Shown here one piece after another: positions 1 to 64,000 of a stretch of 64,000 nucleotides of DNA. The notes below the pieces were generated by a model. That model did no database searches and was not told where the DNA came from. It saw nothing but the letters and a program-made list of their open reading frames with translations. The stretch's first letter is position 1. Each line of letters starts with the position of its first letter. Origin of the DNA: an uncultured delta proteobacterium (GTDB taxonomy: Bacteria; Myxococcota_A; UBA9160; SZUA-336); assembly GCA_963704165.1 (NCBI GenBank), contig CAVPHD010000001.1, positions 384,001-448,000 of the forward strand. The letters are read 5' to 3'. Made by a program: the position numbers and the translations under genes.

Positions 1-635
1 GTGGCGGGCCGCGCGATGTCTCCGGTCGCCGGCGGCTCGGCCATCGGGTTGCCGCCGCGGTGTCTCAGGCCGAAAGCGTCGATCGCGGCGAGATCGGGAT
101 CCGACAGCACCGGGAACGTGAGCCCGAGCTTCTCGACCACGGCCCGGTTCTGCTCGACGCCATCGACGGAAACCGCGACGAGCTTCGCGCCCGCGGCCTG
201 GAAATCCGAAGCTCTAAGCTGCAGCCCGCGCAGCTCCGACATACAGAAGGGTCACCAGTGACCGCGGAAGAAGACGAGCACGAGCTTCTCGCGCGCGAGC
301 GAGCCGAGCTCGACATCCTGGCCGCGGTCGTCGCGAAGCACGACGGCGGGCACGGTCTCGCCGACGTCGAGCGCGAGCTCGACTCCGGGAAGCACGCTCG
401 AGAAGACGTAGCAGTACCAGACGAAGAACCCGCCGAGGAAGAGCGTCAGGACCAGCCCGATCGAGGCGAGCGCACGGCGGCGCGAGCGAACGAGCCCCGC
501 GACCGAGAAGCCGAGCGCGATCGCGAGCACCGTCAGATTCACCCACGGCACGTCGCGCGTGATCGGCCACGTGGCGAACACCGTGAAGTAGGAGAGGACG
601 CCGACGATCGCGAGTATCGGGCCGAGCCAGACCAT
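1..635 (-). CDS. Membrane-anchored AhpC/TSA (peroxiredoxin-like) selenoprotein with UxxC motif; 3' end runs off the window
   Basis: About 3 hydrophobic N-terminal helices, then LVLVFFRGHW-TGA(254-252)-PFC. The frame stays open to base 1 with thioredoxin-fold motifs (KLVAVSVD, LTFPVLSDPD, DIARPA). Confidence 0.88.
216..236 (-). promoter_or_regulatory. Candidate bacterial SECIS hairpin
   Basis: GAGCUGC-[GCGGGCU]-GCAGCUU stem-loop. The loop starts with G and lies about 22 nt after the UGA. Confidence 0.7.
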
Positions 636-724
636 CCCGGCCAGCATACACCGCTCTTTGCACTCGTCTAGCGTGGCCTGCCAGAATCGCGCGATCCGTC
701 GAAACGTGTGGCAAGGAGATCCCG

Positions 725-2272
725 ATGGCGTCGATCGCGCAGACCCGGTCCGGCAAACTCGAGGGCGAGGAGCGGGAAGGCATCCACGTCTTCCGGGGCG
801 TTCCGTACGCGGCGCCGCCCGTCGGCGCGAAGCGCTGGCGCGCGCCCGAACGCGAAGCGCCCTGGTCGGGTGTGCGCTCGGCGAAGAGCTTCGGGAACGC
901 GTCACCCCAGAATCCGCTGCCGCTCGATCTGCTCACCGCGTTCAAGATCGAAGAGCCCCAGAGCGAGGACTGCCTGTATCTGAACGTCTGGACTCCCGGT
1001 CTCGACGGCGCGCGCCGTCCGGTGATGGTCTGGATCCACGGCGGCGCGTTCACGATCGGTTCGGGCGCGCAGTCGCTGTACGAGGGCGCGGCGCTCGCGA
1101 AGCGCGGCGACGTCGTCGTCGTCACGATCAACTACCGGCTCGGCGCGCTCGGCTTTCTGCGGCTTTCCGAGCTGACGAACGGGCGCATTCCCTCGACGGG
1201 AAACGAGGGCATGCTCGATCAGCTCGCGGCGCTCGAATGGGTGCGCGAGAACATCGCGGCGTTCGGCGGCGATCCCGAGAACGTGACGATCTTCGGCGAG
1301 TCCGCGGGCGGCATGAGCGTCGGCACGCTGCTCGGCATGCCGAAAGCACGCGGGCTGTTCCAGAAGGCGATCCCGCAGAGCGGTGCGAGCCACACCGCGA
1401 GCCCGCTCGAGCGGCACGTTCGGGTGGCGAGAAAGTTCGCCGAGCTCTCCGGCGCGTGGGATGCCGAGGTTCTGCTCGCGCTCCCCACCGCCGACGTGCT
1501 CGCGGCGGCCGCGCGGATCGCGCCGGTACCGGGTCAGGAGTCGGATCCGCAGATCGGCGGCATGCCGCTTCAGCCGGTGATCGACGGCGACATCGTACCG
1601 AGGCGCTCGATCGAATCCGTTTCGCGCGGCTCGGCGGCGGGTGTGGGCCTGCTGATCGGATCGACGCTCGACGAGTGGAAGCTCTTCGCGGCGGTGGACC
1701 CGGCCGTGACCTCGCTTCGCGACGGATCCCTGCTCGAGCGCGTCGAGAAGCGGCTCGGCGGCGTGGGACGGCCGCTCGTCGAGACGTATCGCAAGGCGCG
1801 CACGGAGCGCGGCGTCGGCGCCACGGCACCCGAGCTGTTCATGGCGATCGAAACCGACCGGATCTTCCGCATGCCCGGGCTTCATCTCGCCGAGACGCAA
1901 CTGCAGCACGACCCGCGCGTCTACAGCTACCTGTTCACCTGGCCCTCTCCGATGTTCGGCGGAATGTTCGGCGCGTGCCACGCCGTCGAGCTCGGCTTCG
2001 TCTTCGGCACGCACACGAACCCCGGCATGGCGGACTTCTCGGGCTCGGGTCCCGAAGCCGATGCGCTCGCCGGGAACACGATGGATGCGTGGCTCGCGTT
2101 CGCGCGCACCGGCGATCCGAGCTGCAAGGGACTGGGGAGCTGGCCGACCTACACCGTTTCGGATCGGGCGACCATGCTGCTCGGCAAGAGCTCCTCGGTC
2201 GAGCGCGCCCCGCTCGAAGCGGAGCGCTCGGCCTGGAACTCCGTCCCGACCCACGTGCTGGGCGCGGTCTGA
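725..2272 (+). CDS. Type-B carboxylesterase (pNB esterase/COesterase family)
   Basis: Motifs GVPYAAPP, SEDCLYLNVW, WIHGGAF, FGESAGG nucleophile elbow, GACHAVEL; GGAG RBS. Confidence 0.95.
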   Translation: MASIAQTRSGKLEGEEREGIHVFRGVPYAAPPVGAKRWRAPEREAPWSGVRSAKSFGNASPQNPLPLDLLTAFKIEEPQSEDCLYLNVWTPGLDGARRPVMVWIHGGAFTIGSGAQSLYEGAALAKRGDVVVVTINYRLGALGFLRLSELTNGRIPSTGNEGMLDQLAALEWVRENIAAFGGDPENVTIFGESAGGMSVGTLLGMPKARGLFQKAIPQSGASHTASPLERHVRVARKFAELSGAWDAEVLLALPTADVLAAAARIAPVPGQESDPQIGGMPLQPVIDGDIVPRRSIESVSRGSAAGVGLLIGSTLDEWKLFAAVDPAVTSLRDGSLLERVEKRLGGVGRPLVETYRKARTERGVGATAPELFMAIETDRIFRMPGLHLAETQLQHDPRVYSYLFTWPSPMFGGMFGACHAVELGFVFGTHTNPGMADFSGSGPEADALAGNTMDAWLAFARTGDPSCKGLGSWPTYTVSDRATMLLGKSSSVERAPLEAERSAWNSVPTHVLGAV

Positions 2273-2285
2273 AGGAGCGGTGGAG

Positions 2286-3793
2286 ATGACCCCGATCGTC
2301 GAGACCCGTCTCGGAAAAGTGTCGGGCGAGAGCCTGGGCGACCACGTTCGCTTCCGCGGAATTCCGTACGCCGCTCCGCCCGTCGGGGAGCTTCGCTTCC
2401 GCGCGCCGCGCCCGGCGACTCCCTGGTCGGGGGTGCGCGCCGCGGTCGAGTTCGGCCACTCGGCGCCGCAGAACCCGAGCTTCCTGCCGGGGATGGAGTC
2501 GGGTGCGCAGAGCGAGGACTGCCTGTACCTGAACGTGTACACGCCGCGCGCGGACGGCGCGCTCCGACCGGTTCTGTTCTGGATCCACGGCGGTGGCTTC
2601 ACCGGCGGCTCGGGCGGGCAGGCGCTCTACGACGGCGGACGCCTCGCCGCGCGCGGCGACGTCGTCGTCGTGACGATCAACTATCGGCTCGGCGCGCTCG
2701 GGTACACGACACTTGCCGGGCCTCGACCCGAACTCGGGTCAACAGGACCAGATCGCCGCGCTTCGGTTCGTGCGCGACAACATCGCGGCGTTCGGCGGCG
2801 ATCCGTCGCAAGATCACGATCTTCGGCGAGAGCGCGGGTGGAATGGCGGTCGCGACGTTGCTCGGCATGCCCGCCGCGCGCGGGCTCTTCCGCGGCGCGA
2901 TCGCGCAGAGCGGCGCCGCTCATCACACGCACAGCCCCGACAGCGCGACGCGAATCGGGCAGAGCGCTGCTCGCCGAGCTCGGGCTCTCGCCGGGCGACA
3001 CCGAGAAGCTTCGCGACGTGCCGGTTCCGGCTCTGCTCGCGGCGCAGGCGCGCGTACTCGCCGAGAACACGCGTGCCGGCGGACTGCTCGCGTTCGCGCC
3101 GGGTCTCGACACCGAAACGCTTCCGCGTCACCCGCTCGAGGCGGTGCGCGACGGAGCGGCTCGCGACGTCGCACTTCTCGTCGGCGCGAACCGCGACGAG
3201 ATGAAGCTCTTCCGCATGGGCATGGCCGCGAGCAGCGAGCTCGACGAGGCGCGGACTCGTCAAGCGGGTTCGAGCGGGACTGCGCGTCCACGGCGCCGAC
3301 GAGTCACACGCGCCGAGACTGATCGAGACCTACCGCGCGGCGCGCACCCTCCGCAGCCTCGACCGAGCCCTTCGAGCTCCTCGACGCGATCGATTCCGAC
3401 CGCACGTTCCGCGTGCCTTCGATCCGACTCGCCGAGGCCCACGCGGCGCAGCAGCCACGACACCTACCAGTACCTCTTCACCTGGAGTTCGCCCGCCGGC
3501 GCGGCACGCTCGGGGCCTGTCACGCGCTCGAGCTTCCGTTCGTGTTCGGAACGCTCGACGCACCGACGATGGACCGCTTCGCCGGCAAGGGCCCCGACGC
3601 GGAGACGCTCGCCGCGCGCATGATGGACGCCTGGATCGCGTTCGCGCGCAACGGCGAGCCCGGCCACGAAGATCTGCCGGCCTGGGCGCGCTACGACGCC
3701 GCGAAGCGCGCCACGCTGGTCTTCGATCGCGAGTGCGAGCTCGCGCACGCTCCGCTCGATGCGGAACGCGCGGCGTGGGACGGAGTGATCTAG
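2286..3793 (+). CDS. Second type-B carboxylesterase paralog, split by several frameshifts
   Basis: SEDCLYLNVY, WIHGGGF, FGESAGG and GACHALELPFVFG occur in different frames, colinear with the upstream paralog. Confidence 0.85.
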
Positions 3794-4347
3794 GCGGCCG
3801 AGCGCGGATTCCCGCGGCCCGTGAGGGGAATGCGGGCGTGCAGCCTTCCTTCGGGGTTCTCGACGATCGCGACGCTCTCGAGTGATGCCTGGATCGGAAG
3901 CGGAACGTCGGCACACAGGCGCAGTGCCGCCGCGACCTGCCCGGGATCGAGTGCCGTGGTGAGCGTGCAGTGCGGCACCCAACGACCGGGCCGGTAGTAC
4001 TCCCACGGATCGCGGGCGGCGGCTCCGAAGAGCGCATCGAAGCGCGCGTGCAGGTCGATCAGCTCGCGCGTCGCGATCACGCCGAGGAAGACCACGCCCT
4101 GGCGATTCGAGAACGTTCCCAGCGAGACGAAGGTCGCGTGCAGCTTCGGCTCGCGCGACGCGAACTCGGAGAGCTGGCGTGCGAAACCGACCGGGTCGAG
4201 CCGGGCGCAGACCCCGAGCGAGACGTGCGGGGTGTTCCCGAGCTCGAGCAGGCGCGACGGCAGACCCGCCTCCGCGATCCGCTCCCAGATCTCGCGGATC
4301 CGCGCTTCGGCGGCCTCGTCCAGGAACAGCTCGATCGCGAAGTTCAT
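3790..4347 (-). CDS. 2H phosphoesterase (2'-5' RNA ligase superfamily)
   Basis: Two HxS/T motifs: PHVSL and PHCTL. Confidence 0.85.
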   Translation of the reverse strand: MNFAIELFLDEAAEARIREIWERIAEAGLPSRLLELGNTPHVSLGVCARLDPVGFARQLSEFASREPKLHATFVSLGTFSNRQGVVFLGVIATRELIDLHARFDALFGAAARDPWEYYRPGRWVPHCTLTTALDPGQVAAALRLCADVPLPIQASLESVAIVENPEGRLHARIPLTGRGNPRSAA

Positions 4348-4418
4348 GGCCGCGATGATGGCGATCGACTTCCGCCCTGCCAAGGTTCCGTCGGCCTTCG
4401 CGCGTGTATGATCGCGAG

Positions 4419-5711
4419 ATGGCGGATCTACTCGGGCTTGCGGCCCGCTACATCGACGAAGGCGTCTACGAAGGACCGGGATCGGTCAACCGGACGAACA
4501 CCGAGCTCTCGGAGCTTGCCGACGACGTCGCGCTGATCGAGGCGTTCTCGCACGTGGTCGTTCTGCGAACGGATGACGGGCTCGTCATCTTCGACACGAG
4601 CCTCGAGGCCTTCGCCGCGCCGATCCTCAAGAGCCTGCGCCGCTGGTCGGACGCACGCGTACACACGATCGCGTACACGCACGGACACGTGGACCACGTG
4701 GGCGGATCGCAGGCCTTCGTCGACGAAGCCCGCGCCCGCGGGCGTGTGACCCCGCGCTTCGTCGGGCACGAGAACGTCACGCCGCGATTCGCGCGCTACG
4801 AGCGCACGAACGGCTGGAACCGCGCGATCAACACGCGGCAGTTCGGACGCGCGGGGCTGCTCGGAGGGCCGGAGGCCCGCTTCGGTCCGAAGTCCTGGGT
4901 CCGGCCGGACACGAGCTTTCGCGAGCGCATGCGACTCGGCGTGGGGAACCTCACGCTCGAGCTCCGGCACGCACGCGGCGAGACCGACGATCACCTCTAC
5001 GCCTGGATTCCCGAACGAAAGGCGATCGCCGTCGGCGATTTCGTGACGTGGGTCTTCCCGAACGCGGGCAATCCGCAGAAGGTGCAGCGTTACCCGCTCG
5101 AGTGGGCGCAGGCGCTGCGCGAGATGAGCGCGATCGGCGCGGAGCTGATGCTGCCGGCACACGGTCTGCCGATCGCGGGCCGCGCACGAATCCAGCGCGT
5201 GCTCGACGACATCGCGGGCGCGCTCGAGCAGATCGTGAACGAGACACTCGCACGCATGAACGCGGGCGAGACGCTGGACGAGATCGTGCACGGCGTTCGC
5301 GTTCCCGCGCATCTGCTCGAGCGGCCGTACCTGCGGCCCGTCTACGACGAGCCCGAGTTCGTGGTTCGCAACGTCTGGCGACAGTACGGCGGCTGGTACG
5401 ACGGGAACCCCGCGCATCTGAAACCCGCGCCCGCGGCCGCATTCGCGCGCGAGTTCTCGGCGCTGGCGGGCGGCGTCGCGTCGATCGTCTCGCGCGCTCG
5501 TTCGCTGGCGGGGGACGGCGATCTGCGCCTCGCCTGCGAGCTCGTCGAGATCGCCGTGCAGGCGGAACCGGAAAGCCGCGAGGCCCACTCTGCGCGCGCC
5601 GAGATCTACGGCGCGCGCCGCAAGTCCGAGCTCTCGCTGATGGCGCGCGGAATCTACGGCTCGGCCGCCGAGGAGTCGGCAGCGAAGAGCGAGCGACTCC
5701 CGCCCGGCTAG
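4419..5711 (+). CDS. Alkyl-sulfatase-like metallo-beta-lactamase fold hydrolase with dimerisation domain
   Basis: Motifs THGHVDH, GETDD, FPNAGNPQK, PAHG, YGGWYDGNP. Confidence 0.9.
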   Translation: MADLLGLAARYIDEGVYEGPGSVNRTNTELSELADDVALIEAFSHVVVLRTDDGLVIFDTSLEAFAAPILKSLRRWSDARVHTIAYTHGHVDHVGGSQAFVDEARARGRVTPRFVGHENVTPRFARYERTNGWNRAINTRQFGRAGLLGGPEARFGPKSWVRPDTSFRERMRLGVGNLTLELRHARGETDDHLYAWIPERKAIAVGDFVTWVFPNAGNPQKVQRYPLEWAQALREMSAIGAELMLPAHGLPIAGRARIQRVLDDIAGALEQIVNETLARMNAGETLDEIVHGVRVPAHLLERPYLRPVYDEPEFVVRNVWRQYGGWYDGNPAHLKPAPAAAFAREFSALAGGVASIVSRARSLAGDGDLRLACELVEIAVQAEPESREAHSARAEIYGARRKSELSLMARGIYGSAAEESAAKSERLPPG

Positions 5712-5791
5712 CGACCGCGCGGGCTCCCGAGGGATTCGATGCGTTCAGGAAATGACGGTGGCCTGCTCCTCGCGGAGTTGAGCGACATCGC

Positions 5792-8207
5792 GTGTTGAGC
5801 CCGCTCGAGTTCTCCCTCGCGAGCGGGACGATCCTGCTCCTGGCCGCATTCGTCGCCGTGCTTCGCCCGACCTGGATCGTCGACCATCCGCGTCTGGTGC
5901 TCGGCCTGCTCGCGCTCGTGACGCTCGGCATGGCGGTGGCGCTGGTTCGCCCCGATCCGCTCGGCTTTCGCATCGGCGTGGACGCTTCGAGCGAGCCGAT
6001 GCTTCCCGAGAACGATCCCGGCGAACCGGTCTACCAGCGCGCGATCCTCGACTTCGGCGACGACGACGTCTTCGTGATCGCGATGGAGACCGAGGACGTC
6101 TTCACGCCGGAGAACCTCGGAATTCTGCGGACGGTCAGCGACGAGATCCGCAGGTTGCCCGGCGTGCGCGACACCGAGAGTCTGGTCGACGTCTACGCGT
6201 ATCACTGGGATCCGGGAGACGAGCTCGTCGAGCTCGGCCGCTTCATCGACGAGATCCCGACCGATCCGGCACGCCTGGCCGAGCTGCGGGTCCGCGCGCT
6301 CGACGACCCCCTGTACACCAAGACGATCGTCGCCCGCGATGGGCGCACGGCGGCGATCAACGTCACGTTCAAGTCGATGAGCGACGACGACTTCGTCGAG
6401 CTCGCACTCGACGAACGGATCACGGCCATCCTCGAGGCCGCGGAACGTGACGGCGTCGAGTTCCACGTTACCGGGCGGCCCCACGTGCGCTCGCGCGCGC
6501 ATCACCTTCTGCTCCACGACATGCTGAATCTGATACCGATCGCCGTGGGCGTGGCGGTGCTCGCGCTCTGGTTGATGACAGGATCCGTGCGCGGCACGCT
6601 CGTGCCGCTCGTCGCGAACCTGACCGCGACCTTCTGGGTCTACGGCGCGATGGCGCTCGTGGGTTCGGATCTGAACCTGATCACGCTGGTGCTCGGGCCG
6701 GTGATGATCACGGTCGGCGGCGTCTACGGTGTCCACGTCCTCGCGCGCTACGAGGTCGTGGCGGAGACGTCGGCCGATGCGCGCTCGGCCGCGCTCGAAA
6801 GCCTGCGGCACACGACCGCGCCGGTTCTGATCGCGGGCTGCACGACGATGATCGGCTTCGCCGCGCTGCTGATCAACGAGATTCCCGCGACTAGCGATCT
6901 CGGCGCGTTCTGCGTCTTCGGCGTCGCGTCGATCACGGTGATCTCGCTGACGGGAGTGCCGGCCGCGCTCTCGCTGCTTCCGCTCCGCGGCGCGAATGGC
7001 AGCGGCCGCGCGCTCTACTCCGCGCAGACGAGGCTGGCCGAGTCGGTGCAGCGCGCGATCAAAGCTGCGCTCGGAGGTCTCGGCCGCTTTCAGGTGCGCT
7101 ACGCGCCCTGGGTGCTCGCGTTCTGGGTCCGTGACCGCGATCGCTGCCGGCTCGTTCGTTCCGCGAATCGTCGTCGATACCGACTTCATCACCTACTTCC
7201 TCGAGTCGTCCGACGTGCGCCGGGATTTCGCGGCCGTCAACCGGCTGCTCACCGGCGCGGTGCCGATCTACGTGGTGATGCAGGGGAGCGAGGAGGGAAC
7301 GTTCCGCGAGCCCGACGCGCTTCGCGCCGTGGAGCGCCTGCAGCGGCGGATCGAGGCGCTGCCCGGCGTGACGAGCGTCGCTTCCGTCGTCGATCTGGTG
7401 AAGACCGCGCGGCAGGCGCTCGAGCGGGGCGATCCGGCGGCCGCGCGAATTCCCGATACCCGGCTCGAGACCGCCGAGCTCGTGTTTCTGATCCCCAAGG
7501 AGAAGCTGCGCGCATTTGCGACTTCGAATCACTCGAGCGCGAACCTGCTCGTTCGCACCGATCGGCTCGGCTCCGCCGCGTTGCGAGCAATCGAGACCTC
7601 GATCCGCGCCGAGATCGCCGCAGAGACCCTGCCGGCGGGCCTACACGCCGACGTGACGGGCAACTCCATCCGCATCAACCGCGGCGCGGACGGCATCGCC
7701 GGAAATCAGATCGGGCAGCTCGGGCTCACGGTCGGCTGCATCCTCCTGATCGTGTGGCTGGTCTTCGGTCAGCTCGGGCTCGGCCTGCTCGCATTGCCGA
7801 CGAACGTGATGCCGGTGGTGAACTTCTTCGGCCTGCTCGGCGCCGGCGTCGCGACTCTCTCGGTGCCGACGAGCCTGATCGGCTGCGTCGCGCTCGGAAT
7901 CGCGGTAGACGACACCTGTCACTTCCTGCAGGTGTTTCGAAAGGAGCGCGCGCGCGGCGTGAGTGCCGAGGACGCTGCGCTTCACTGCATCGTCGAGGTC
8001 GGGCGGCCGATGGTGGTGACCTCGATCATGCTCGTCGCGGGCTTCCTGGTGATGCTCTTCTCGAGCTTCGCCACGCTGCGCGAGTTCGGCTACCTGACGG
8101 CGATCACCATGGGGCTCTGCCTCGCGACCGACGTCGGCATGCTTCCGGCGCTGCTCGTGGTGGCAAAGCGCCTCTCCGATCCGCGTCGCGTAGAATTGCC
8201 GGGGTGA
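5792..8207 (+). CDS. MMPL/RND-family lipid transporter (frameshift near 7130)
   Basis: Two repeats of a periplasmic loop plus TM bundle; TTMIGFAAL and ALGIAVDD motifs; ORFs 5792 and 6996 join. Confidence 0.85.
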
Positions 8208-9110
8208 GCGAAGAAGCCGACATCCGCCGCGCATACGACGGCTCGAGCACCGCGTTCCGCGCGCTCGAGGGCGGCGGTTGGGGGGAGCTCGTGAACCTCG
8301 GCTTCTATCCGCTCTACGCGATTCCCGGTGTGCTCTTCGGGCTCGGTCCCTTCCAGCGTCTGCTCGCGCGCCGATCGGTCGCGCTCGTCGAGCCGCGCCC
8401 CGGAATGCGCGTGATCGACGCTGGCTGCGGCCGCGGCTACACGACCGCGCGTTTGGCCGAAGCGGGCTGCGAGGCGATCGGCATCGACCTTCTGGTCGAG
8501 AACACCGAGGCGGCGCGCGCGCGCTACTCCGACTCGACCGGCGCGCACTACGCCACCGCGGACGTCACGCGCTTGCCGGCGTCGGCGTCGGGAATCGAGC
8601 TCGCACCGGGCTCGTTCGACGCGGTCCACTGCCTCGAGGTCGCCTTCCATTTCGGCGCGAAGGGGCGAAGCGACTTCCTCGCCGAGAGCTATCGCATGCT
8701 GCGCCCGGGCGGGCGTCTCGTGCTGGTGGATTTCGTCTGGCGCGACTCGCACCCGGAGCGGATCGATGCGCTCGATCCGCTCCGGCTCGTCCGCGACACC
8801 TGGCGCTTCACCGAGTTCGAGCCGTTCGAGCGCTACCGCTCGAACGCGGCCTCGCTCGGCTTCCGCGAGCGCGAGATCCGGGACTGGACGCGGCCGGTGA
8901 TCGACCGATTCCAGAGAGATCGCGCAGACGAACGCGCGCATCGGCACCTGGCGGCTCGGCCGCATGCTCCTGCGCACGTTCCGACCCGGGTACGCGCGCA
9001 TGCGTGCCGAGGACTGGGAGTTCCTGGTCGAGCTGATGCGCGCGCACGACGCGGTTCGACGCGCGAGCCGGTACGTCGCTTTCGTCTTCGAGAAACCGCT
9101 TGGCGGCTAG
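8204..9110 (+). CDS. Class I SAM-dependent methyltransferase (frameshift in GAGAGA run near 8915)
   Basis: GTG overlaps the MMPL stop. Motifs VIDAGCGRG, FDAVHCLEVAFHF, LRPGGRL. The shifted frame ends at TAG 9110. Confidence 0.85.
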
Positions 9111-9765
9111 CGGGATCGCGGGCGTTGGCATCGCGGTGGCATTCCTCGCTGCCGGTGGCTCGCTCGCCGCGGACGATTGGCGCCTCCTGGTGACACAGGA
9201 CGGAGTCAGAGTCGAAGAGCGGGTGACGGCGGATCGCCCGCTGCCCGAGCTTCGCGGCACGATCGAGATCGACGCGGGGCTCTTCGAAGTCCTCGCGGTG
9301 ATCACCGACGTCCCCGAGCAGACGAAGTGGATGTTCGACTGCGTCGAGAGCCGCCTCCTGCGCCGGGAGAATGGCGACGTGTCGATCGTCTACAACCGCA
9401 CCACCGCGCCCTGGCCGGTCAGCGATCGGGACGCGGTCCTGCGCAGTGAGATCGTCCTGATCGAACCCCTGAAGCACGCGGTGCTCCGCTTCTCGAACAT
9501 GAGCGATCCCGGCCAGCCGGAGATCGACGGCGTCGTGCGCATGCCTCATCTGGTCGGCGGCTACGACCTTCTGGCGCTCTCGCCCGAAAGGACGCGGATC
9601 ACCTACACGATCGACCTCGACCCGGGCGGCTCGATTCCCGGCTGGGTCGCCGCGCGCACCGCGCGAGAGATGCCGCTTCACACGCTTCTGGGCCTGCGTC
9701 GGCAGGTCGATGCAACGCGCGGGTGGTACTCTGAGTTCGTAAACGCCTGGAGCGCACGGCAGTGA
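9100..9765 (+). CDS. Exported START/SRPBCC lipid-binding protein
   Basis: Signal-like N-terminus; WRLLVTQDGVRV, PWPVSDRD and DPGGSIPGWV motifs. Confidence 0.85.
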   Translation: MAASGIAGVGIAVAFLAAGGSLAADDWRLLVTQDGVRVEERVTADRPLPELRGTIEIDAGLFEVLAVITDVPEQTKWMFDCVESRLLRRENGDVSIVYNRTTAPWPVSDRDAVLRSEIVLIEPLKHAVLRFSNMSDPGQPEIDGVVRMPHLVGGYDLLALSPERTRITYTIDLDPGGSIPGWVAARTAREMPLHTLLGLRRQVDATRGWYSEFVNAWSARQ

Positions 9766-9784
9766 CCGCGGCGAGGAGGTCCGG

Positions 9785-10924
9785 ATGATTCGGCGGTTCT
9801 GGCTTGCGCTCGGCGCCCTCGCGGTGCTTGTTACCGGCTGTGATGCAGACGGCGAGAAAGTGGCTGGCGTCCCACCCTCCGTCGTGGTCACGGCGGTCGA
9901 GAAGAGGGACGTCGAGGTCACCTCGGACTGGGTGGGCACCACGACCGGGAACGTGAACGCGCAGATCTACCCCAAGATCCAGGGGTACCTGCTGAGGCAG
10001 AGCTACCTCGACGGTGGCGTCGTGAAGGCGGGCGACCTGCTCTTCGAGATCGACCCGCGCCAGTACCAGGCCGAGTACGACGAGGCGAAGGGTCAGCTCG
10101 CCCGCGCGAAGGCGCTCCTCGTCAAGGCGCAGCAGGACGTCGCCCGCTACACGCCGCTCGCCGCGGAGGGCGCGGTGAGCCAGATGGAGCTCGACGACGC
10201 GATCCAGGCCCGTGCCGCCGGCACGGCGGACGTGGCGGCCGCGCGAGCGGCGCTGCTCGGCGCTCGGCTCAACCTGGACTGGACCCGGGTGAAGTCGCCG
10301 ATCGACGGGGTCGCGGGAATCGCCCGAGCACAGGTCGGCGACCTGGTGAGTCCGCAGAGTCTGCTCACCGAGATCTCTCAGCTCGATCCGATCAAGGTCA
10401 GCTTTCAGGCGAGTGAGATCGAGTACATGCGCTTCGCGAAGCGGATTCGAGAAGCCGAGTCGGCCCGAACGCAGAACGGACGGGTCCCGCTTCAACTGAT
10501 CCTCGCGGATGGCTCCGCCTATCCGGAGTCCGGGCAGTTCAGCGTCGCGGGACTCGACGTGAGCACGACGACCGGCACGATCGAGCTTCAGGCGCTGTTT
10601 CCGAATCCCGGCAATCTGCTCCGCCCCGGGCAGTTCGCGACCGTGCGCGCCGCCACCGACAAGATCGCGGGCGCGTTGCTGATACCGCAGCGCGCGGTCA
10701 GCGACCTCCAAGGAACCCGTCAGGTGGCGGTCGTCGGCCCCGACGACAAGGTCACTCTGAAACGGGTGACGCTCGGCCCGACGATCGGAAGTGACTACGT
10801 CGTGAGCGAAGGTCTCGAGGTGGGCGAGCGCGTCGTCATCGAGGGTCTTCAGAAGATCCGCAACGGCATCGCGGTGACGGTCGAATCGGCAGCCCCGCCG
10901 GCTGTGAGAAAGTCCGGGGACTGA
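9785..10924 (+). CDS. RND efflux periplasmic adaptor (AcrA-like lipoprotein)
   Basis: Lipobox VTGC; GDLLFEIDP, SPIDG and LLRPGQF motifs; GAGGAGG RBS. Confidence 0.95.
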   Translation: MIRRFWLALGALAVLVTGCDADGEKVAGVPPSVVVTAVEKRDVEVTSDWVGTTTGNVNAQIYPKIQGYLLRQSYLDGGVVKAGDLLFEIDPRQYQAEYDEAKGQLARAKALLVKAQQDVARYTPLAAEGAVSQMELDDAIQARAAGTADVAAARAALLGARLNLDWTRVKSPIDGVAGIARAQVGDLVSPQSLLTEISQLDPIKVSFQASEIEYMRFAKRIREAESARTQNGRVPLQLILADGSAYPESGQFSVAGLDVSTTTGTIELQALFPNPGNLLRPGQFATVRAATDKIAGALLIPQRAVSDLQGTRQVAVVGPDDKVTLKRVTLGPTIGSDYVVSEGLEVGERVVIEGLQKIRNGIAVTVESAAPPAVRKSGD

Positions 10925-10927
10925 GCG

Positions 10928-13900
10928 ATGGCTCGCTTCTTCATCGATCGCCCGATCGTCGCGATCGTGATCGCAATCCTGACCGTGATCGGTGGGCTCG
11001 CGATGATCCCGCGGCTTCCGATCTCGCAGTACCCCGAGATCGTCCCGCCCGTGATCCAGATCAAGACCACCTACACGGGCGCGGACGCGCTCACGGTGGA
11101 GCAGTCCGTTGCCACGCCGATCGAACAACAGATCAACGGCGTGCAGGGCATGATCTACATGAAGTCGACCAACGGCAGCGACGGCACGCTGACGCTGCAG
11201 GTCAGCTTCGACGTCGGAACCGACGTGAACCTCGATCAGGTCTTCACGCAGAACCGCCTCTCGCAGGCGACCTCGCGGCTGCCGGGGTCGGTCGTCGACT
11301 TCGGAACGACCGTGCAACAGACCGTCGGCGTGCCGCTGCTCGTCGTGCCGATCTACTCGCCGAACGGAAGCTACGACGCGAGCTTCCTCGGCAACTACGC
11401 CACGATCAACCTCGTCGATCAGCTTTCCCGCGTCCCCGGTGTAGGCCAGGTCACCCTCTTCGGCGCAGCCGACTACGCGATGCGCATCTGGGTGCGCCCG
11501 GACACGCTCGCAAAGCTCGAGCTCACCGTGACCGACGTGATCAACGCGATCAAGGCGCAGAACGTCGTGAATCCGGCCGGTCAGATCGGAGCGGAGCCCG
11601 CGCCGGCCGGTCAGGAGTTCACCTACACCGTGACGGCGCAGGGGCGGCTCGTCGAAGCCGAGCAGTTCGGCGAGGTGATCATTCGCGCCAACCCGGACGG
11701 GTCGTACGTGCGCGTGCGCGACGTCGCCCGGATCGAGCTCGGCGCACAGACCTACATGCAGCTCGGCCGATTCCAGGGCAAGCCGGCCGCCGTGCTCGCC
11801 ATCTACCAGTCGCCCGGATCGAACGCTCTGGTGACCGCTGGCGAGCTGAAGTCGCAGCTCGAAGACCTCGCCGGGCGATTCCCCGCCGACATCCGCTACG
11901 ACATCGCGCTCGACACGACGTTGCCGATCAGCGAGGGGATCGACGAGATCGTGACGACGCTCTTCGAGGCGATCGTGCTCGTGATCGCCGTGGTCTTTCT
12001 GTTCCTGCAGGGATGGCGCGCGACGCTGATCCCGCTGATCGCGGTGCCGGTCTCGCTGACCGGCGCCTTCATCTTCTTCCCGATGCTCGGGTTCTCGATC
12101 AACACGCTCTCGCTCCTCGGTCTGGTCCTCGCGGTCGGTATCGTCGTCGACGACGCGATCGTCGTCGTCGAGGCGGTCGAAGTCGGGATCGCGAACGGGT
12201 TGTCACCGCGGGACGCCACGATCAAGGCGATGGAAGAGGTCTCGTCTCCGGTGATCGGGACCTCGCTGATCCTCTGCGCCGTGTTCATCCCGGCCGGGTT
12301 CATCGTCGGAATCACCGGAAGCCTCTACCAGCAGTTCGCGATCACGATCGCGATCTCGGTGCTCATCTCGACCTTCAACGCGCTCTCGCTCTCACCGGCC
12401 CTGTGCGTGCTGTTGCTTCGGCCCAAGCAGCCCGGTACCGGAGTCGTGGAGCGGATCTTCTCGTCGTTCAACGTCGTTCTCGAGCGCGCGACCCAGGGCT
12501 ACCTGAGTCTGGCGTCGGCGGCGGTGCGCCGAACCGCGCGCAGCGCGATCCTGCTCGTCGGAATCACCGTGATCGGTCTGGGCATCGGTCGCTCGCTTCC
12601 GGCTTCGTTCGTGCCCGCCGAGGACCAGGGCTACTTCTTCCTGCAGCTTCAGCTCCCGGACGCGGCGTCGCTGCAGCGCACCGACGTGATCGCGCGTGAC
12701 GTCGAGCGCGTGCTCTCCGAGACCGACGGCGTGCAGAGCTACACTTCGATCGTCGGCTACAGCCTGCTCTCGAACATCTCGCAGAGCTACGCGGGCTTCT
12801 ACTTCGTGCAGCTCACCCCGTGGAAGGATCGCGGGGATCGCACCGCGGACGCGCTGATTCGCGAGCTCAACGGGAGGCTTCGCAGCGTGCCCGGCGCGCA
12901 GGTCTTCGCGTTCGCGCCGCCGGCGATTCCCGGCGTCGGAAATGCGGGCGGATTCGACGTGATGCTTCAGGATCGCGGCGGGAACGACATCGAGTACCTC
13001 ACAGCGGCCACGAAGCGATTCATCGAGGCCGCGAGCCAGCGCCCGGAGCTGGCCGGTGTCGTCACGGTGTTCCGGCCCGACGTCCCCCAGCTCTTCGCCG
13101 ACGTGAACTCCGAGAAGGTCTACAAGCTCGGCATCGACGAACGGGACCTGTACGAGACGCTGCAGGCGCTTCTCGGTTCGGCCTACGTGAATCAGTTCAA
13201 CCGATTCGGCCGGATCTGGAAGGTCTTCCTGCAGGCCGAGCCCGAGTTTCGCGTGAACCCCGAGGACATCGGCGGCTTCCACGTGCGCAACCGCGACCAG
13301 CAGATGGTTCCGCTCTCGACGCTGATGACCACGAGCTCCTCCTTCGGACCCGCGTTCACCAACCGCTACAACCTGTATCGCGCGGTCGAGGTGATCGGGA
13401 GCCCCGCGCCGGGTTTCAGCTCGGGGCAGGCGATGGCGGCGGTCGAAGCGGTCGCGGCCGAAGTCCTTCCCGCCGACATGAGCTACGAGTGGACGAACAT
13501 GTCGTATCAAGAGGCAAACGCCGGCGGCGCCGTGGCCACGTTCGCGCTCTCGCTGGTTTTCGTCTTCCTGATTCTCGCCGCTCTCTACGAGAGCTGGTCG
13601 CTTCCGTGGAGCGTCTTGCTCACTACGCCCGTCGCCGTCTTCGGCGCGTTCTCCGGCATCTGGATGCGCGGCCTCGACAACGACGTCTTCGCGCAGATCG
13701 GCCTGGTCATGCTGATCGGACTGGTGGCGAAGAACGCGATCCTGATCGTCGAGTTCGCGGTGCTCGAGCAGAAGAGCGGGAAGAACGCGGTGGATGCGGC
13801 GCTCACTGCCACGAGGAGCCGCTTCCGGCCGATCCTGATGACGAGCTTCTCGTTCGTTCTCGGCTGCGTCCCGCTCTGGGTCGCGTCGGGCTCGGGCGCG

Positions 13901-14032
13901 ATCGCACGGCAGAGCATCGGCACGACGGTGATCACCGGCATGCTCACGGCGACGTTGGTGGCGACGTTCCTCGTGCCGATGCTCTACGTGGCGGTCGAGC
14001 GGATCGCGAACCGGGGCGCGACGAAGTCATGA
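10928..14032 (+). CDS. HAE1 RND efflux permease (AcrB-like)
   Basis: Starts MARFFIDRPI; GIVVDDAIVVVE, KNAILIVEFA and RFRPILMT motifs; 1034 aa. Confidence 0.97.
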   Translation: MARFFIDRPIVAIVIAILTVIGGLAMIPRLPISQYPEIVPPVIQIKTTYTGADALTVEQSVATPIEQQINGVQGMIYMKSTNGSDGTLTLQVSFDVGTDVNLDQVFTQNRLSQATSRLPGSVVDFGTTVQQTVGVPLLVVPIYSPNGSYDASFLGNYATINLVDQLSRVPGVGQVTLFGAADYAMRIWVRPDTLAKLELTVTDVINAIKAQNVVNPAGQIGAEPAPAGQEFTYTVTAQGRLVEAEQFGEVIIRANPDGSYVRVRDVARIELGAQTYMQLGRFQGKPAAVLAIYQSPGSNALVTAGELKSQLEDLAGRFPADIRYDIALDTTLPISEGIDEIVTTLFEAIVLVIAVVFLFLQGWRATLIPLIAVPVSLTGAFIFFPMLGFSINTLSLLGLVLAVGIVVDDAIVVVEAVEVGIANGLSPRDATIKAMEEVSSPVIGTSLILCAVFIPAGFIVGITGSLYQQFAITIAISVLISTFNALSLSPALCVLLLRPKQPGTGVVERIFSSFNVVLERATQGYLSLASAAVRRTARSAILLVGITVIGLGIGRSLPASFVPAEDQGYFFLQLQLPDAASLQRTDVIARDVERVLSETDGVQSYTSIVGYSLLSNISQSYAGFYFVQLTPWKDRGDRTADALIRELNGRLRSVPGAQVFAFAPPAIPGVGNAGGFDVMLQDRGGNDIEYLTAATKRFIEAASQRPELAGVVTVFRPDVPQLFADVNSEKVYKLGIDERDLYETLQALLGSAYVNQFNRFGRIWKVFLQAEPEFRVNPEDIGGFHVRNRDQQMVPLSTLMTTSSSFGPAFTNRYNLYRAVEVIGSPAPGFSSGQAMAAVEAVAAEVLPADMSYEWTNMSYQEANAGGAVATFALSLVFVFLILAALYESWSLPWSVLLTTPVAVFGAFSGIWMRGLDNDVFAQIGLVMLIGLVAKNAILIVEFAVLEQKSGKNAVDAALTATRSRFRPILMTSFSFVLGCVPLWVASGSGAIARQSIGTTVITGMLTATLVATFLVPMLYVAVERIANRGATKS

Positions 14033-15444
14033 GTCGCTCGCTCGCAGCGCTTGCGTCGCTTCTGATCGCGGGCTGCGCGATCGGGCCCGATTACCAGCGG
14101 CCCGAGGTCGCCGAGCCGTCGACCTACCGGGACCGGACGACGCCGGCCGAGTCGGCCTCGCTCGCGGATCTACCGTGGTGGGAGGTCTTCGAGGACGAGG
14201 CGCTGCGCGCGCTGATCGGCGAGGCGCTGGAGAAGAACTACGAGCTGCGCGTCGCCGCTGCGCGGGTCGAGGCGGCGCGCGCGCGCGCCGGGATCGCGCG
14301 CTCGGAGTTCTTTCCGCAGCTCGGCGCGGAGTTCGACGCCACACGCGGCACGAACAGCGTGCTCGGCGCGCCCGCGCCCGGCGCGCCACGCGACGACGCA
14401 TTCCTGCTCGCGGCCGGAATGGCCTGGGAGATCGACGTCTGGGGCCGGATCCGGCGCTCGAACGAGGCAGCGCGCGCAGCACTCCTCGCGACCGAGGCGC
14501 TGCGTCGCGGTGTCGTTCTCTCCCTGACCAGCGACGTCGCGACGAGCTACTTCGAGCTGATCGGGCTCGACCTTGAGCTCGCGATCGCGCGCAGCAACGT
14601 CGATGCCTTCGCGAAGATGCGTGACCTCTTCGAGCGCAAGTTCACGGGCGGCGTCGATTCGAAGCTCGGCATGCTCCGCGCGGAGGCGTCGCTCGCGAGC
14701 TCGGCTTCCGCGATTCCCGAGCTCGAGCGCCGGGTGATCGAGGTCGAGAATCGGCTCTCGATGTTGCTCGGCCGCGAACCGGGTCCGATCGCGCGAGGGC
14801 GGACGCTGCTCGAGCAGAGCGCGCCCCCGCGGATTCCGGCCGGCGTTCCCGCGCAACTTCTTGCCCGCCGTCCGGACATTCTCGAGGCGGAGCAGATCGT
14901 CGTCGCCGCCAACGCGCTCGTCGGCGTGTCGATCTCCGAGTTCCTGCCGCGAATCGGACTCACCGGACTGGTCGGTGGTGCCTCGACCGACCTCAGCGAC
15001 GTCCTGCAGAAAAGAAATGCGCTCTGGTCGATCGCGGGCGTGGCGACCACGCCGATCTTCCGTGGCGGTGCGATCTACTACGGCTGGCGGGAGGCGAAGG
15101 CACGGTGGGAGCAGGCGGCCCTCGCCTACGAGGCGACCGTGCTCGAGGCGCTGCGCGAGGTCTCGGACGCGCTCACCACGCGCGAGAAGCTCGAGGCGAT
15201 TCGCGCGGACCAGGCACGCGCCGTCGAGGCGCTGCAGGAGTCGGTGCGCATCTCAGCGATTCGCTACACCGACGGCCGCGCCAGCTACTTCGAAGTCCTG
15301 GACGCGCAGCAGGATCTCTTCCCGGCCGAGACCGTGCTGGCGCAGACCGAGCGCAACCGACGCATCGCGATCGTGCGGATCTACCGCGCGCTCGGCGGCG
15401 GTTGGTCGCAGTACACCGCGACTCCGCCACCTCCCGCACCGTAG
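14029..15444 (+). CDS. Outer membrane factor lipoprotein (NodT/OprM family)
   Basis: ATGA overlap with the permease; IAGC lipobox, GPDYQRP, WEIDVWG, RRPDI and YRALGGGW. Confidence 0.95.
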   Translation: MSRSLAALASLLIAGCAIGPDYQRPEVAEPSTYRDRTTPAESASLADLPWWEVFEDEALRALIGEALEKNYELRVAAARVEAARARAGIARSEFFPQLGAEFDATRGTNSVLGAPAPGAPRDDAFLLAAGMAWEIDVWGRIRRSNEAARAALLATEALRRGVVLSLTSDVATSYFELIGLDLELAIARSNVDAFAKMRDLFERKFTGGVDSKLGMLRAEASLASSASAIPELERRVIEVENRLSMLLGREPGPIARGRTLLEQSAPPRIPAGVPAQLLARRPDILEAEQIVVAANALVGVSISEFLPRIGLTGLVGGASTDLSDVLQKRNALWSIAGVATTPIFRGGAIYYGWREAKARWEQAALAYEATVLEALREVSDALTTREKLEAIRADQARAVEALQESVRISAIRYTDGRASYFEVLDAQQDLFPAETVLAQTERNRRIAIVRIYRALGGGWSQYTATPPPPAP

Positions 15445-15456
15445 GAGGATCGGCTC

Positions 15457-16356
15457 TTGCCCAAGACGATCCCGAAGAGCGCGCGCCAGTTCTCGCGACC
15501 CTATCGCGTCACGAGCGGCCGGAGCTTCCGGCTGAAGGATGTCGATCCGGCCGACACCGCCCATCTCGAAACCGACGAGAACGCGAAGGCGTACCTCGCG
15601 GCCGGCGTGCAGATGCTCACCGATCTTCAGGAGCGCCTCTGGGCGGCGGATCGCTGGGGCGTGCTGATGATCTTCCAGGCCATGGACGCCGCGGGCAAGG
15701 ACAGCACGATCAAGCACGTCATGTCCGGCGTGAATCCGCAGGGCGTGCACGTGAACTCATTCAAGGCCCCGTCGGGCGAAGAGCTCGATCACGACTTCCT
15801 GTGGCGAACGACGAAGTGTCTGCCCGAGCGCGGGCGCATCGGGATCTTCAACCGCTCGTACTACGAGGACGTGCTCGTCGTGCGCGTGCACCCGGAACTG
15901 CTCGAGAATCGAAAGCTTCCCGACGCGCTCGTCACGAAGGACATCTGGAAGCAGCGCTTCGAGGACATCCGGGCCTTCGAGCGGTACCTCGCGCGAAACG
16001 GCTATCTCGTGCTCAAGTTCTTTCTGCACATCTCGCGCGAGGAGCAGCGGCGGCGATTCCTGTCGCGCCTGGACGAGCCGGCCAAGAACTGGAAATTCTC
16101 CGCCGGGGACGTCGAGGAACGGCGACACTGGAACGACTACATGGCGGCCTATGAAGACATGATCCAGCACACGTCCGCGAGGCACGCGCCCTGGTACGTC
16201 GTGCCCGCGGATCACAAGTGGTTCGCGCGCCTGGTCGTCGCCTCGGCCTTGATCGACGGGCTGGAATCGCTCGACCTCGAGCTTCCGTCGGTCGACGCGA
16301 CGAAGCGCCGCGAGCTCAGCGCCGCGAGAATCGCGCTCGAGCGGGAGAAGCGCTGA
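15457..16356 (+). CDS. ppk2: Polyphosphate kinase 2 family (class III-like)
   Basis: QAMDAAGKD Walker A; FNRSYYEDV, KNWKFS and PWYVVPADHKW motifs. Confidence 0.93.
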   Translation: MPKTIPKSARQFSRPYRVTSGRSFRLKDVDPADTAHLETDENAKAYLAAGVQMLTDLQERLWAADRWGVLMIFQAMDAAGKDSTIKHVMSGVNPQGVHVNSFKAPSGEELDHDFLWRTTKCLPERGRIGIFNRSYYEDVLVVRVHPELLENRKLPDALVTKDIWKQRFEDIRAFERYLARNGYLVLKFFLHISREEQRRRFLSRLDEPAKNWKFSAGDVEERRHWNDYMAAYEDMIQHTSARHAPWYVVPADHKWFARLVVASALIDGLESLDLELPSVDATKRRELSAARIALEREKR

Positions 16357-17661
16357 GTGGCGACGCGGGGTCTCTGGTCGAACGATCGGAGTCTTTCGAT
16401 CCTGGCGGTCGTGATCGTCTTCACGATCTTCGTGATCGGACCGATCACGCCGGCCAAGGGACCGGGTGTCGTCGTGCTCGCCGCCGGGTACCTCGCTCTC
16501 TTGATCTCGGGAATCCTGTCGGTCGCGCGCAATCGCCGCACCGGCATCGCGGTTTCCGCGCTCGCGCTCGTGAGCGCGGTGACGTACATCGCCGCGCTCT
16601 GGGTGCCCGGCGGGTCGATGAGTCTCTACCGCGCGGTTTCGGCGAGCCTGTTCTGCCTCCTGCTCTCCAGCGTGATCTTCGACCGGATCTTTCGCGCGGG
16701 CAGCGTCACGATCCATCGGATCTCGGGCGCGGTGTCCGCGTATCTTTTGATCGGCCTGGTCTTCGCGTACGTCTACGACGCGATCGAGCTGATCGACCCC
16801 AGCTCGTTCTTCCACGCCCATCCGGGCGTCGATGACGGTCATCGGAACAACCCCATGGTCTACTTCAGCTTCACGACGCTCACGACGCTCGGCTACGGTG
16901 ACGTCACGCCCATCCACCCGCTGGCTCGCTCGCTCGCGAACCTCGAAGCGGTCGTGGGGCAGCTCTTTCCCGCGATCCTGATCGCGAGGCTCGTGGCGCT
17001 CGAGGTCTCGGAGCGGATTTCGGGGCCGACGGCAGAAATGAAGATCCCGCACGCGCAATGGCGACCGCATCCGTGGCACGGACTCGAGGTCGGCGAGGAT
17101 CCGCCGTCGCTCGTCTGCGCATACATCGAGATCACACCGTTCGATCTGGTGAAGTACGAGGTCGACAAGCAGACCGGCTACCTGCGCGTCGATCGCCCGC
17201 AGCGGACATCCGCGTCGCCGCCGACGCTGTACGGATTCATCCCGCGCACGTACTGCGGGTCGCGCGTCGCTTCGCTCTCTCCGGGCTCGAAGCGTGGAGA
17301 CGGCGACCCGCTCGACATCTGCGTCTTGAGCGAGCGGCCGATCGCGAAGTCCGAGGTGATCCTTTCGGCGCGCGTGGTCGGGGGATTTCGCATGGTCGAC
17401 GCGGGGGACGCCGACGACAAGATCATCGGCGTGCTGCGCAGTGATTCGATCTGGGGTGAGGCGACCAAGCTCGCCGATCTCCCGCACGCTCTGGTCGAAC
17501 GACTGCGTCACTACTTCCTGACCTACAAGCTCGTACCCGGTGAGCCCGCGCGAGTTTCGATCGACGAGGTCTACGACGCGGATCACGCGCACCGTGTCGT
17601 CGAAGCCGCGATCGAGGATTACGTCACCGGGTTCGGCTCGTCTGTGAGAGAATCGGGCTGA
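16357..17661 (+). CDS. K+ channel (Ion_trans_2) in frame with a family I inorganic pyrophosphatase (PPase starts at ATG 17038); fusion or two genes
   Basis: [14 protein letters not shown] selectivity filter, then HPWHG, KYE, YGFIPRT, GDGDPLD and DADDKII. Confidence 0.85.
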
Positions 17662-17685
17662 CGAGCACCACACGGGAGTCTTCCC

Positions 17686-18078
17686 ATGAGCATGGTTTCG
17701 GAATTCCAGGCCTTCATCCGGCGCGGCAACGTGATGGATCTGGCCGTCGGCGTGATCATCGGCGGGGCCTTCGGGAAGATCGTCTCTTCGGTCGTGGGCG
17801 ATCTCTTGATGCCCGTGATCGGAGTCGTGCTCGGCGGCGTCGACTTCACCGGCCTCTCGCTGATGATCGCGGGAACCGACGACGCCCCCGTTCTACTCAA
17901 GTACGGCGCGTTCGTTCAGGCCGTCATCGACTTCGTGATCATCGCGTTCTGCGTCTTCCTGCTGGTGAAGGGCGTGAACGCGATTCAGGCACCCCCCGCG
18001 AAGGCGGCACCGGCCGCGCCGCCCGCGGACGTCGTGCTCCTCACGGAGATCCGCGACCTGCTCCGGGCGCGCGGCTAG
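17686..18078 (+). CDS. mscL: Large-conductance mechanosensitive channel
   Basis: [21 protein letters not shown] and LLTEIRDLL. Confidence 0.97.
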
Positions 18079-20265
18079 CTTCGCTCTTCGCCGCGCCCTG
18101 CTCTTCCGCGCGCAGCTTCGCCTGCTCGCGAAGCAGGTAGGCCTGGATCGACGCGACCTCCGATTCGCCGAGGACGTCGGCGAAGCTCGCCATGCCGAGA
18201 CTCGCGAGCGTGCCGCCTCGGACGATCGCGTCGAAGGCCGCGTGGGAATCCGCCGACAGCCGGAACAGATCGGGATAGGAAGAGAGCTGCGACTCGCCGC
18301 GCCCACCGTGACAACGCGCGCAGTGCCGGAAGAACGGTCTCTCGCCGCGACCGGCCAGCGTGACTTCGTCGTCCGATGAGTTCCCTCGGCTCGGGCGTCG
18401 TTCCGATCTCGCGTGGCGCCGGCAGGGGCGTGCGCCGGGCCGCCGAGCTTGAATGCGAGGATCCTTCCGTAGTTCTGGTAGGTCTGCGCTGCGCTCTCGC
18501 GTGGATGGATCATCGCCATCGCGCCACCGAGCCCGGCGATCAACGCGACGTACTGCTCACCGTCGATCTCGTAGCTGACCGGTGCGGCCATGATCGCCGT
18601 TCCGACTTCGATCTCGGCGAGCCGCGTCCCCGTGTCCGCGCGGTACAGAACGAGTCGTCCCGACGACGTTCCCTGTACGACCAACCCACCCGCGGTCGCG
18701 AGCACGCCTCCTCCCGCGTACTCCTCGTTTCCGACCGCGACTCGAAATCGCTCGCGTTGCGCGACGGGATCCCAGGCGATCAGGAACTCGCGCGTCGCGA
18801 TCGGCGGCAGATCCGGGCGCGAGCGCAGGAGTGCGTCGAGCTTCGCGCGCTGGGACTCCGCCATTCGGTCGACGGCGGCGCCGAAGACCGTGAACGACCC
18901 CGTGTTGATCTCGCCCGGCGCGAAGCGATGAAACGGGTCGTTGACCATCAACATGCCCTGCTCACGCGCGGGGATGTACACGAGCCCGGTCGCCGGACTG
19001 AATGCCATCGGCTGCCAGTTGTGCGCCCCCGCCTGGCTGGGAAAGACGATCGCCGCGTCGTTTCGGTAGGAAGCGCTCGGGTTCGCGAGTGGCCGCCCGC
19101 TCGCGTCGATCCCGCTCGCCCAGTTCACGAACACGAATGGCTTTGCGGAGACGAACTCGCCGGTCTCGCGATCGAGCACGTAGAAGAAGCCGTTCTTCGG
19201 CGCCTGCATGATCACCTTGCGCGCGCGTCCGTCGATCTCGAGATCGGCGAGGATCATGTTCTGCGTCGCGGTGTAGTCCCAGATCTCGCCCGGAGTCGTC
19301 TGGTAGTGCCAGACCAGGCGCCCGTCGTCGGGATCGAGCGCGAGGATCGAGGCGAGATACAGATTGTCGCCGCCCGACGGGCTGCGGAACCAGATCGGAT
19401 ACGGCGAGCTGTTGCCGGTGCCGACGTAGAGCAGGTCGAGCTCGGGGTCGTAGTTCATCTCGCCCCAGACGGTTCCGCCGAGCCCGGCTTTCCAGATCGA
19501 GTTCGGATCCCAGGTGTCGAGCGCGGTGGCGATCTCGGGATGCTCGGGCGGTCCGCGCGCCGGATCACCGGGCACGGTGAAGAAACGCCAGACCTGCTCG
19601 CCGTCGTCGAGGTCGTAGGCGGTGACGTACCCGCGCACGCCGAAGTCGGCTCCGCTGTTTCCGATCACGACGACGTTCTTCGCGACCTGCGGTGGCCCGG
19701 TGATCGTGTAGGAACGCGAGTCCCGATCGACGAGCGTGTCGACCTTCCAGATCTCCCCACCCGTCCGCGCATCGAGCGCGACCAGGAAGCCGTCGAGCGT
19801 GCCGACGTAGACCCGTCCGCGCCAGACCGCGACGCCGCGGTTCACGACGTCGCAGCACGCGCGGCGGGCGTAGCTGCCGTCGACGTCGGGGTCGTAGCGC
19901 CAGCGCTCCGCGCCGGTCTTCGCGTCGACCGCGAAGACGGATCCCCACGGTCCCGAGGCGTAGAGCACACCGTCGACGACGATCGGCGTCGCCTCCTGGC
20001 CGTGCTCGACGCGCCCGCGGCGCGAGCGCGCCTCGTACTCCCAGGCGAAGCCGAGCTTCCGCGCGTTCTCGGTGTCGAGCTGCGTGAGCCGCGAGAAACG
20101 ATCGGCGCGGAAGTTCCCGCCGAGCGCGAGCCACTGTCCGGGCTCGTTCGCAGCATTGCGCAGCCGTTCGAGATCGACGCGGCCTTCGCTCGGCGTCGGG
20201 TCGGAGCAGGCGGCGAGCGAGAGCGACAGGACGAGCGCGAAGCGAGCCCGACCCCGGGCTTTCAC
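18041..20265 (-). CDS. PQQ-dependent quinohemoprotein alcohol dehydrogenase (PQQ domain plus C-terminal cytochrome c), frameshifted near 18300-18430; true stop may be 18075
   Basis: Lipobox [30 protein letters not shown] and GAHNWQPM motifs; CARCH heme motif near 18310. Confidence 0.9.
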
Positions 20266-20999
20266 GCCTTCCTTCGCGCGACCAGGATCGGGCTCGTCGA
20301 CCAGCGGGCCGTGACTTCCGACGCGCTCGCGAGCCGGTCGGCCCACCGATACAGCGCACCCGGAAGCTCCACCTTGGGCAGGCGGAACGCACCGACCGGG
20401 AAGACGTGGACGATCTCGAGTCCGACCTCGGCCACGAGCGCGCGGCACTGCTCGATCGAGAGCACGTTGAAGGCGTCGTACCCGCGAAATCCCGCATACG
20501 CGCGAGCCACTCGCATGTACGGCGCGTCGATGTTCTGGTGGTTGTTGAAGATGAAGGCTCCGCCGGGCGCGAGGAGCGGCACGAGCGCGCGCACGACCGC
20601 TCGGCGCAGCGCGGGCTCTGCGTTCACGAAGAAGCGGAAGGCCGTGATCAGGTCGAAGCTCTCCCGCTCGAACGGGCTCTCCTCGAGCAGGTTCACCTTG
20701 TGCAAGGTGGTGCGCTGGAGCTTGCGTCGAGCCTCGCCGAGCATCGCCTCGGAAACATCGACGCCCGTGCACGACGCGACGCGTGTTTCGAGGAAGCTGG
20801 AGATCCGGCCCGTTCCGCACGCGAAGTCGAGCGCGCGCACGTCGCTTCGCTGGCCGAAGAACATATCGAGCGCCTGACCGAGGACTTCCTGCTCGCGCGA
20901 CCACAGGTATCGTGCCCACGGATCGGAGCCGTAGTACTCGTCGTACTGTCGGCCCTTCCCGGAGGCCTTGTGGGAATCAACGTAGCTCGAATCACTCAT
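20262..20999 (-). CDS. Class I SAM-dependent methyltransferase
   Basis: ALDFACGTGR, GVDVSEAML and FDLITAFRFF motifs. Confidence 0.9.
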   Translation of the reverse strand: MSDSSYVDSHKASGKGRQYDEYYGSDPWARYLWSREQEVLGQALDMFFGQRSDVRALDFACGTGRISSFLETRVASCTGVDVSEAMLGEARRKLQRTTLHKVNLLEESPFERESFDLITAFRFFVNAEPALRRAVVRALVPLLAPGGAFIFNNHQNIDAPYMRVARAYAGFRGYDAFNVLSIEQCRALVAEVGLEIVHVFPVGAFRLPKVELPGALYRWADRLASASEVTARWSTSPILVARRKA

Positions 21000-21002
21000 C
21001 GC

Positions 21003-22573
21003 TCATCCTGTCCTGGCGCCGACCAGATTCGACCACTTCCCCCGGGCGAGATTCGCAAGACGTGTTCGCTCCGTCTCGCCGAGTCCGAGTCTCCATGCCG
21101 AAAGAGCTGTGGTGCCCGCGACGACCGCGACCAGCGCGAGCAGCCCGGTCCAACCTCGCGGTGGCATCGCCACTTTACACGCGATCAGCAGCGCGACGCC
21201 GGGCGCTGCGCCGAGGCAGGCCGGCCGCCAGACGAGCCGCAGACTCTCCGCCCCGTCGATCCCGAGCTTCTTGTGCACATGACGGGGCAGAAAGATGCCG
21301 CAGCCCACGACGAGCGGGATCGCGCTGGCGAGCGCCGATGCCCAGAAGTCCGAGATCCAGGATCACGAGGCTCGAGCCAGCCGAGTGAGACGGTGCCGAC
21401 GGCCATGAACAGCACCAGCAGGCCGAAGTAGCGGTGCTCGCCCATTCCGACCAGCACGAAGAAGCTCGAATGCTGCGAGAGCCGAGCCGCGTGACCGAGC
21501 GCGACGATCGCGAGCACGGTCGGGAGCAGCGCGTACTCCTTCTGCGTCCAGATCAGCAGGAATTCGCGGCCCATGATCAGGAGGAACGCGGCGGCGGGCA
21601 GGATCAGGAAGAGCGAGTACTTCTGGGCGAGTAGCATCAGCTCCTTCAGCCGCGCGTGATCCGCGTGGGTGTCGAGATCGCTCGCCGCGGGCTTGATCGC
21701 GGCGCAGAACGCCTCGACCACCGTCGTCAGGGTGAGCACCGACGCGGTGACGATCGCGTACTGCGCGACTTCGCCCGCGCTCCGGAACATCCCGATCATC
21801 ACCTCGCCCGCCTTCAGCAGGAGCAGCGCGCCAAGGACGTAGTTGAAGGTGTTGAAGCCGTAGCCGAGCATCTCGCGCAGCAGACCGCGGTCGAGCGCGC
21901 GAAGCGAGAACGGGCGCGCCGGCAGGAGCCGCAGGCAGAACACGAGATTGATCGCGTTCATCACCAGCTCGCTCACGCCGTAGATCAACGCGACGGTGAC
22001 GAGTCCGAATCCCGACATCACGAGCCACACGAGCACGCCGGTGCGAACGAGCGTGACCGCGAGCCGGCTTCCCGCCATCAAGTCGTAGCGCTGGTAGCCG
22101 CTCAGGATCGCGCCGGTCGCGCTCGTGAGCGAGGCGATCGCCGCGGACCCGCCGACCACGAGCACGCAGAGCCGCGCGTCGGCGACGAGCTCGGGCGGGA
22201 TCTGGAAGATCTGCGTCAGCCACTGATGCAGCACGAGCGTGAGCGCGATCAGGACGAGAGCCACGAGCGACAGGAACGCCGTGCAGGTGCTCACGACCGA
22301 GCGCAGCCCCTCGGAGTCGCCGGTGGCGAGCCGCACCGGAACGAAGCGGTTGATGGCGCTCGCGAGCCCGAGCTGAAAGACCACCGAATACGCGAACACC
22401 GACCCGACCAATGCCCACACTCCGTAGACGGATTCGCCGAGACGATGGAGCAGGAATGGGACGAGCAGGAACGCGATGACCGAGCCGAACAGACTGGCCG
22501 CGGCATTCCAGAGCACGTTGGTCACCACCAACGACGCGTCGGTCCGGCGGGCCGGTGCCCCAATGGCGGTCAT
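21003..22573 (-). CDS. Oligosaccharide flippase (Wzx/MOP family), frameshifted near 21330-21370
   Basis: Many TM helices; LGESVYGVW and QLGLASAINRFV pattern; C-terminal piece in ORF 21003-21308. Confidence 0.8.
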
Positions 22574-22703
22574 TTCGGATTCCGCATGGCTTTGGTCCTA
22601 TCGGCACGGCGATGCCTTCGCCGCTGCCTGGAAGCCGCATCTGGCTCGGGTATCGTCAGCCATCCGCAGCTGAGCTGCCATCCGTGAGGAGCCGTCCCTG
22701 AGA

Positions 22704-23798
22704 GTGCTGATCTGCGGCGAGGTACTGCAACTCGGCGGCGCGGAGACCGTGTCGATCGATCTCGCCAACGCGCTCGCGAGACGCGGTGTCGAGGTCGCCT
22801 ATAGCGCCGCGCCGGGGCCGCTCGAGGCGCGTCTCGATGCGGCGGTCCGCTTCGAACCAACGCCGAGGCTCGAGCGCTCGGCGTTCCCGAGCTTCCTGCG
22901 CGGGCTCGCTCGGGTGCTGCGCTCGTTCGACCCGGACGTGGTGCACGTGCAAGGCGCAACGCTCGCGCTCTCCGCGCGCATGCTGTCGAGGATCGGTCGG
23001 CGCCGCTTCTCCGTGGTGCTGACGCACCACTCCACCAGCTATCGCCGCGCACCCGCGTGGCTCTCCGGACCCCTGCTTCGCGCCGCGTGCGACCACATGA
23101 TCGCGATCAGCACCCTGAAGCACCGCCAGTTCCTGCAGATGGGCTTCGCCGAGTCGCGCGTCTCGCTGATTCCGAACTTCGTCGACTGCGCCGCGATACG
23201 CGAAGCCGCGAGTCACGCGGACCGGCAACGACTTCGAAGCGAGCTCGGCATCTCCGATGCGGAGAAGGTCGTGGTGATGGCCGGCCGGATGATCCCGGGA
23301 AAGGGCTTCGACGTGTTCCTGCGCTCGGTCGCGCGCTGCGCGACGCGCATGAATCGTCCGCTCGTCGCGCTCGCGCTCGGAGACGGACCGGAGCGCGAGG
23401 GTCTCGAGAGCCTGGCCAGGTCCCTGTCCGGACCGGCGCGCTTCGTCCTGCCCGGCTATCGCCGCGACGTGACCGCGCTCCTCTCGCTCTGCGACGCAGT
23501 TCTGTTTCCCTCGATGCTGACGGAGGTCCTGCCGATGGCGCTGATCGAGGCCGCCGCGGTCGGGGTCCCGATCGTCTGCTCCGACATCCCCGGAAACCGC
23601 GAGGTCGTGGAGAACGGCGTGAACGGCGTGCTCGCGGGTCCGTCCGACGAGAGCTACGCAGACGCGCTCGAACGCGTGCTCGCTGACGAGGCGCTCGCCC
23701 GGGACATGGCGAGCGCCGGGCGGCGGTCCGCGCTCGAGAAATTCGACGAGCAGGCCGTCGTTCCCAGGGTCATCTCGCTCTACGCGACGCTCGCCTGA
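22704..23798 (+). CDS. Glycosyltransferase family 4
   Basis: LGGAE, AGRMIPGKG and EVLPMALIEAAAVGVPIV (EX7E). Confidence 0.93.
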   Translation: MLICGEVLQLGGAETVSIDLANALARRGVEVAYSAAPGPLEARLDAAVRFEPTPRLERSAFPSFLRGLARVLRSFDPDVVHVQGATLALSARMLSRIGRRRFSVVLTHHSTSYRRAPAWLSGPLLRAACDHMIAISTLKHRQFLQMGFAESRVSLIPNFVDCAAIREAASHADRQRLRSELGISDAEKVVVMAGRMIPGKGFDVFLRSVARCATRMNRPLVALALGDGPEREGLESLARSLSGPARFVLPGYRRDVTALLSLCDAVLFPSMLTEVLPMALIEAAAVGVPIVCSDIPGNREVVENGVNGVLAGPSDESYADALERVLADEALARDMASAGRRSALEKFDEQAVVPRVISLYATLA

Positions 23799-23819
23799 GG
23801 CCACGCGTACAATGCGCGC

Positions 23820-24719
23820 ATGAACGCCAGACTCGATTGGTTCGGCTGCGCGACCTTCCGGCTCTCGGTGGGTGGGCTCGTGATCTTCCTCGATGCATAC
23901 CTCGATCGCGTGCCCGCGGCGAAGCCGACCGGACTGCTTCCCGATCAGGTCGAGCGCGCGGACTGGATCGTCGTCGGCCACTCGCACTTCGACCATCTCT
24001 ACGGCGCGGAGCGAATCGCCCGAAGAACCGGCGCGCGGATCCTGGGCTCGCACGAGACGGTGCGCGTCATGGAGGCGCAGGGCATTCCGGTCGATCGCAT
24101 GATCCCGGTCGCGGGCGGTGAGCGCATCCGCCTCTCCGACGACGTGACCGTGGACGTCTACCCGAGCCAACACTCCTGTGTGTGGTCGAAGACGGCAATG
24201 GCGCCCGCGGACGAGGTCTGCATCGGCGAGCTTGGCCTGACCTTGCAGGAGCAGCAGGAGCGCTTCCGCGAACTCGCCGCGCACTTCGGCACGCTCGGCC
24301 CGGACGTGATGGCTCACCTGATGGCGAGCGCGCAGGGACCGCGCGGCGACGGCGGCGCGCTCGTCTTTCATTTCGAGACACCCGAAGGCTCGCTCTTCTA
24401 TCAGGACACCTCGGGTCACTGGAGCGGGATCCTGCGCGACCTTCGTCCGGACGTGGCGATCCTCGCCGCCGCGGGGCGCGGAAACGTGGACGGTGAGCCG
24501 ATCCAGGGATCGCTCGCGACCTTCGTCGCCAAGCAGGTCGATCTGCTCCGCCCGCGCCGCGTGATCCTCGGTCATCACGACGACTGGCTTCCCGGCTTTT
24601 CGCTCGCGATCGACACGAAGCCGATCCGCGACGAGATCGCGCGCGTGCGCCCGGGCACCGAGCTCGTCGAGACCGGCTACGGGGCCGGCCTCGAGCTCTT
24701 CCGCGGACTGCGGAGCTAG
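23820..24719 (+). CDS. MBL-fold metallo-hydrolase (UlaG-like)
   Basis: WFGCA and GHSHFDH motifs; C-terminal GHHD. Confidence 0.85.
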   Translation: MNARLDWFGCATFRLSVGGLVIFLDAYLDRVPAAKPTGLLPDQVERADWIVVGHSHFDHLYGAERIARRTGARILGSHETVRVMEAQGIPVDRMIPVAGGERIRLSDDVTVDVYPSQHSCVWSKTAMAPADEVCIGELGLTLQEQQERFRELAAHFGTLGPDVMAHLMASAQGPRGDGGALVFHFETPEGSLFYQDTSGHWSGILRDLRPDVAILAAAGRGNVDGEPIQGSLATFVAKQVDLLRPRRVILGHHDDWLPGFSLAIDTKPIRDEIARVRPGTELVETGYGAGLELFRGLRS

Positions 24720-26100
24720 CTGGCGTAGGTCGCGGGATCGAGCGCGAAGGCGAGCGCGTCGGTCGCGTCGCCGGACGCGCGGCGCGAGGTGTTCTTGCGC
24801 GCGACGTCGCGGTACAGACGAAGCGCTTCGCGCGCGCCGAGGTCGCGGGTGTCGCGGCCGAGGTGTTCGAGAAGAAGCTCGCGCCGGAGCGCGTGCACCG
24901 TGGGACCGTGCCAGAACGACGCGTTCAGCTCCGTGTCGCCGAAGAACGAGCGGTTCCCGATGTTGGCCGAGCCGATCGTGCACCAGGCGTCGTCGACCAG
25001 CGCGATCTTCGCGTGCACGTACACGTTCTGGTACGCGCCCGGTCCGGTGCACGACGCGATCCCGGCGAGCGTGAAGTTCTCGAACCGGCCGAGGGCGGCA
25101 AGCGAGTCGAAGAAGGGCTGGCTGGACGGATCGCGCCGTCCCGCGGCCATCTCGTCGTTCGGATCGGCGGGAACGAGAAAGGCGACCTCGACGCCGCGCT
25201 CGAGCGCCACTCGCAACGCGTCCACGATCTGCTGCGCGCCGATCGCCTGATCCTCGATGTAGATCGCGTCGCGCGCGCCCGCGATCGCGCGCAGGTACTG
25301 GTCGAGGATCGAGTGCTCGCCGTCGCCGATCGGGAACTCGACCCCACCCGGCGAGGCGGTGCGATCGCTGTAGCGCTCGCGCCGGACCGTGCGCTGGATC
25401 TGCACGGGCACCTCTCCTGCGACGGGCGAGAGCGTCCTCGGGAACTCGAGCGGGCTCTGACTCCGCGCATCGGGCCAGAGTCCGTCGGCGAGGTCGCGGT
25501 CGCTCGCCTCGTTCCAGCGCTGCACGAAGTTGTGGTGCACGTCCGTCGCCGACGGCCCGCGCACCTCGACGTACACGTCGTGCGTGCTGCCGGACTCGCG
25601 CGGCGCGTGCCCCGGCGCGATCACCGAGCCGTTGTTCAGGTTGATCCCGCCGACGAACGCGACCTCGCCCAGTGTGCCCGCATCGATCGAGCCAGCTCTT
25701 CTGGTGCTGGCAGTAGCGTCCGTGCGCCCGGTCCCAGCGCGCGAGGAACTTCGAGCCGCGGCGCGCGAGAAACTCGCGATCGTCGTCGGTGCCGGCGAAG
25801 TGCGAGCCGGGATCGAGCTTCGCGAGCTCCGGGTGGCGCCAGAAGATCACGCGAACATCGACGCCGCGGGCCTTCGCGCGATCGAGCACGTCGAAGAAGC
25901 TGCCGTGCCCGTCCGGCATCTCGAACTCCATGTCGTGGAAGGCGACCGTCACCCATACGCTCTTGCGCGCCGCCTCCACCGCCTCGACAGATCCGCGCGA
26001 ACGCCGGCCCGCCATCGACGAGCGGCCGAACCGCGTTGCCACCGCGGATCGGATACGGGCCCGAGGTCACGAACGGAATGTGGTCACCGTGGCGCTGCAT
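24716..26100 (-). CDS. Phospholipase D/cardiolipin synthase-like protein, frameshifted
   Basis: Two HxKxxxxD motifs (HQKSW..D and HAKIALVD), GSANI, and N-terminal GNAVRPLVDG across three frames. Confidence 0.85.
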
Positions 26101-26130
26101 GGTCGAGCCTCCCTTCGACTTCCATTCCCG

Positions 26131-26979
26131 TCACCCCTTGGCCAGGATCTTCTCGAGCGCGGGCAGTAGATGGCCGCGAAAAGCCGCAGGGTCCTCCGCC
26201 ATCGGGAAGTGCCCCAGTCCCGGCATGAACACGAACTCCGCGCCGGGGATCTCGTCGGCCAGCGCCTTCGAGGCCGCGGGCGTCGCGCTCCAGTCGTACT
26301 CACCCGAGAGCACATACACGGACGTGCGTGACGCGTCGATCTTCCCGGCCTCGCCGCGAAGATCGTGTTCCTCGCCGTAGAAGTGCAGATCGCCGCGAAA
26401 GACCCCGGGGGCGCCCTGCGCGTAGCCCCAGCCGATCTCGCGCCGGCGCGGCTCCGACGCCGTCGGGCTCGTGAGGCCGATCATCAGGTCCGCCTTCACG
26501 TCGTTGCCGATGCGCGGGTGGTCGAGGAGATCGAGTGCGCCGCCCTCGGTCCGGGAGGCCGCCTCGATCCCGATCACGGCGCGGCACAGGCCCGGCTTCC
26601 AGCGCGCGAGATCGATCGCGACGTGTCCGCCCATCGAACAGCCCATGAAGACGGGTCGCTCGAGCGCGAGCTCGCCCGCGAAGCGCTCGATGAACTCGAG
26701 AAGGAACGCGAGCGTGAGCCGGTACGGCTCGCGCCACCAGGCAACACCATCGGGTGGCAGGGATTTTCCGTGGTAGGGGAGATCCCAGGCGATCACGCGA
26801 AAGCGCTCGGTGATCCACGGATCCTCGAGCAGGTGCCGCCACTGCCGACCGTCGGAGCCCGCCGTGTGCTGCAAGAGCAACGGCACGCCCTTCCCGCACT
26901 CCTCGAAGTAGACGCGGTAGCTCCGACCCGCGACGTCGAGGTGCAGGTAGCGTCCGGTCGCGCTCTCGAAGCGCGGCAT
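26131..26979 (-). CDS. Alpha/beta hydrolase
   Basis: GCSMGG, GEYD and LGHFPMAE catalytic-triad motifs. Confidence 0.9.
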   Translation of the reverse strand: MPRFESATGRYLHLDVAGRSYRVYFEECGKGVPLLLQHTAGSDGRQWRHLLEDPWITERFRVIAWDLPYHGKSLPPDGVAWWREPYRLTLAFLLEFIERFAGELALERPVFMGCSMGGHVAIDLARWKPGLCRAVIGIEAASRTEGGALDLLDHPRIGNDVKADLMIGLTSPTASEPRRREIGWGYAQGAPGVFRGDLHFYGEEHDLRGEAGKIDASRTSVYVLSGEYDWSATPAASKALADEIPGAEFVFMPGLGHFPMAEDPAAFRGHLLPALEKILAKG

Positions 26980-27353
26980 CAGGCGCGCGCCTCGCGCAGG
27001 ATCTCGATCACTCGCCGCAGCGCGCCGTAGTACGCGAAGAGCGTCTCGGGATCTCCGCCGAGCGACACCGGATGGTGAAGGGCCGCGCCGAACGGGTCCT
27101 GGTAGAACGGCTTCGGGACCGGCGCGAGCAGCTTCTCCCATTCCTCGGGCGCGGCGGAGAGCGCGAGGTCACGCGGCCCCGGCGCTGATTCGACAGGACC
27201 CGCAGCGACGAAGCGCCCGGCCTCGAAGCGAAGCGCGAAGCGCGTGGTTCCGACTCCGAGATGCAGCGCCCCGGTGAAGGCACGCGCGCAACGCGCGAGC
27301 TCGGGGTCCGAGGCGAACCGCGATGCGAGCCGCGTCGGATCGGGGAACGGCAT
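26979..27353 (-). CDS. Hypothetical protein coupled to the hydrolase (possibly SCP2-like)
   Basis: TGATG stop/start overlap with the hydrolase; TAGCAT 7 nt upstream of the ATG. Confidence 0.6.
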   Translation of the reverse strand: MPFPDPTRLASRFASDPELARCARAFTGALHLGVGTTRFALRFEAGRFVAAGPVESAPGPRDLALSAAPEEWEKLLAPVPKPFYQDPFGAALHHPVSLGGDPETLFAYYGALRRVIEILREARA

Positions 27354-27419
27354 CGACGCGATGCTACCACGCGGTGTGGCACGCGGGACTATCATCAGGT
27401 CCTCAACAGGAGGACCGCG

Positions 27420-28562
27420 ATGAACCATCCGATCATCTCCGCCGACGGTCACATCGATCTGCCCGTGCTACCCGAGAGCCTCTGGCGCGAGAACGCGCCC
27501 GCGGCGCTGCGCGATCGCATGCCGCGCGTCGTCGAGAAACCGTACGGGCGGGTCTTCGTCTCGGCCAAGGGCAAGGAGCTCGGCCTCGTCGGCGGCATGG
27601 GATCGGCGGGACGGCCGTACATTCCGGGTGAGATCCACCGTTCCGACCGCATGGCGGAGCGCGGTCTCTTCCGCGATCAGGCCGCGGGCATCATGCGCAC
27701 CGCCACGCCCGAGCTTCGCGTGCTCGATCAGGACCTCGACGGCATCTCCGCGGAAGTCGTCTATGGAATCCTCGGCGCCGGCGCGCGTCTCGACGACGAC
27801 GAGGTCTGCGCGAGCATGGTGCGCACGTACAACGCCTGGCTCGCCGACTTCTGCGCGAAGGCGCCGGGACGCTTCGCCGGAATCGGCTGTCTCGCGCACG
27901 GCGACCCGCCGCGCGCGGCCGCGGAAGTGCATCGCTGCGCGGAGCTGGGACTTGCCGGCGTCGAGCTCGGCATGACACACGACATGCTGCCGCTCTGGCA
28001 CGACGACTGGGAGCCGATCTGGCGCGCGGCCGACGAGACCGGCCTGCCCGTGCACATCCACACGACCGGACCGCGCACCGATCCACGCTGGGTCGGGAAT
28101 CCGGCGACCTATCGCCGCTGGCTCGCGACTCACATGTGCGCGTTCCAGGTGCCGATGTACGGCGTTCTCTCGGCGGTGCTCTTCGGCGGCGCGCCGGAAC
28201 GCTATCCGGGCCTGCGCGTCGTGCTCGGCGAGAGTGGGATCGGTTGGCTGCCTTACGCCATCGAACGACTCGACTACGAGTGGGAGGATCAGTTCCGAGA
28301 TCTGATTCCGCGCCGTCCGTCCGAGTACTGGCGTCGCCAGTTCTTCGCCACGTTTCAGATCGATCGAACGGGACTCGCGAATCTCGATGCAATCGGCGCC
28401 GAGACGGTCATGTGGGGCTCGGACTTCCCGCACCCCGACGGAACCTGGCCCGACTCACGCGAGATCCTGCGTCCGCAGCTCGAGCTGATCTCGGCTTCCG
28501 ATCGACGCAAAATCTTGTACGAGAACGCGAAACGCCTTTACCGATTCCCCGTCGCTGGCTAG
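27420..28562 (+). CDS. Amidohydrolase_2 family protein
   Basis: ISADGHI, LPVHIH, ESGIGW and WGSDFPH motifs; AGGAGG RBS. Confidence 0.92.
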   Translation: MNHPIISADGHIDLPVLPESLWRENAPAALRDRMPRVVEKPYGRVFVSAKGKELGLVGGMGSAGRPYIPGEIHRSDRMAERGLFRDQAAGIMRTATPELRVLDQDLDGISAEVVYGILGAGARLDDDEVCASMVRTYNAWLADFCAKAPGRFAGIGCLAHGDPPRAAAEVHRCAELGLAGVELGMTHDMLPLWHDDWEPIWRAADETGLPVHIHTTGPRTDPRWVGNPATYRRWLATHMCAFQVPMYGVLSAVLFGGAPERYPGLRVVLGESGIGWLPYAIERLDYEWEDQFRDLIPRRPSEYWRRQFFATFQIDRTGLANLDAIGAETVMWGSDFPHPDGTWPDSREILRPQLELISASDRRKILYENAKRLYRFPVAG

Positions 28563-28571
28563 GCTAACTGC

Positions 28572-29087
28572 ATGAATCACAGCATCTCCCGCGGGCGTCT
28601 CGGTCGCGTGATGACCGTCACTCTTCTCGCGTTCTTCGTTCCCGTCACCACGACGGCGTGCTTCGGCACGTTCCCGATCACGCGAAAGGTCTACCGCTGG
28701 AATGGAGGCGTGCACGCCGACAAGTGGATCCGCTGGATCGTCTTTCTCGGCATCAACATCGTTCCCGTCTACGCGGGCGCCGCGATCTTCGACATGGTGT
28801 TCTCGAACTCCGTCGAGTTCTGGACGGGACGGAACCCGATGGCGGCCGTGCCCGGAACGACGAAGTACGTCGAGGGTCCCGACGGCGAGCGCGCGGTGAT
28901 GACGGTGCGCGAGGATCACTCGCTCGACGTGCGGATGAGCGCGCCCGGCAAGCCCGACCAGCACTTCGTGCTCGTGCGCGAGACGGACGCGGTCGCGGCT
29001 TACGACGCGAACGGCCTGCTGCTCGCGCGCGTCGGCGACGGGCCGGATGGCGAGCCCGCCCTGCTCGCGGCCGCGATCGTCCGCTAG
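28572..29087 (+). CDS. DUF3332-like lipoprotein
   Basis: ACFGTFPIT, PVY and NSVEFWTGRNPM pattern. Confidence 0.7.
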   Translation: MNHSISRGRLGRVMTVTLLAFFVPVTTTACFGTFPITRKVYRWNGGVHADKWIRWIVFLGINIVPVYAGAAIFDMVFSNSVEFWTGRNPMAAVPGTTKYVEGPDGERAVMTVREDHSLDVRMSAPGKPDQHFVLVRETDAVAAYDANGLLLARVGDGPDGEPALLAAAIVR

Positions 29088-29134
29088 CGCCGCTCCGCGA
29101 TCGCGCCTCGCCCGATTCGCGCCGCCCGGCACGC

Positions 29135-29220
29135 GGATGGGCCGGATTGTCTGGGTGGAATTGTCCGGATTCTGTCCAGATCCAATGGGATTTGAACCGG
29201 CCAATCCCGCGCCGTAGGCT
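29135..29220 (+). promoter_or_regulatory. Sigma70 promoter TTGAAC-N17-TAGGCT embedded in direct and inverted repeats (candidate MocR operator)
   Basis: -35 at 29192-29197 and -10 at 29215-29220. Repeats GGATGGGCCGG, GGATTGTCTGG and GAATTGTCCGG; inverted copy CCGGCCAATCC. Confidence 0.65.
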
Positions 29221-29227
29221 CTGGGGC

Positions 29228-30736
29228 ATGCTGATCCCCATCGAGCGCGGGGCGCGCGAGCCCGTGGCCGCCCAGATCGTCTCGTACCTGCGCCGGGCGA
29301 TCGAGGCCGGGCGGCTCGAGCCCGGCAGCAAGCTCGAGCCGATCCGCGTGCTCGCGAAGCAGCTGGGCCTGAACCGCGAGACGGTCGCGACCGCCTATCG
29401 CGAGCTCGAGCAGCTCGGGTTGACCGAAGCCACCGTCGGCCGCGGAACGTTCGTGATCGGGCCGGCGGCCTCGACACCATCGCGTGTGGGCTCCGTGAAG
29501 CCGGACGAGCGCCCCTTCGAGCCGGTCTTCTCGCGCACCAGCGAGGCCGCGCGCGCGTCCGCCGTCGCACGGGTCGACTACGCCGCACCGCCCGGCGCGG
29601 TCCGCTTCGAGAGACTGATTCCCGACGGCGGCCTCTACCCGCACGAGGCCTTTCGAAAGGCGCTCAATGCGGCGCTCGCGAAGGGCGGACCGGCGTTGTA
29701 CGACTACGGCGATCCGCGCGGGCACGAAGGACTGCGGCGCGCGCTCGTCGAGCGCATGGCTCGCTCCGGCATCGAGGCCGACAGCGACGGCGTGGTGATC
29801 ACGGCCGGCGCGACGCAGGGCTTCGCGATCGCCGCGCGAATCTTCTGCGACGCCGGTGACGCGGTCGCCGTCGAGTCGCCGACCTACCCGTGGGCGTTCG
29901 CGACGCTCGCGGCCATGGGCCTGCGTGCCGCCCCGGTGCGGCTCACCGAGAACGGACTCGACCTCGATCAGCTCGACGGGATGCTCGCGCGCCGGAGCGT
30001 CCGCCTGATCTACACCATGCCGAGCTTCCACAATCCGACGGGGACGTCGAGCGATCTCGCGCACCGCAGGCGGTTGCTCGAGATCGCCGGTCGATACGGC
30101 GTGCCGATCCTCGAGGACGACTTCGAGAAGGACCTGCGCGTGCGCGGTCGCGGCGCGCCCCCACTTCGCGCGCTCGACCGTCGCGGAATCGTGTCGTATC
30201 TCGGCACGTTCTCGAAGACGCTCTTTCCGGCCGCTCGCGTCGGCTGGCTCTTCGCACCGCCCGCGATCGCGGCTGCGGCCGTGCTCGCCAAACGCACGAT
30301 GGACCTGACCACGAGCTCGCTGATCCAGGCCGGGCTCGCGGTCTTCCTGCGCGAGGGCAGCTACGACCGGCACCTGCGCCGCGTGCTGAAGGCGCTCGAA
30401 GTGCGGCTCGCGACCGCGGAGCGCGCGCTCGCGGCGTACCTCCCGGAGGGATCGACGTACACCCGCAGCGAGGGCGGCTTTCTGATCTGGGTGACGCTGC
30501 CGGATGCTCTGGACACGGCCGCGCTTCTCCCCGACGCGAAGCGGGCGGGCGTCGTCTATGCGCCGGGCGAGCTCTTCTACCCCGACGGACGCCGGAGCTC
30601 GTCCCTGCGCCTGTCGGTCGCGCAGACACCGGTGAGCGAGATCGAGCGCGGAGTGCAGATCCTGGGCGAAGTCGCGCGCGCGTCGCTCGCGCGCGGGAAG
30701 AACCGCCCGCGCACCGCCGAGGGGATTCATGTCTAG
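29228..30736 (+). CDS. MocR/GabR-family regulator (GntR HTH plus PLP aminotransferase-like domain), probable PdxR
   Basis: N-terminal wHTH (TVATAYRELE, GRGTF); FHNPTG, EDD and GTFSK motifs; lies directly upstream of pdxS/pdxT. Confidence 0.92.
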   Translation: MLIPIERGAREPVAAQIVSYLRRAIEAGRLEPGSKLEPIRVLAKQLGLNRETVATAYRELEQLGLTEATVGRGTFVIGPAASTPSRVGSVKPDERPFEPVFSRTSEAARASAVARVDYAAPPGAVRFERLIPDGGLYPHEAFRKALNAALAKGGPALYDYGDPRGHEGLRRALVERMARSGIEADSDGVVITAGATQGFAIAARIFCDAGDAVAVESPTYPWAFATLAAMGLRAAPVRLTENGLDLDQLDGMLARRSVRLIYTMPSFHNPTGTSSDLAHRRRLLEIAGRYGVPILEDDFEKDLRVRGRGAPPLRALDRRGIVSYLGTFSKTLFPAARVGWLFAPPAIAAAAVLAKRTMDLTTSSLIQAGLAVFLREGSYDRHLRRVLKALEVRLATAERALAAYLPEGSTYTRSEGGFLIWVTLPDALDTAALLPDAKRAGVVYAPGELFYPDGRRSSSLRLSVAQTPVSEIERGVQILGEVARASLARGKNRPRTAEGIHV

Positions 30737-30890
30737 CTCGAAGGGACTGCGGTACGAGGCCTTCGATGTCTTCGCCGAGTCGCGTTGCGCGGGAAATCCA
30801 CTCGCGGTGGTCCACGCTGCAGTCTCGCTCGACACCACGACCATGCAGGGAATCGCGCGCGAGTTCGACGCGCGCGGCGAGCTGGTCTGA
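30729..30890 (+). pseudogene. Truncated PhzF-family N-terminal remnant (53 aa)
   Basis: Manual translation MSSSKGLRYEAFDVFAESRCAGNPLAVVHAAVSLDTTTMQGIAREFDARGELV*, matching the PhzF-type DVF...GNPLAVV...MQxIARE motif. Confidence 0.75.
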
Positions 30891-30914
30891 GATCCACATC
30901 CGAAGGAGAGCCCC

Positions 30915-31796
30915 ATGAATGACGAGCTGTATCGCCTGAAGGTCGGACTCGCGGAGATGTTGAAAGGTGGCGTGATTCTCGACGTGACCAACGCCGATCA
31001 GGCGCGCCTGGCCGAGGACGCCGGCGCGTCCGCGGTCATGGCACTCGAACGCGTGCCCTCCGACATCCGACGCGATGGCGGGGTCGCGCGCATGGCCGCG
31101 GTCGAGGTGATCGACGCCGTACGCAGAGCCGTCTCGATTCCGGTGATGGCGAAGTGCCGGATCGGACACACGCAGGAGGCTCGGTTGCTCGAAGCGATCG
31201 GCGTGGACTTCATCGACGAGAGCGAAGTGCTGACGCCCGCCGACGACGAACACCACGTCGACAAGTCCGCATTCCGCTCGCCGTTCGTCTGCGGCGCGCG
31301 GGATCTCGGCGAAGCCCTGCGGCGGATCGGCGAGGGCGCCGCGATGATCCGCACCAAGGGCGAGGCCGGAAGCGGGAACATCGTCGAGGCCGTGCGCCAC
31401 CTTCGGCGCTTGGGCCGCGAGATGCGCGCGCTCGCGCAGGCGCCGCGCGACGAGCTGATGGCGCGAGCGAAGGAGTACGCTGCTCCCTACGAGCTCGTGC
31501 TCCGCGTGGCCGCGCTCGGCGCGCTGCCCGTTCCGAACTTCGCCGCCGGAGGCATCGCCACTCCCGCCGACGCCGCGCTGTGTATGTCGCTCGGTGCGCA
31601 AGCGGTCTTCGTCGGCTCCGGGATCTTCAAGTCGGCCGATCCGGCCGCGCGCGCCCGCGCGATCGTGCGCGCGACCACGCACTGGCAGGAGCCCAAGGAA
31701 GTGCTCGAGGCTTCGCGCGGGCTCGGCGATGCCATGCCGGGGCTCTCGATGGAGTCGATCCCGGAATCGGAGCGGCTTTCGGGGCGCGGCTGGTGA
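30915..31796 (+). CDS. pdxS: Pyridoxal 5'-phosphate synthase, lyase subunit
   Basis: [24 protein letters not shown] and [12 protein letters not shown] motifs. Confidence 0.98.
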
Positions 31797-32374
31797 GAGT
31801 GGCCGTGCTGGCGCTGCAAGGCGACTTCGAGGCGCACGCGCGCGCGCTTCGGTGCATCGGCGCCGAGCCCGAGCTCGCGCGCGCGCCAGCGGACCTCGCG
31901 GCAACCGACGCGCTCGTGCTTCCCGGCGGTGAATCCACCGCGATGCTTCGCGGGCTCGAGCGAGGCGGGCTCGAGCCCGCGATCCAACGGTTTCTCGCGT
32001 CGGGACGACCCGTGCTCGGCACCTGTGCGGGCGCGGTCCTGCTCGCGCGCAAGGTGCGCGGGACTGCACAGCCTTCGTTCGGCGCACTCGACATCGACAT
32101 CGAGCGCAACGCCTACGGAACGCAGCTCGACTCGTTCGTGTGCCGGGCCGAAACCGACGATTCCGGCTCGGTCTTCTCCGGTCTCGAATGCGTGTTGATT
32201 CGCGCACCGCGCATCGTTCGCGTCGGCGCAGACGTGACCGTGCACGTGCGGGTGAAGGGCGACCCCGCGCTCGTCTCGAGTGCCAACGTCTGGGTAACGA
32301 CGTTCCACCCCGAGCTGACGCGCGACACGCGCGTTCAGCTCGAGTGGCTCAGAAGCGCGGCCTTTCGAGGCTGA
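31793..32374 (+). CDS. pdxT: PLP synthase glutaminase subunit
   Basis: LALQGDF, PGGEST, GTCAG and FHPEL; GTGA overlap with pdxS. Confidence 0.96.
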
Positions 32375-33992
32375 CGTCGGCTGCGGACCACGCGCTGGCG
32401 AAGCGCCCCCGGACCTCGCCGTCGAGCTTGCCCTGCGCGTGCAGGCTCTCCGCGAGTCCGAAGAGCGACCAGCCGTTCTCGGGTTGAGCGACGAGATCCT
32501 CCCGGAAGGCGGCCTCGGCCTCGATCGGCTTGCCGAGCGCGAGCAACGCCGAGCCCTGAAGCTGGCGCACCGGGAGGTACCAGGCTGGCGGCTCGGTGTA
32601 GTTGAGTTCGTGCTCGAGACGCCTCGCCTTCTCGAGCCCTTCGAGCGCGTGCGCCGAGTCACCCTCGCGAAGTGAGATCTCGGCGGCGAGCACTTCGCTT
32701 GCGAGCGCGACCAGACTCGATGCCGCCGCCGCCGGAAGCTGTAGTGCCGCGAGCGCCGGCTCCGCGCCGATCTGGTTCTGAAGCGCGAGCTCCGCCTTCG
32801 CCTCGTCGAGCCGTCCGGTCGCGGCGAACGCCATGCCGCGCGCGTGATGCCACATGGCGGTCGCGTAGCGTTGGCTCTCGAGCGGCGCGGGCTCGTCGAT
32901 CATCTCGTCGAATTTCCCGAAGCGGACGAGCGCGTAATACGGGACGGGCACCTGCTCTTCCGCGGGGGGAAACGCCGTGACCGCTTCCTCGGACAGCTTC
33001 GAGCGCAGCTTCCTCGCGGTTGCGATCGCCGCTTCGCTCCGGCCTTCCATCGTCTCGGAGGCCCAGAGGAAGTGCAGATTGTGCGGATAGTACGCGAGCG
33101 AGTAGATGCCGCCGGATCGACACCACGACAGGTATTCCTCGTCGGCGCTCGCGCCGCGCTCGTTCGCGATCGAAGCCTGGCGATACAGACCCACGCGCAT
33201 GTACGTGTGCGCCGACATGTGGACGAGATGACCGGCCGATACCGCGAGTGTCTCGAGACGCTTCGCGCTCGGAAGCGCGCGGCCGGGGTCGTTCGAGGCC
33301 TCGACCGCATGGATGTAGAAGTGATTCGCGCCCGGATGGCTCGGGTCGCGGTGGAGCACCGACTCGAGCCGATTCACGATCTCGGCCGTCGTCTCCTTCG
33401 GTTCGCCGTCCTTGGTCCAGTAATCCCACGGCGAGAGATCCATGATCGCCTCGGCCGCGAGTGTCTGGGCGTCGAGATCGTCCGGAAATCGTCTCGCGAC
33501 CGCACGCATCGCGTCGGCGTACTCGCGATCGAGCGCCTCGCGATCGGCACCCGGCTCGGCCGAGTAGCGCTTCGCCAGCGCCGAGACATAGGCGAGCTCG
33601 CGCGGTGTACTCAGCAGAGCCCGCGCCTGCGCCTTCTCGAGCGCGGCGAGCGCGGGAGCGACGGCGCTCATCTCCATCGGAGCGTTGATGTTCGGACCGA
33701 GCGCCAGCGCCACGCCCCAGGAGCACATCGTGCAGCTGGGATCGATCTGGCCCGCCACTTCGAAGGCACGGATCGCTTCCGGATGGTTGAACCCGTACAT
33801 GAGCCGGAGACCCTGATCGAAATACTTCTGCGCGAGCGGCGATCTCGTGGTGATCGACATGGTGTGGGCGCCGAGCCCTTCGATCAGCGGCCGACCTCGC
33901 TCGACGGCTTCCGTGCTCTGCTCGTCCACGCAGGCACTGGCGGCCAGCAGCGTTCCCGCGACCCAGATCGACAAGGTATGCCGAATCCCCAT
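32349..33992 (-). CDS. TPR-repeat exported (lipo)protein
   Basis: Signal with ASAC; AQKYFDQGL, ALGPNIN, HPGANHFYIH and HLVHM; helical repeats. Confidence 0.8.
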   Translation of the reverse strand: MGIRHTLSIWVAGTLLAASACVDEQSTEAVERGRPLIEGLGAHTMSITTRSPLAQKYFDQGLRLMYGFNHPEAIRAFEVAGQIDPSCTMCSWGVALALGPNINAPMEMSAVAPALAALEKAQARALLSTPRELAYVSALAKRYSAEPGADREALDREYADAMRAVARRFPDDLDAQTLAAEAIMDLSPWDYWTKDGEPKETTAEIVNRLESVLHRDPSHPGANHFYIHAVEASNDPGRALPSAKRLETLAVSAGHLVHMSAHTYMRVGLYRQASIANERGASADEEYLSWCRSGGIYSLAYYPHNLHFLWASETMEGRSEAAIATARKLRSKLSEEAVTAFPPAEEQVPVPYYALVRFGKFDEMIDEPAPLESQRYATAMWHHARGMAFAATGRLDEAKAELALQNQIGAEPALAALQLPAAAASSLVALASEVLAAEISLREGDSAHALEGLEKARRLEHELNYTEPPAWYLPVRQLQGSALLALGKPIEAEAAFREDLVAQPENGWSLFGLAESLHAQGKLDGEVRGRFASAWSAADVSLERPRF

Positions 33993-34049
33993 TTCCGGCC
34001 TCACGGTTGTGCTCGATCGGTCGATCATCCTCCCCGCGAGCCGCGGGGT

Positions 34050-35135
34050 CTAGGCCCGAATCGAGGTCCAGGCCGCGCGGATCGCACGAACGTCGAGATC
34101 TTCTCGGATCTCCACCGCGCCGAGTCGGCTCGGCAGGACGAAACGGATCCGGGAGCCCGAGACCTTCTTGTCGAGCGCCATCGCCGCGAGCAGGCGATCG
34201 TCGTCGGGAAGCCGCGAGCGGACGGGCAGCCCGGCCAGAGCGACGATCGCTTCGAGCTCGGGACGCAGCTCCGGGACACAGAGGCCGGTCGAGGCGGCGA
34301 GCGTGGTCGCGGCGAGCATGCCGAGTGCAACGGCTTCGCCGTGCAGGATCTCACCGTACCCCGCCACCGTCTCGATCGCGTGCGCGAACGTGTGCCCGAA
34401 GTTCAGGTGCGCACGAACGCCGGTCTCCTTCTCGTCCTCCATCACGACGGCGGCCTTGATCGCCACGTTGCGCGCGACCAGCTCCGCGAGTGCATCGGCG
34501 TCGAGCGCGAGCAGGGACTTCATGTTCACCCGCGTCCAGTCGAAGAGCGCGGGATCGCGAATCACCGCGTGCTTGATGCACTCGGCCAGCCCGCAGCGCA
34601 GCTCGCGCGCGGGCAGCGTGCGCAGCGCGAGCGTGTCCGCGATCACCGCCACCGGCTGGTGGAACGCGCCGATCAGGTTCTTGCCTTGCGGAACGTTCAC
34701 GCCCACCTTCCCGCCGACGCTCGAGTCGACCATCGCGAGCAGGGTCGTCGGGCACTGGACGAACGGCACACCGCGCAGGTAGGTCGCCGCGACGAAGCCG
34801 ACCATGTCTCCGGTCACTCCGCCGCCGAGTGCCACGAGTGGTGCTCGCCGCTCGAACTTGCGCTCGAGCAGGACGTCGTAGAGCGCACGCACGCCGTCGA
34901 GATTCTTGCTCGCCTCTCCGCCTTCGAGCCCGTGACCGATCGCGGTGTAGCCCGCCGCCTCCAACGACGCGCGCGCAGGCGGAGCCAGCGTCAGGCGCAG
35001 AGCCGGATCCGAGAAGACGGCCGCCTGGGAGGCGGGTGCGATCTCGCGCACCGACGCGCCGAGGCGATCGAGCGCGTGCGGCTCGATCACGACGTCGTAA
35101 CTGTGGTGCGGGAAGACGACGGGCACGGATGGCAT
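34050..35135 (-). CDS. aroB: 3-dehydroquinate synthase
   Basis: GGGVTGD, PTTLLAMVDSSVGGK, KNLIGAF, LNFGHT and HGEAV. Confidence 0.97.
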   Translation of the reverse strand: MPSVPVVFPHHSYDVVIEPHALDRLGASVREIAPASQAAVFSDPALRLTLAPPARASLEAAGYTAIGHGLEGGEASKNLDGVRALYDVLLERKFERRAPLVALGGGVTGDMVGFVAATYLRGVPFVQCPTTLLAMVDSSVGGKVGVNVPQGKNLIGAFHQPVAVIADTLALRTLPARELRCGLAECIKHAVIRDPALFDWTRVNMKSLLALDADALAELVARNVAIKAAVVMEDEKETGVRAHLNFGHTFAHAIETVAGYGEILHGEAVALGMLAATTLAASTGLCVPELRPELEAIVALAGLPVRSRLPDDDRLLAAMALDKKVSGSRIRFVLPSRLGAVEIREDLDVRAIRAAWTSIRA

Positions 35136-35224
35136 TTGTCCGGACAGGTTATCGCGGGCGACCGTCCGCGACGAGCGGGCTAGCATCCCGGGCGCCTGGG
35201 AACCGGACGGGAGTCGGAAGCCAC

Positions 35225-36175
35225 GTGGTGATCGGAATCATCGCAGCCGGATGGATCGCACTGGGCTCGATCGTCGCCGACTTCGCGCTCGCGGAGCCGC
35301 CGGTCGATCGCGTGCAGCTGGCGCTCGAGAGCGTTCGCTTCATCGCCTATACACCGCGTGGTTTCGACCCGGAGGCCGGTGCGGGCCCTGTCAGTCCGCG
35401 GGCGATTCGCGCGGATCTCGAGCTGCTCCGCGGCCACTTCGACGGTCTGATCACGTACTCGTGTGCGAACGGGCTCGCCGCCGTGCCGTCGGTCGCCAGC
35501 GAGCTCGGCTTTCGTGCGGTCGTGCTCGGCGTCTGGGATCCGAAGAACGAGACCGAGCTCGCGATCGCGATCGAGACCGCGCGTGCGCAGCCCGACACGG
35601 TGCTCGCGATCTCGATTGGAAACGAAGGTCTGTTCTTCGGGCGCTACGACGCTGCCAGCCTCGCTCGCGCATTCGAGCGCGTGCGACGCGAGGTTCCGCA
35701 CGTCGCGGTCACCACCACCGAACCGTTCTCGCTCCATCTGGACGCGGAGCGCGCAAGGATGCTTCCGCGCCAGGACTTCCTCCTGCCGGTCGTGCACCCG
35801 CTCGATCAGCCGTGGTTCGGAGAAGCGCCGCCGGGTACCGCCGTGGACTTCGTGGTGAACGTCGTGCGCGCGCTCGAGCGAGAGCTCGGCCTGCCCGTGC
35901 TCGTGAAGGAGACGGGCCTGCCGAGCGGGCCGAGCGATCAAGGCCATAGCGAAGCCGGACAGGCCGAGTTCTGGTCGGCACTCGAAGCGAAGCTCCCGGC
36001 CACGCGCGCGCACGCGGTCGCGCGCTTCGAAGCCTTCGACGCCGACTGGAAGACGGCGTCCGTCGCCGCGCAGACCGGAGACGTGCGTCCGACCGAGGCG
36101 CACTGGGGATTCTTCCGCGCCGACGGCCGCGCGAAACCGGTGGTCGAGAACCTCTCGAGATCGGGCTCGCGATGA
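35225..36175 (+). CDS. Exported glycoside hydrolase family 17-like (beta-1,3-glucan active) protein; start uncertain
   Basis: IGNEG acid/base and KETGLPS nucleophile motifs; FEAFD..WK and EAHWGFF. Confidence 0.8.
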   Translation: MVIGIIAAGWIALGSIVADFALAEPPVDRVQLALESVRFIAYTPRGFDPEAGAGPVSPRAIRADLELLRGHFDGLITYSCANGLAAVPSVASELGFRAVVLGVWDPKNETELAIAIETARAQPDTVLAISIGNEGLFFGRYDAASLARAFERVRREVPHVAVTTTEPFSLHLDAERARMLPRQDFLLPVVHPLDQPWFGEAPPGTAVDFVVNVVRALERELGLPVLVKETGLPSGPSDQGHSEAGQAEFWSALEAKLPATRAHAVARFEAFDADWKTASVAAQTGDVRPTEAHWGFFRADGRAKPVVENLSRSGSR

Positions 36176-36193
36176 GGCTCTCGGATCCCGGAT

Positions 36194-37582
36194 TCAGCGC
36201 GCGAGCGCCTGCACCAATCGCCAGAGGAAGTGCTGCCCCTCGTAGAACTGCACGACACCGACGCGCTCGTCACGGCCGTGCGCGCGGACGTCGTCCACGT
36301 CCATGAAGATCCCGGAAATCCCGTAAGCGGGGATTCCCGCGAGCCGGAAGTACTTCGAATCCGTGGCACCCGCGCTCATCGTCGGGACGACCGGCACTCC
36401 GGGGAAGACCTCTGCGCTGACGCGATCGACGATCTCGAGGAAGGCGGGGTCGACTTCCGCTCTGGGTCCGGCGATCTCCCGCTCCGCGAGCGACACCTCG
36501 ATCCCGGAATCCGCGAGCACACCGACGAGCGTGCTCTGCACGCTCAGTGCCGTGTGTCCGGGAAGGATCCGGCAGTTGACGTTCGCGCTCGCGCGCTGCG
36601 GCAGCGCGTTGGGCGCATGCCCCGCCGAGAGCTGGGTCGCGATGCAGGTCGTGCGCAGCACCGCGTTGTAGACCGGTTGCGCGGCGAGGCGCGCGATCGC
36701 TTCGGGATCACCCGGCTGCTTCGCGGCCGCGCGCATGTCCTTCGCGATCTCCGGCGCTTCCACCTGCGCGGCTCGCTCGAAATAGGTGCGCGTCACTTCG
36801 TTCAGCTCGATCGGGAACTCGAAGGCCTCGAGCCGCGCGAGCCCGTTCACGAGCCGATAGATCGCGTTGTCCTTCACGGGCAGAGAGCTGTGCCCGCCCT
36901 TGTTCGTCACGACGAGCTCGAAGTCCATGTAGGTCTTCTCGGCCGCCTGAACGCCGTTCACCAGATACTTGCCGCCGCGCATGCGTCCGCCGCCACCCTC
37001 GTTGAGTACCAGCGCAGCGTCGACGCGCGCGCGGTGCTCGCGCAGCAGCCACTCGACTCCGTTCTCGTCGCCACCCTCTTCGTCGGCGGTGAGCGCGAGG
37101 ATCACGTCGCGGCGCAGCACCGTTCCCTCTCGCTTCATGCGGAGGAACGATTCGGTGAAGATCGCGGCCATCGCCTTGTCGTCGATCGCGCCGCGCGCGT
37201 AGAAGAATCCGTCTTTCTCGAGCAGCTTGAACGGCTCGACGCTCCAGTCCTCCCGCTTCGCCTCGACCACGTCGAGGTGCGCGAGCAGGAGCAGCGGCTT
37301 CTCGGCACCGTTCCCGCGCAGGCGCGCGACCAGGTTTCCCTTCTTCGGGGAAGGCCCGAGCACCACGACGTCGGCCTCCGGAATGCCCGCTGCGCGAAGC
37401 CGCACGGCCACGGCCTCGGCCGCGACCGTCGTGCTGCCGCTGGAGTGCGTGGTGTCGATCTCGAGCAGCTCCTGATAGATCTCGCGCACGAGCGCACGGC
37501 TCGCTTCGGGGATCGCCTCGTCGGCGAACGTCGCGGTGGGTGTCAGGGCGAGCCAGATGGACAGAAGGAGCCGATTTCTCAT
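36194..37582 (-). CDS. M20/M25/M40 metallopeptidase, exported
   Basis: LAHLDVV, RGAIDDK, ADEEGG, GATDS and AHGRDER; signal peptide. Confidence 0.93.
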   Translation of the reverse strand: MRNRLLLSIWLALTPTATFADEAIPEASRALVREIYQELLEIDTTHSSGSTTVAAEAVAVRLRAAGIPEADVVVLGPSPKKGNLVARLRGNGAEKPLLLLAHLDVVEAKREDWSVEPFKLLEKDGFFYARGAIDDKAMAAIFTESFLRMKREGTVLRRDVILALTADEEGGDENGVEWLLREHRARVDAALVLNEGGGGRMRGGKYLVNGVQAAEKTYMDFELVVTNKGGHSSLPVKDNAIYRLVNGLARLEAFEFPIELNEVTRTYFERAAQVEAPEIAKDMRAAAKQPGDPEAIARLAAQPVYNAVLRTTCIATQLSAGHAPNALPQRASANVNCRILPGHTALSVQSTLVGVLADSGIEVSLAEREIAGPRAEVDPAFLEIVDRVSAEVFPGVPVVPTMSAGATDSKYFRLAGIPAYGISGIFMDVDDVRAHGRDERVGVVQFYEGQHFLWRLVQALAR

Positions 37583-37607
37583 GCGGCTCAGTATAGTTCC
37601 GTGCATC

Positions 37608-38495
37608 GTGAAACTCGCTCGGCTCGGACGATCGGGGCGGAGAGGCGCCCTTTCAGCCTGGTTGGCCCTGACCCCGACCGTCGCGTGGGCCGATCCACCA
37701 CCGGAGTCGGCATCGCAGCCGTCGGAGCAGGAGCTCCTCGAGGCCCTCGATGCGGCCGACGACGTCGCCGCCTACCCCGATCCGCTCGAGCCCGCGAACC
37801 GCGCGACGCTCTGGTTCAACGAAGTCCTCGATCGCTTCGTGATCGCCCCGATCTCGCACGGATACGATGCCGTGATGCCGGATCCCGCCGAGCGAGCGGT
37901 GCTGCGCGTGTTTCGAAACCTGGCCGAGCCGATCTCGTTCGCCAACCACGTGCTCCAGTTGCATCCACGGCGTGCGGGTGAAACGCTCGCTCGATTCTGC
38001 ATGAACTCGGTCGTCGGTGTCGTCGGGCTCTTCGACGTCGCGACGAAGGTCGGGTTGCCGGAACAGCATGCCGACTTCGGCGGGACTCTACACCGTTATG
38101 GGACACCCAGTGGACCGTACCTGATCGTCCCGGTGCTCGGGCCTAGCACCGCGCGCGATGCGACGGGTGATCTCGTGGACTTCTTCCTCGGGCCTCACAG
38201 CTACGTGATCTCCGGAGCGGGCCAGGTCATGATCGGAACCGGAAATGGCATCGCTCTGAGGTCGGAGCAGGATGCAGCGCTCGAAGCCCTGCGCGAGCAG
38301 TCGGTCGATTTCTACGCCGCTCTTCGCACCGCGTTCTACTTGAGTCGGGAATCCGAGTTGGCCGGAGCGACGGCCGACGCGCCTTCGATCTTGAGTTCGA
38401 GTGCCGCGACGAGCGCGTCGAATCCCTCGCGGTCGAGCACCGACGTGTACTCGGCGCGTTTCATCGCGAGCTCCGAGACGGTTCCGCCGAGATAG
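37608..38495 (+). CDS. mlaA: MlaA/VacJ-family protein; start uncertain
   Basis: DPLEPANR, NLAEP, GLFDVA, DFGGTL and GPYLIVPVLGPSTARD. Confidence 0.9.
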   Translation: MKLARLGRSGRRGALSAWLALTPTVAWADPPPESASQPSEQELLEALDAADDVAAYPDPLEPANRATLWFNEVLDRFVIAPISHGYDAVMPDPAERAVLRVFRNLAEPISFANHVLQLHPRRAGETLARFCMNSVVGVVGLFDVATKVGLPEQHADFGGTLHRYGTPSGPYLIVPVLGPSTARDATGDLVDFFLGPHSYVISGAGQVMIGTGNGIALRSEQDAALEALREQSVDFYAALRTAFYLSRESELAGATADAPSILSSSAATSASNPSRSSTDVYSARFIASSETVPPR

Positions 38496-38980
38496 ACGTC
38501 GATCACCCGCCAACCATCGGGTGTGGAGCGCATTCGGTAGTCGAGCAGAACGTCCTCCTTCGGCGCGTGAAGGACGCTGCGCACGATCTCGGTGCCCGCG
38601 ATCGAGCTCTCGGCGCCCCGCGTCTCGAAGCGCTCCGACGTGTAGCCGCTGAAACGGGTCGCATAGGTTCGCAAGATCATCCCGCGGAAGACCTGCCGGA
38701 AGCGTTCACGCTGCGCTTCGTCGAGCTTGGTCCAGCCGGGACCCAGCGAGCGCTGACTCATGGTCGGGAAGTCGTAGGTCTCGTCCATGACGGGGGTGAG
38801 GCGTTCGAGACGGCCGTCGATCCCGAGCTCTTCCGCGTTCTTCATGATCTCGAGCAGGGTCGCGTGAAAGCGGTCGATCACTGCAACCGCCTCCGCGGAT
38901 CCGGCGCGCGCCGGCAGAGCCGTTGCGACGATCAGCGCGAAGATCGCGACGATGGCGAGGCGATGTGGAACCATGCGCAT
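38336..38980 (-). CDS. hpnM: MlaC/Ttg2D-family periplasmic lipid-binding protein (HpnM-like)
   Basis: YDFPTM and LDYRM..WRVIDVYLGGTVSELA motifs; adjacent to an HpnN-like gene. Confidence 0.8.
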   Translation of the reverse strand: MRMVPHRLAIVAIFALIVATALPARAGSAEAVAVIDRFHATLLEIMKNAEELGIDGRLERLTPVMDETYDFPTMSQRSLGPGWTKLDEAQRERFRQVFRGMILRTYATRFSGYTSERFETRGAESSIAGTEIVRSVLHAPKEDVLLDYRMRSTPDGWRVIDVYLGGTVSELAMKRAEYTSVLDREGFDALVAALELKIEGASAVAPANSDSRLK

Positions 38981-39011
38981 CTCAGGATAACGGATCAGGG
39001 GACGTTCGAGC

Positions 39012-41657
39012 GTGGACGAGTGGATCGGGAGCTGGCTCGCGGCCTGGGTGCGGATCGTGCGCCTGCGTCCCCGCCTCGTCCTCGTGAGCGCGCTCGTCGC
39101 GACCGTCGGGCTCGGCCTGTACGCCGCGACTCACCTCGCGATGAACATGGATACGAACTCGATCATGTCCCAGGAGCTGCCGGGCGAGCAGCGCTGGAAC
39201 GAGATCAACGCGGCCTTCCCCGAGACGACCGACCCGCTTCTCATCGTCGTCGATGCCGCCACGTCGGAGCGGGCGCGTGAGGGCGCGCTCGCGCTGCGCG
39301 ACCGGATGGCGCGCGAGACCTCGCTGTTTCGCGAGGTGGACGTCCCCGGCGAGGGTCCATTCTTCGAACAGAACGGCCTGCTCTACCTGTCGACCGAGGA
39401 GCTCGGCGAGCTCGCCGGTCACCTCGCGACCGTGCAGCCCTACCTCGCAGAGCTGCAACGCGATCCGAGCCTGCGCGGGCTCTTCGACCTCTTGAATCGC
39501 GCGGTCGATGCGCTGGGCCGCGGCGAGACGACCGTCTTCGAGCTCGGTCCCGTCTTCGACCGGCTTTCTCACAGCATCGATGCCGTGACCCGGGACGAGC
39601 GCCCGACGCCGGTCTCGTGGCGCGAGGTGCTGCTCGGCGACACCATCGCGGACCGAAAGCTGCGCCTGGTGGTCGCACAACCGATCGTGGACTACGGACG
39701 GCTCGTGCCCGCGCGCGAGGCGATCGATCACATCCACGCGCTCGCGCGCGAGGTCGGTCTCGGTCCGGGAACGGACGTTCGCGTGCGCGTCACCGGCGAC
39801 CTCGCGCTCTCGACCGACGAGCTCACGACGGTGATGCGAGGCGCGCTCGTTTCGGGTGTCCTCTCGTCCTTCGCGATCGCGGGAATCCTGTCTCTGGCGC
39901 TGCGCTCGGGAAAGCTCGTACTCGCGACGATGATCACGCTCGGGGCCGGGCTCGTCTGGACGTTCGCGTTCGCCGCCGCGGCGATCGGCACGCTGAACAT
40001 GGTGTCGGTCGCATTCGCGGTGCTCTTCGTCGGCCTCGGCACGGACTTCGGCGTGCATTTCTGTCTGCGCTGGCAGGATCTCCGCGCGCGAGGTCGAACC
40101 CGCGAAGCCGCGATGGAAGAGACCACGGCGGACGTCGGCCTCTCGCTCGTCGTCTGCAGCGCGACCACGGCCATCGGTTTCCTCGCCTTCTGGCCCACCG
40201 ACTACAACGCCGTCGCCGAGCTGGGGTTGATCTCGGCGGTCGGAATTCTCGTATCGCTCTTCGCGAACCTGACGCTGCTGCCGGCCTGCGTCGAACTCCT
40301 GGAGCCGGGCCTTCCGCGCGCGCGCGCACGGCTCCACGACCGTCCGTTCTTCGCTCGCCTGATCGATCTGCCCGTGCGCCGCGCCCGAGCGATCCGCATC
40401 GGAGCGGTGCTGGTCGCGCTGGTCTGCCTGCCGTCGCTCGGCAGTGTCCACTTCTCGTACAACCCGCTTCGGCTGCGCGTCCAGACGTCGGACAGCGTCG
40501 CGGCGTTCGACGACCTGATGGCGACGGAAGGCATGTCTCCCTGGAGCGTGACGGTGCTGGCGCGTGATCCGACCGAGGCCCGAGCGATCGCGGACGAGCT
40601 GGCCGCGCTCGATCTGGTCGCGGAGACGGTCACGCTCGCGAACTACGTTCCGAGCGATCAGCCCGAGAAGCTCGCGATCCTCGAGGACGTCGCGCTCCTC
40701 ATGGCGCCGCCGCCGTCGGGGTCCGAGGAGCTCCGGCCACCGAGCGACGACGACGACATCTCCGCGCTGCGCCGTTTCATCTCTGCCGCCCCGGCACCGC
40801 CCGGCTCCGAGGAATCGAAGACCACCGCAGCGCTCGCGCGTTTACGCAGATCCGTGTCGGAGTTCCTGGCCGCGATCGAGGGTGCCGATGCCGACACTCG
40901 CGCGCGCGCGATCGAGCGGCTCGAAGGGAACATCGTCGCGGGCCTGCCGGAACAGCTCGGCCGCGTGCACAAGTCGCTCGAGGCCGTGCCGGTGAGCGCG
41001 GCATCGCTGCCGGCCGAACTCCTGCGCGGACTCGTCGCCCCCGACGGACGCATCCGGGTGGAAGCCTATCCGCGCGAGGACATCGCCCAGGACGACGCGG
41101 CGCTGCGCCGTTTCGTCGACGAGACGCAGGATGCCGTTCCCCAGGCCGCGGGAATCGCAATCAATGCGGTCGAGTCGGCTCGCGCGGTCGTGCGCGCATT
41201 TCTACAGGCGCTCGCGCTTGCGGCCGTCGCGATCGCGCTCCTGCTCTTCACGCTCTGGCGACGCGTCTCGGACACGCTGATCGCGCTCGCACCGCTGGGT
41301 CTCGGCGCTGCGATCCTGTGCGCGCTCGGCGTCGCCCTCGACGAGCCGTTCAACTTCGCGAACGTGCTCGCTCTCCCCGCACTCCTGGGCATCGGAATCG
41401 ACAGCGGCATCCACCTGGTCCACCGCTGGCGGCATGCCGATCTGGCGTCCGGAGGGTTGCTCGAGACCAGCTCCGCGCGCGGCGTCGTGTACAGCGCGGT
41501 CACGACCGCCGCGAGCTTCGGCAGCCTCGCACTCTCACCTCACCCCGGAATGGCGAGCATCGGGTTCATGCTGACGCTCGGACTCGTGCTGATTCTGGTC
41601 ACGAACCTGTTGCTGATTCCGGCGCTCGTCGCGAGTCGGAGCGCGGCCAGGTCGTAG
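39012..41657 (+). CDS. hpnN: Hopanoid-associated MMPL/RND transporter (HpnN-like)
   Basis: FFEQNGLLYL, GLGTDFGVH, FNFANVLALP, GIGIDSGIH and HPGMASIG; 881 aa. Confidence 0.85.
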   Translation: MDEWIGSWLAAWVRIVRLRPRLVLVSALVATVGLGLYAATHLAMNMDTNSIMSQELPGEQRWNEINAAFPETTDPLLIVVDAATSERAREGALALRDRMARETSLFREVDVPGEGPFFEQNGLLYLSTEELGELAGHLATVQPYLAELQRDPSLRGLFDLLNRAVDALGRGETTVFELGPVFDRLSHSIDAVTRDERPTPVSWREVLLGDTIADRKLRLVVAQPIVDYGRLVPAREAIDHIHALAREVGLGPGTDVRVRVTGDLALSTDELTTVMRGALVSGVLSSFAIAGILSLALRSGKLVLATMITLGAGLVWTFAFAAAAIGTLNMVSVAFAVLFVGLGTDFGVHFCLRWQDLRARGRTREAAMEETTADVGLSLVVCSATTAIGFLAFWPTDYNAVAELGLISAVGILVSLFANLTLLPACVELLEPGLPRARARLHDRPFFARLIDLPVRRARAIRIGAVLVALVCLPSLGSVHFSYNPLRLRVQTSDSVAAFDDLMATEGMSPWSVTVLARDPTEARAIADELAALDLVAETVTLANYVPSDQPEKLAILEDVALLMAPPPSGSEELRPPSDDDDISALRRFISAAPAPPGSEESKTTAALARLRRSVSEFLAAIEGADADTRARAIERLEGNIVAGLPEQLGRVHKSLEAVPVSAASLPAELLRGLVAPDGRIRVEAYPREDIAQDDAALRRFVDETQDAVPQAAGIAINAVESARAVVRAFLQALALAAVAIALLLFTLWRRVSDTLIALAPLGLGAAILCALGVALDEPFNFANVLALPALLGIGIDSGIHLVHRWRHADLASGGLLETSSARGVVYSAVTTAASFGSLALSPHPGMASIGFMLTLGLVLILVTNLLLIPALVASRSAARS

Positions 41658-41697
41658 CTCAGAAGAACCGCCGCTGCTTCGCTCGAGACGCCAGCCA

Positions 41698-42066
41698 TCA
41701 CTCGACGATGTCGGACCTCGTGCTCTCGATGAAGCCGACGACGGCTTCGCGCTCGGGCTTGGGAACGTCGAAGGCGTCGAGCGTCGCACGGAGATGCCCG
41801 AGGAACGCGGTCCAGTCGCCCGCGTCGATCTGCATTCCCCGGTGCGCGGTCCGCATGTCCCTCCCGGTGTAGTAGAGCGGGCCACCGGCGTTCGAGCACA
41901 GGAAGTCGATCAGGAGCTGCCTCTCTCGCGCGACGCCATCTGCGCCGCGATGCTTCCAGAAGCGGCCGAGCCGCGAATCCGACTGCAGGCGGGGCAAGAG
42001 GTCGTTCGCGACCGCCGCCACGGCATCGTAACCACCGAGGCGCTCGTACAAGGTTCGCTCGCTCAT
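41698..42066 (-). CDS. Group I truncated hemoglobin
   Basis: TLYERLGG and GGPLYYTGRDMRTAH (proximal His); GGAG RBS. Confidence 0.92.
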   Translation of the reverse strand: MSERTLYERLGGYDAVAAVANDLLPRLQSDSRLGRFWKHRGADGVARERQLLIDFLCSNAGGPLYYTGRDMRTAHRGMQIDAGDWTAFLGHLRATLDAFDVPKPEREAVVGFIESTRSDIVE

Positions 42067-42222
42067 GGTGTTGACTCCGATCTGGGCCCGAATGGCCGGA
42101 CTCGTCGATTCTAGACCCTCGCCACCCAACTCGGTTGCGGACCAAATGCTCTGTTCAGATCCGTGCGCTTGCCTAGACTCGGCGAGACACGTCAGGCGCC
42201 GTGCGCAGGAGGCACCCATCGA

Positions 42223-42741
42223 ATGAACTCGACACTCTTTCGTGTTTCAGGCGGTATCGTCGCCGCCCTGGTCCTCGCCCTCGCCGCGCTGGTCGTCGGC
42301 GCGCGCTTCGCCGACGGTCCTCTCGCCCTCGTCGCGGGCGGCCCCTTCAGGAGCGGGGAACTCGTGACCGGCCCCGAGCCGGACTGGTCGTTCGTGCGCG
42401 AGATCCGCGAGGTGGAGTTCCAGCTTCTCGACCCGGCGCGCTCGCGCACGACCTGGATCCTCGATCACGAAGGCAAGGCCTACATCCCGAGCGGCTACAT
42501 GACCACGTGGTGGGGACGGATCTGGAAGCAGTGGCCGGCGGAGGCCGAGAAGGATGGACGAATCCTGCTGCGCGTCGGCGACCGGCTCTACGAGCGACAG
42601 CTCGTGCGAGTCGAGGAGGGGCCGATGATCGAGCCGCTCCTCTCGCAGCTCGGCGAGAAGTATGTCGGAGGCAGCGAGATACCGCTCGATGCCGTGACAT
42701 CGGGATACCTCTGGATCTTCGAGCTGGCGCCGCGACGCTGA
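42223..42741 (+). CDS. Hypothetical membrane-anchored protein
   Basis: AGGAGG RBS, N-terminal TM helix and GC-type codon usage. Confidence 0.65.
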   Translation: MNSTLFRVSGGIVAALVLALAALVVGARFADGPLALVAGGPFRSGELVTGPEPDWSFVREIREVEFQLLDPARSRTTWILDHEGKAYIPSGYMTTWWGRIWKQWPAEAEKDGRILLRVGDRLYERQLVRVEEGPMIEPLLSQLGEKYVGGSEIPLDAVTSGYLWIFELAPRR

Positions 42742-42748
42742 CCGACGT

Positions 42749-44052
42749 TCACTGCAGGCCGTAGCGGCGGAGCTTCTTGTACAGGCACTCGCGCGTGATG
42801 CCGAGCTCGCGCGCGGTGACGACGCGGCGGTTCGCGTTGCGTTCGAGCGATCGGGACAGGTACCAGGATTCGAAGCGCGCGACGGCTTCGCGGAGCGTCT
42901 CGCTCTGCACGTCGCGCGGCAGGCCGGGCGCGACGCCGCGAAGCTGGGGGAGAGCATGCGCGCGGTGATCTCGGCGCCGCCTTCGGCATGCGTGACGATC
43001 CGCGCGACCTCGTTCTCGAGCTCGCGGACGTTTCCGGGCCACGGATAGGTCTCGAGCAATCGCCGCGCGTCGGACGCGACACGATGCAGCCGCGCAGCGT
43101 CGGGGCTGGCTTCGAGGAACTGTACGACGAGCGGAACGATGTCTTCCGTGCGCGAGCGCAGCGGCGGCAATGCGATCGGGAACACGTTGAGCCGGAAGTA
43201 GAGATCGCGCCGGAAGCGCGCGCAATCGACCTCGTGAGCGAGATCGCGATTGGTCGCGGCGACGATGCGCACGTCCACGCGGCGTCTCGCGCTGCGCGCC
43301 GAGCGCGCGAACCACTCCCTCCTGGAGCACGCGCAGGAGCTTGACCTGGAAGCCGAGCGACGTCTCGCCGATCTCGTCGAGGAAGAGCGTGCCGCCGTTC
43401 GCCGCCACGAAGTGACCCGGACGCGCGCGGCTCGCGCCGGTGAACGCGCCGCGATCGTGGCCGAAGAGCTCGCTCTCGAGCAGGGTCTCGGGAAACGCCG
43501 CGCAGTTGATCGCGACGAACGGCCCTGCGAGCGCCGCCCGCCCTCGTGCAGCGCGCGTGCGATCACCTCCTTGCCCGTCCCGGTTTCGCCGAGCAGAAGC
43601 ACGGTCGCGTCGCTGGACTGCGCCTTGCGAACGAGCTCGAGACAGGAGCGCATGCTCGGGCTGCGCGCGACGATCGCTCCGGCGGCCCGAAGCGGCGGCG
43701 CGGGTTCGCGCGTTCGGAACAGCTCGTCGACGCGAGCGCGCAGACTCGCGGGAGTCGAGGCATCGCGGACGACGATCTCCTGCACACCGCAAGCGAAGAG
43801 CTCCGACGCACGCTCGACATCGGACGTATCGACCACGGCGATCACCGGGAGCCGGTTCCGGCGCCGGCGCAGCCAACGCGCGTCGGAGAGCGCGGATTCG
43901 ACCTGCCGGTGATCGAGACAGATCGCGCGGTAGCCGTTCGACCCGAGCGCCGTCGCCGCGTGCTCTCGATCCGCGACGGTTGAACGCAGCTCGCGATCCG
44001 CCGTCGCATCCGAGGTCGCGACATCCGAGAGAACCAGGATCCCTTCGTCCAT
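42749..44052 (-). CDS. Sigma54-dependent Fis-family activator with degenerate N-terminal receiver-like domain, frameshifted
   Basis: [22 protein letters not shown] and WPGNVREL motifs plus a C-terminal HTH, in alternating frames. Confidence 0.9.
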
Positions 44053-44195
44053 GACTGCTCCTCCATCCGGAGCGATCCGAGAGAGCAAGTCACGTGCCCG
44101 CATTCACGGGATCGCGCAGGCGACTCACCCGGCGCGATGCGTCTCGAGCCGCGCGCATGGTCGCCAGAGCTGGCCGGGTCGGTGCGCGGGGCGAC

Positions 44196-44816
44196 TCAGG
44201 TGATCGAGCTGCGGACGAGCTCGACGAGCTCCGCGAGCCCGTGGGATGCGAAGAAGTGGTCGGCCTTCGGAATCACGTCGAGGTTCACGTTCACCATGTC
44301 ATCGAGCAGCGCCGAGAGCTGACCGATCGGCGCGAACGCATCGCGCCCGCCGACGATCACGTGGATCGGCCCGCTGAATTCGTCGAGCGGAAGTGACTCG
44401 ATCATCGAGATCGGAGGCGCGACCAGGATCAGCTCGACGACGCGCGGATCGCGCAGGCCGACGCGCGCCGCGGTCGCGGCACCGAACGAGTAACCGGCGG
44501 CGATCACCGGCGCACCGGTGGTCTCGGACACCTGCTCGAGAGCGGCGAGGTAATCCTCGTCGGCCTCTCGCGCGGACCCGCTGATCACGCCCTGACTCGC
44601 ACCCACACCGCGCCAGTTGAAGCGCAGCGATGCGACGCCCGCTTTGTGCAGCGCGTAGGCGAGCTCGCTCACGACCGGATTCTCGAGACTCCCGCCGTAC
44701 TCCGGATGTGGCGGCGCGATCACGGCACCGCGGCTGTCACCCTTCTGCCACACGCCCTCGAGCACGAGCCCGGCGTCCGGCACGACGATCGGAACCATCT
44801 GCTCCTTCCACGCCAT
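44196..44816 (-). CDS. Small alpha/beta hydrolase
   Basis: PHPEYGGS, RFNWRGVG, GYSFG and ADHFF. Confidence 0.9.
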   Translation of the reverse strand: MAWKEQMVPIVVPDAGLVLEGVWQKGDSRGAVIAPPHPEYGGSLENPVVSELAYALHKAGVASLRFNWRGVGASQGVISGSAREADEDYLAALEQVSETTGAPVIAAGYSFGAATAARVGLRDPRVVELILVAPPISMIESLPLDEFSGPIHVIVGGRDAFAPIGQLSALLDDMVNVNLDVIPKADHFFASHGLAELVELVRSSIT

Positions 44817-44822
44817 CGGCCT

Positions 44823-46107
44823 TCAGACTAGCGCGCGTGCGAGCGACTCGGCCCCCGGTGGAGCGAGCCCGAGCTCCCGCGCGAGCGCCTCGGGGCTGTA
44901 GCTGGTGCCGGTGTTCCAGAGCTCGAGCAGAAGCTCGCCGGCGGGACGGCTCGCCCACCAGCGCATCCCGAAGCGATCGCGCAGCTGGCGCACGAGCTCG
45001 AACGCGACCGCCTGCGCGCGCAGGACGTCGACCGTGTGGAGCCGCGCGGAGCACTCGAGCAGGAAATCCGCCTCGTTCGCAGAACGCCCGAGCGCGTCTT
45101 CGAGGTGCTCGGCGTACATCGACTCGAGACCGTGCGGATCCGCGCCGGGAGCGAGATCGGCGAGCGCCAGCTCGACCGCGACCCGGGCCGCCGTCCGGCG
45201 CGCCGCGACCCGCCGCCGCGCGCGCATCACCGCGCCGAACTCCTCGACCCGCCCGCCGACCAGACCCGAGTCGGCGAAGCTCGGCTCGGCCAGGATCGCC
45301 GGGAGCACGAAGCGCCACACAGCGCCGCTCGCCGGATCGCCGAGCACGCGCTGCTCGAGCGGAAGTGCTTCGGACGTGAATGCGGCGTGCAGCGCCTCGC
45401 CGGCGGCGGCAAAGAGAGCCTCGAGCGCGGGAAGACCCGCGATCGAGCTGTACACGAGGTGAACCTCGCCCGGCACGCGCGGCGCGCTCGCGAACGCGAG
45501 ACCACCTGCGGGCGCGGACGCGGCGATCCGGAGTCCGGGAGCGCGCTCGAGTGGGATGCCCAATTCCGCGAGCGCGTGGTCGAGCGCGGGCCGCATCCGC
45601 GAAGCGGTGAGCAGCTCGTCCCAGGCGAGCGGACGCAACGAGCGCTCCGCGTCGCGCGCGGCCGAACGGGTCGCAGCCAGCAGCGCCTGCGCCTGCGCAG
45701 CCCAGAAATCGTAGTCCACCCCGGGCCGCTGCGACTCGGCAAACGCACGGGCGTTGGCGAAGCCGAGCGTGGCGAGCACCTCGCTCTCGCGCGCGACGAG
45801 CTCCTCGCGCAGCGCCACGGCATCGGGCCGGGCGCGCGCGTCCGCGGCCAGCGCGCGCGTGTTTCGCGCGAGCACCGCGGCTCGCACGGCGGCGATCATC
45901 CGGGCACGCCGCTCGCGTGAAGCTTCGAAGTGCGAAGAGGCGGCCTCCGCCTCGAGCTCGCGAAGCGCGTCACCGCTCGCTCACGTCGAGGTGGTCCTCG
46001 TCCGCGCGCTCGAAGTCGAGCTCGGCGCTTCGCCCGGCACGAAAGTCGAGGAGAACCCGGACACGGGCTTCGCGCAGGGATTCGTAGCGGGCACGCAGAT
46101 CCGTCAT
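44823..46107 (-). CDS. Hypothetical helical protein, distantly M3-peptidase-like (frameshift near 45970)
   Basis: ORF 44823-45899 extends upstream by a frameshift to ATG 46107; PGEVHL and RFGMRWW...GELLLELW. Confidence 0.55.
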
Positions 46108-46140
46108 GGCGCGGGGATTCTAGGCTACGCTGCCGACCGG

Positions 46141-46689
46141 ATGAGCGATGGCGACGACAGCGCGGAGTTGATCGCGCGGCGTGTGCTCTGGCAGGGCAGC
46201 GTCGGCTCGTTCGGTCTGGATTCGGTCGTCCTTCCGAGTGGGCGGAGGGCGGAGCTCGCGATCCTGAAGCACCCGGGCGCCGCGGCCGTCGTCCCGTTTC
46301 TCGATCGCGAGAGGATCGTTTTGCTGCGCCAGTTCCGGCACGCCGCGGGCGGAACGATCTGGGAGGTTCCGGCCGGCAAGCTCGACGCCGACGAGGATCC
46401 GGCGGCCTGCGCCGCGCGCGAGCTCGCCGAGGAGACCGGCTATCGCGCGGGACGGATCGAGCGCACGGGCGCGATCTTCACCACACCCGGGTTCACCGAC
46501 GAGCGGATCCACCTCTTCGCGGCCTTCGATCTCGTGTCCGGCCCGACCGCGCACGAAGGAAACGAGGTGATCCGCTGCGAAGTCCTGCCGCTCGCCCGCG
46601 CGCTCGCGATGATCGACTCGGGTGAGATCAGCGATGCCAAGACGATCGCCGCGTTGTTCCTCGCCTCGCGGCGACTCGGCAAGGGATGA
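46141..46689 (+). CDS. NUDIX hydrolase (ADP-ribose pyrophosphatase-like)
   Basis: Nudix box GKLD..EDPAACAARELAEETG; HPGA and PGFTDE. Confidence 0.93.
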   Translation: MSDGDDSAELIARRVLWQGSVGSFGLDSVVLPSGRRAELAILKHPGAAAVVPFLDRERIVLLRQFRHAAGGTIWEVPAGKLDADEDPAACAARELAEETGYRAGRIERTGAIFTTPGFTDERIHLFAAFDLVSGPTAHEGNEVIRCEVLPLARALAMIDSGEISDAKTIAALFLASRRLGKG

Positions 46690-47591
46690 CGGCGCCGCTC
46701 GGGGTTGCGCTGACCGCGCACTGGCTTCGGCTCGACGCGGTGCTTCGACTGGTGCGGCGGGCCGAGGCGCTCGGCTACTCGCTCGTGCTGGTCGACGGCG
46801 ACGCGGCGATCGCGGAATCGCAGCCGGAGCGGCCGATCTACGACGCCACCGCGCTCACCGCTGCCGCCGCGCTCTCGACCGAGCGCGTGCGGATCGGGGC
46901 GATCCACTTCCCGCTGCTCTGGAACGCGCTCTTGCTCGCGCGAAACCTGGCGACGCTGCAGGAGCTCGCCGGCGGAAGGCTGATCGGCGTCTTCGGCGTG
47001 GGCGCGAAGCGCGCGTCGCATCGCCTCGGACTGCCCGAGCCCGACGGCGCGGAGCGCGTCGCTCGGCTCGCCGAGATGCTCGACGTGGTTCGCGCGCTTC
47101 TCGCGGGACAGACGGTGACACGAAGTGGCAGGTTCACCTCGCTCGCGCGCGCGAGCATCACGCTGTCGAGCACGCCGGTGCCGATCGCGGTCTCTGCCGC
47201 GGGAGAGAAGGCACTCGACGTCGTGCGCGAGCACGCGGACATCTGGGATGCCAACGTCCCTCCGCTGCGGGAACGTCTGCTCCCGCTGCGGGAACGACTC
47301 GGCCGGGCGATCCCGACCTGGTGCTGGGTCTTCTCGCGTCCGGGCGCGAGCTTCGAGGACGCTTCGCGAGCCTATCGCCGTCACGCTCCCTGGTTTCGAG
47401 GCCTCGCGGTGGCCGAGGTCGAGCGCGCGATTCTCTACGGGGACCCCGGGGGCTGTCGCGAGAGGCTGGCCAGGCTGCGCGAGGATCTCGATCTGGCGCT
47501 GCCGATCATCGACCTCACGGGACTCGACGAGGACGATGCGGCTCGCGCGCTCGACGCCCTTGCGCCTGCGGGCGACGCGCGAATTTCGTAG
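46686..47591 (+). CDS. LLM-class flavin-dependent oxidoreductase
   Basis: AEALGY, STERVRIG and LQELAGGRL..GVG motifs; ATGA overlap with the NUDIX gene. Confidence 0.8.
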   Translation: MTAPLGVALTAHWLRLDAVLRLVRRAEALGYSLVLVDGDAAIAESQPERPIYDATALTAAAALSTERVRIGAIHFPLLWNALLLARNLATLQELAGGRLIGVFGVGAKRASHRLGLPEPDGAERVARLAEMLDVVRALLAGQTVTRSGRFTSLARASITLSSTPVPIAVSAAGEKALDVVREHADIWDANVPPLRERLLPLRERLGRAIPTWCWVFSRPGASFEDASRAYRRHAPWFRGLAVAEVERAILYGDPGGCRERLARLREDLDLALPIIDLTGLDEDDAARALDALAPAGDARIS

Positions 47592-47601
47592 GCTCCGGGC
47601 C

Positions 47602-48349
47602 ATGTTCGGGCGCAATCAATACTCGGGCGGCGGCATACGGGGCATGACGCCGATGGTGCAGCGCATCATGATCGCGTGCGGAGTGATATGGCTGCTCCAG
47701 TTCGTGCTCGGCTCGAATGGAATCCCGCTGACGTGGCTCGCCTCGGTCAGCGTGGAGGGCGTCTTCGAGCACGGATACATCTGGCAGCCATTCACGTACA
47801 TGTGGCTGCACTCGACCGACTCGTTCCTGCACCTGGCGATGAACATGTTCGCGCTCTGGATGTTCGGCGGGCAGGTGGAGTCGGCGTGGGGCTCGCAGCG
47901 CTTCCTGCGCTTCTACCTGATCTGCGGAGTGGGCGCGGGCTTCATCATCCTGTTCTGGAATGCGTTCACGGGCGTCAGCGCGATCACGCTCGGCGCCTCG
48001 GGCGTCGATCTACGGTGTGCTGACGGCCTTCAGCCTGCTCTGGCCGGACCGCACGATCATGCTGCTGTTTCCTCCGATCCCGATGCGCGCGATCTGGTTC
48101 ATTCCCATTCTGTTCGCGCTTCAGCTCGTCATGGGCGGGCGGGACGGCGTCAGCAACGTCGGGCACCTCGGCGGCGTGATCGTCGCGGGAATCCTCCTGC
48201 GCAACGAAGTTCAGCGCGTGATCGGGGTACGCTCGCTTCGCTATCGCTGGAATCGGATGCGGATGCGAAACCGGCTCCGCGCCGTGCGCCGGGACGAGTT
48301 CGAGCGCCGGAAGCACGACGACGACGACGATCGGCCGCGTTTCCACTGA
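47602..48349 (+). CDS. Rhomboid intramembrane serine protease (frameshift near 48005)
   Basis: WQPFTYMWLH, HLAMNM, GASG and HLGG. Confidence 0.9.
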
Positions 48350-48350
48350 A

Positions 48351-48452
48351 TCCGTCGGCCTGAATGCCAAGGGCCCTGCGACTTTCATCGCAGGGCCCTG
48401 GAACCGACCCCTCTCCGACCCCGGCGAGAGCAACGTCGCCTCTCACCGACGG
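48351..48452 (-). ncRNA. Candidate small structured RNA
   Basis: Own promoter, 5' hairpin, G-rich linker and 3' terminator-like hairpin; no ORF. Confidence 0.5.
48370..48399. terminator. Perfect 12-bp hairpin, probably a (bidirectional) terminator
   Basis: AGGGCCCTGCGA-ctttca-TCGCAGGGCCCT between convergent transcription units. Confidence 0.7.
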
Positions 48453-48457
48453 AGCGG

Positions 48458-48487
48458 ATTCTATTTTCGTCGTGCGCGATGTGTCAA
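48458..48487 (-). promoter_or_regulatory. Near-consensus sigma70 promoter TTGACA-N18-TAGAAT
   Basis: -35 at 48487-48482 (contains the rlmD stop codon) and -10 at 48463-48458. Confidence 0.75.
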
Positions 48488-49578
48488 ACAGATTCGAGGA
48501 CCGCGATCGTCTCGATGTGGTGCGTCTGTGGAAGCGCATCGAGAACGACGAGTCGCGCGATCCGAAAACCCGATCCGAGGCGCGCGACGTCTCGCGCGAG
48601 CGTCGAGGCTTCGCACGAGACGTAGACGATGCGGCGCGGACGGGCTTCGCGGATCGCATCCAACACCGAACGGTGACAACCGACGCGCGGCGGATTGAGC
48701 AGCACGAGCTCGGGTGCGAGCGAAGCGAGTCCACGCGGCGCCCAGTCCTCGCACGCGGTCTCGACGATCTCGGCTTTGCGCGCGTTCATGCGCGCGTCCC
48801 GCGCCGAGGGCCCGCGCTCCACCGCGACGACGCGGTCGAAGCGCTCCGAGAGCGCCTGCGTGTAGAAGCCGACGCCGCAGTACAGCTCGCAGGCGCGCTC
48901 GCCGCTTCCGCAGGCATCGACGACCAACGCGTGCCAACGCTCCCAGAGCGGCCGATTCGCCTGGAAGAACGCCGTCGGGCCGACCGCGAAGGCGCGGCCT
49001 CCGATCTCGACCCGCTCGCCGTAGCCGCGGATCTCGATCTCGCCCTGGCCTCGCGGTGGCCGGGCCCGAACCCGCGCGAGCTCCGTCTCGGTGGCCGAAT
49101 CGAGAACCGCGCAGCGCTCGATGTCGACGACTTCGTGCGAGCCGTGCGCGCGAAAGCCGACTCGACCCTCTGCGAACGAGATCCGTGCGCGCGAGCGATA
49201 GGCGAGCGCGGCGGGACTCGCGACGTGTTCGATCGCAGGCAGCGCCTCGACCCGACCGATCCTCTTCAACGCCTCGCTCACGATCTCGACTCGCGCGCGC
49301 GACTGCGCGGATTCCTCGAGGTGCAGCCAGGAGCAGCCGCCGCAGCGGCCGTAGTACGGGCACTTCGGCTCGCGCCGCGCCGGGCCCGACTCGATCAGCG
49401 CTTCGATCTCGGCGCGGGCGAAGCGGGGCTCGAGACGCGTGATGCGTGCGCGCACGCGATCTCCGGGCGCGGACTTCGGCACGAACACCGTGAGTCCGTC
49501 GACGTGCGCGACGCCGTCGCCGCCCGCGGCGAGGCGCTCGATCTCGAGCTCCAGCTCCGATCCGACTCGCGCGCTCAA
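48484..49578 (-). CDS. rlmD: 23S rRNA m5U methyltransferase (RlmD/TrmA family, TRAM domain)
   Basis: CPYYGRCGGC Fe-S motif; FFQAN, ELYCGVG, NPPR and YVSC. Confidence 0.9.
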   Translation of the reverse strand: MSARVGSELELEIERLAAGGDGVAHVDGLTVFVPKSAPGDRVRARITRLEPRFARAEIEALIESGPARREPKCPYYGRCGGCSWLHLEESAQSRARVEIVSEALKRIGRVEALPAIEHVASPAALAYRSRARISFAEGRVGFRAHGSHEVVDIERCAVLDSATETELARVRARPPRGQGEIEIRGYGERVEIGGRAFAVGPTAFFQANRPLWERWHALVVDACGSGERACELYCGVGFYTQALSERFDRVVAVERGPSARDARMNARKAEIVETACEDWAPRGLASLAPELVLLNPPRVGCHRSVLDAIREARPRRIVYVSCEASTLARDVARLGSGFRIARLVVLDALPQTHHIETIAVLESV

Positions 49579-50465
49579 GGCCCCGGCGAGACGGTGCGTC
49601 GCGCGCTGCCCACGCGCAGCTCGACCGCGCCGGGATCGATGCGATGGACGAGCACGCCGGCGATGATGTCACCCTCGTGCGCTTCGGGTGCGTTCTGCCG
49701 CTCGAAGCGGAGGTTGGCGACGCGCCGCTCGGGGCTCGGATGCCAACGAATGCTCACCACCTGTACGTCGGGGAACGCGCTCTGCGGCGCATCGCGCTCC
49801 GTTTCGCGTTCGGTCGAACGCTTCGCCACCGGCGCGACGTCGGGCTTCGGGCGAGCGGCGGGCTTCGGCCTCGCACTCTGCGCGGGCGGCGCCGGCGGCG
49901 GCCGTTCGACTTCGACCACGGGTGCGGGCGGCTCCGGCTTCGCCGATGCGCGCTGAGCCGCTTCCGCTCGCTCCCGATCGGCCTGACGCTGTGCCTCCTG
50001 CGCGGCGCGGGCGTTGACGAGCGCGGCCTCGAGGCGTGCGCGCTCCGCGGCGATCTCGGGCGAGTCGGTCTGCGCGGTCGGAGCCTTCATCGCCGATTCA
50101 CCGTCGGGGAGCGCCGGACGCGCGAGCTTCGCGCGAGGCTTCGCGACCTCCGCGCGCGCGGCCGCCGCCTCTTGCTCGAGGACCTCGCGTTCGACCTCGG
50201 CGAGCTCCGCATCCGTCGCGACCCGGTCTTCGCCCGATTCCTCCGTGCCGAAGACATCGAGGCCGCCGCTCGAGTACAGCCACCCGCCCGCACCGCTGAT
50301 CGCAAGGAGCAGGATCCCCGCGACGACCCAGCGCGAAACCCCACGTCGCCGACGCGCGGGCGGTGAAGGAGTCTCGTTGGTGACCGAGCCACGCAGGTCG
50401 GCGGAAGGACTCTGTGCCGAGCGCTCCCGCTGCAGCTTGCGAAGCGCGTCGAGAATCGTGCTCAT
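49575..50465 (-). CDS. exeB: GspB/ExeB-like protein
   Basis: Starts MSTILDALRK; TM helix, Pro/Ala linker and C-terminal HEGD domain; coupled to exeA. Confidence 0.85.
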   Translation of the reverse strand: MSTILDALRKLQRERSAQSPSADLRGSVTNETPSPPARRRRGVSRWVVAGILLLAISGAGGWLYSSGGLDVFGTEESGEDRVATDAELAEVEREVLEQEAAAARAEVAKPRAKLARPALPDGESAMKAPTAQTDSPEIAAERARLEAALVNARAAQEAQRQADRERAEAAQRASAKPEPPAPVVEVERPPPAPPAQSARPKPAARPKPDVAPVAKRSTERETERDAPQSAFPDVQVVSIRWHPSPERRVANLRFERQNAPEAHEGDIIAGVLVHRIDPGAVELRVGSARRTVSPGP

Positions 50466-52072
50466 GGCGCGTGCTCGAGGTCGAAGAGCCGCGGGGTCGT
50501 GTAGCCGAGCGCCTGGTAGAGCGCGACCAGTGTCGCCGGACCGAGCTCGTCGGACGGCTCCAGCCCGTTCGCAAGTTGAAATGCGCGCACGGCCGTCGTC
50601 GTGAGCTCGTCGAACTCCTCGGTCGCGTCGCCGCGCTGCAGATATCCGAGCTCCGCGAGCCGCGCCTGAAGCCATCGGATCGCGCGCCCCCTCATGCCGG
50701 GCGCGAGCACGGGCAACGACTCGAAATTGGTCCACAGATAGAACGCGCGACCGGTCCAGCTCTGCTCGAGCTCGGCGAGAGGGCGCTCGACCGTCTCGCC
50801 CGCGATTCGCAGCTGTGCTCCACCCGACTCGTCCAGTCCGATCAGTGCGACGTACCGATGCTCGCTCTCACCCTCGTTCGGTTCGAGCTCGAGCACGGCC
50901 GGAAGATCCAGACTCGTGAGCATCTGCGTGGTCCCGCGCACGGGAAGTACGCTGAGCGGAGCGATCGCGGCGACGGCGTCGGGATACCGATCGGGGTCGA
51001 GCTCGGTGCCGATCGGCTGCTCGTAACCCCAGGTCGAGAGCAGCGCCTGCATCGCCTCGGCGGCGCTCGTGCGCGAGCTCCGCCCGTCGAGCCGCGTGGA
51101 CGGTCCGGGCGCGGACGAGACGGGCGCGGTCGACGTCGCCGCACTCTGCGACGGCGGCTCGCGCGGCGTGACGGCAGTGACGGCGAGTCCGATGACGAGC
51201 CCGAGCACCACGAGTCCGAGCGCGATCGGAAGGCGCAGACCGGTCAGCTCGCGGAAGCCCGAAAGCTCCGCCGCCGGGAGCTCGCGCGCCGCGCGGCGCA
51301 CGAGCTTCGCGTCGATCTGTCTAGCGCCCTGGGAGTAACCGGCGAGCAGCGCGCGGTCGGCGACCGCGTTGATCAGGCGCGGAATTCCCCGCGAGACGCG
51401 CGTGATCGCACGCACCGCTCGCGACGTGAAGATCTGCGGATCGGCCGAGCCGGCGACCCGAAGCCGGTGCTCCAGATACTCGCCAACCTCGCCGCGCGAG
51501 AGCGCGCGCAGGTTCCATCTCACCGTGATCCGCTGTCGCAGCTGGCGCAGGTCGGAACGGGCGAGGTTCTCCTCGAGCTCCGGTTGTCCGATCAGCACGA
51601 TCTGCAGCAGCTTCGCGCGATCGGTTTCGAGGTTCGAGAGCAGTCTCACCTGTTCGAGTACCGCGGGGTCGAGATTCTGCGCTTCGTCGATCACGAGCAG
51701 AACGCGTCGGCCGGCGGCGTTCTTCTCGAGCAGGAACTGATTCAGCGATTCGAGCAGCTCGGTTCTCGTTCGCACCGAGGTCGGCAACCCGAACTCGCGA
51801 TTGATCGCGGAGAGCAACTCGAGCTCGCTCGGGCTCGGGTTGAAGATGTAGGCGATCTCGGCGTCCTGGCCGATCCGGCCGAGCAGCGTCCGGCACAAGG
51901 TGGTCTTGCCCGTGCCGACCTGGCCGATCACCTCGATGAAGCCCTCGCCCTCCTCGATCCCATACAGAAGGTGTGCGAGCGCCTCGCGATGAGACGCGGA
52001 GAGAAACAGATAGCGAGGATCCGGCGCGAGCGAGAAGGGCTTCTCGCGAAGGCCGTAGAACCCGGTGTACAT
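50462..52072 (-). CDS. exeA: GspA/ExeA AAA ATPase with C-terminal peptidoglycan-binding domain
   Basis: FYGLREKPF, GQVGTGKT, IDEAQNL, GQPEL and GIPRLIN; PG-binding AVRAFQ. Confidence 0.93.
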   Translation of the reverse strand: MYTGFYGLREKPFSLAPDPRYLFLSASHREALAHLLYGIEEGEGFIEVIGQVGTGKTTLCRTLLGRIGQDAEIAYIFNPSPSELELLSAINREFGLPTSVRTRTELLESLNQFLLEKNAAGRRVLLVIDEAQNLDPAVLEQVRLLSNLETDRAKLLQIVLIGQPELEENLARSDLRQLRQRITVRWNLRALSRGEVGEYLEHRLRVAGSADPQIFTSRAVRAITRVSRGIPRLINAVADRALLAGYSQGARQIDAKLVRRAARELPAAELSGFRELTGLRLPIALGLVVLGLVIGLAVTAVTPREPPSQSAATSTAPVSSAPGPSTRLDGRSSRTSAAEAMQALLSTWGYEQPIGTELDPDRYPDAVAAIAPLSVLPVRGTTQMLTSLDLPAVLELEPNEGESEHRYVALIGLDESGGAQLRIAGETVERPLAELEQSWTGRAFYLWTNFESLPVLAPGMRGRAIRWLQARLAELGYLQRGDATEEFDELTTTAVRAFQLANGLEPSDELGPATLVALYQALGYTTPRLFDLEHAP

Positions 52073-52137
52073 CGCGTTCGCTCCTAACCCGCCGGGCTTC
52101 GGCGGGTCGTCGGGCAGGGTGATACTCTGCGCCGCGT

Positions 52138-52977
52138 ATGTCCAACCCCGCGCGCGGAAACTCCGTCGTCGGCGTCGATGCGGGCGCGAGCCTCTGCAAG
52201 CTCGTCATGCCCCGCGATTCCGAGTTTCTCGCCGTGAAGTTCCCCGCGTCCGACCTGCACGGCGTGCGCACCTGCCTCGCGGAGTGGAAGCCGCAGCGCG
52301 TGATCGCGACCGGGGGTGGCGCCGCCAGGCTCGAGCGCGAGTTCACGAACCTGCGCGTGCACACCGTGCCCGAATTCGTCGCGTGGGCACGCGGAGCGCC
52401 ACTTCTCGCCGCACGCGAGGGACTCGACCTGCCTCCCCACTACCTTGTGGTCTCGCTCGGGACGGGAACCTCGGTCCTGTCGCTCGAGCGCGGCTCCGCG
52501 ACGCGCGTGGGCGGCAGCGCGCTCGGCGGCGGAACGTTGCTCGGACTGGGCCGATTGCTGCTCGGTGTGGAAACGTTCGAAGAGATCTGTGCGCTCGCGA
52601 CGCGTGGAGACCGACGACGCGTGGATCTCCTGGTCGGTGACATCTATCCGGGTGGAGAGATCCCCCTGCCCCTCGATCTGAACGCGGCCAGCTTCGCCAA
52701 GCTCGACTCGCGCGACCCCGCCGACATCGCGCACGCGTTGATGGGCATGCTCGGTGAGAACATCGCGCTGATCTGCGGCACGCTCGCGCGCAGTCACTCG
52801 GCGCAGGCGGTGGTCTACTGCGGCTCGACGCTGCTCCACAACCCGGAGCTGCGCGAGATCCTGCGCTGGGTCACCGAAGCGTACGGCGCGAAGCCGTACT
52901 TCCTGGCTCACGGGGCGTACTGCGGTGCCTACGGAGCAGCCTCGCTCGCGGACGAGATCCCGGCCCATTCAGCCTAG
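52138..52977 (+). CDS. coaW: Type II (fumble/CoaW-like) pantothenate kinase
   Basis: DAGASLCK, ATGGG, VSLGTGTS, RVGGSALGGGT and GD..VDLLVGDIY. Confidence 0.88.
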   Translation: MSNPARGNSVVGVDAGASLCKLVMPRDSEFLAVKFPASDLHGVRTCLAEWKPQRVIATGGGAARLEREFTNLRVHTVPEFVAWARGAPLLAAREGLDLPPHYLVVSLGTGTSVLSLERGSATRVGGSALGGGTLLGLGRLLLGVETFEEICALATRGDRRRVDLLVGDIYPGGEIPLPLDLNAASFAKLDSRDPADIAHALMGMLGENIALICGTLARSHSAQAVVYCGSTLLHNPELREILRWVTEAYGAKPYFLAHGAYCGAYGAASLADEIPAHSA

Positions 52978-54005
52978 TCCGGGCCCTCGCGCCGGCGCTC
53001 GAGCCGGTGCAGACGGTCGCGGAGGGTCTTGAGTTCCTCGTTGGCCTGCACGAGCCGCTGCTCGAGGTCGAGCCGAGCGCGCACCTCGTCGTCGACGCGT
53101 CTCTCGAGCAGCACCTCGGGATCGCCAACCGCGAGGATTTCGGCGGGAGTGATCTCGTCCATTCGGGCGCGGGCGAGCTCGGCCTCCTCCGCCACCTCCT
53201 CCGGGGAGAACCCCGAGAGCGATGGCACCGCTCGCTTTCTCCGCGACCACGCGATCGCGGTCACCGCTCCAATCAGAAGCATGAGCCCGATCACGAAGAC
53301 GAGCATGATGTCGGTCGGCATGAACGGGCGCGCGCTGTCGGCGGCGGGGACGGCGGACGGTTCTCGCTTCGCGGGTGCCGGTGCGGGCGGCGCGGCCGCG
53401 GGCTCGGGCGCGGCCTCGGCACCGGCATCGGCTTCGGCTTCGGCTTCGAGCACCGGCGCTTCGGGTTGTGACATCGGCTCGACGGCGGGTGCCGGTGTCG
53501 GCGCGGCGGTCGGCGCGGGTGCAGATTCGGGTTCGGGCGCGACCACGAGCGGGCCGAGCGTCGTGGCGGGCTCGAGCGCGCGAGATCCAGCCGGCGCCTC
53601 GAATGGCTCGGGTCCGGGTGGGGCGAAATCGACCACGAGCCGAGGCGGATTCGTCAGCGTGTAGGCGCGCACGTTTCGCTCGCGAGGCTCGATCGCGATG
53701 TGCGTTCCGCCCTTCATCGCGGTGACGGAGACCGTGCCCACGTGCGGAAGACCGGTCGAGATCACGCGGCTCGATTGTTCGGGCGCGGCCGCGACGTAGA
53801 AGGTCTCTTCACCCGGTTCGGGGCCCTTCTCCCAGACGACCTCGGTCTCGCTGTCGAGCTCGATCACCAGACGCTCGAAGCCCGAATGTGCGCCGATGCG
53901 GACGTCGCGAATGCGACCCGGGGCACCGCCGTCGGCGAGCGAGGGCACGGGCGCAACGGCCAGCGCGGTGAACAACGGAAGTAGGATCGAAGCTGCGCGT
54001 CTCAT
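52974..54005 (-). CDS. Single-pass membrane protein with AMIN-like N-domain, Pro/Ala linker and cytoplasmic coiled coil
   Basis: Signal peptide; VRIGAH..ERLVIE and NPPRLVVDF motifs; TM helix; heptad tail. Confidence 0.7.
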   Translation of the reverse strand: MRRAASILLPLFTALAVAPVPSLADGGAPGRIRDVRIGAHSGFERLVIELDSETEVVWEKGPEPGEETFYVAAAPEQSSRVISTGLPHVGTVSVTAMKGGTHIAIEPRERNVRAYTLTNPPRLVVDFAPPGPEPFEAPAGSRALEPATTLGPLVVAPEPESAPAPTAAPTPAPAVEPMSQPEAPVLEAEAEADAGAEAAPEPAAAPPAPAPAKREPSAVPAADSARPFMPTDIMLVFVIGLMLLIGAVTAIAWSRRKRAVPSLSGFSPEEVAEEAELARARMDEITPAEILAVGDPEVLLERRVDDEVRARLDLEQRLVQANEELKTLRDRLHRLERRREGPD

Positions 54006-54097
54006 GCACGTCATCTGCCACCTCATGGATCGGCAAGTCACCCCGTAAACTATAGTGCGCCTATGGCGGGCGCTAACACGGGCTTCGGGGCTGGCGA

Positions 54098-55141
54098 TTG
54101 AATCCGGAACGAGTGGTGCTTCTGCTGACCGAGCTCGAGCGCGCCTTTCGCGAGCTCGATCCGCCGCGCATCGCCGAACTACGCCAGGCGGTGTCGGATC
54201 CGCTCGCTCGCCTCGAAGCCGCGCCTTCGCCGACGAGCGATACGAGTCCAGCCTCTGCCCGACTCGCGGAGGCCGTCGCGATCGCCACGCGCGCGGCGCA
54301 TCTTTTCTGCGATCCGGCGCAACCCGATCAGGCGATCGCGCGCTTCTTCGGGAGTCTGTCCGAGCACGCGCGCGCGCAGGCCGCGCTCTACGCGCTGCGG
54401 CGCGAGCACGAATCGATCGGGCGCTTCTTCGCGCTTCCCGAATTCCACGATCGGCTCGACGAGCTCGATCCACCATCCGCCGATCCCGCGCACGTCGGTC
54501 TCTTCGAAACGGGAAGCTCCGCCGGAAACAGCCGCGGCACCGCGTTCTACGTGCCGGAGCGCTACGACTCGAGCCGTGCCTGGCCACTCGTGATCGCGCT
54601 TCACGGTGGTGGCGGGAACGGACGCGACTTCCTCTGGACCTGGCTTCGAGAGGCGCGCAGTCGCGGCTATCTGCTGCTCGCGCCGAGCTCTCAGGGGAGC
54701 ACGTGGAGCTTTCTCGGACCCGACGTCGATTCCGTCCGGTTGCGCGGGCTGCTCGACGGACTTTCCGAGCGTTGGAGGATCGACCGGACCCGCGTGCTCG
54801 TGACCGGTCTCTCCGACGGCGCGACCTACGCGCTCTACTTCGGCCTCTCGGCCGACGCCCCCGTCACCGCGATCGCACCGGGGGCCGGGATCCTGCACCC
54901 CGCGAATCTCCAGAACGGAAATCTCGAACGCGCGCGCGCGGTGCCGATCTACCTGATGCACGGCGCACGCGACTGGATGTTCCCGGTCCAGCTCGCTCGC
55001 GTCGCGCGCGATCTGCTCGAGCGCGCGGGCGCTCGGCTCGTGTACCGGGAGATCGCCGATCTCTCTCACGCGTGGCCGCGTGAGGAGAACGTGCGAATTC
55101 TCGATTGGTTCGCGCAATTGCATCTGCCGACGACGACGTGA
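54098..55141 (+). CDS. Phospholipase/carboxylesterase with helical N-terminal extension
   Basis: LVIALHGGGG, GLSDG, HGARD and LSHAW. Confidence 0.85.
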   Translation: MNPERVVLLLTELERAFRELDPPRIAELRQAVSDPLARLEAAPSPTSDTSPASARLAEAVAIATRAAHLFCDPAQPDQAIARFFGSLSEHARAQAALYALRREHESIGRFFALPEFHDRLDELDPPSADPAHVGLFETGSSAGNSRGTAFYVPERYDSSRAWPLVIALHGGGGNGRDFLWTWLREARSRGYLLLAPSSQGSTWSFLGPDVDSVRLRGLLDGLSERWRIDRTRVLVTGLSDGATYALYFGLSADAPVTAIAPGAGILHPANLQNGNLERARAVPIYLMHGARDWMFPVQLARVARDLLERAGARLVYREIADLSHAWPREENVRILDWFAQLHLPTTT

Positions 55142-55159
55142 CACCATCGAATCCGGCCA

Positions 55160-56299
55160 ATGGCCGCGGAGGCGCTCGTGGGCTCGAAGGCATCGCTCTG
55201 TGATCTGCTCGGAATAGAAGTTCCCATCGTGCTCGCCGGCATGGGCGGTGCGTGCACGCCCGCGCTCGCGGCGGCGGTCTCGAATGCCGGAGGGCTCGGC
55301 ATCCTCGGCGCGGCTGCGTGTCAGCCCGACGAGCTTCGCAAATGGATCGCCGAGACACGCCGTCTCACCGACAAGCCGTTCGGCGTCGATACGCTGCTTC
55401 CCGCGTCGGTGCGGCGTCAGAAGTCCGACCCGGCGAAGGGACCGTCCCCGCTCGATCGGCTCGCGCAGCTGCAGAAGTTCGCGCGCGAGTTCATGGAGAA
55501 AGAAGGGCTCGCGGTGCCCGCAGCGCTGGCCTCGCCGGTCACCGGAGGTGACAACTCCGCGCGACAGGTGTTCTCGAAGGATTTCTTCGAAGCGCAGATG
55601 GAGGTCGTGATCGAGGAGCGCGTTCCGGTGTATGCCGCGGGACTCGGTGATCCGGGTCCGTGGATCCCGCGCCTGCGCAAGAACGGGACGATCGTGATGG
55701 CGGTGATCGGCGCCGTCCGCCACGCGCGCAGGGTCGCGGAGAGCGGCGTCGACATCATCGTCGCGCAGGGTCACGACGCCGGCGGCCACAACTCGCCGAT
55801 CGGCACGATGGCGCTCATCCCGCAGGTCGTGGATGCGGTCGCTCCGATTCCGGTTCTCGGCGCGGGTGGCATCACCGACGGCCGAGGGTTGGCCGCGGCC
55901 TTGATGCTCGGTGCCGCCGGTGCCTGGATCGGCTCGGCCTTTCTCGCGACCCACGAGGCGAACATCACCGACTACCAGAAGCAGGCGATCATCGACTCCA
56001 ACGAAGAGAACACGACCGTCTCGCGCTGCGTCACGGGCAAACCCGCGCGCCTGATCCGCACCAAGTGGACCCAGGCCTGGGCGGAGAGCGGTCTCGAGGC
56101 GCTGCCCATGCCCTTCCAGAGCATCGTCTCGGGCCCGGTGCTGGCGTCCGGGATGGTGTCCAGGCGCGCCGACATCGTCGCGGGGTTCGCCGGACAGGGC
56201 ATCGGCATGATCCGATCGATCCGACCCGCGGCCGAGGTACTGCGCGAGATCGTCGAGGGCGCGCGACAGGCGCTCGGTCACGCCGGAGAGGCGCTCTAG
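55160..56299 (+). CDS. Nitronate monooxygenase/FabK family flavoprotein
   Basis: AVSNAGGLG, AQGHDAGGH, AGGITDGRG and AGQG. Confidence 0.92.
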   Translation: MAAEALVGSKASLCDLLGIEVPIVLAGMGGACTPALAAAVSNAGGLGILGAAACQPDELRKWIAETRRLTDKPFGVDTLLPASVRRQKSDPAKGPSPLDRLAQLQKFAREFMEKEGLAVPAALASPVTGGDNSARQVFSKDFFEAQMEVVIEERVPVYAAGLGDPGPWIPRLRKNGTIVMAVIGAVRHARRVAESGVDIIVAQGHDAGGHNSPIGTMALIPQVVDAVAPIPVLGAGGITDGRGLAAALMLGAAGAWIGSAFLATHEANITDYQKQAIIDSNEENTTVSRCVTGKPARLIRTKWTQAWAESGLEALPMPFQSIVSGPVLASGMVSRRADIVAGFAGQGIGMIRSIRPAAEVLREIVEGARQALGHAGEAL

Positions 56300-56353
56300 C
56301 CGAGTACCGCTCTGGTTGACCCTCCCCCGGAAACAGGTAAAGTGCGGCACCCC

Positions 56354-56662
56354 ATGTACGCGGTCGTGAGAACAGGTGGAAAGCAGGTCCGGGTCCAGCC
56401 GGGCGATCTGGTCGATCTCGACCTGATCGACGGAGAGCCCGGTCAACGCGTCGAGCTCGCCGAAGTCCTCATGATCGGCGGCGACGAGATCAAGGTCGGC
56501 CAGCCACTGGTGGTGGGAGCGCGCGTCGTCGCGACCATCCAGGGCGAGACCTCGGGTCCGAAGCTGCGCATCTTCAAGTTCAAGCGGCGCAAGCGCTATC
56601 GCCTGACGAAGGGGCACCGCCAGCACTTCACGCGCGTGAAGATCGACTCGATCGAGGTCTGA
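56354..56662 (+). CDS. rplU: 50S ribosomal protein bL21
   Basis: [11 protein letters not shown] and KGHRQ. Confidence 0.98.
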
Positions 56663-56664
56663 CG

Positions 56665-56916
56665 ATGGCTCACAAGAAGGGTCAGGGCAGCACGCAGAAC
56701 GGCCGCGACAGCAACTCGCAGCGCCGCGGCACCAAGGTCTATGCCGGCCAGGCGATCCGCGCGGGCGGCATCATCGTCCGGCAGGTCGGCTCGGTGATCC
56801 ATCCGGGCCGGGGTGTGGGAATGGGTCGCGACTTCACGCTCTTCGCGCTGCGCGACGGGATCGTGAAGTTCTCCGACAGCCGGAATCAGAAGCGCGCCAG
56901 CGTGGTCGACGCCTAG
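56665..56916 (+). CDS. rpmA: 50S ribosomal protein bL27
   Basis: [16 protein letters not shown]. Confidence 0.98.
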
Positions 56917-56963
56917 CCTTCGAATCCGTCCCTCGGGACGGGCACCGGCTATCATCGGCGGTC

Positions 56964-57986
56964 ATGTCGTCCCCGGACTTCATCGACGAGTGCCGCATCC
57001 ACGTGAAGAGCGGCGATGGCGGGCGCGGCTGCTGTTCGTTCTGGCGTGAGAAGTACGTGCCGCGCGGCGGGCCCGACGGCGGCACCGGCGGGCGCGGGGG
57101 CTCGGTGAGTCTCGAGGCGGACAACTCGCTCGCGACGCTGCTCGACACCCACGGCCGCAAGTTCTACAAGGCCGAGCGCGGCAAGCACGGCTCGGGCGGA
57201 CGCAAGGACGGCCGCGGCGGCGAGGATGTCGTGGTCCGCGTGCCGCTTGGCACGGTCGTCAAGGACGACACGACGCGCGAGGTGCTCGTCGAGCTCGTCG
57301 AGCACGGCCAGACCTGGCTCGCGGCCCAGGGCGGTCGCGGCGGACGCGGCAACGCCTGCTTCGCCACACCGACCAACCAGGCCCCGATCACCGTCGAACC
57401 GGGCACCCCGGGCGAGGAGCGCTGGCTCCGGCTCGAGCTGAAGGTGCTGGCGGACGTCGGCCTGCTCGGTTTTCCGAACGCGGGGAAGTCGACGCTGATC
57501 TCGCGCGTCTCGGCGGCCCGACCCAAGGTCGCGAGCTACCCGTTCACGACGCTCCATCCGCACCTGGGCATGGTCGAATCCGGCGGGGCGCGCTTCGTGA
57601 TCGCCGACATCCCCGGTCTGATCCCCGGCGCGCATCGAGGCGCCGGGCTCGGACATCGCTTCCTGCGCCACGTCGAGCGCACGCGCATGCTCGTGCACCT
57701 GCTCGACCCGGAGCCGGCGCTCGCGGGCGGCGATCCGAACCGCAGTCTCTTTGGCGACTACGCCGCGCTGCGCGCGGAGCTCGCGGCCTACTCCGACGAC
57801 CTCGCGAATCGCCCCGAGATCGTCTGCATTTCGAAGGCGGACCTGGTCGCCGACGCGGACGAGCGCAAGATGATCGCGGAGGAGCTGCGCGCGCGTGGCC
57901 TGGAGCCGACCTGGATCTCGGCCGCGACCGGTGAGGGGGTCGAAGCGCTCGTTCAGCGGCTCGCGCGCGAAGTATCGCGGAGATGA
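56964..57986 (+). CDS. obgE: GTPase ObgE/CgtA
   Basis: Gly-rich Obg fold; GFPNAGKST, YPFTT and DIPG. Confidence 0.98.
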   Translation: MSSPDFIDECRIHVKSGDGGRGCCSFWREKYVPRGGPDGGTGGRGGSVSLEADNSLATLLDTHGRKFYKAERGKHGSGGRKDGRGGEDVVVRVPLGTVVKDDTTREVLVELVEHGQTWLAAQGGRGGRGNACFATPTNQAPITVEPGTPGEERWLRLELKVLADVGLLGFPNAGKSTLISRVSAARPKVASYPFTTLHPHLGMVESGGARFVIADIPGLIPGAHRGAGLGHRFLRHVERTRMLVHLLDPEPALAGGDPNRSLFGDYAALRAELAAYSDDLANRPEIVCISKADLVADADERKMIAEELRARGLEPTWISAATGEGVEALVQRLAREVSRR

Positions 57987-59101
57987 GCCGGCGCGACCTC
58001 GCGCGCGCGCAGCGCATCGTGGTGAAGGTCGGCACCGCGCTGATGACACCGGCCGGCAACGCCGTTCAGTCGCGGCTGTTCGCATCGCTCGCGAATCAGA
58101 TCGCCGCGGAAATCGCGACCCAGCGCGAGATCGTTCTCGTCGCGTCGGGCGCGGTCGGACTCGGCACGCGGCGGCTCGGGCTTGCGCAGCGCCCGCGTTC
58201 GATTCCCGGCAAGCAGGCCGCCGCCGCCGTCGGCCAGATCGATCTGTGCCGACGCTTCGAGCGGGCGTTCGCGCGCAAGGGCCTGCTCGTCGGTCAGATG
58301 CTGCTCGACCACGCCGGCTTCGCGGATCGCGAGCGCTTCCTGAACGCACGGCGAACGCTCGCGCAACTGCTCGCCGATGGCGTCGTGCCGATCATCAACG
58401 AGAACGATTCGGTCGCGACCGAGGAGCTCCGCTTCGGCGACAACGATCAGCTCGCCGCGCAGGTCGTGAACACCTGTGGCGCGGATCTCCTGATCCTGCT
58501 GACGGACATCGACGGGCTCCACGATCGCGATCCGCGCACGCCGGGCGCGGAGCGCGTTTCACTGGTGACCGAGGTGACCTCGAAGATCCTCGCGACCGCG
58601 GGCGAAGAGGGCAGCGCGATGAGCACGGGAGGCATGCGCTCCAAGCTTCTGGCCGCGCGCGCAGCGAGCCGCTTCGGGGTGCCGACCGTGATCGCCGATG
58701 GCCGCGCCCGAAACGTGCTCCGCCGGATCCTCTCCGGCGAGGACATCGGCACGCTCGTTCAGCCCGCCGGGAAGTCGCTCTCCTCGCGCAAACACTGGAT
58801 CGCCTTCACGCTCAAGCCCCGCGGTCAGCTCTCGCTCGACGCGGGCGCGGTGCGCGCGCTGCGCGAGCGAAGTGCGAGCCTGCTCCCGGCCGGCGTGACG
58901 GAGGTCTCGGGGCGCTTCGGCATCGGCGACCTCGTCGCCTGTCTGACTCCCGACGGAGAGGAGATCGCGCGCGGGCTGGTGTCCTACGACGCGCGCGAGA
59001 TCGCGCGCATACGGGGTCAGAAGACCTCCCGCATCGAGACCGTTCTCGGCTACTCGAACGGGGACGAGATCATCCACCGCGACAACCTGATCGTGTTCTA
59101 G
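57983..59101 (+). CDS. proB: Glutamate 5-kinase
   Basis: VVKVG, INEND, FGDND and TGGM; PUA domain. Confidence 0.97.
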   Translation: MSRRDLARAQRIVVKVGTALMTPAGNAVQSRLFASLANQIAAEIATQREIVLVASGAVGLGTRRLGLAQRPRSIPGKQAAAAVGQIDLCRRFERAFARKGLLVGQMLLDHAGFADRERFLNARRTLAQLLADGVVPIINENDSVATEELRFGDNDQLAAQVVNTCGADLLILLTDIDGLHDRDPRTPGAERVSLVTEVTSKILATAGEEGSAMSTGGMRSKLLAARAASRFGVPTVIADGRARNVLRRILSGEDIGTLVQPAGKSLSSRKHWIAFTLKPRGQLSLDAGAVRALRERSASLLPAGVTEVSGRFGIGDLVACLTPDGEEIARGLVSYDAREIARIRGQKTSRIETVLGYSNGDEIIHRDNLIVF

Positions 59102-59234
59102 ACGAGGCACCTCGGGCACGGCTCGGGCTGGGGTGGGCCGTGGGAGAAGAGGTTCGGGTCAGTTGCCGGTCGGCTTCGCCCGCTCTGCCGACCCTTCGCC
59201 CGAAGCGCCCGGATGCCGCTAAGATAGAGGCGAG

Positions 59235-60491
59235 ATGAGCGATTTGAAGCTCGTTACGGACCTGACGCACCGCGCCAAGGCGGCTTCGGAGCGGGTGGCG
59301 GAGCTCGCGAGCGACGTGAAGGACGTGGCTCTCCGGCTCGCCGCCGATCGCCTCGAGGCGTGCGCTTCGGCGATCGTGAGCGCGAACGCGCGCGATCTCG
59401 AAGCCGGCCGCGCGCACGGGCTCGACCCGGCGCTGCTCGATCGGCTCGCGCTCGATCCCGACCGGATCGCGGCGATCGCGAACGGGCTGCGCGAAGTCGC
59501 GGCACTCCCCGACCCGGTCGGCGAGGTGACGCGGATGTGGAATCGGCCGAGCGGGTTGCAGGTCGGCCGGATGCGGATCCCGCTCGGCGTGATCCTGGTG
59601 ATCTACGAGTCGCGCCCGAACGTGACGGCCGACGTCGCGGCGCTGTGCCTGAAGAGCGGGAACGCGGCGATCCTGCGCGGCGGCTCCGAGGCGATCCACT
59701 CCAACCGCGCGATCGCCGACGTGCTTCGCGGCGCGATCCGCGAGGCCGGCGTCCCGGAGGACGCGCTTCAGCTCGTTCAGACGACCGAACGCGAGATCGT
59801 GGACCTCTTGCTCGTCCGCGAGGACGAGATCGATCTGGTGATCCCGCGCGGAGGCGAGAGCCTGATCCGACGCGTCGCGGAGAAATCGCGGATTCCGGTG
59901 ATCAAGCATTTCAACGGCATCTGTCACGTCTATCTCGACGAGTTCGCCGAGCCGAAGATGGCGCGAGAGATCACGCTCAACTCCAAGTGCCAGCGGGTCT
60001 CCGTGTGCAACGCGGCGGAGACACTCCTGGTGCATGCGAAGCTCGCGAAGACGCTGCTCTCCGACGTCCTCGGTGCACTCGCCTCGCACGGCGTCGAATT
60101 GCACGGCTGCGAGCGAACGCGCGCCGAGTTCCCATCGGCGCTTCCGGCGAGCGAGCAGGACTATCGCACCGAGTGGTTGGCGAAGACGATGTCGGTGCGC
60201 GTGGTCGATTCGATGGATCACGCGATCGACCACATCCGCCGCTACGGCTCGAATCACACCGAGACGATCGTGACGCAGGACGTGGCACGAGCGCGCGCGT
60301 TCCTGCGGCGCGTGAACTCGAGCTCGGTCTTCGTGAACGCGAGCACGCGCTTCGCGGACGGCTTTCAGCTCGGTCTGGGCGCCGAGGTCGGCGTCTCGAC
60401 GACGAAGATGCACTGGTATGGCCCGATGGGCCTGGAGGGACTCACCACGCAGAAGTTCATCGCGTTCGGTGAGGGAACGATCCTCGAGTGA
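59235..60491 (+). CDS. proA: Gamma-glutamyl phosphate reductase
   Basis: IYESRPNV, VCNAAE and NASTRFADG. Confidence 0.98.
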   Translation: MSDLKLVTDLTHRAKAASERVAELASDVKDVALRLAADRLEACASAIVSANARDLEAGRAHGLDPALLDRLALDPDRIAAIANGLREVAALPDPVGEVTRMWNRPSGLQVGRMRIPLGVILVIYESRPNVTADVAALCLKSGNAAILRGGSEAIHSNRAIADVLRGAIREAGVPEDALQLVQTTEREIVDLLLVREDEIDLVIPRGGESLIRRVAEKSRIPVIKHFNGICHVYLDEFAEPKMAREITLNSKCQRVSVCNAAETLLVHAKLAKTLLSDVLGALASHGVELHGCERTRAEFPSALPASEQDYRTEWLAKTMSVRVVDSMDHAIDHIRRYGSNHTETIVTQDVARARAFLRRVNSSSVFVNASTRFADGFQLGLGAEVGVSTTKMHWYGPMGLEGLTTQKFIAFGEGTILE

Positions 60492-61132
60492 ACCTCGGCG
60501 TCCTCGGCGGTACGTTCAATCCGATTCACCTCGCGCATCTCCGGCTCGCCGAGGAGATGCGCGAGTCGCTTGCGCTCGAGCGGGTCCTGCTCGTGCCAGC
60601 CGGGGATCCACCGCTCAAGCACCGCGGGATCGCTCCCGCCGCACAGCGCCTCGAGATGGTGCGCCGGGCGAGCGCCACCAATCCCGCGCTCGAGACCTGT
60701 GATCTCGAAGTACGCCGCGCCGGACCGAGCTACAGCGTCGACACGCTCGCCGAGTTGCGCGCGCGGATGCCGTCGACCGCGCTCTGGTTCATCGTCGGCG
60801 CGGACACACTGCCCGATCTCGAGAAGTGGCACGATCCGGAGCGGCTCTTCTCGTTGGCCCACTTCGCGGTGGCGACGCGGCCCGGGCACCCGCAATCGCT
60901 TCGCGAGCTGCTCCCGGCTGCGCTCGCGCACGCGTTTCGGGACGGGCCGCGGGGACTCGTGCACACGTCCGGCAACGAGGTCCGCGCAATTCCGTTCACA
61001 CCGCTCGCGATCTCCGCGTCGGACATCCGACGGCGGGTCGCCCGCGGCGCGTCGATCCGGTATCTCGTCCCCGACGAGGTACTCGAATACGTCCGGAAGC
61101 ATCAACTCTATCGAGAGAAGGAAACCGATTGA
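60488..61132 (+). CDS. nadD: Nicotinate-nucleotide adenylyltransferase
   Basis: GGTFNPIHLAH and ISASDIR. Confidence 0.97.
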   Translation: MNLGVLGGTFNPIHLAHLRLAEEMRESLALERVLLVPAGDPPLKHRGIAPAAQRLEMVRRASATNPALETCDLEVRRAGPSYSVDTLAELRARMPSTALWFIVGADTLPDLEKWHDPERLFSLAHFAVATRPGHPQSLRELLPAALAHAFRDGPRGLVHTSGNEVRAIPFTPLAISASDIRRRVARGASIRYLVPDEVLEYVRKHQLYREKETD

Positions 61133-61491
61133 CGTCAAAACAGATGGCTCTGCGGCTCGCCACGGCGATCGACGACAAGAAGGGCGCGGAGGTGCGGGTG
61201 CTCGACCTGCGCAACATCTGCGGATTCGCGGACTACTTCGTGCTCGCGACCGGAACCTCCGCGCGGCACGTCCGCGCGCTCGCGGACACGGTGATCGATG
61301 TCGCCACGATTTGCGGCGCGAAGCCGAGGGGCATCGAGGGAAAGCCGGTCGGCACGTGGGTGCTGGTCGATCTCGGCGATGTCGTGGTGCACGTCTTTCA
61401 GGAAGAGCAGCGCGAGTTCTTCGGACTCGAACGACTCTGGGGTGATGCCGAAGCTCTTTCCGTCGAGCATTCGGCCGGAGCCGCTTCGTGA
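61129..61491 (+). CDS. rsfS: Ribosome silencing factor
   Basis: DKKG, ADYFVLATG, WVLVDLGDVVVH and LERLW. Confidence 0.95.
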   Translation: MTSKQMALRLATAIDDKKGAEVRVLDLRNICGFADYFVLATGTSARHVRALADTVIDVATICGAKPRGIEGKPVGTWVLVDLGDVVVHVFQEEQREFFGLERLWGDAEALSVEHSAGAAS

Positions 61492-63033
61492 GTGAACGTG
61501 GTCCGGTCGTGCTCGTCGTGCTCGACGGATTCGGCCTCGGTCACGGCGGCCCTGGTGACGCGACGGCGCTCGCGAACGCGCCGTTCCTCGCGAAGCTGCG
61601 CACGAGCTGCCCGAGCGCGCAGCTCGAGACCTCCGGAGCCGCCGTCGGGCTCCCCGACGGTCAGATGGGCAACTCCGAGGTCGGCCACATGACCCTGGGC
61701 GCGGGCCGGATCATCGACATGGACATCGTGCGCATCTCCAAGGCGATCGATGCCGGCGAGCTTGCGGGACTGCCTGCGATCCAGAAAACCCTCGACGCGG
61801 CGGAACGCGCGGGCGGGGCGCTGCACCTGATGGGCCTGGTCTCCGACGGTGGCGTGCACAGCTCGCTCGACCACGTGCACGGAATTCTCCGCCTGCTCGC
61901 CGAACGCCGCATCCGTCCGATCCTGCACGCGTTCACCGACGGACGCGACACGCGCCCCGCGTTGCGCGCGGCGATTCATCGAGCCACTCGAGGCGCGTTG
62001 CCGGGAACTCGGTGGCTGCATCGCGACGCTCAGCGGACGCTACTGGGCGATGGACCGCGACAAGCGCTGGGATCGCGTCGCACGCGCGTACCGGGCGATC
62101 GTCTCGCGCGAGGGACGCGCCTGCGCCTCCGCGGTCGAAGCCGTCGATCGCGGCTGGGCAGCGGGAGAGGGCGACGAGTTCATCGCGCCGTCGGTGATCG
62201 CGGACGGCCCCGCGCTTCGCGACGGTGATGCGGTGCTCTTCTTCAATTTCCGCGCAGACCGCGCACGTGAGCTGACCAACGCCCTCACCCGCGTGCGCCC
62301 GGAAAACCTCGGCGAGGAAGTGTCCGCGCTTCCGCGGGTACGGCCCGCGATGTTCACGACGTTGACGGAATACGACGAGACCTTCGGCCTTCCGGCCGTC
62401 TTCGGCCCGGTGTCGGTGACGTCGAGCTTCGGCGAGATCGTCGCGGGCTCGGGCGGTCGCCAGCTGCGGATCGCCGAGACCGAGAAGTACGCGCACGTGA
62501 CCTACTTCTTCAACGGCGGGCGCGAGCAGCCATTCGAGAACGAGGATCGCACGCTGATCCCGTCGCCGCGCGACGTTCCCACCTACGACTTGAAGCCCGA
62601 GATGAGCGCGATCGCCGTCACGGACGCGCTGCTTCGGGCGCTCGATACCCACGACTACCGCTTCGTGCTCGTGAACTACGCGAATCCCGACATGGTCGGT
62701 CACACCGGCGTGATCCCGGCCGGTGTCGCCGCGGTCGAGACGGTGGACGCGTGTCTGGCACGGCTCTGCGAGGCGGTGCTCGCGCACGGAGGATCGCTTC
62801 TGATCACCGCCGATCACGGCAACATCGAGCAGCTGATCGATCCCGCGACCGGCGATCCGCACACCGCACACACGACCAACCCCGTGCCGATCTGGTGGGT
62901 CACGCGCGACTCCGACGCCGCAGGCCTGCGCGACGGCGGGCTCTCCGACGTCGCGCCGACCCTCTGCGAGCTGCTCGGCCTGCCGGTTCCGCGCGAGATG
63001 ACTGGCCGGAGCCTGCTCGTGCGCGCGGGTTAG
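61488..63033 (+). CDS. gpmI: 2,3-bisphosphoglycerate-independent phosphoglycerate mutase (frameshift near 61960)
   Basis: MGNSEVGH, SDGGVHS, GRYWAMDRD, AETEKYAHVT and ADHGN. Confidence 0.96.
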
Positions 63034-63041
63034 GAACGCTC

Positions 63042-63694
63042 GTGCGCGGCGCGTTCGGTGCGCTCCTCGAGATCGTCGTCCCGAGCGTCTGCCCTGCCTG
63101 CGACGTGCCGCGCAGGGCGGGGGACACGCTTCTCTGTTGCGGCCTGCGCGCAGGGACTGCGCGCGCTTCCTCGACTTCGCGCGGTGCACACCGCGATCGC
63201 CTACGACGGAACCGGAATGGAGCTCCTGCGCCGCTTCAAGTTCGAGGGCCGGCGAGACGCGCTCGAGATCCTCGTCGGACGTCTGGAGGCGCGCGTTCGC
63301 GAGCTTCGCTTCGACGCGATCGTGCCGGTCCCGCGCCACTACACACGCGTGCGCAGCGAAGGCAACGATCCGGTCTTCTCGTTGGCTCGCGCGCTCGCAC
63401 GTAGCGACGGGGGTACCCCTCGTATCCAACGCGCTCGCACGCGCCCGAAGAACGGATCCTCAGACGGGGTTGTCGATCGCCTCCCGGCGCGAGAACGTCG
63501 CTGCGAGCTTCCGCGCACGTCCGGGGACGCTCGCCGGACGTCGTGTGCTCCTGCTCGACGACGTCGCGACCACCGGCGCGACCCTCGTCGAGGCCGCGCG
63601 GACCCTGCGCCGCGAGAGCGGCGCGCGCCGGATCACCCTGGCCGCTGCGGCCGGTACGCCCGCCGTGGAATCTGCTGCCGGGCCTCTGCTATAA
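63042..63694 (+). CDS. comF: ComF-family phosphoribosyltransferase-like protein, frameshifted
   Basis: CPAC zinc motif, IVPVP and LLLDDVATTGAT across three frames. Confidence 0.85.
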
Positions 63695-63701
63695 GTCCCC
63701 C

Positions 63702-63896
63702 ATGGCCGACACCATCCGGATCAAGAACAACGTCACCTACGGGCATCAGGCGAATCTCGGCGAGGACGTCGCCGAAGTGGAACTCGCGGCGGGCGACGAG
63801 CTCACCGTGCTCCAGGAATGGGAGAACTCCTGGCTCGCGAAGGCGAGCGACGGGAAGCTCTTCAATGTGAAGAAGGACGTGGCTGAGCCCGCGTGA
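63702..63896 (+). CDS. 64-aa small beta-barrel (SH3-like) protein
   Basis: Strong codon bias; ELAAGDELTVL..W..SW...GKLF pattern. Confidence 0.65.
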   Translation: MADTIRIKNNVTYGHQANLGEDVAEVELAAGDELTVLQEWENSWLAKASDGKLFNVKKDVAEPA

Positions 63897-64000
63897 TCAG
63901 CTCCGCGAGCGTCTTCACCAGGCGCTCCGGGTTGACCGGCTTCTTGAACAGCACGCCGTCGAGTCCCTCCAGGCGGCTGCGCTTGATGACGTGGTCCTGG
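63862..64000 (-). CDS. C-terminus of a response-regulator receiver domain (partial)
   Basis: Manual translation ...LEGLDGVLFKKPVNPERLVKTLAEL...* with the conserved KP. Confidence 0.6.
   Translation of the reverse strand, partial: QDHVIKRSRLEGLDGVLFKKPVNPERLVKTLAELITRAQPRPSSH

Follow-up and report, generated by a model that had tools for sequence, protein, structure and literature searches.

What does the minus-strand TGA at positions 254-252 of this stretch mean: does it end one gene and leave a second, smaller open reading frame behind it, or is it read as selenocysteine within a single gene, and what would the product of such a gene do? The window, by which we mean the whole stretch of 64,000 nucleotides that was analysed, corresponds to G000:C1:384001-448000, where G000 is the host genome; below, L followed by a number denotes a locus and P followed by a number a database protein cluster representative. 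The frame in question begins with the ATG at 635-633, and an alternative ATG lies four codons upstream, so that the start is uncertain by four residues. It contains a single internal TGA, codon 128, in the context FFRGHW-U-PFCMSEL. The 83 open codons that the earlier note had counted between this TGA and the window edge are indeed there, and the frame continues to 243 codons in all, the stop of the gene being a second TGA (codon 244) outside the window. The features of the locus are these:

1..635, minus strand: gene for a three-helix, peroxiredoxin-like, very probable selenoprotein of 243 residues (whole gene G000:C1:383907-384635; the final 94 coding bases lie outside the window)
570..626, minus strand: predicted transmembrane helix 1, residues 4-22, in which W3, G5, S15, Y16 and F20 are conserved
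543..566, minus strand: conserved loop 1 (P24, R27, D28, P30, W31), predicted to lie on the outer side, that of the redox domain
486..545, minus strand: predicted transmembrane helix 2, residues 31-50, then a basic loop, RSRRR, predicted to be cytoplasmic
402..476, minus strand: predicted transmembrane helix 3, residues 54-78
3..371, minus strand: thioredoxin/peroxiredoxin-fold domain, residue 89 onward, PF00578
252..254, minus strand: in-frame TGA, codon 128, presumed selenocysteine
243..266, minus strand: active-site segment R124-G-H-W-U128-P-F-C131, in which R124, G125, W127 and C131 are invariant (85/85)
216..236, minus strand: SECIS-like hairpin with an 8-bp stem and the loop CGGGC, 23 nt past the UGA, -9.8 kcal/mol
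6..11, minus strand: invariant R209-P210, with P210 at the position of the catalytic Arg of peroxiredoxins

We have little doubt that the two apparent open reading frames are one gene, whose UGA at codon 128 is very likely read as selenocysteine. The match to the Pfam family AhpC-TSA (PF00578) spans the TGA, with 81.8 bits against a cut-off of 26, and none of the NCBIfam models compared with the protein is over its own cut-off. To collect homologs, a profile of the pre-UGA part only was scanned against genome contigs, and the best 80 of at least 345 relatives were kept. Directly after R-G-x-W, 79 of these 80 have TGA and one has TGC, and in all 80 the frame stays open for 106-142 codons past the site, completing the domain, with stops (TAA, TAG or TGA) lying mostly 110-125 codons past it. 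Since the fetching profile ends before the codon, yet 79 of the 80 have TGA there, the conservation of TGA in this column is far beyond chance. The earlier note had proposed selenocysteine in a W-U-P-F-C motif, expecting Cys or Sec in this column of the homologs, and had considered that they might instead terminate there; it was right in the former, and the latter is not the case. These best 80 relatives belong chiefly to Acidobacteriota, and also to Verrucomicrobiota, Planctomycetota, Dormiibacterota and records labelled Myxococcota. One counted row (L043, from G055) and one of the seven loci of the phylum sample described below (L116, from G235) come from genomes marked as unpublished, and neither is used as the sole basis of any claim.

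A separate set, the 20 best loci from 41 related genomes, has TGA in 19 and Cys in one at this column. Within it, a clear three-helix membrane domain is found only in the seven closest loci, our own included, the remaining loci having other hydrophobic N-termini or signal-like leaders. L012, from a genome of the same genus, and L029, from a record labelled Myxococcota, have identical translations. Full-length Cys forms also exist, namely L030 and P0090, and in a tree of a chosen subset of 41 rows L030 pairs with a Sec form (support 100/99) inside a well-supported, mostly Sec clade, a position that suggests a change from Sec to Cys. Such a natural Cys form makes the function testable in E. coli. 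Another Cys form, L028, has a longer hydrophobic N-terminal module, and in several relatives of the same class (L016, L017 and L023; L018-L022 and L024) the W-U-P-[FY]-C domain carries N-terminal modules that are hydrophobic but of still other kinds; the joining of a membrane module to this domain may have occurred on more than one occasion. P0010, P0193 and P0170 are full length but lack Sec, having Ser there or a motif that is altered, and it is possible that they are non-selenium or inactive variants, or sequence errors.

In protein databases the family looks quite different. A profile of the membrane domain retrieves 364 cluster representatives at E-values up to 1e-10, and among the best 150 of these 364, 68 stop exactly at R-G-x-W, the residue before the UGA (one more was judged by eye to do so), two (one with Cys, one with Ser) read on through the motif and a third has an altered motif at full length; all others are either fragmentary or lose the frame, so that only three are full length. 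The statement that UxxC peroxiredoxin-like selenoproteins are routinely mis-annotated as truncated is well illustrated by these 68. The subfamily is therefore nearly invisible as a redox enzyme, gene callers splitting the gene in two, and what is gained here is mainly a correction of annotation, together with the addition of a near-obligate Sec family (79 TGA in the best 80 of at least 345 relatives) to genomes of Acidobacteriota and to those labelled Myxococcota.

The host genome, which is 84% complete, has what is needed for selenocysteine. In G000, selA, selB and selD are all over cut-off, selD carries an in-frame TGA of its own, and there is a tRNA-Sec with the anticodon tca; the Sec trait supposed for this organism is thus present, and all four of selABCD, whose lack had been thought of as a check, are found. 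When 50 of the genomes of the best 80 homologs were examined for selA, 46 of the 49 that carry the TGA gave a match over cut-off (of the other three, two gave no match and one fragments only), while the single genome with the Cys form (L030, TGC) gave no selA match. A script search of G000 further turned up four thioredoxin-fold genes with an in-frame TGA at the redox motif, listed with the motifs UPPC, TPGU (the true peroxiredoxin type), WASWUGC and UIFC. These candidate selenoprotein genes, at G000:C7:167249, C9:338829, C5:24008 and C2:120122, are unannotated, and each of them, like selD, has a hairpin fitting the SECIS model.

For the TGA itself, one may also consider explanations other than selenocysteine. 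It might be a true stop, or have arisen by a nonsense mutation or an error in sequencing, and leave a membrane peptide and a separate small open reading frame (from the ATG at 242). Contigs placed on the locus came mostly from relatives below 90% identity and were given no weight for the base call of this organism. Neighbouring genes do look frameshifted (see below), so the assembly is not error-free, and the database representatives that end at R-G-x-W would be what a true stop predicts; such truncation is, however, also the expected product of gene callers, and the TGA occupies the same column in several phyla, followed throughout by a long open frame, while full-length forms with Cys occur in nature. 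We regard this explanation as very unlikely, and a pseudogene in particular was rejected, being largely refuted by the conservation of the TGA column. That this organism reads UGA as Trp (code 4) or as Gly (code 25) might be suggested by the W that two database proteins, P0008 and P0009, have at this column, but the gene itself stops at a TGA, a tRNA-Sec is present and the natural substitutions at the column are Cys. On these grounds both codes were rejected, and we give them practically no weight; read-through of TGA at non-Cys columns was looked for in the selA and selB matches of G000 and none was seen.

A bacterial selenocysteine codon should be followed by a SECIS element, for which the criteria set out in passages of a recent catalogue are a hairpin 16-37 nt after the UGA, a G within the loop's first two positions and a minimum free energy of -7.5 or lower (PMC13188914). 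The hairpin of our gene agrees with all four of the criteria in those passages (23 nt, CGGGC, 8 bp, -9.8 kcal/mol). The same test is passed by 11% of 500 random TGA sites of contig C1, which makes it a loose one. Within the family, -7.5 kcal/mol with a perfect stem is reached by only 27 of 84 members, and -5 kcal/mol by 78 of 84, as against 18% of 560 in-gene controls; the Cys homolog L030 retains an equally stable hairpin. Folding of the whole region after the UGA was not more stable than that of shuffled sequences (z of 1.33, 0.75 and -0.28), and a search for compensatory double changes among seven close sequences found none, pair counting doing no better than the shuffle control.

Conservation of codons is a better test for the SECIS than the hairpin itself. 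In four genes of the same genus, of the 11 residues conserved across codons +1 to +13, 10 are encoded by an identical codon, compared with 68 of 136 elsewhere (p 0.008, for a stretch of codons chosen after looking). Codons +4 to +8 hardly vary in a group of 68 genes, most of them acidobacterial, where they read AAC (60/60), TCC (67/68), GAG (68/68), TTR (65/66) and CGG (67/68), and they form a stem whose loop lies 16 nt past the UGA; a test of these 5 columns against 29 others gave p 0.0003, for kin that are not independent. In the group to which our own gene belongs (M-type, 17 genes), the stem is found seven bases further on, with CTG in 17/17 and CAG in 17/17; one of its pairs is A-U in 12 genes and G-U in 5, and another is G-C in 8 and A-U in 5. 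For synonymous sites, the column test in this group of 17 was not significant (p 0.16). The two registers are mutually exclusive, one at 16 nt (AGUUR, codons S-E-L-R), found in L038-L108, and the other at 23 nt (mostly NGGNN, codons L-x-G-L-Q), found in our gene, L013 and L031-L035. L072 falls in both motif groups, being the sole exception to the first stem and carrying the second; like L112, it is an acidobacterial gene with the 23-nt register. The family offers a clear example of a SECIS in two alternative positions.

What kind of redox protein is this? The term peroxiredoxin-like, used in the earlier note, is correct as far as the fold and the PF00578 match are concerned, the closest folds being those of the BCP/AhpE peroxiredoxins (Z 22.6, rmsd 1.9 over 147 residues), with ResA at Z 17.9 and human PRXL2B/PGFS at Z 16.9 (rmsd 2.3 over 137 residues). 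It is not correct if taken to mean a true peroxiredoxin. Despite the closest fold, the peroxiredoxin site is absent, since in a profile alignment R124, U128 and P210 stand opposite the Pro, Thr and catalytic Arg of AhpE and BCP, with the AhpE R116A chain as a check; P210 aligns with AhpE R116, and an invariant Arg, R209, lies one residue earlier. In contrast to the true peroxiredoxins of the same fold (BCP/PrxQ and AhpE; TxxU in the Sec form), the Pro, Thr and Arg are therefore all replaced, and a true peroxiredoxin was ruled out, both the PxxxT/SxxC(U) motif and the catalytic Arg being absent. C131 lies at the position of the peroxidatic Cys. R124, R209 and P210 are invariant in 85/85 sequences, and the position of P210 is presumably that of the cis-Pro of thioredoxins. 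U128 and C131 are in register with the CxxC of ResA, U128 corresponding to its first Cys; the models for the ResA/TlpA/CcmG group nevertheless score far below cut-off (NF002854, 45.7 against 170; NF047696, 18.5 against 230), and the model of the SelL-related redox protein (NF040769) is not reached either (47.4 against 120).

The three or so N-terminal transmembrane helices noted before are seen both as three hydrophobic peaks in the N-terminal part of the protein and in an AlphaFold model (pLDDT 90, pTM 0.83), which has three long N-terminal helices (4-22, 31-50 and 54-78) and a peroxiredoxin-type domain. Across 85 sequences, the loop that joins helices 2 and 3 has a mean K+R count of 4.7, as against 1.0 for loop 1 and 1.4 for the residues that follow helix 3, and the bias favours N-in/C-out in 85/85, by a charge count with helix boundaries set by hand. 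According to the positive-inside rule, which is established, this bias predicts that the redox domain and loop 1 quite probably lie on the outer (periplasmic) face. Loop 1 is strongly conserved in these sequences (R27 83/85, D28 82/85, P30 83/85, W31 82/85), as is Y16 (84/85), and there is no conserved Cys in the membrane domain (C75 occurs in 8/85), so that an electron relay by this domain is unlikely. Pfam gave no match to residues 1-85 of the protein and only scattered weak matches among 30 members, and a fold search with the model of the membrane domain by itself returned generic helical bundles (best Z 8.5), which does not amount to evidence of a new fold.

The gene belongs to the 'Prx-like 1' UxxC selenoproteins, with which it shares PF00578, U128-P-F-C131 as the UxxC and the motif R-G-x-W-U-P-[FY]-C. 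Peroxiredoxin-like selenoproteins with UxxC, in place of the TxxU of peroxiredoxins, had been defined within PF00578 by 2005, as sections of that work state (PMC1088965), and the portion of the 2026 catalogue already cited includes peroxiredoxin-like thiol:disulfide oxidoreductases (PMC13188914). The membrane form, which the earlier note took to be unusual, is less so than supposed: it constitutes a subfamily spread over several phyla, and a three-helix member has been in a published list since 2008. In supplement file 3 of the GOS selenoproteome the entry JCVI_READ_1095467476295 is listed under 'Prx-like 1', and its printed sequence matches L034 by eye over the length shown there, membrane domain included (PMC2398784). 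L034 itself has the three helices; it shares 41% identity with our protein and groups with it in the 41-row tree (support 99/95). The other 'Prx-like 1' entries in the portion of the supplement considered are, in contrast, soluble or have a single N-terminal hydrophobic stretch, and the main text contains neither 'membrane' nor 'transmembrane', so that the three-helix domain was listed there, not described (PMC2398784). A description of this domain was not found in the literature searched, most of it outside subscription journals; the main text of BSepDB has no matching terms, and its database and supplements may hold these genes.

ResA, TlpA and CcmG have one membrane anchor. They resemble our protein in a CxxC-type motif in register, a Pro at the cis-Pro position and a domain on a membrane anchor that is predicted to face outward, and differ from it in that here there are three conserved helices, Sec, scores below the NCBIfam cut-off and no cytochrome c biogenesis neighbours. 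PRXL2B/PGFS likewise has a peroxiredoxin-like fold with CxxC, an Arg four residues before it and a Pro loop, as far as a comparison of spacing with the published excerpt goes, but it is a eukaryotic Cys enzyme, 18% identical, whose aligned range includes no three-helix domain and whose substrate is PGH2. In the published sections on it, PrxL of Caulobacter (cd02969) is an exported peroxiredoxin-like protein that lacks the catalytic residues of peroxiredoxins and is reduced by ScsB; it differs in that a signal peptide takes the place of the three helices, its two Cys are far apart, it belongs to another CDD family and it has no Sec (PMC3322552).

Taken as a whole, the explanation that we favour, somewhat cautiously, is that of a thioredoxin-fold UxxC selenoprotein that three predicted helices anchor in the inner membrane and that acts as a disulfide reductase of the envelope. 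In this scheme SelB would bind the hairpin 23 nt downstream of the UGA and deliver Sec-tRNA(UCA), and insertion with N-in/C-out topology would bring the domain, together with the conserved R-D-x-P-W loop, to the periplasmic face. By analogy with the thioredoxin mechanism, the selenolate of U128 would attack a substrate disulfide and C131 would resolve the intermediate, after which a DsbD/ScsB-type transporter of the host could re-reduce the protein. That the substrate is a disulfide rather than a peroxide seems to us probable, and a thiol-disulfide reductase of the envelope fed by DsbD/ScsB is its likely job, a view for which PrxL serves as the model: this periplasmic peroxiredoxin-like protein is kept reduced by ScsB and, in the sections of the paper concerned with it, has no peroxidase activity (PMC3322552). 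The host has two DsbD_TM genes, neither of them adjacent to the selenoprotein gene. One of the two is next to an exported peroxiredoxin-like gene; L109 (G000:C6:167993-171634), a large gene of DsbD/ScsB type, lies immediately upstream of such a gene. DsbB was sought in G000 (84% complete) with no match, and neither dsbD, ccm nor another redox partner is a conserved neighbour among the loci compared.

The same selenoprotein might instead be a peroxide reductase at the membrane surface, similar to PRXL2B/PGFS, whose substrates would be (endo)peroxides, lipid or organic; R124 and R209 would make up a positive pocket and the three-helix domain would present the lipid. The endoperoxide pocket of PGFS is shaped by a Pro loop and by an Arg that precedes the first Cys of CxxC by four residues, according to the excerpted account (PMC12938796), and our protein has R124 four residues before U128 and the invariant R209 and P210, an equivalence that is drawn from spacing. 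The fold match to PGFS and the still better ones to the BCP/AhpE peroxidases point the same way, as do the polar and aromatic residues conserved in the membrane domain (Y16, R27, D28 and W31), which go beyond the need of a plain tether. On the other hand, the canonical peroxiredoxin site is absent, and the periplasmic PrxL, when tested, lacked peroxidase activity in the results cited above (PMC3322552); we therefore consider a peroxide reductase possible but rather doubtful. A bolder form of it would make the three-helix domain a substrate-presenting module (Y16, R27, D28, P30 and W31) that works with the arginines around U128; the enzyme would then depend on selenium to reduce lipid peroxides at the inner membrane's outer face and be a bacterial counterpart of GPX4 in role, spread in soil Acidobacteriota, hidden by annotation and with a SECIS moved between two codon registers. 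This we put forward only as an unlikely conjecture; if the membrane domain did present a lipid substrate, it would amount to a new peroxide defence of the envelope. Finally, the redox domain could be cytoplasmic and reduced by thioredoxin or a low-molecular-weight thiol. Most proteins with matching peroxiredoxin folds are cytoplasmic enzymes, and no envelope-redox genes are conserved as neighbours, but the N-in/C-out charge bias in all 85 sequences speaks against a cytoplasmic domain, which we hold to be quite improbable.

As for distribution, the membrane profile, with 33 candidates scored per genome, detected the family in at least 6 of 150 genomes in a sample of the acidobacterial phylum and in none of 150 genomes in a sample of the host's own phylum. 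The commonest neighbours, at the best 80 of at least 345 loci, are YCII (17/80), DoxX-like (13/80) and glyoxalase (13/80) genes, and because they are nearly confined to Pyrinomonadaceae and unclassified Acidobacteriota (L038, L040, L060, L067, L070 and others) we take them as a sign of kinship. L095, in a record titled Nevskia soli, is a copy closely resembling those of Bryobacterales (compare L054), and the record is possibly mislabelled or a mixed bin. At L026:1408-2712, a peroxiredoxin-like UxxC domain appears by eye to be fused to a C-terminal SAM-methyltransferase-like domain. At our own locus, NIPSNAP-like, GNAT and nucleotidyltransferase genes lie downstream and carboxylesterases on the other strand. 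A second carboxylesterase gene (window 2288-3793) and an RND/MMPL-like gene (5792-8207) appear to be broken up among several frames, pointing to indel errors in the assembly. The nucleotidyltransferase, at L001:8037-8804 (G000:C1), has an AadA C-terminal domain and comes after the NIPSNAP-like and GNAT genes, with which it shares the strand.
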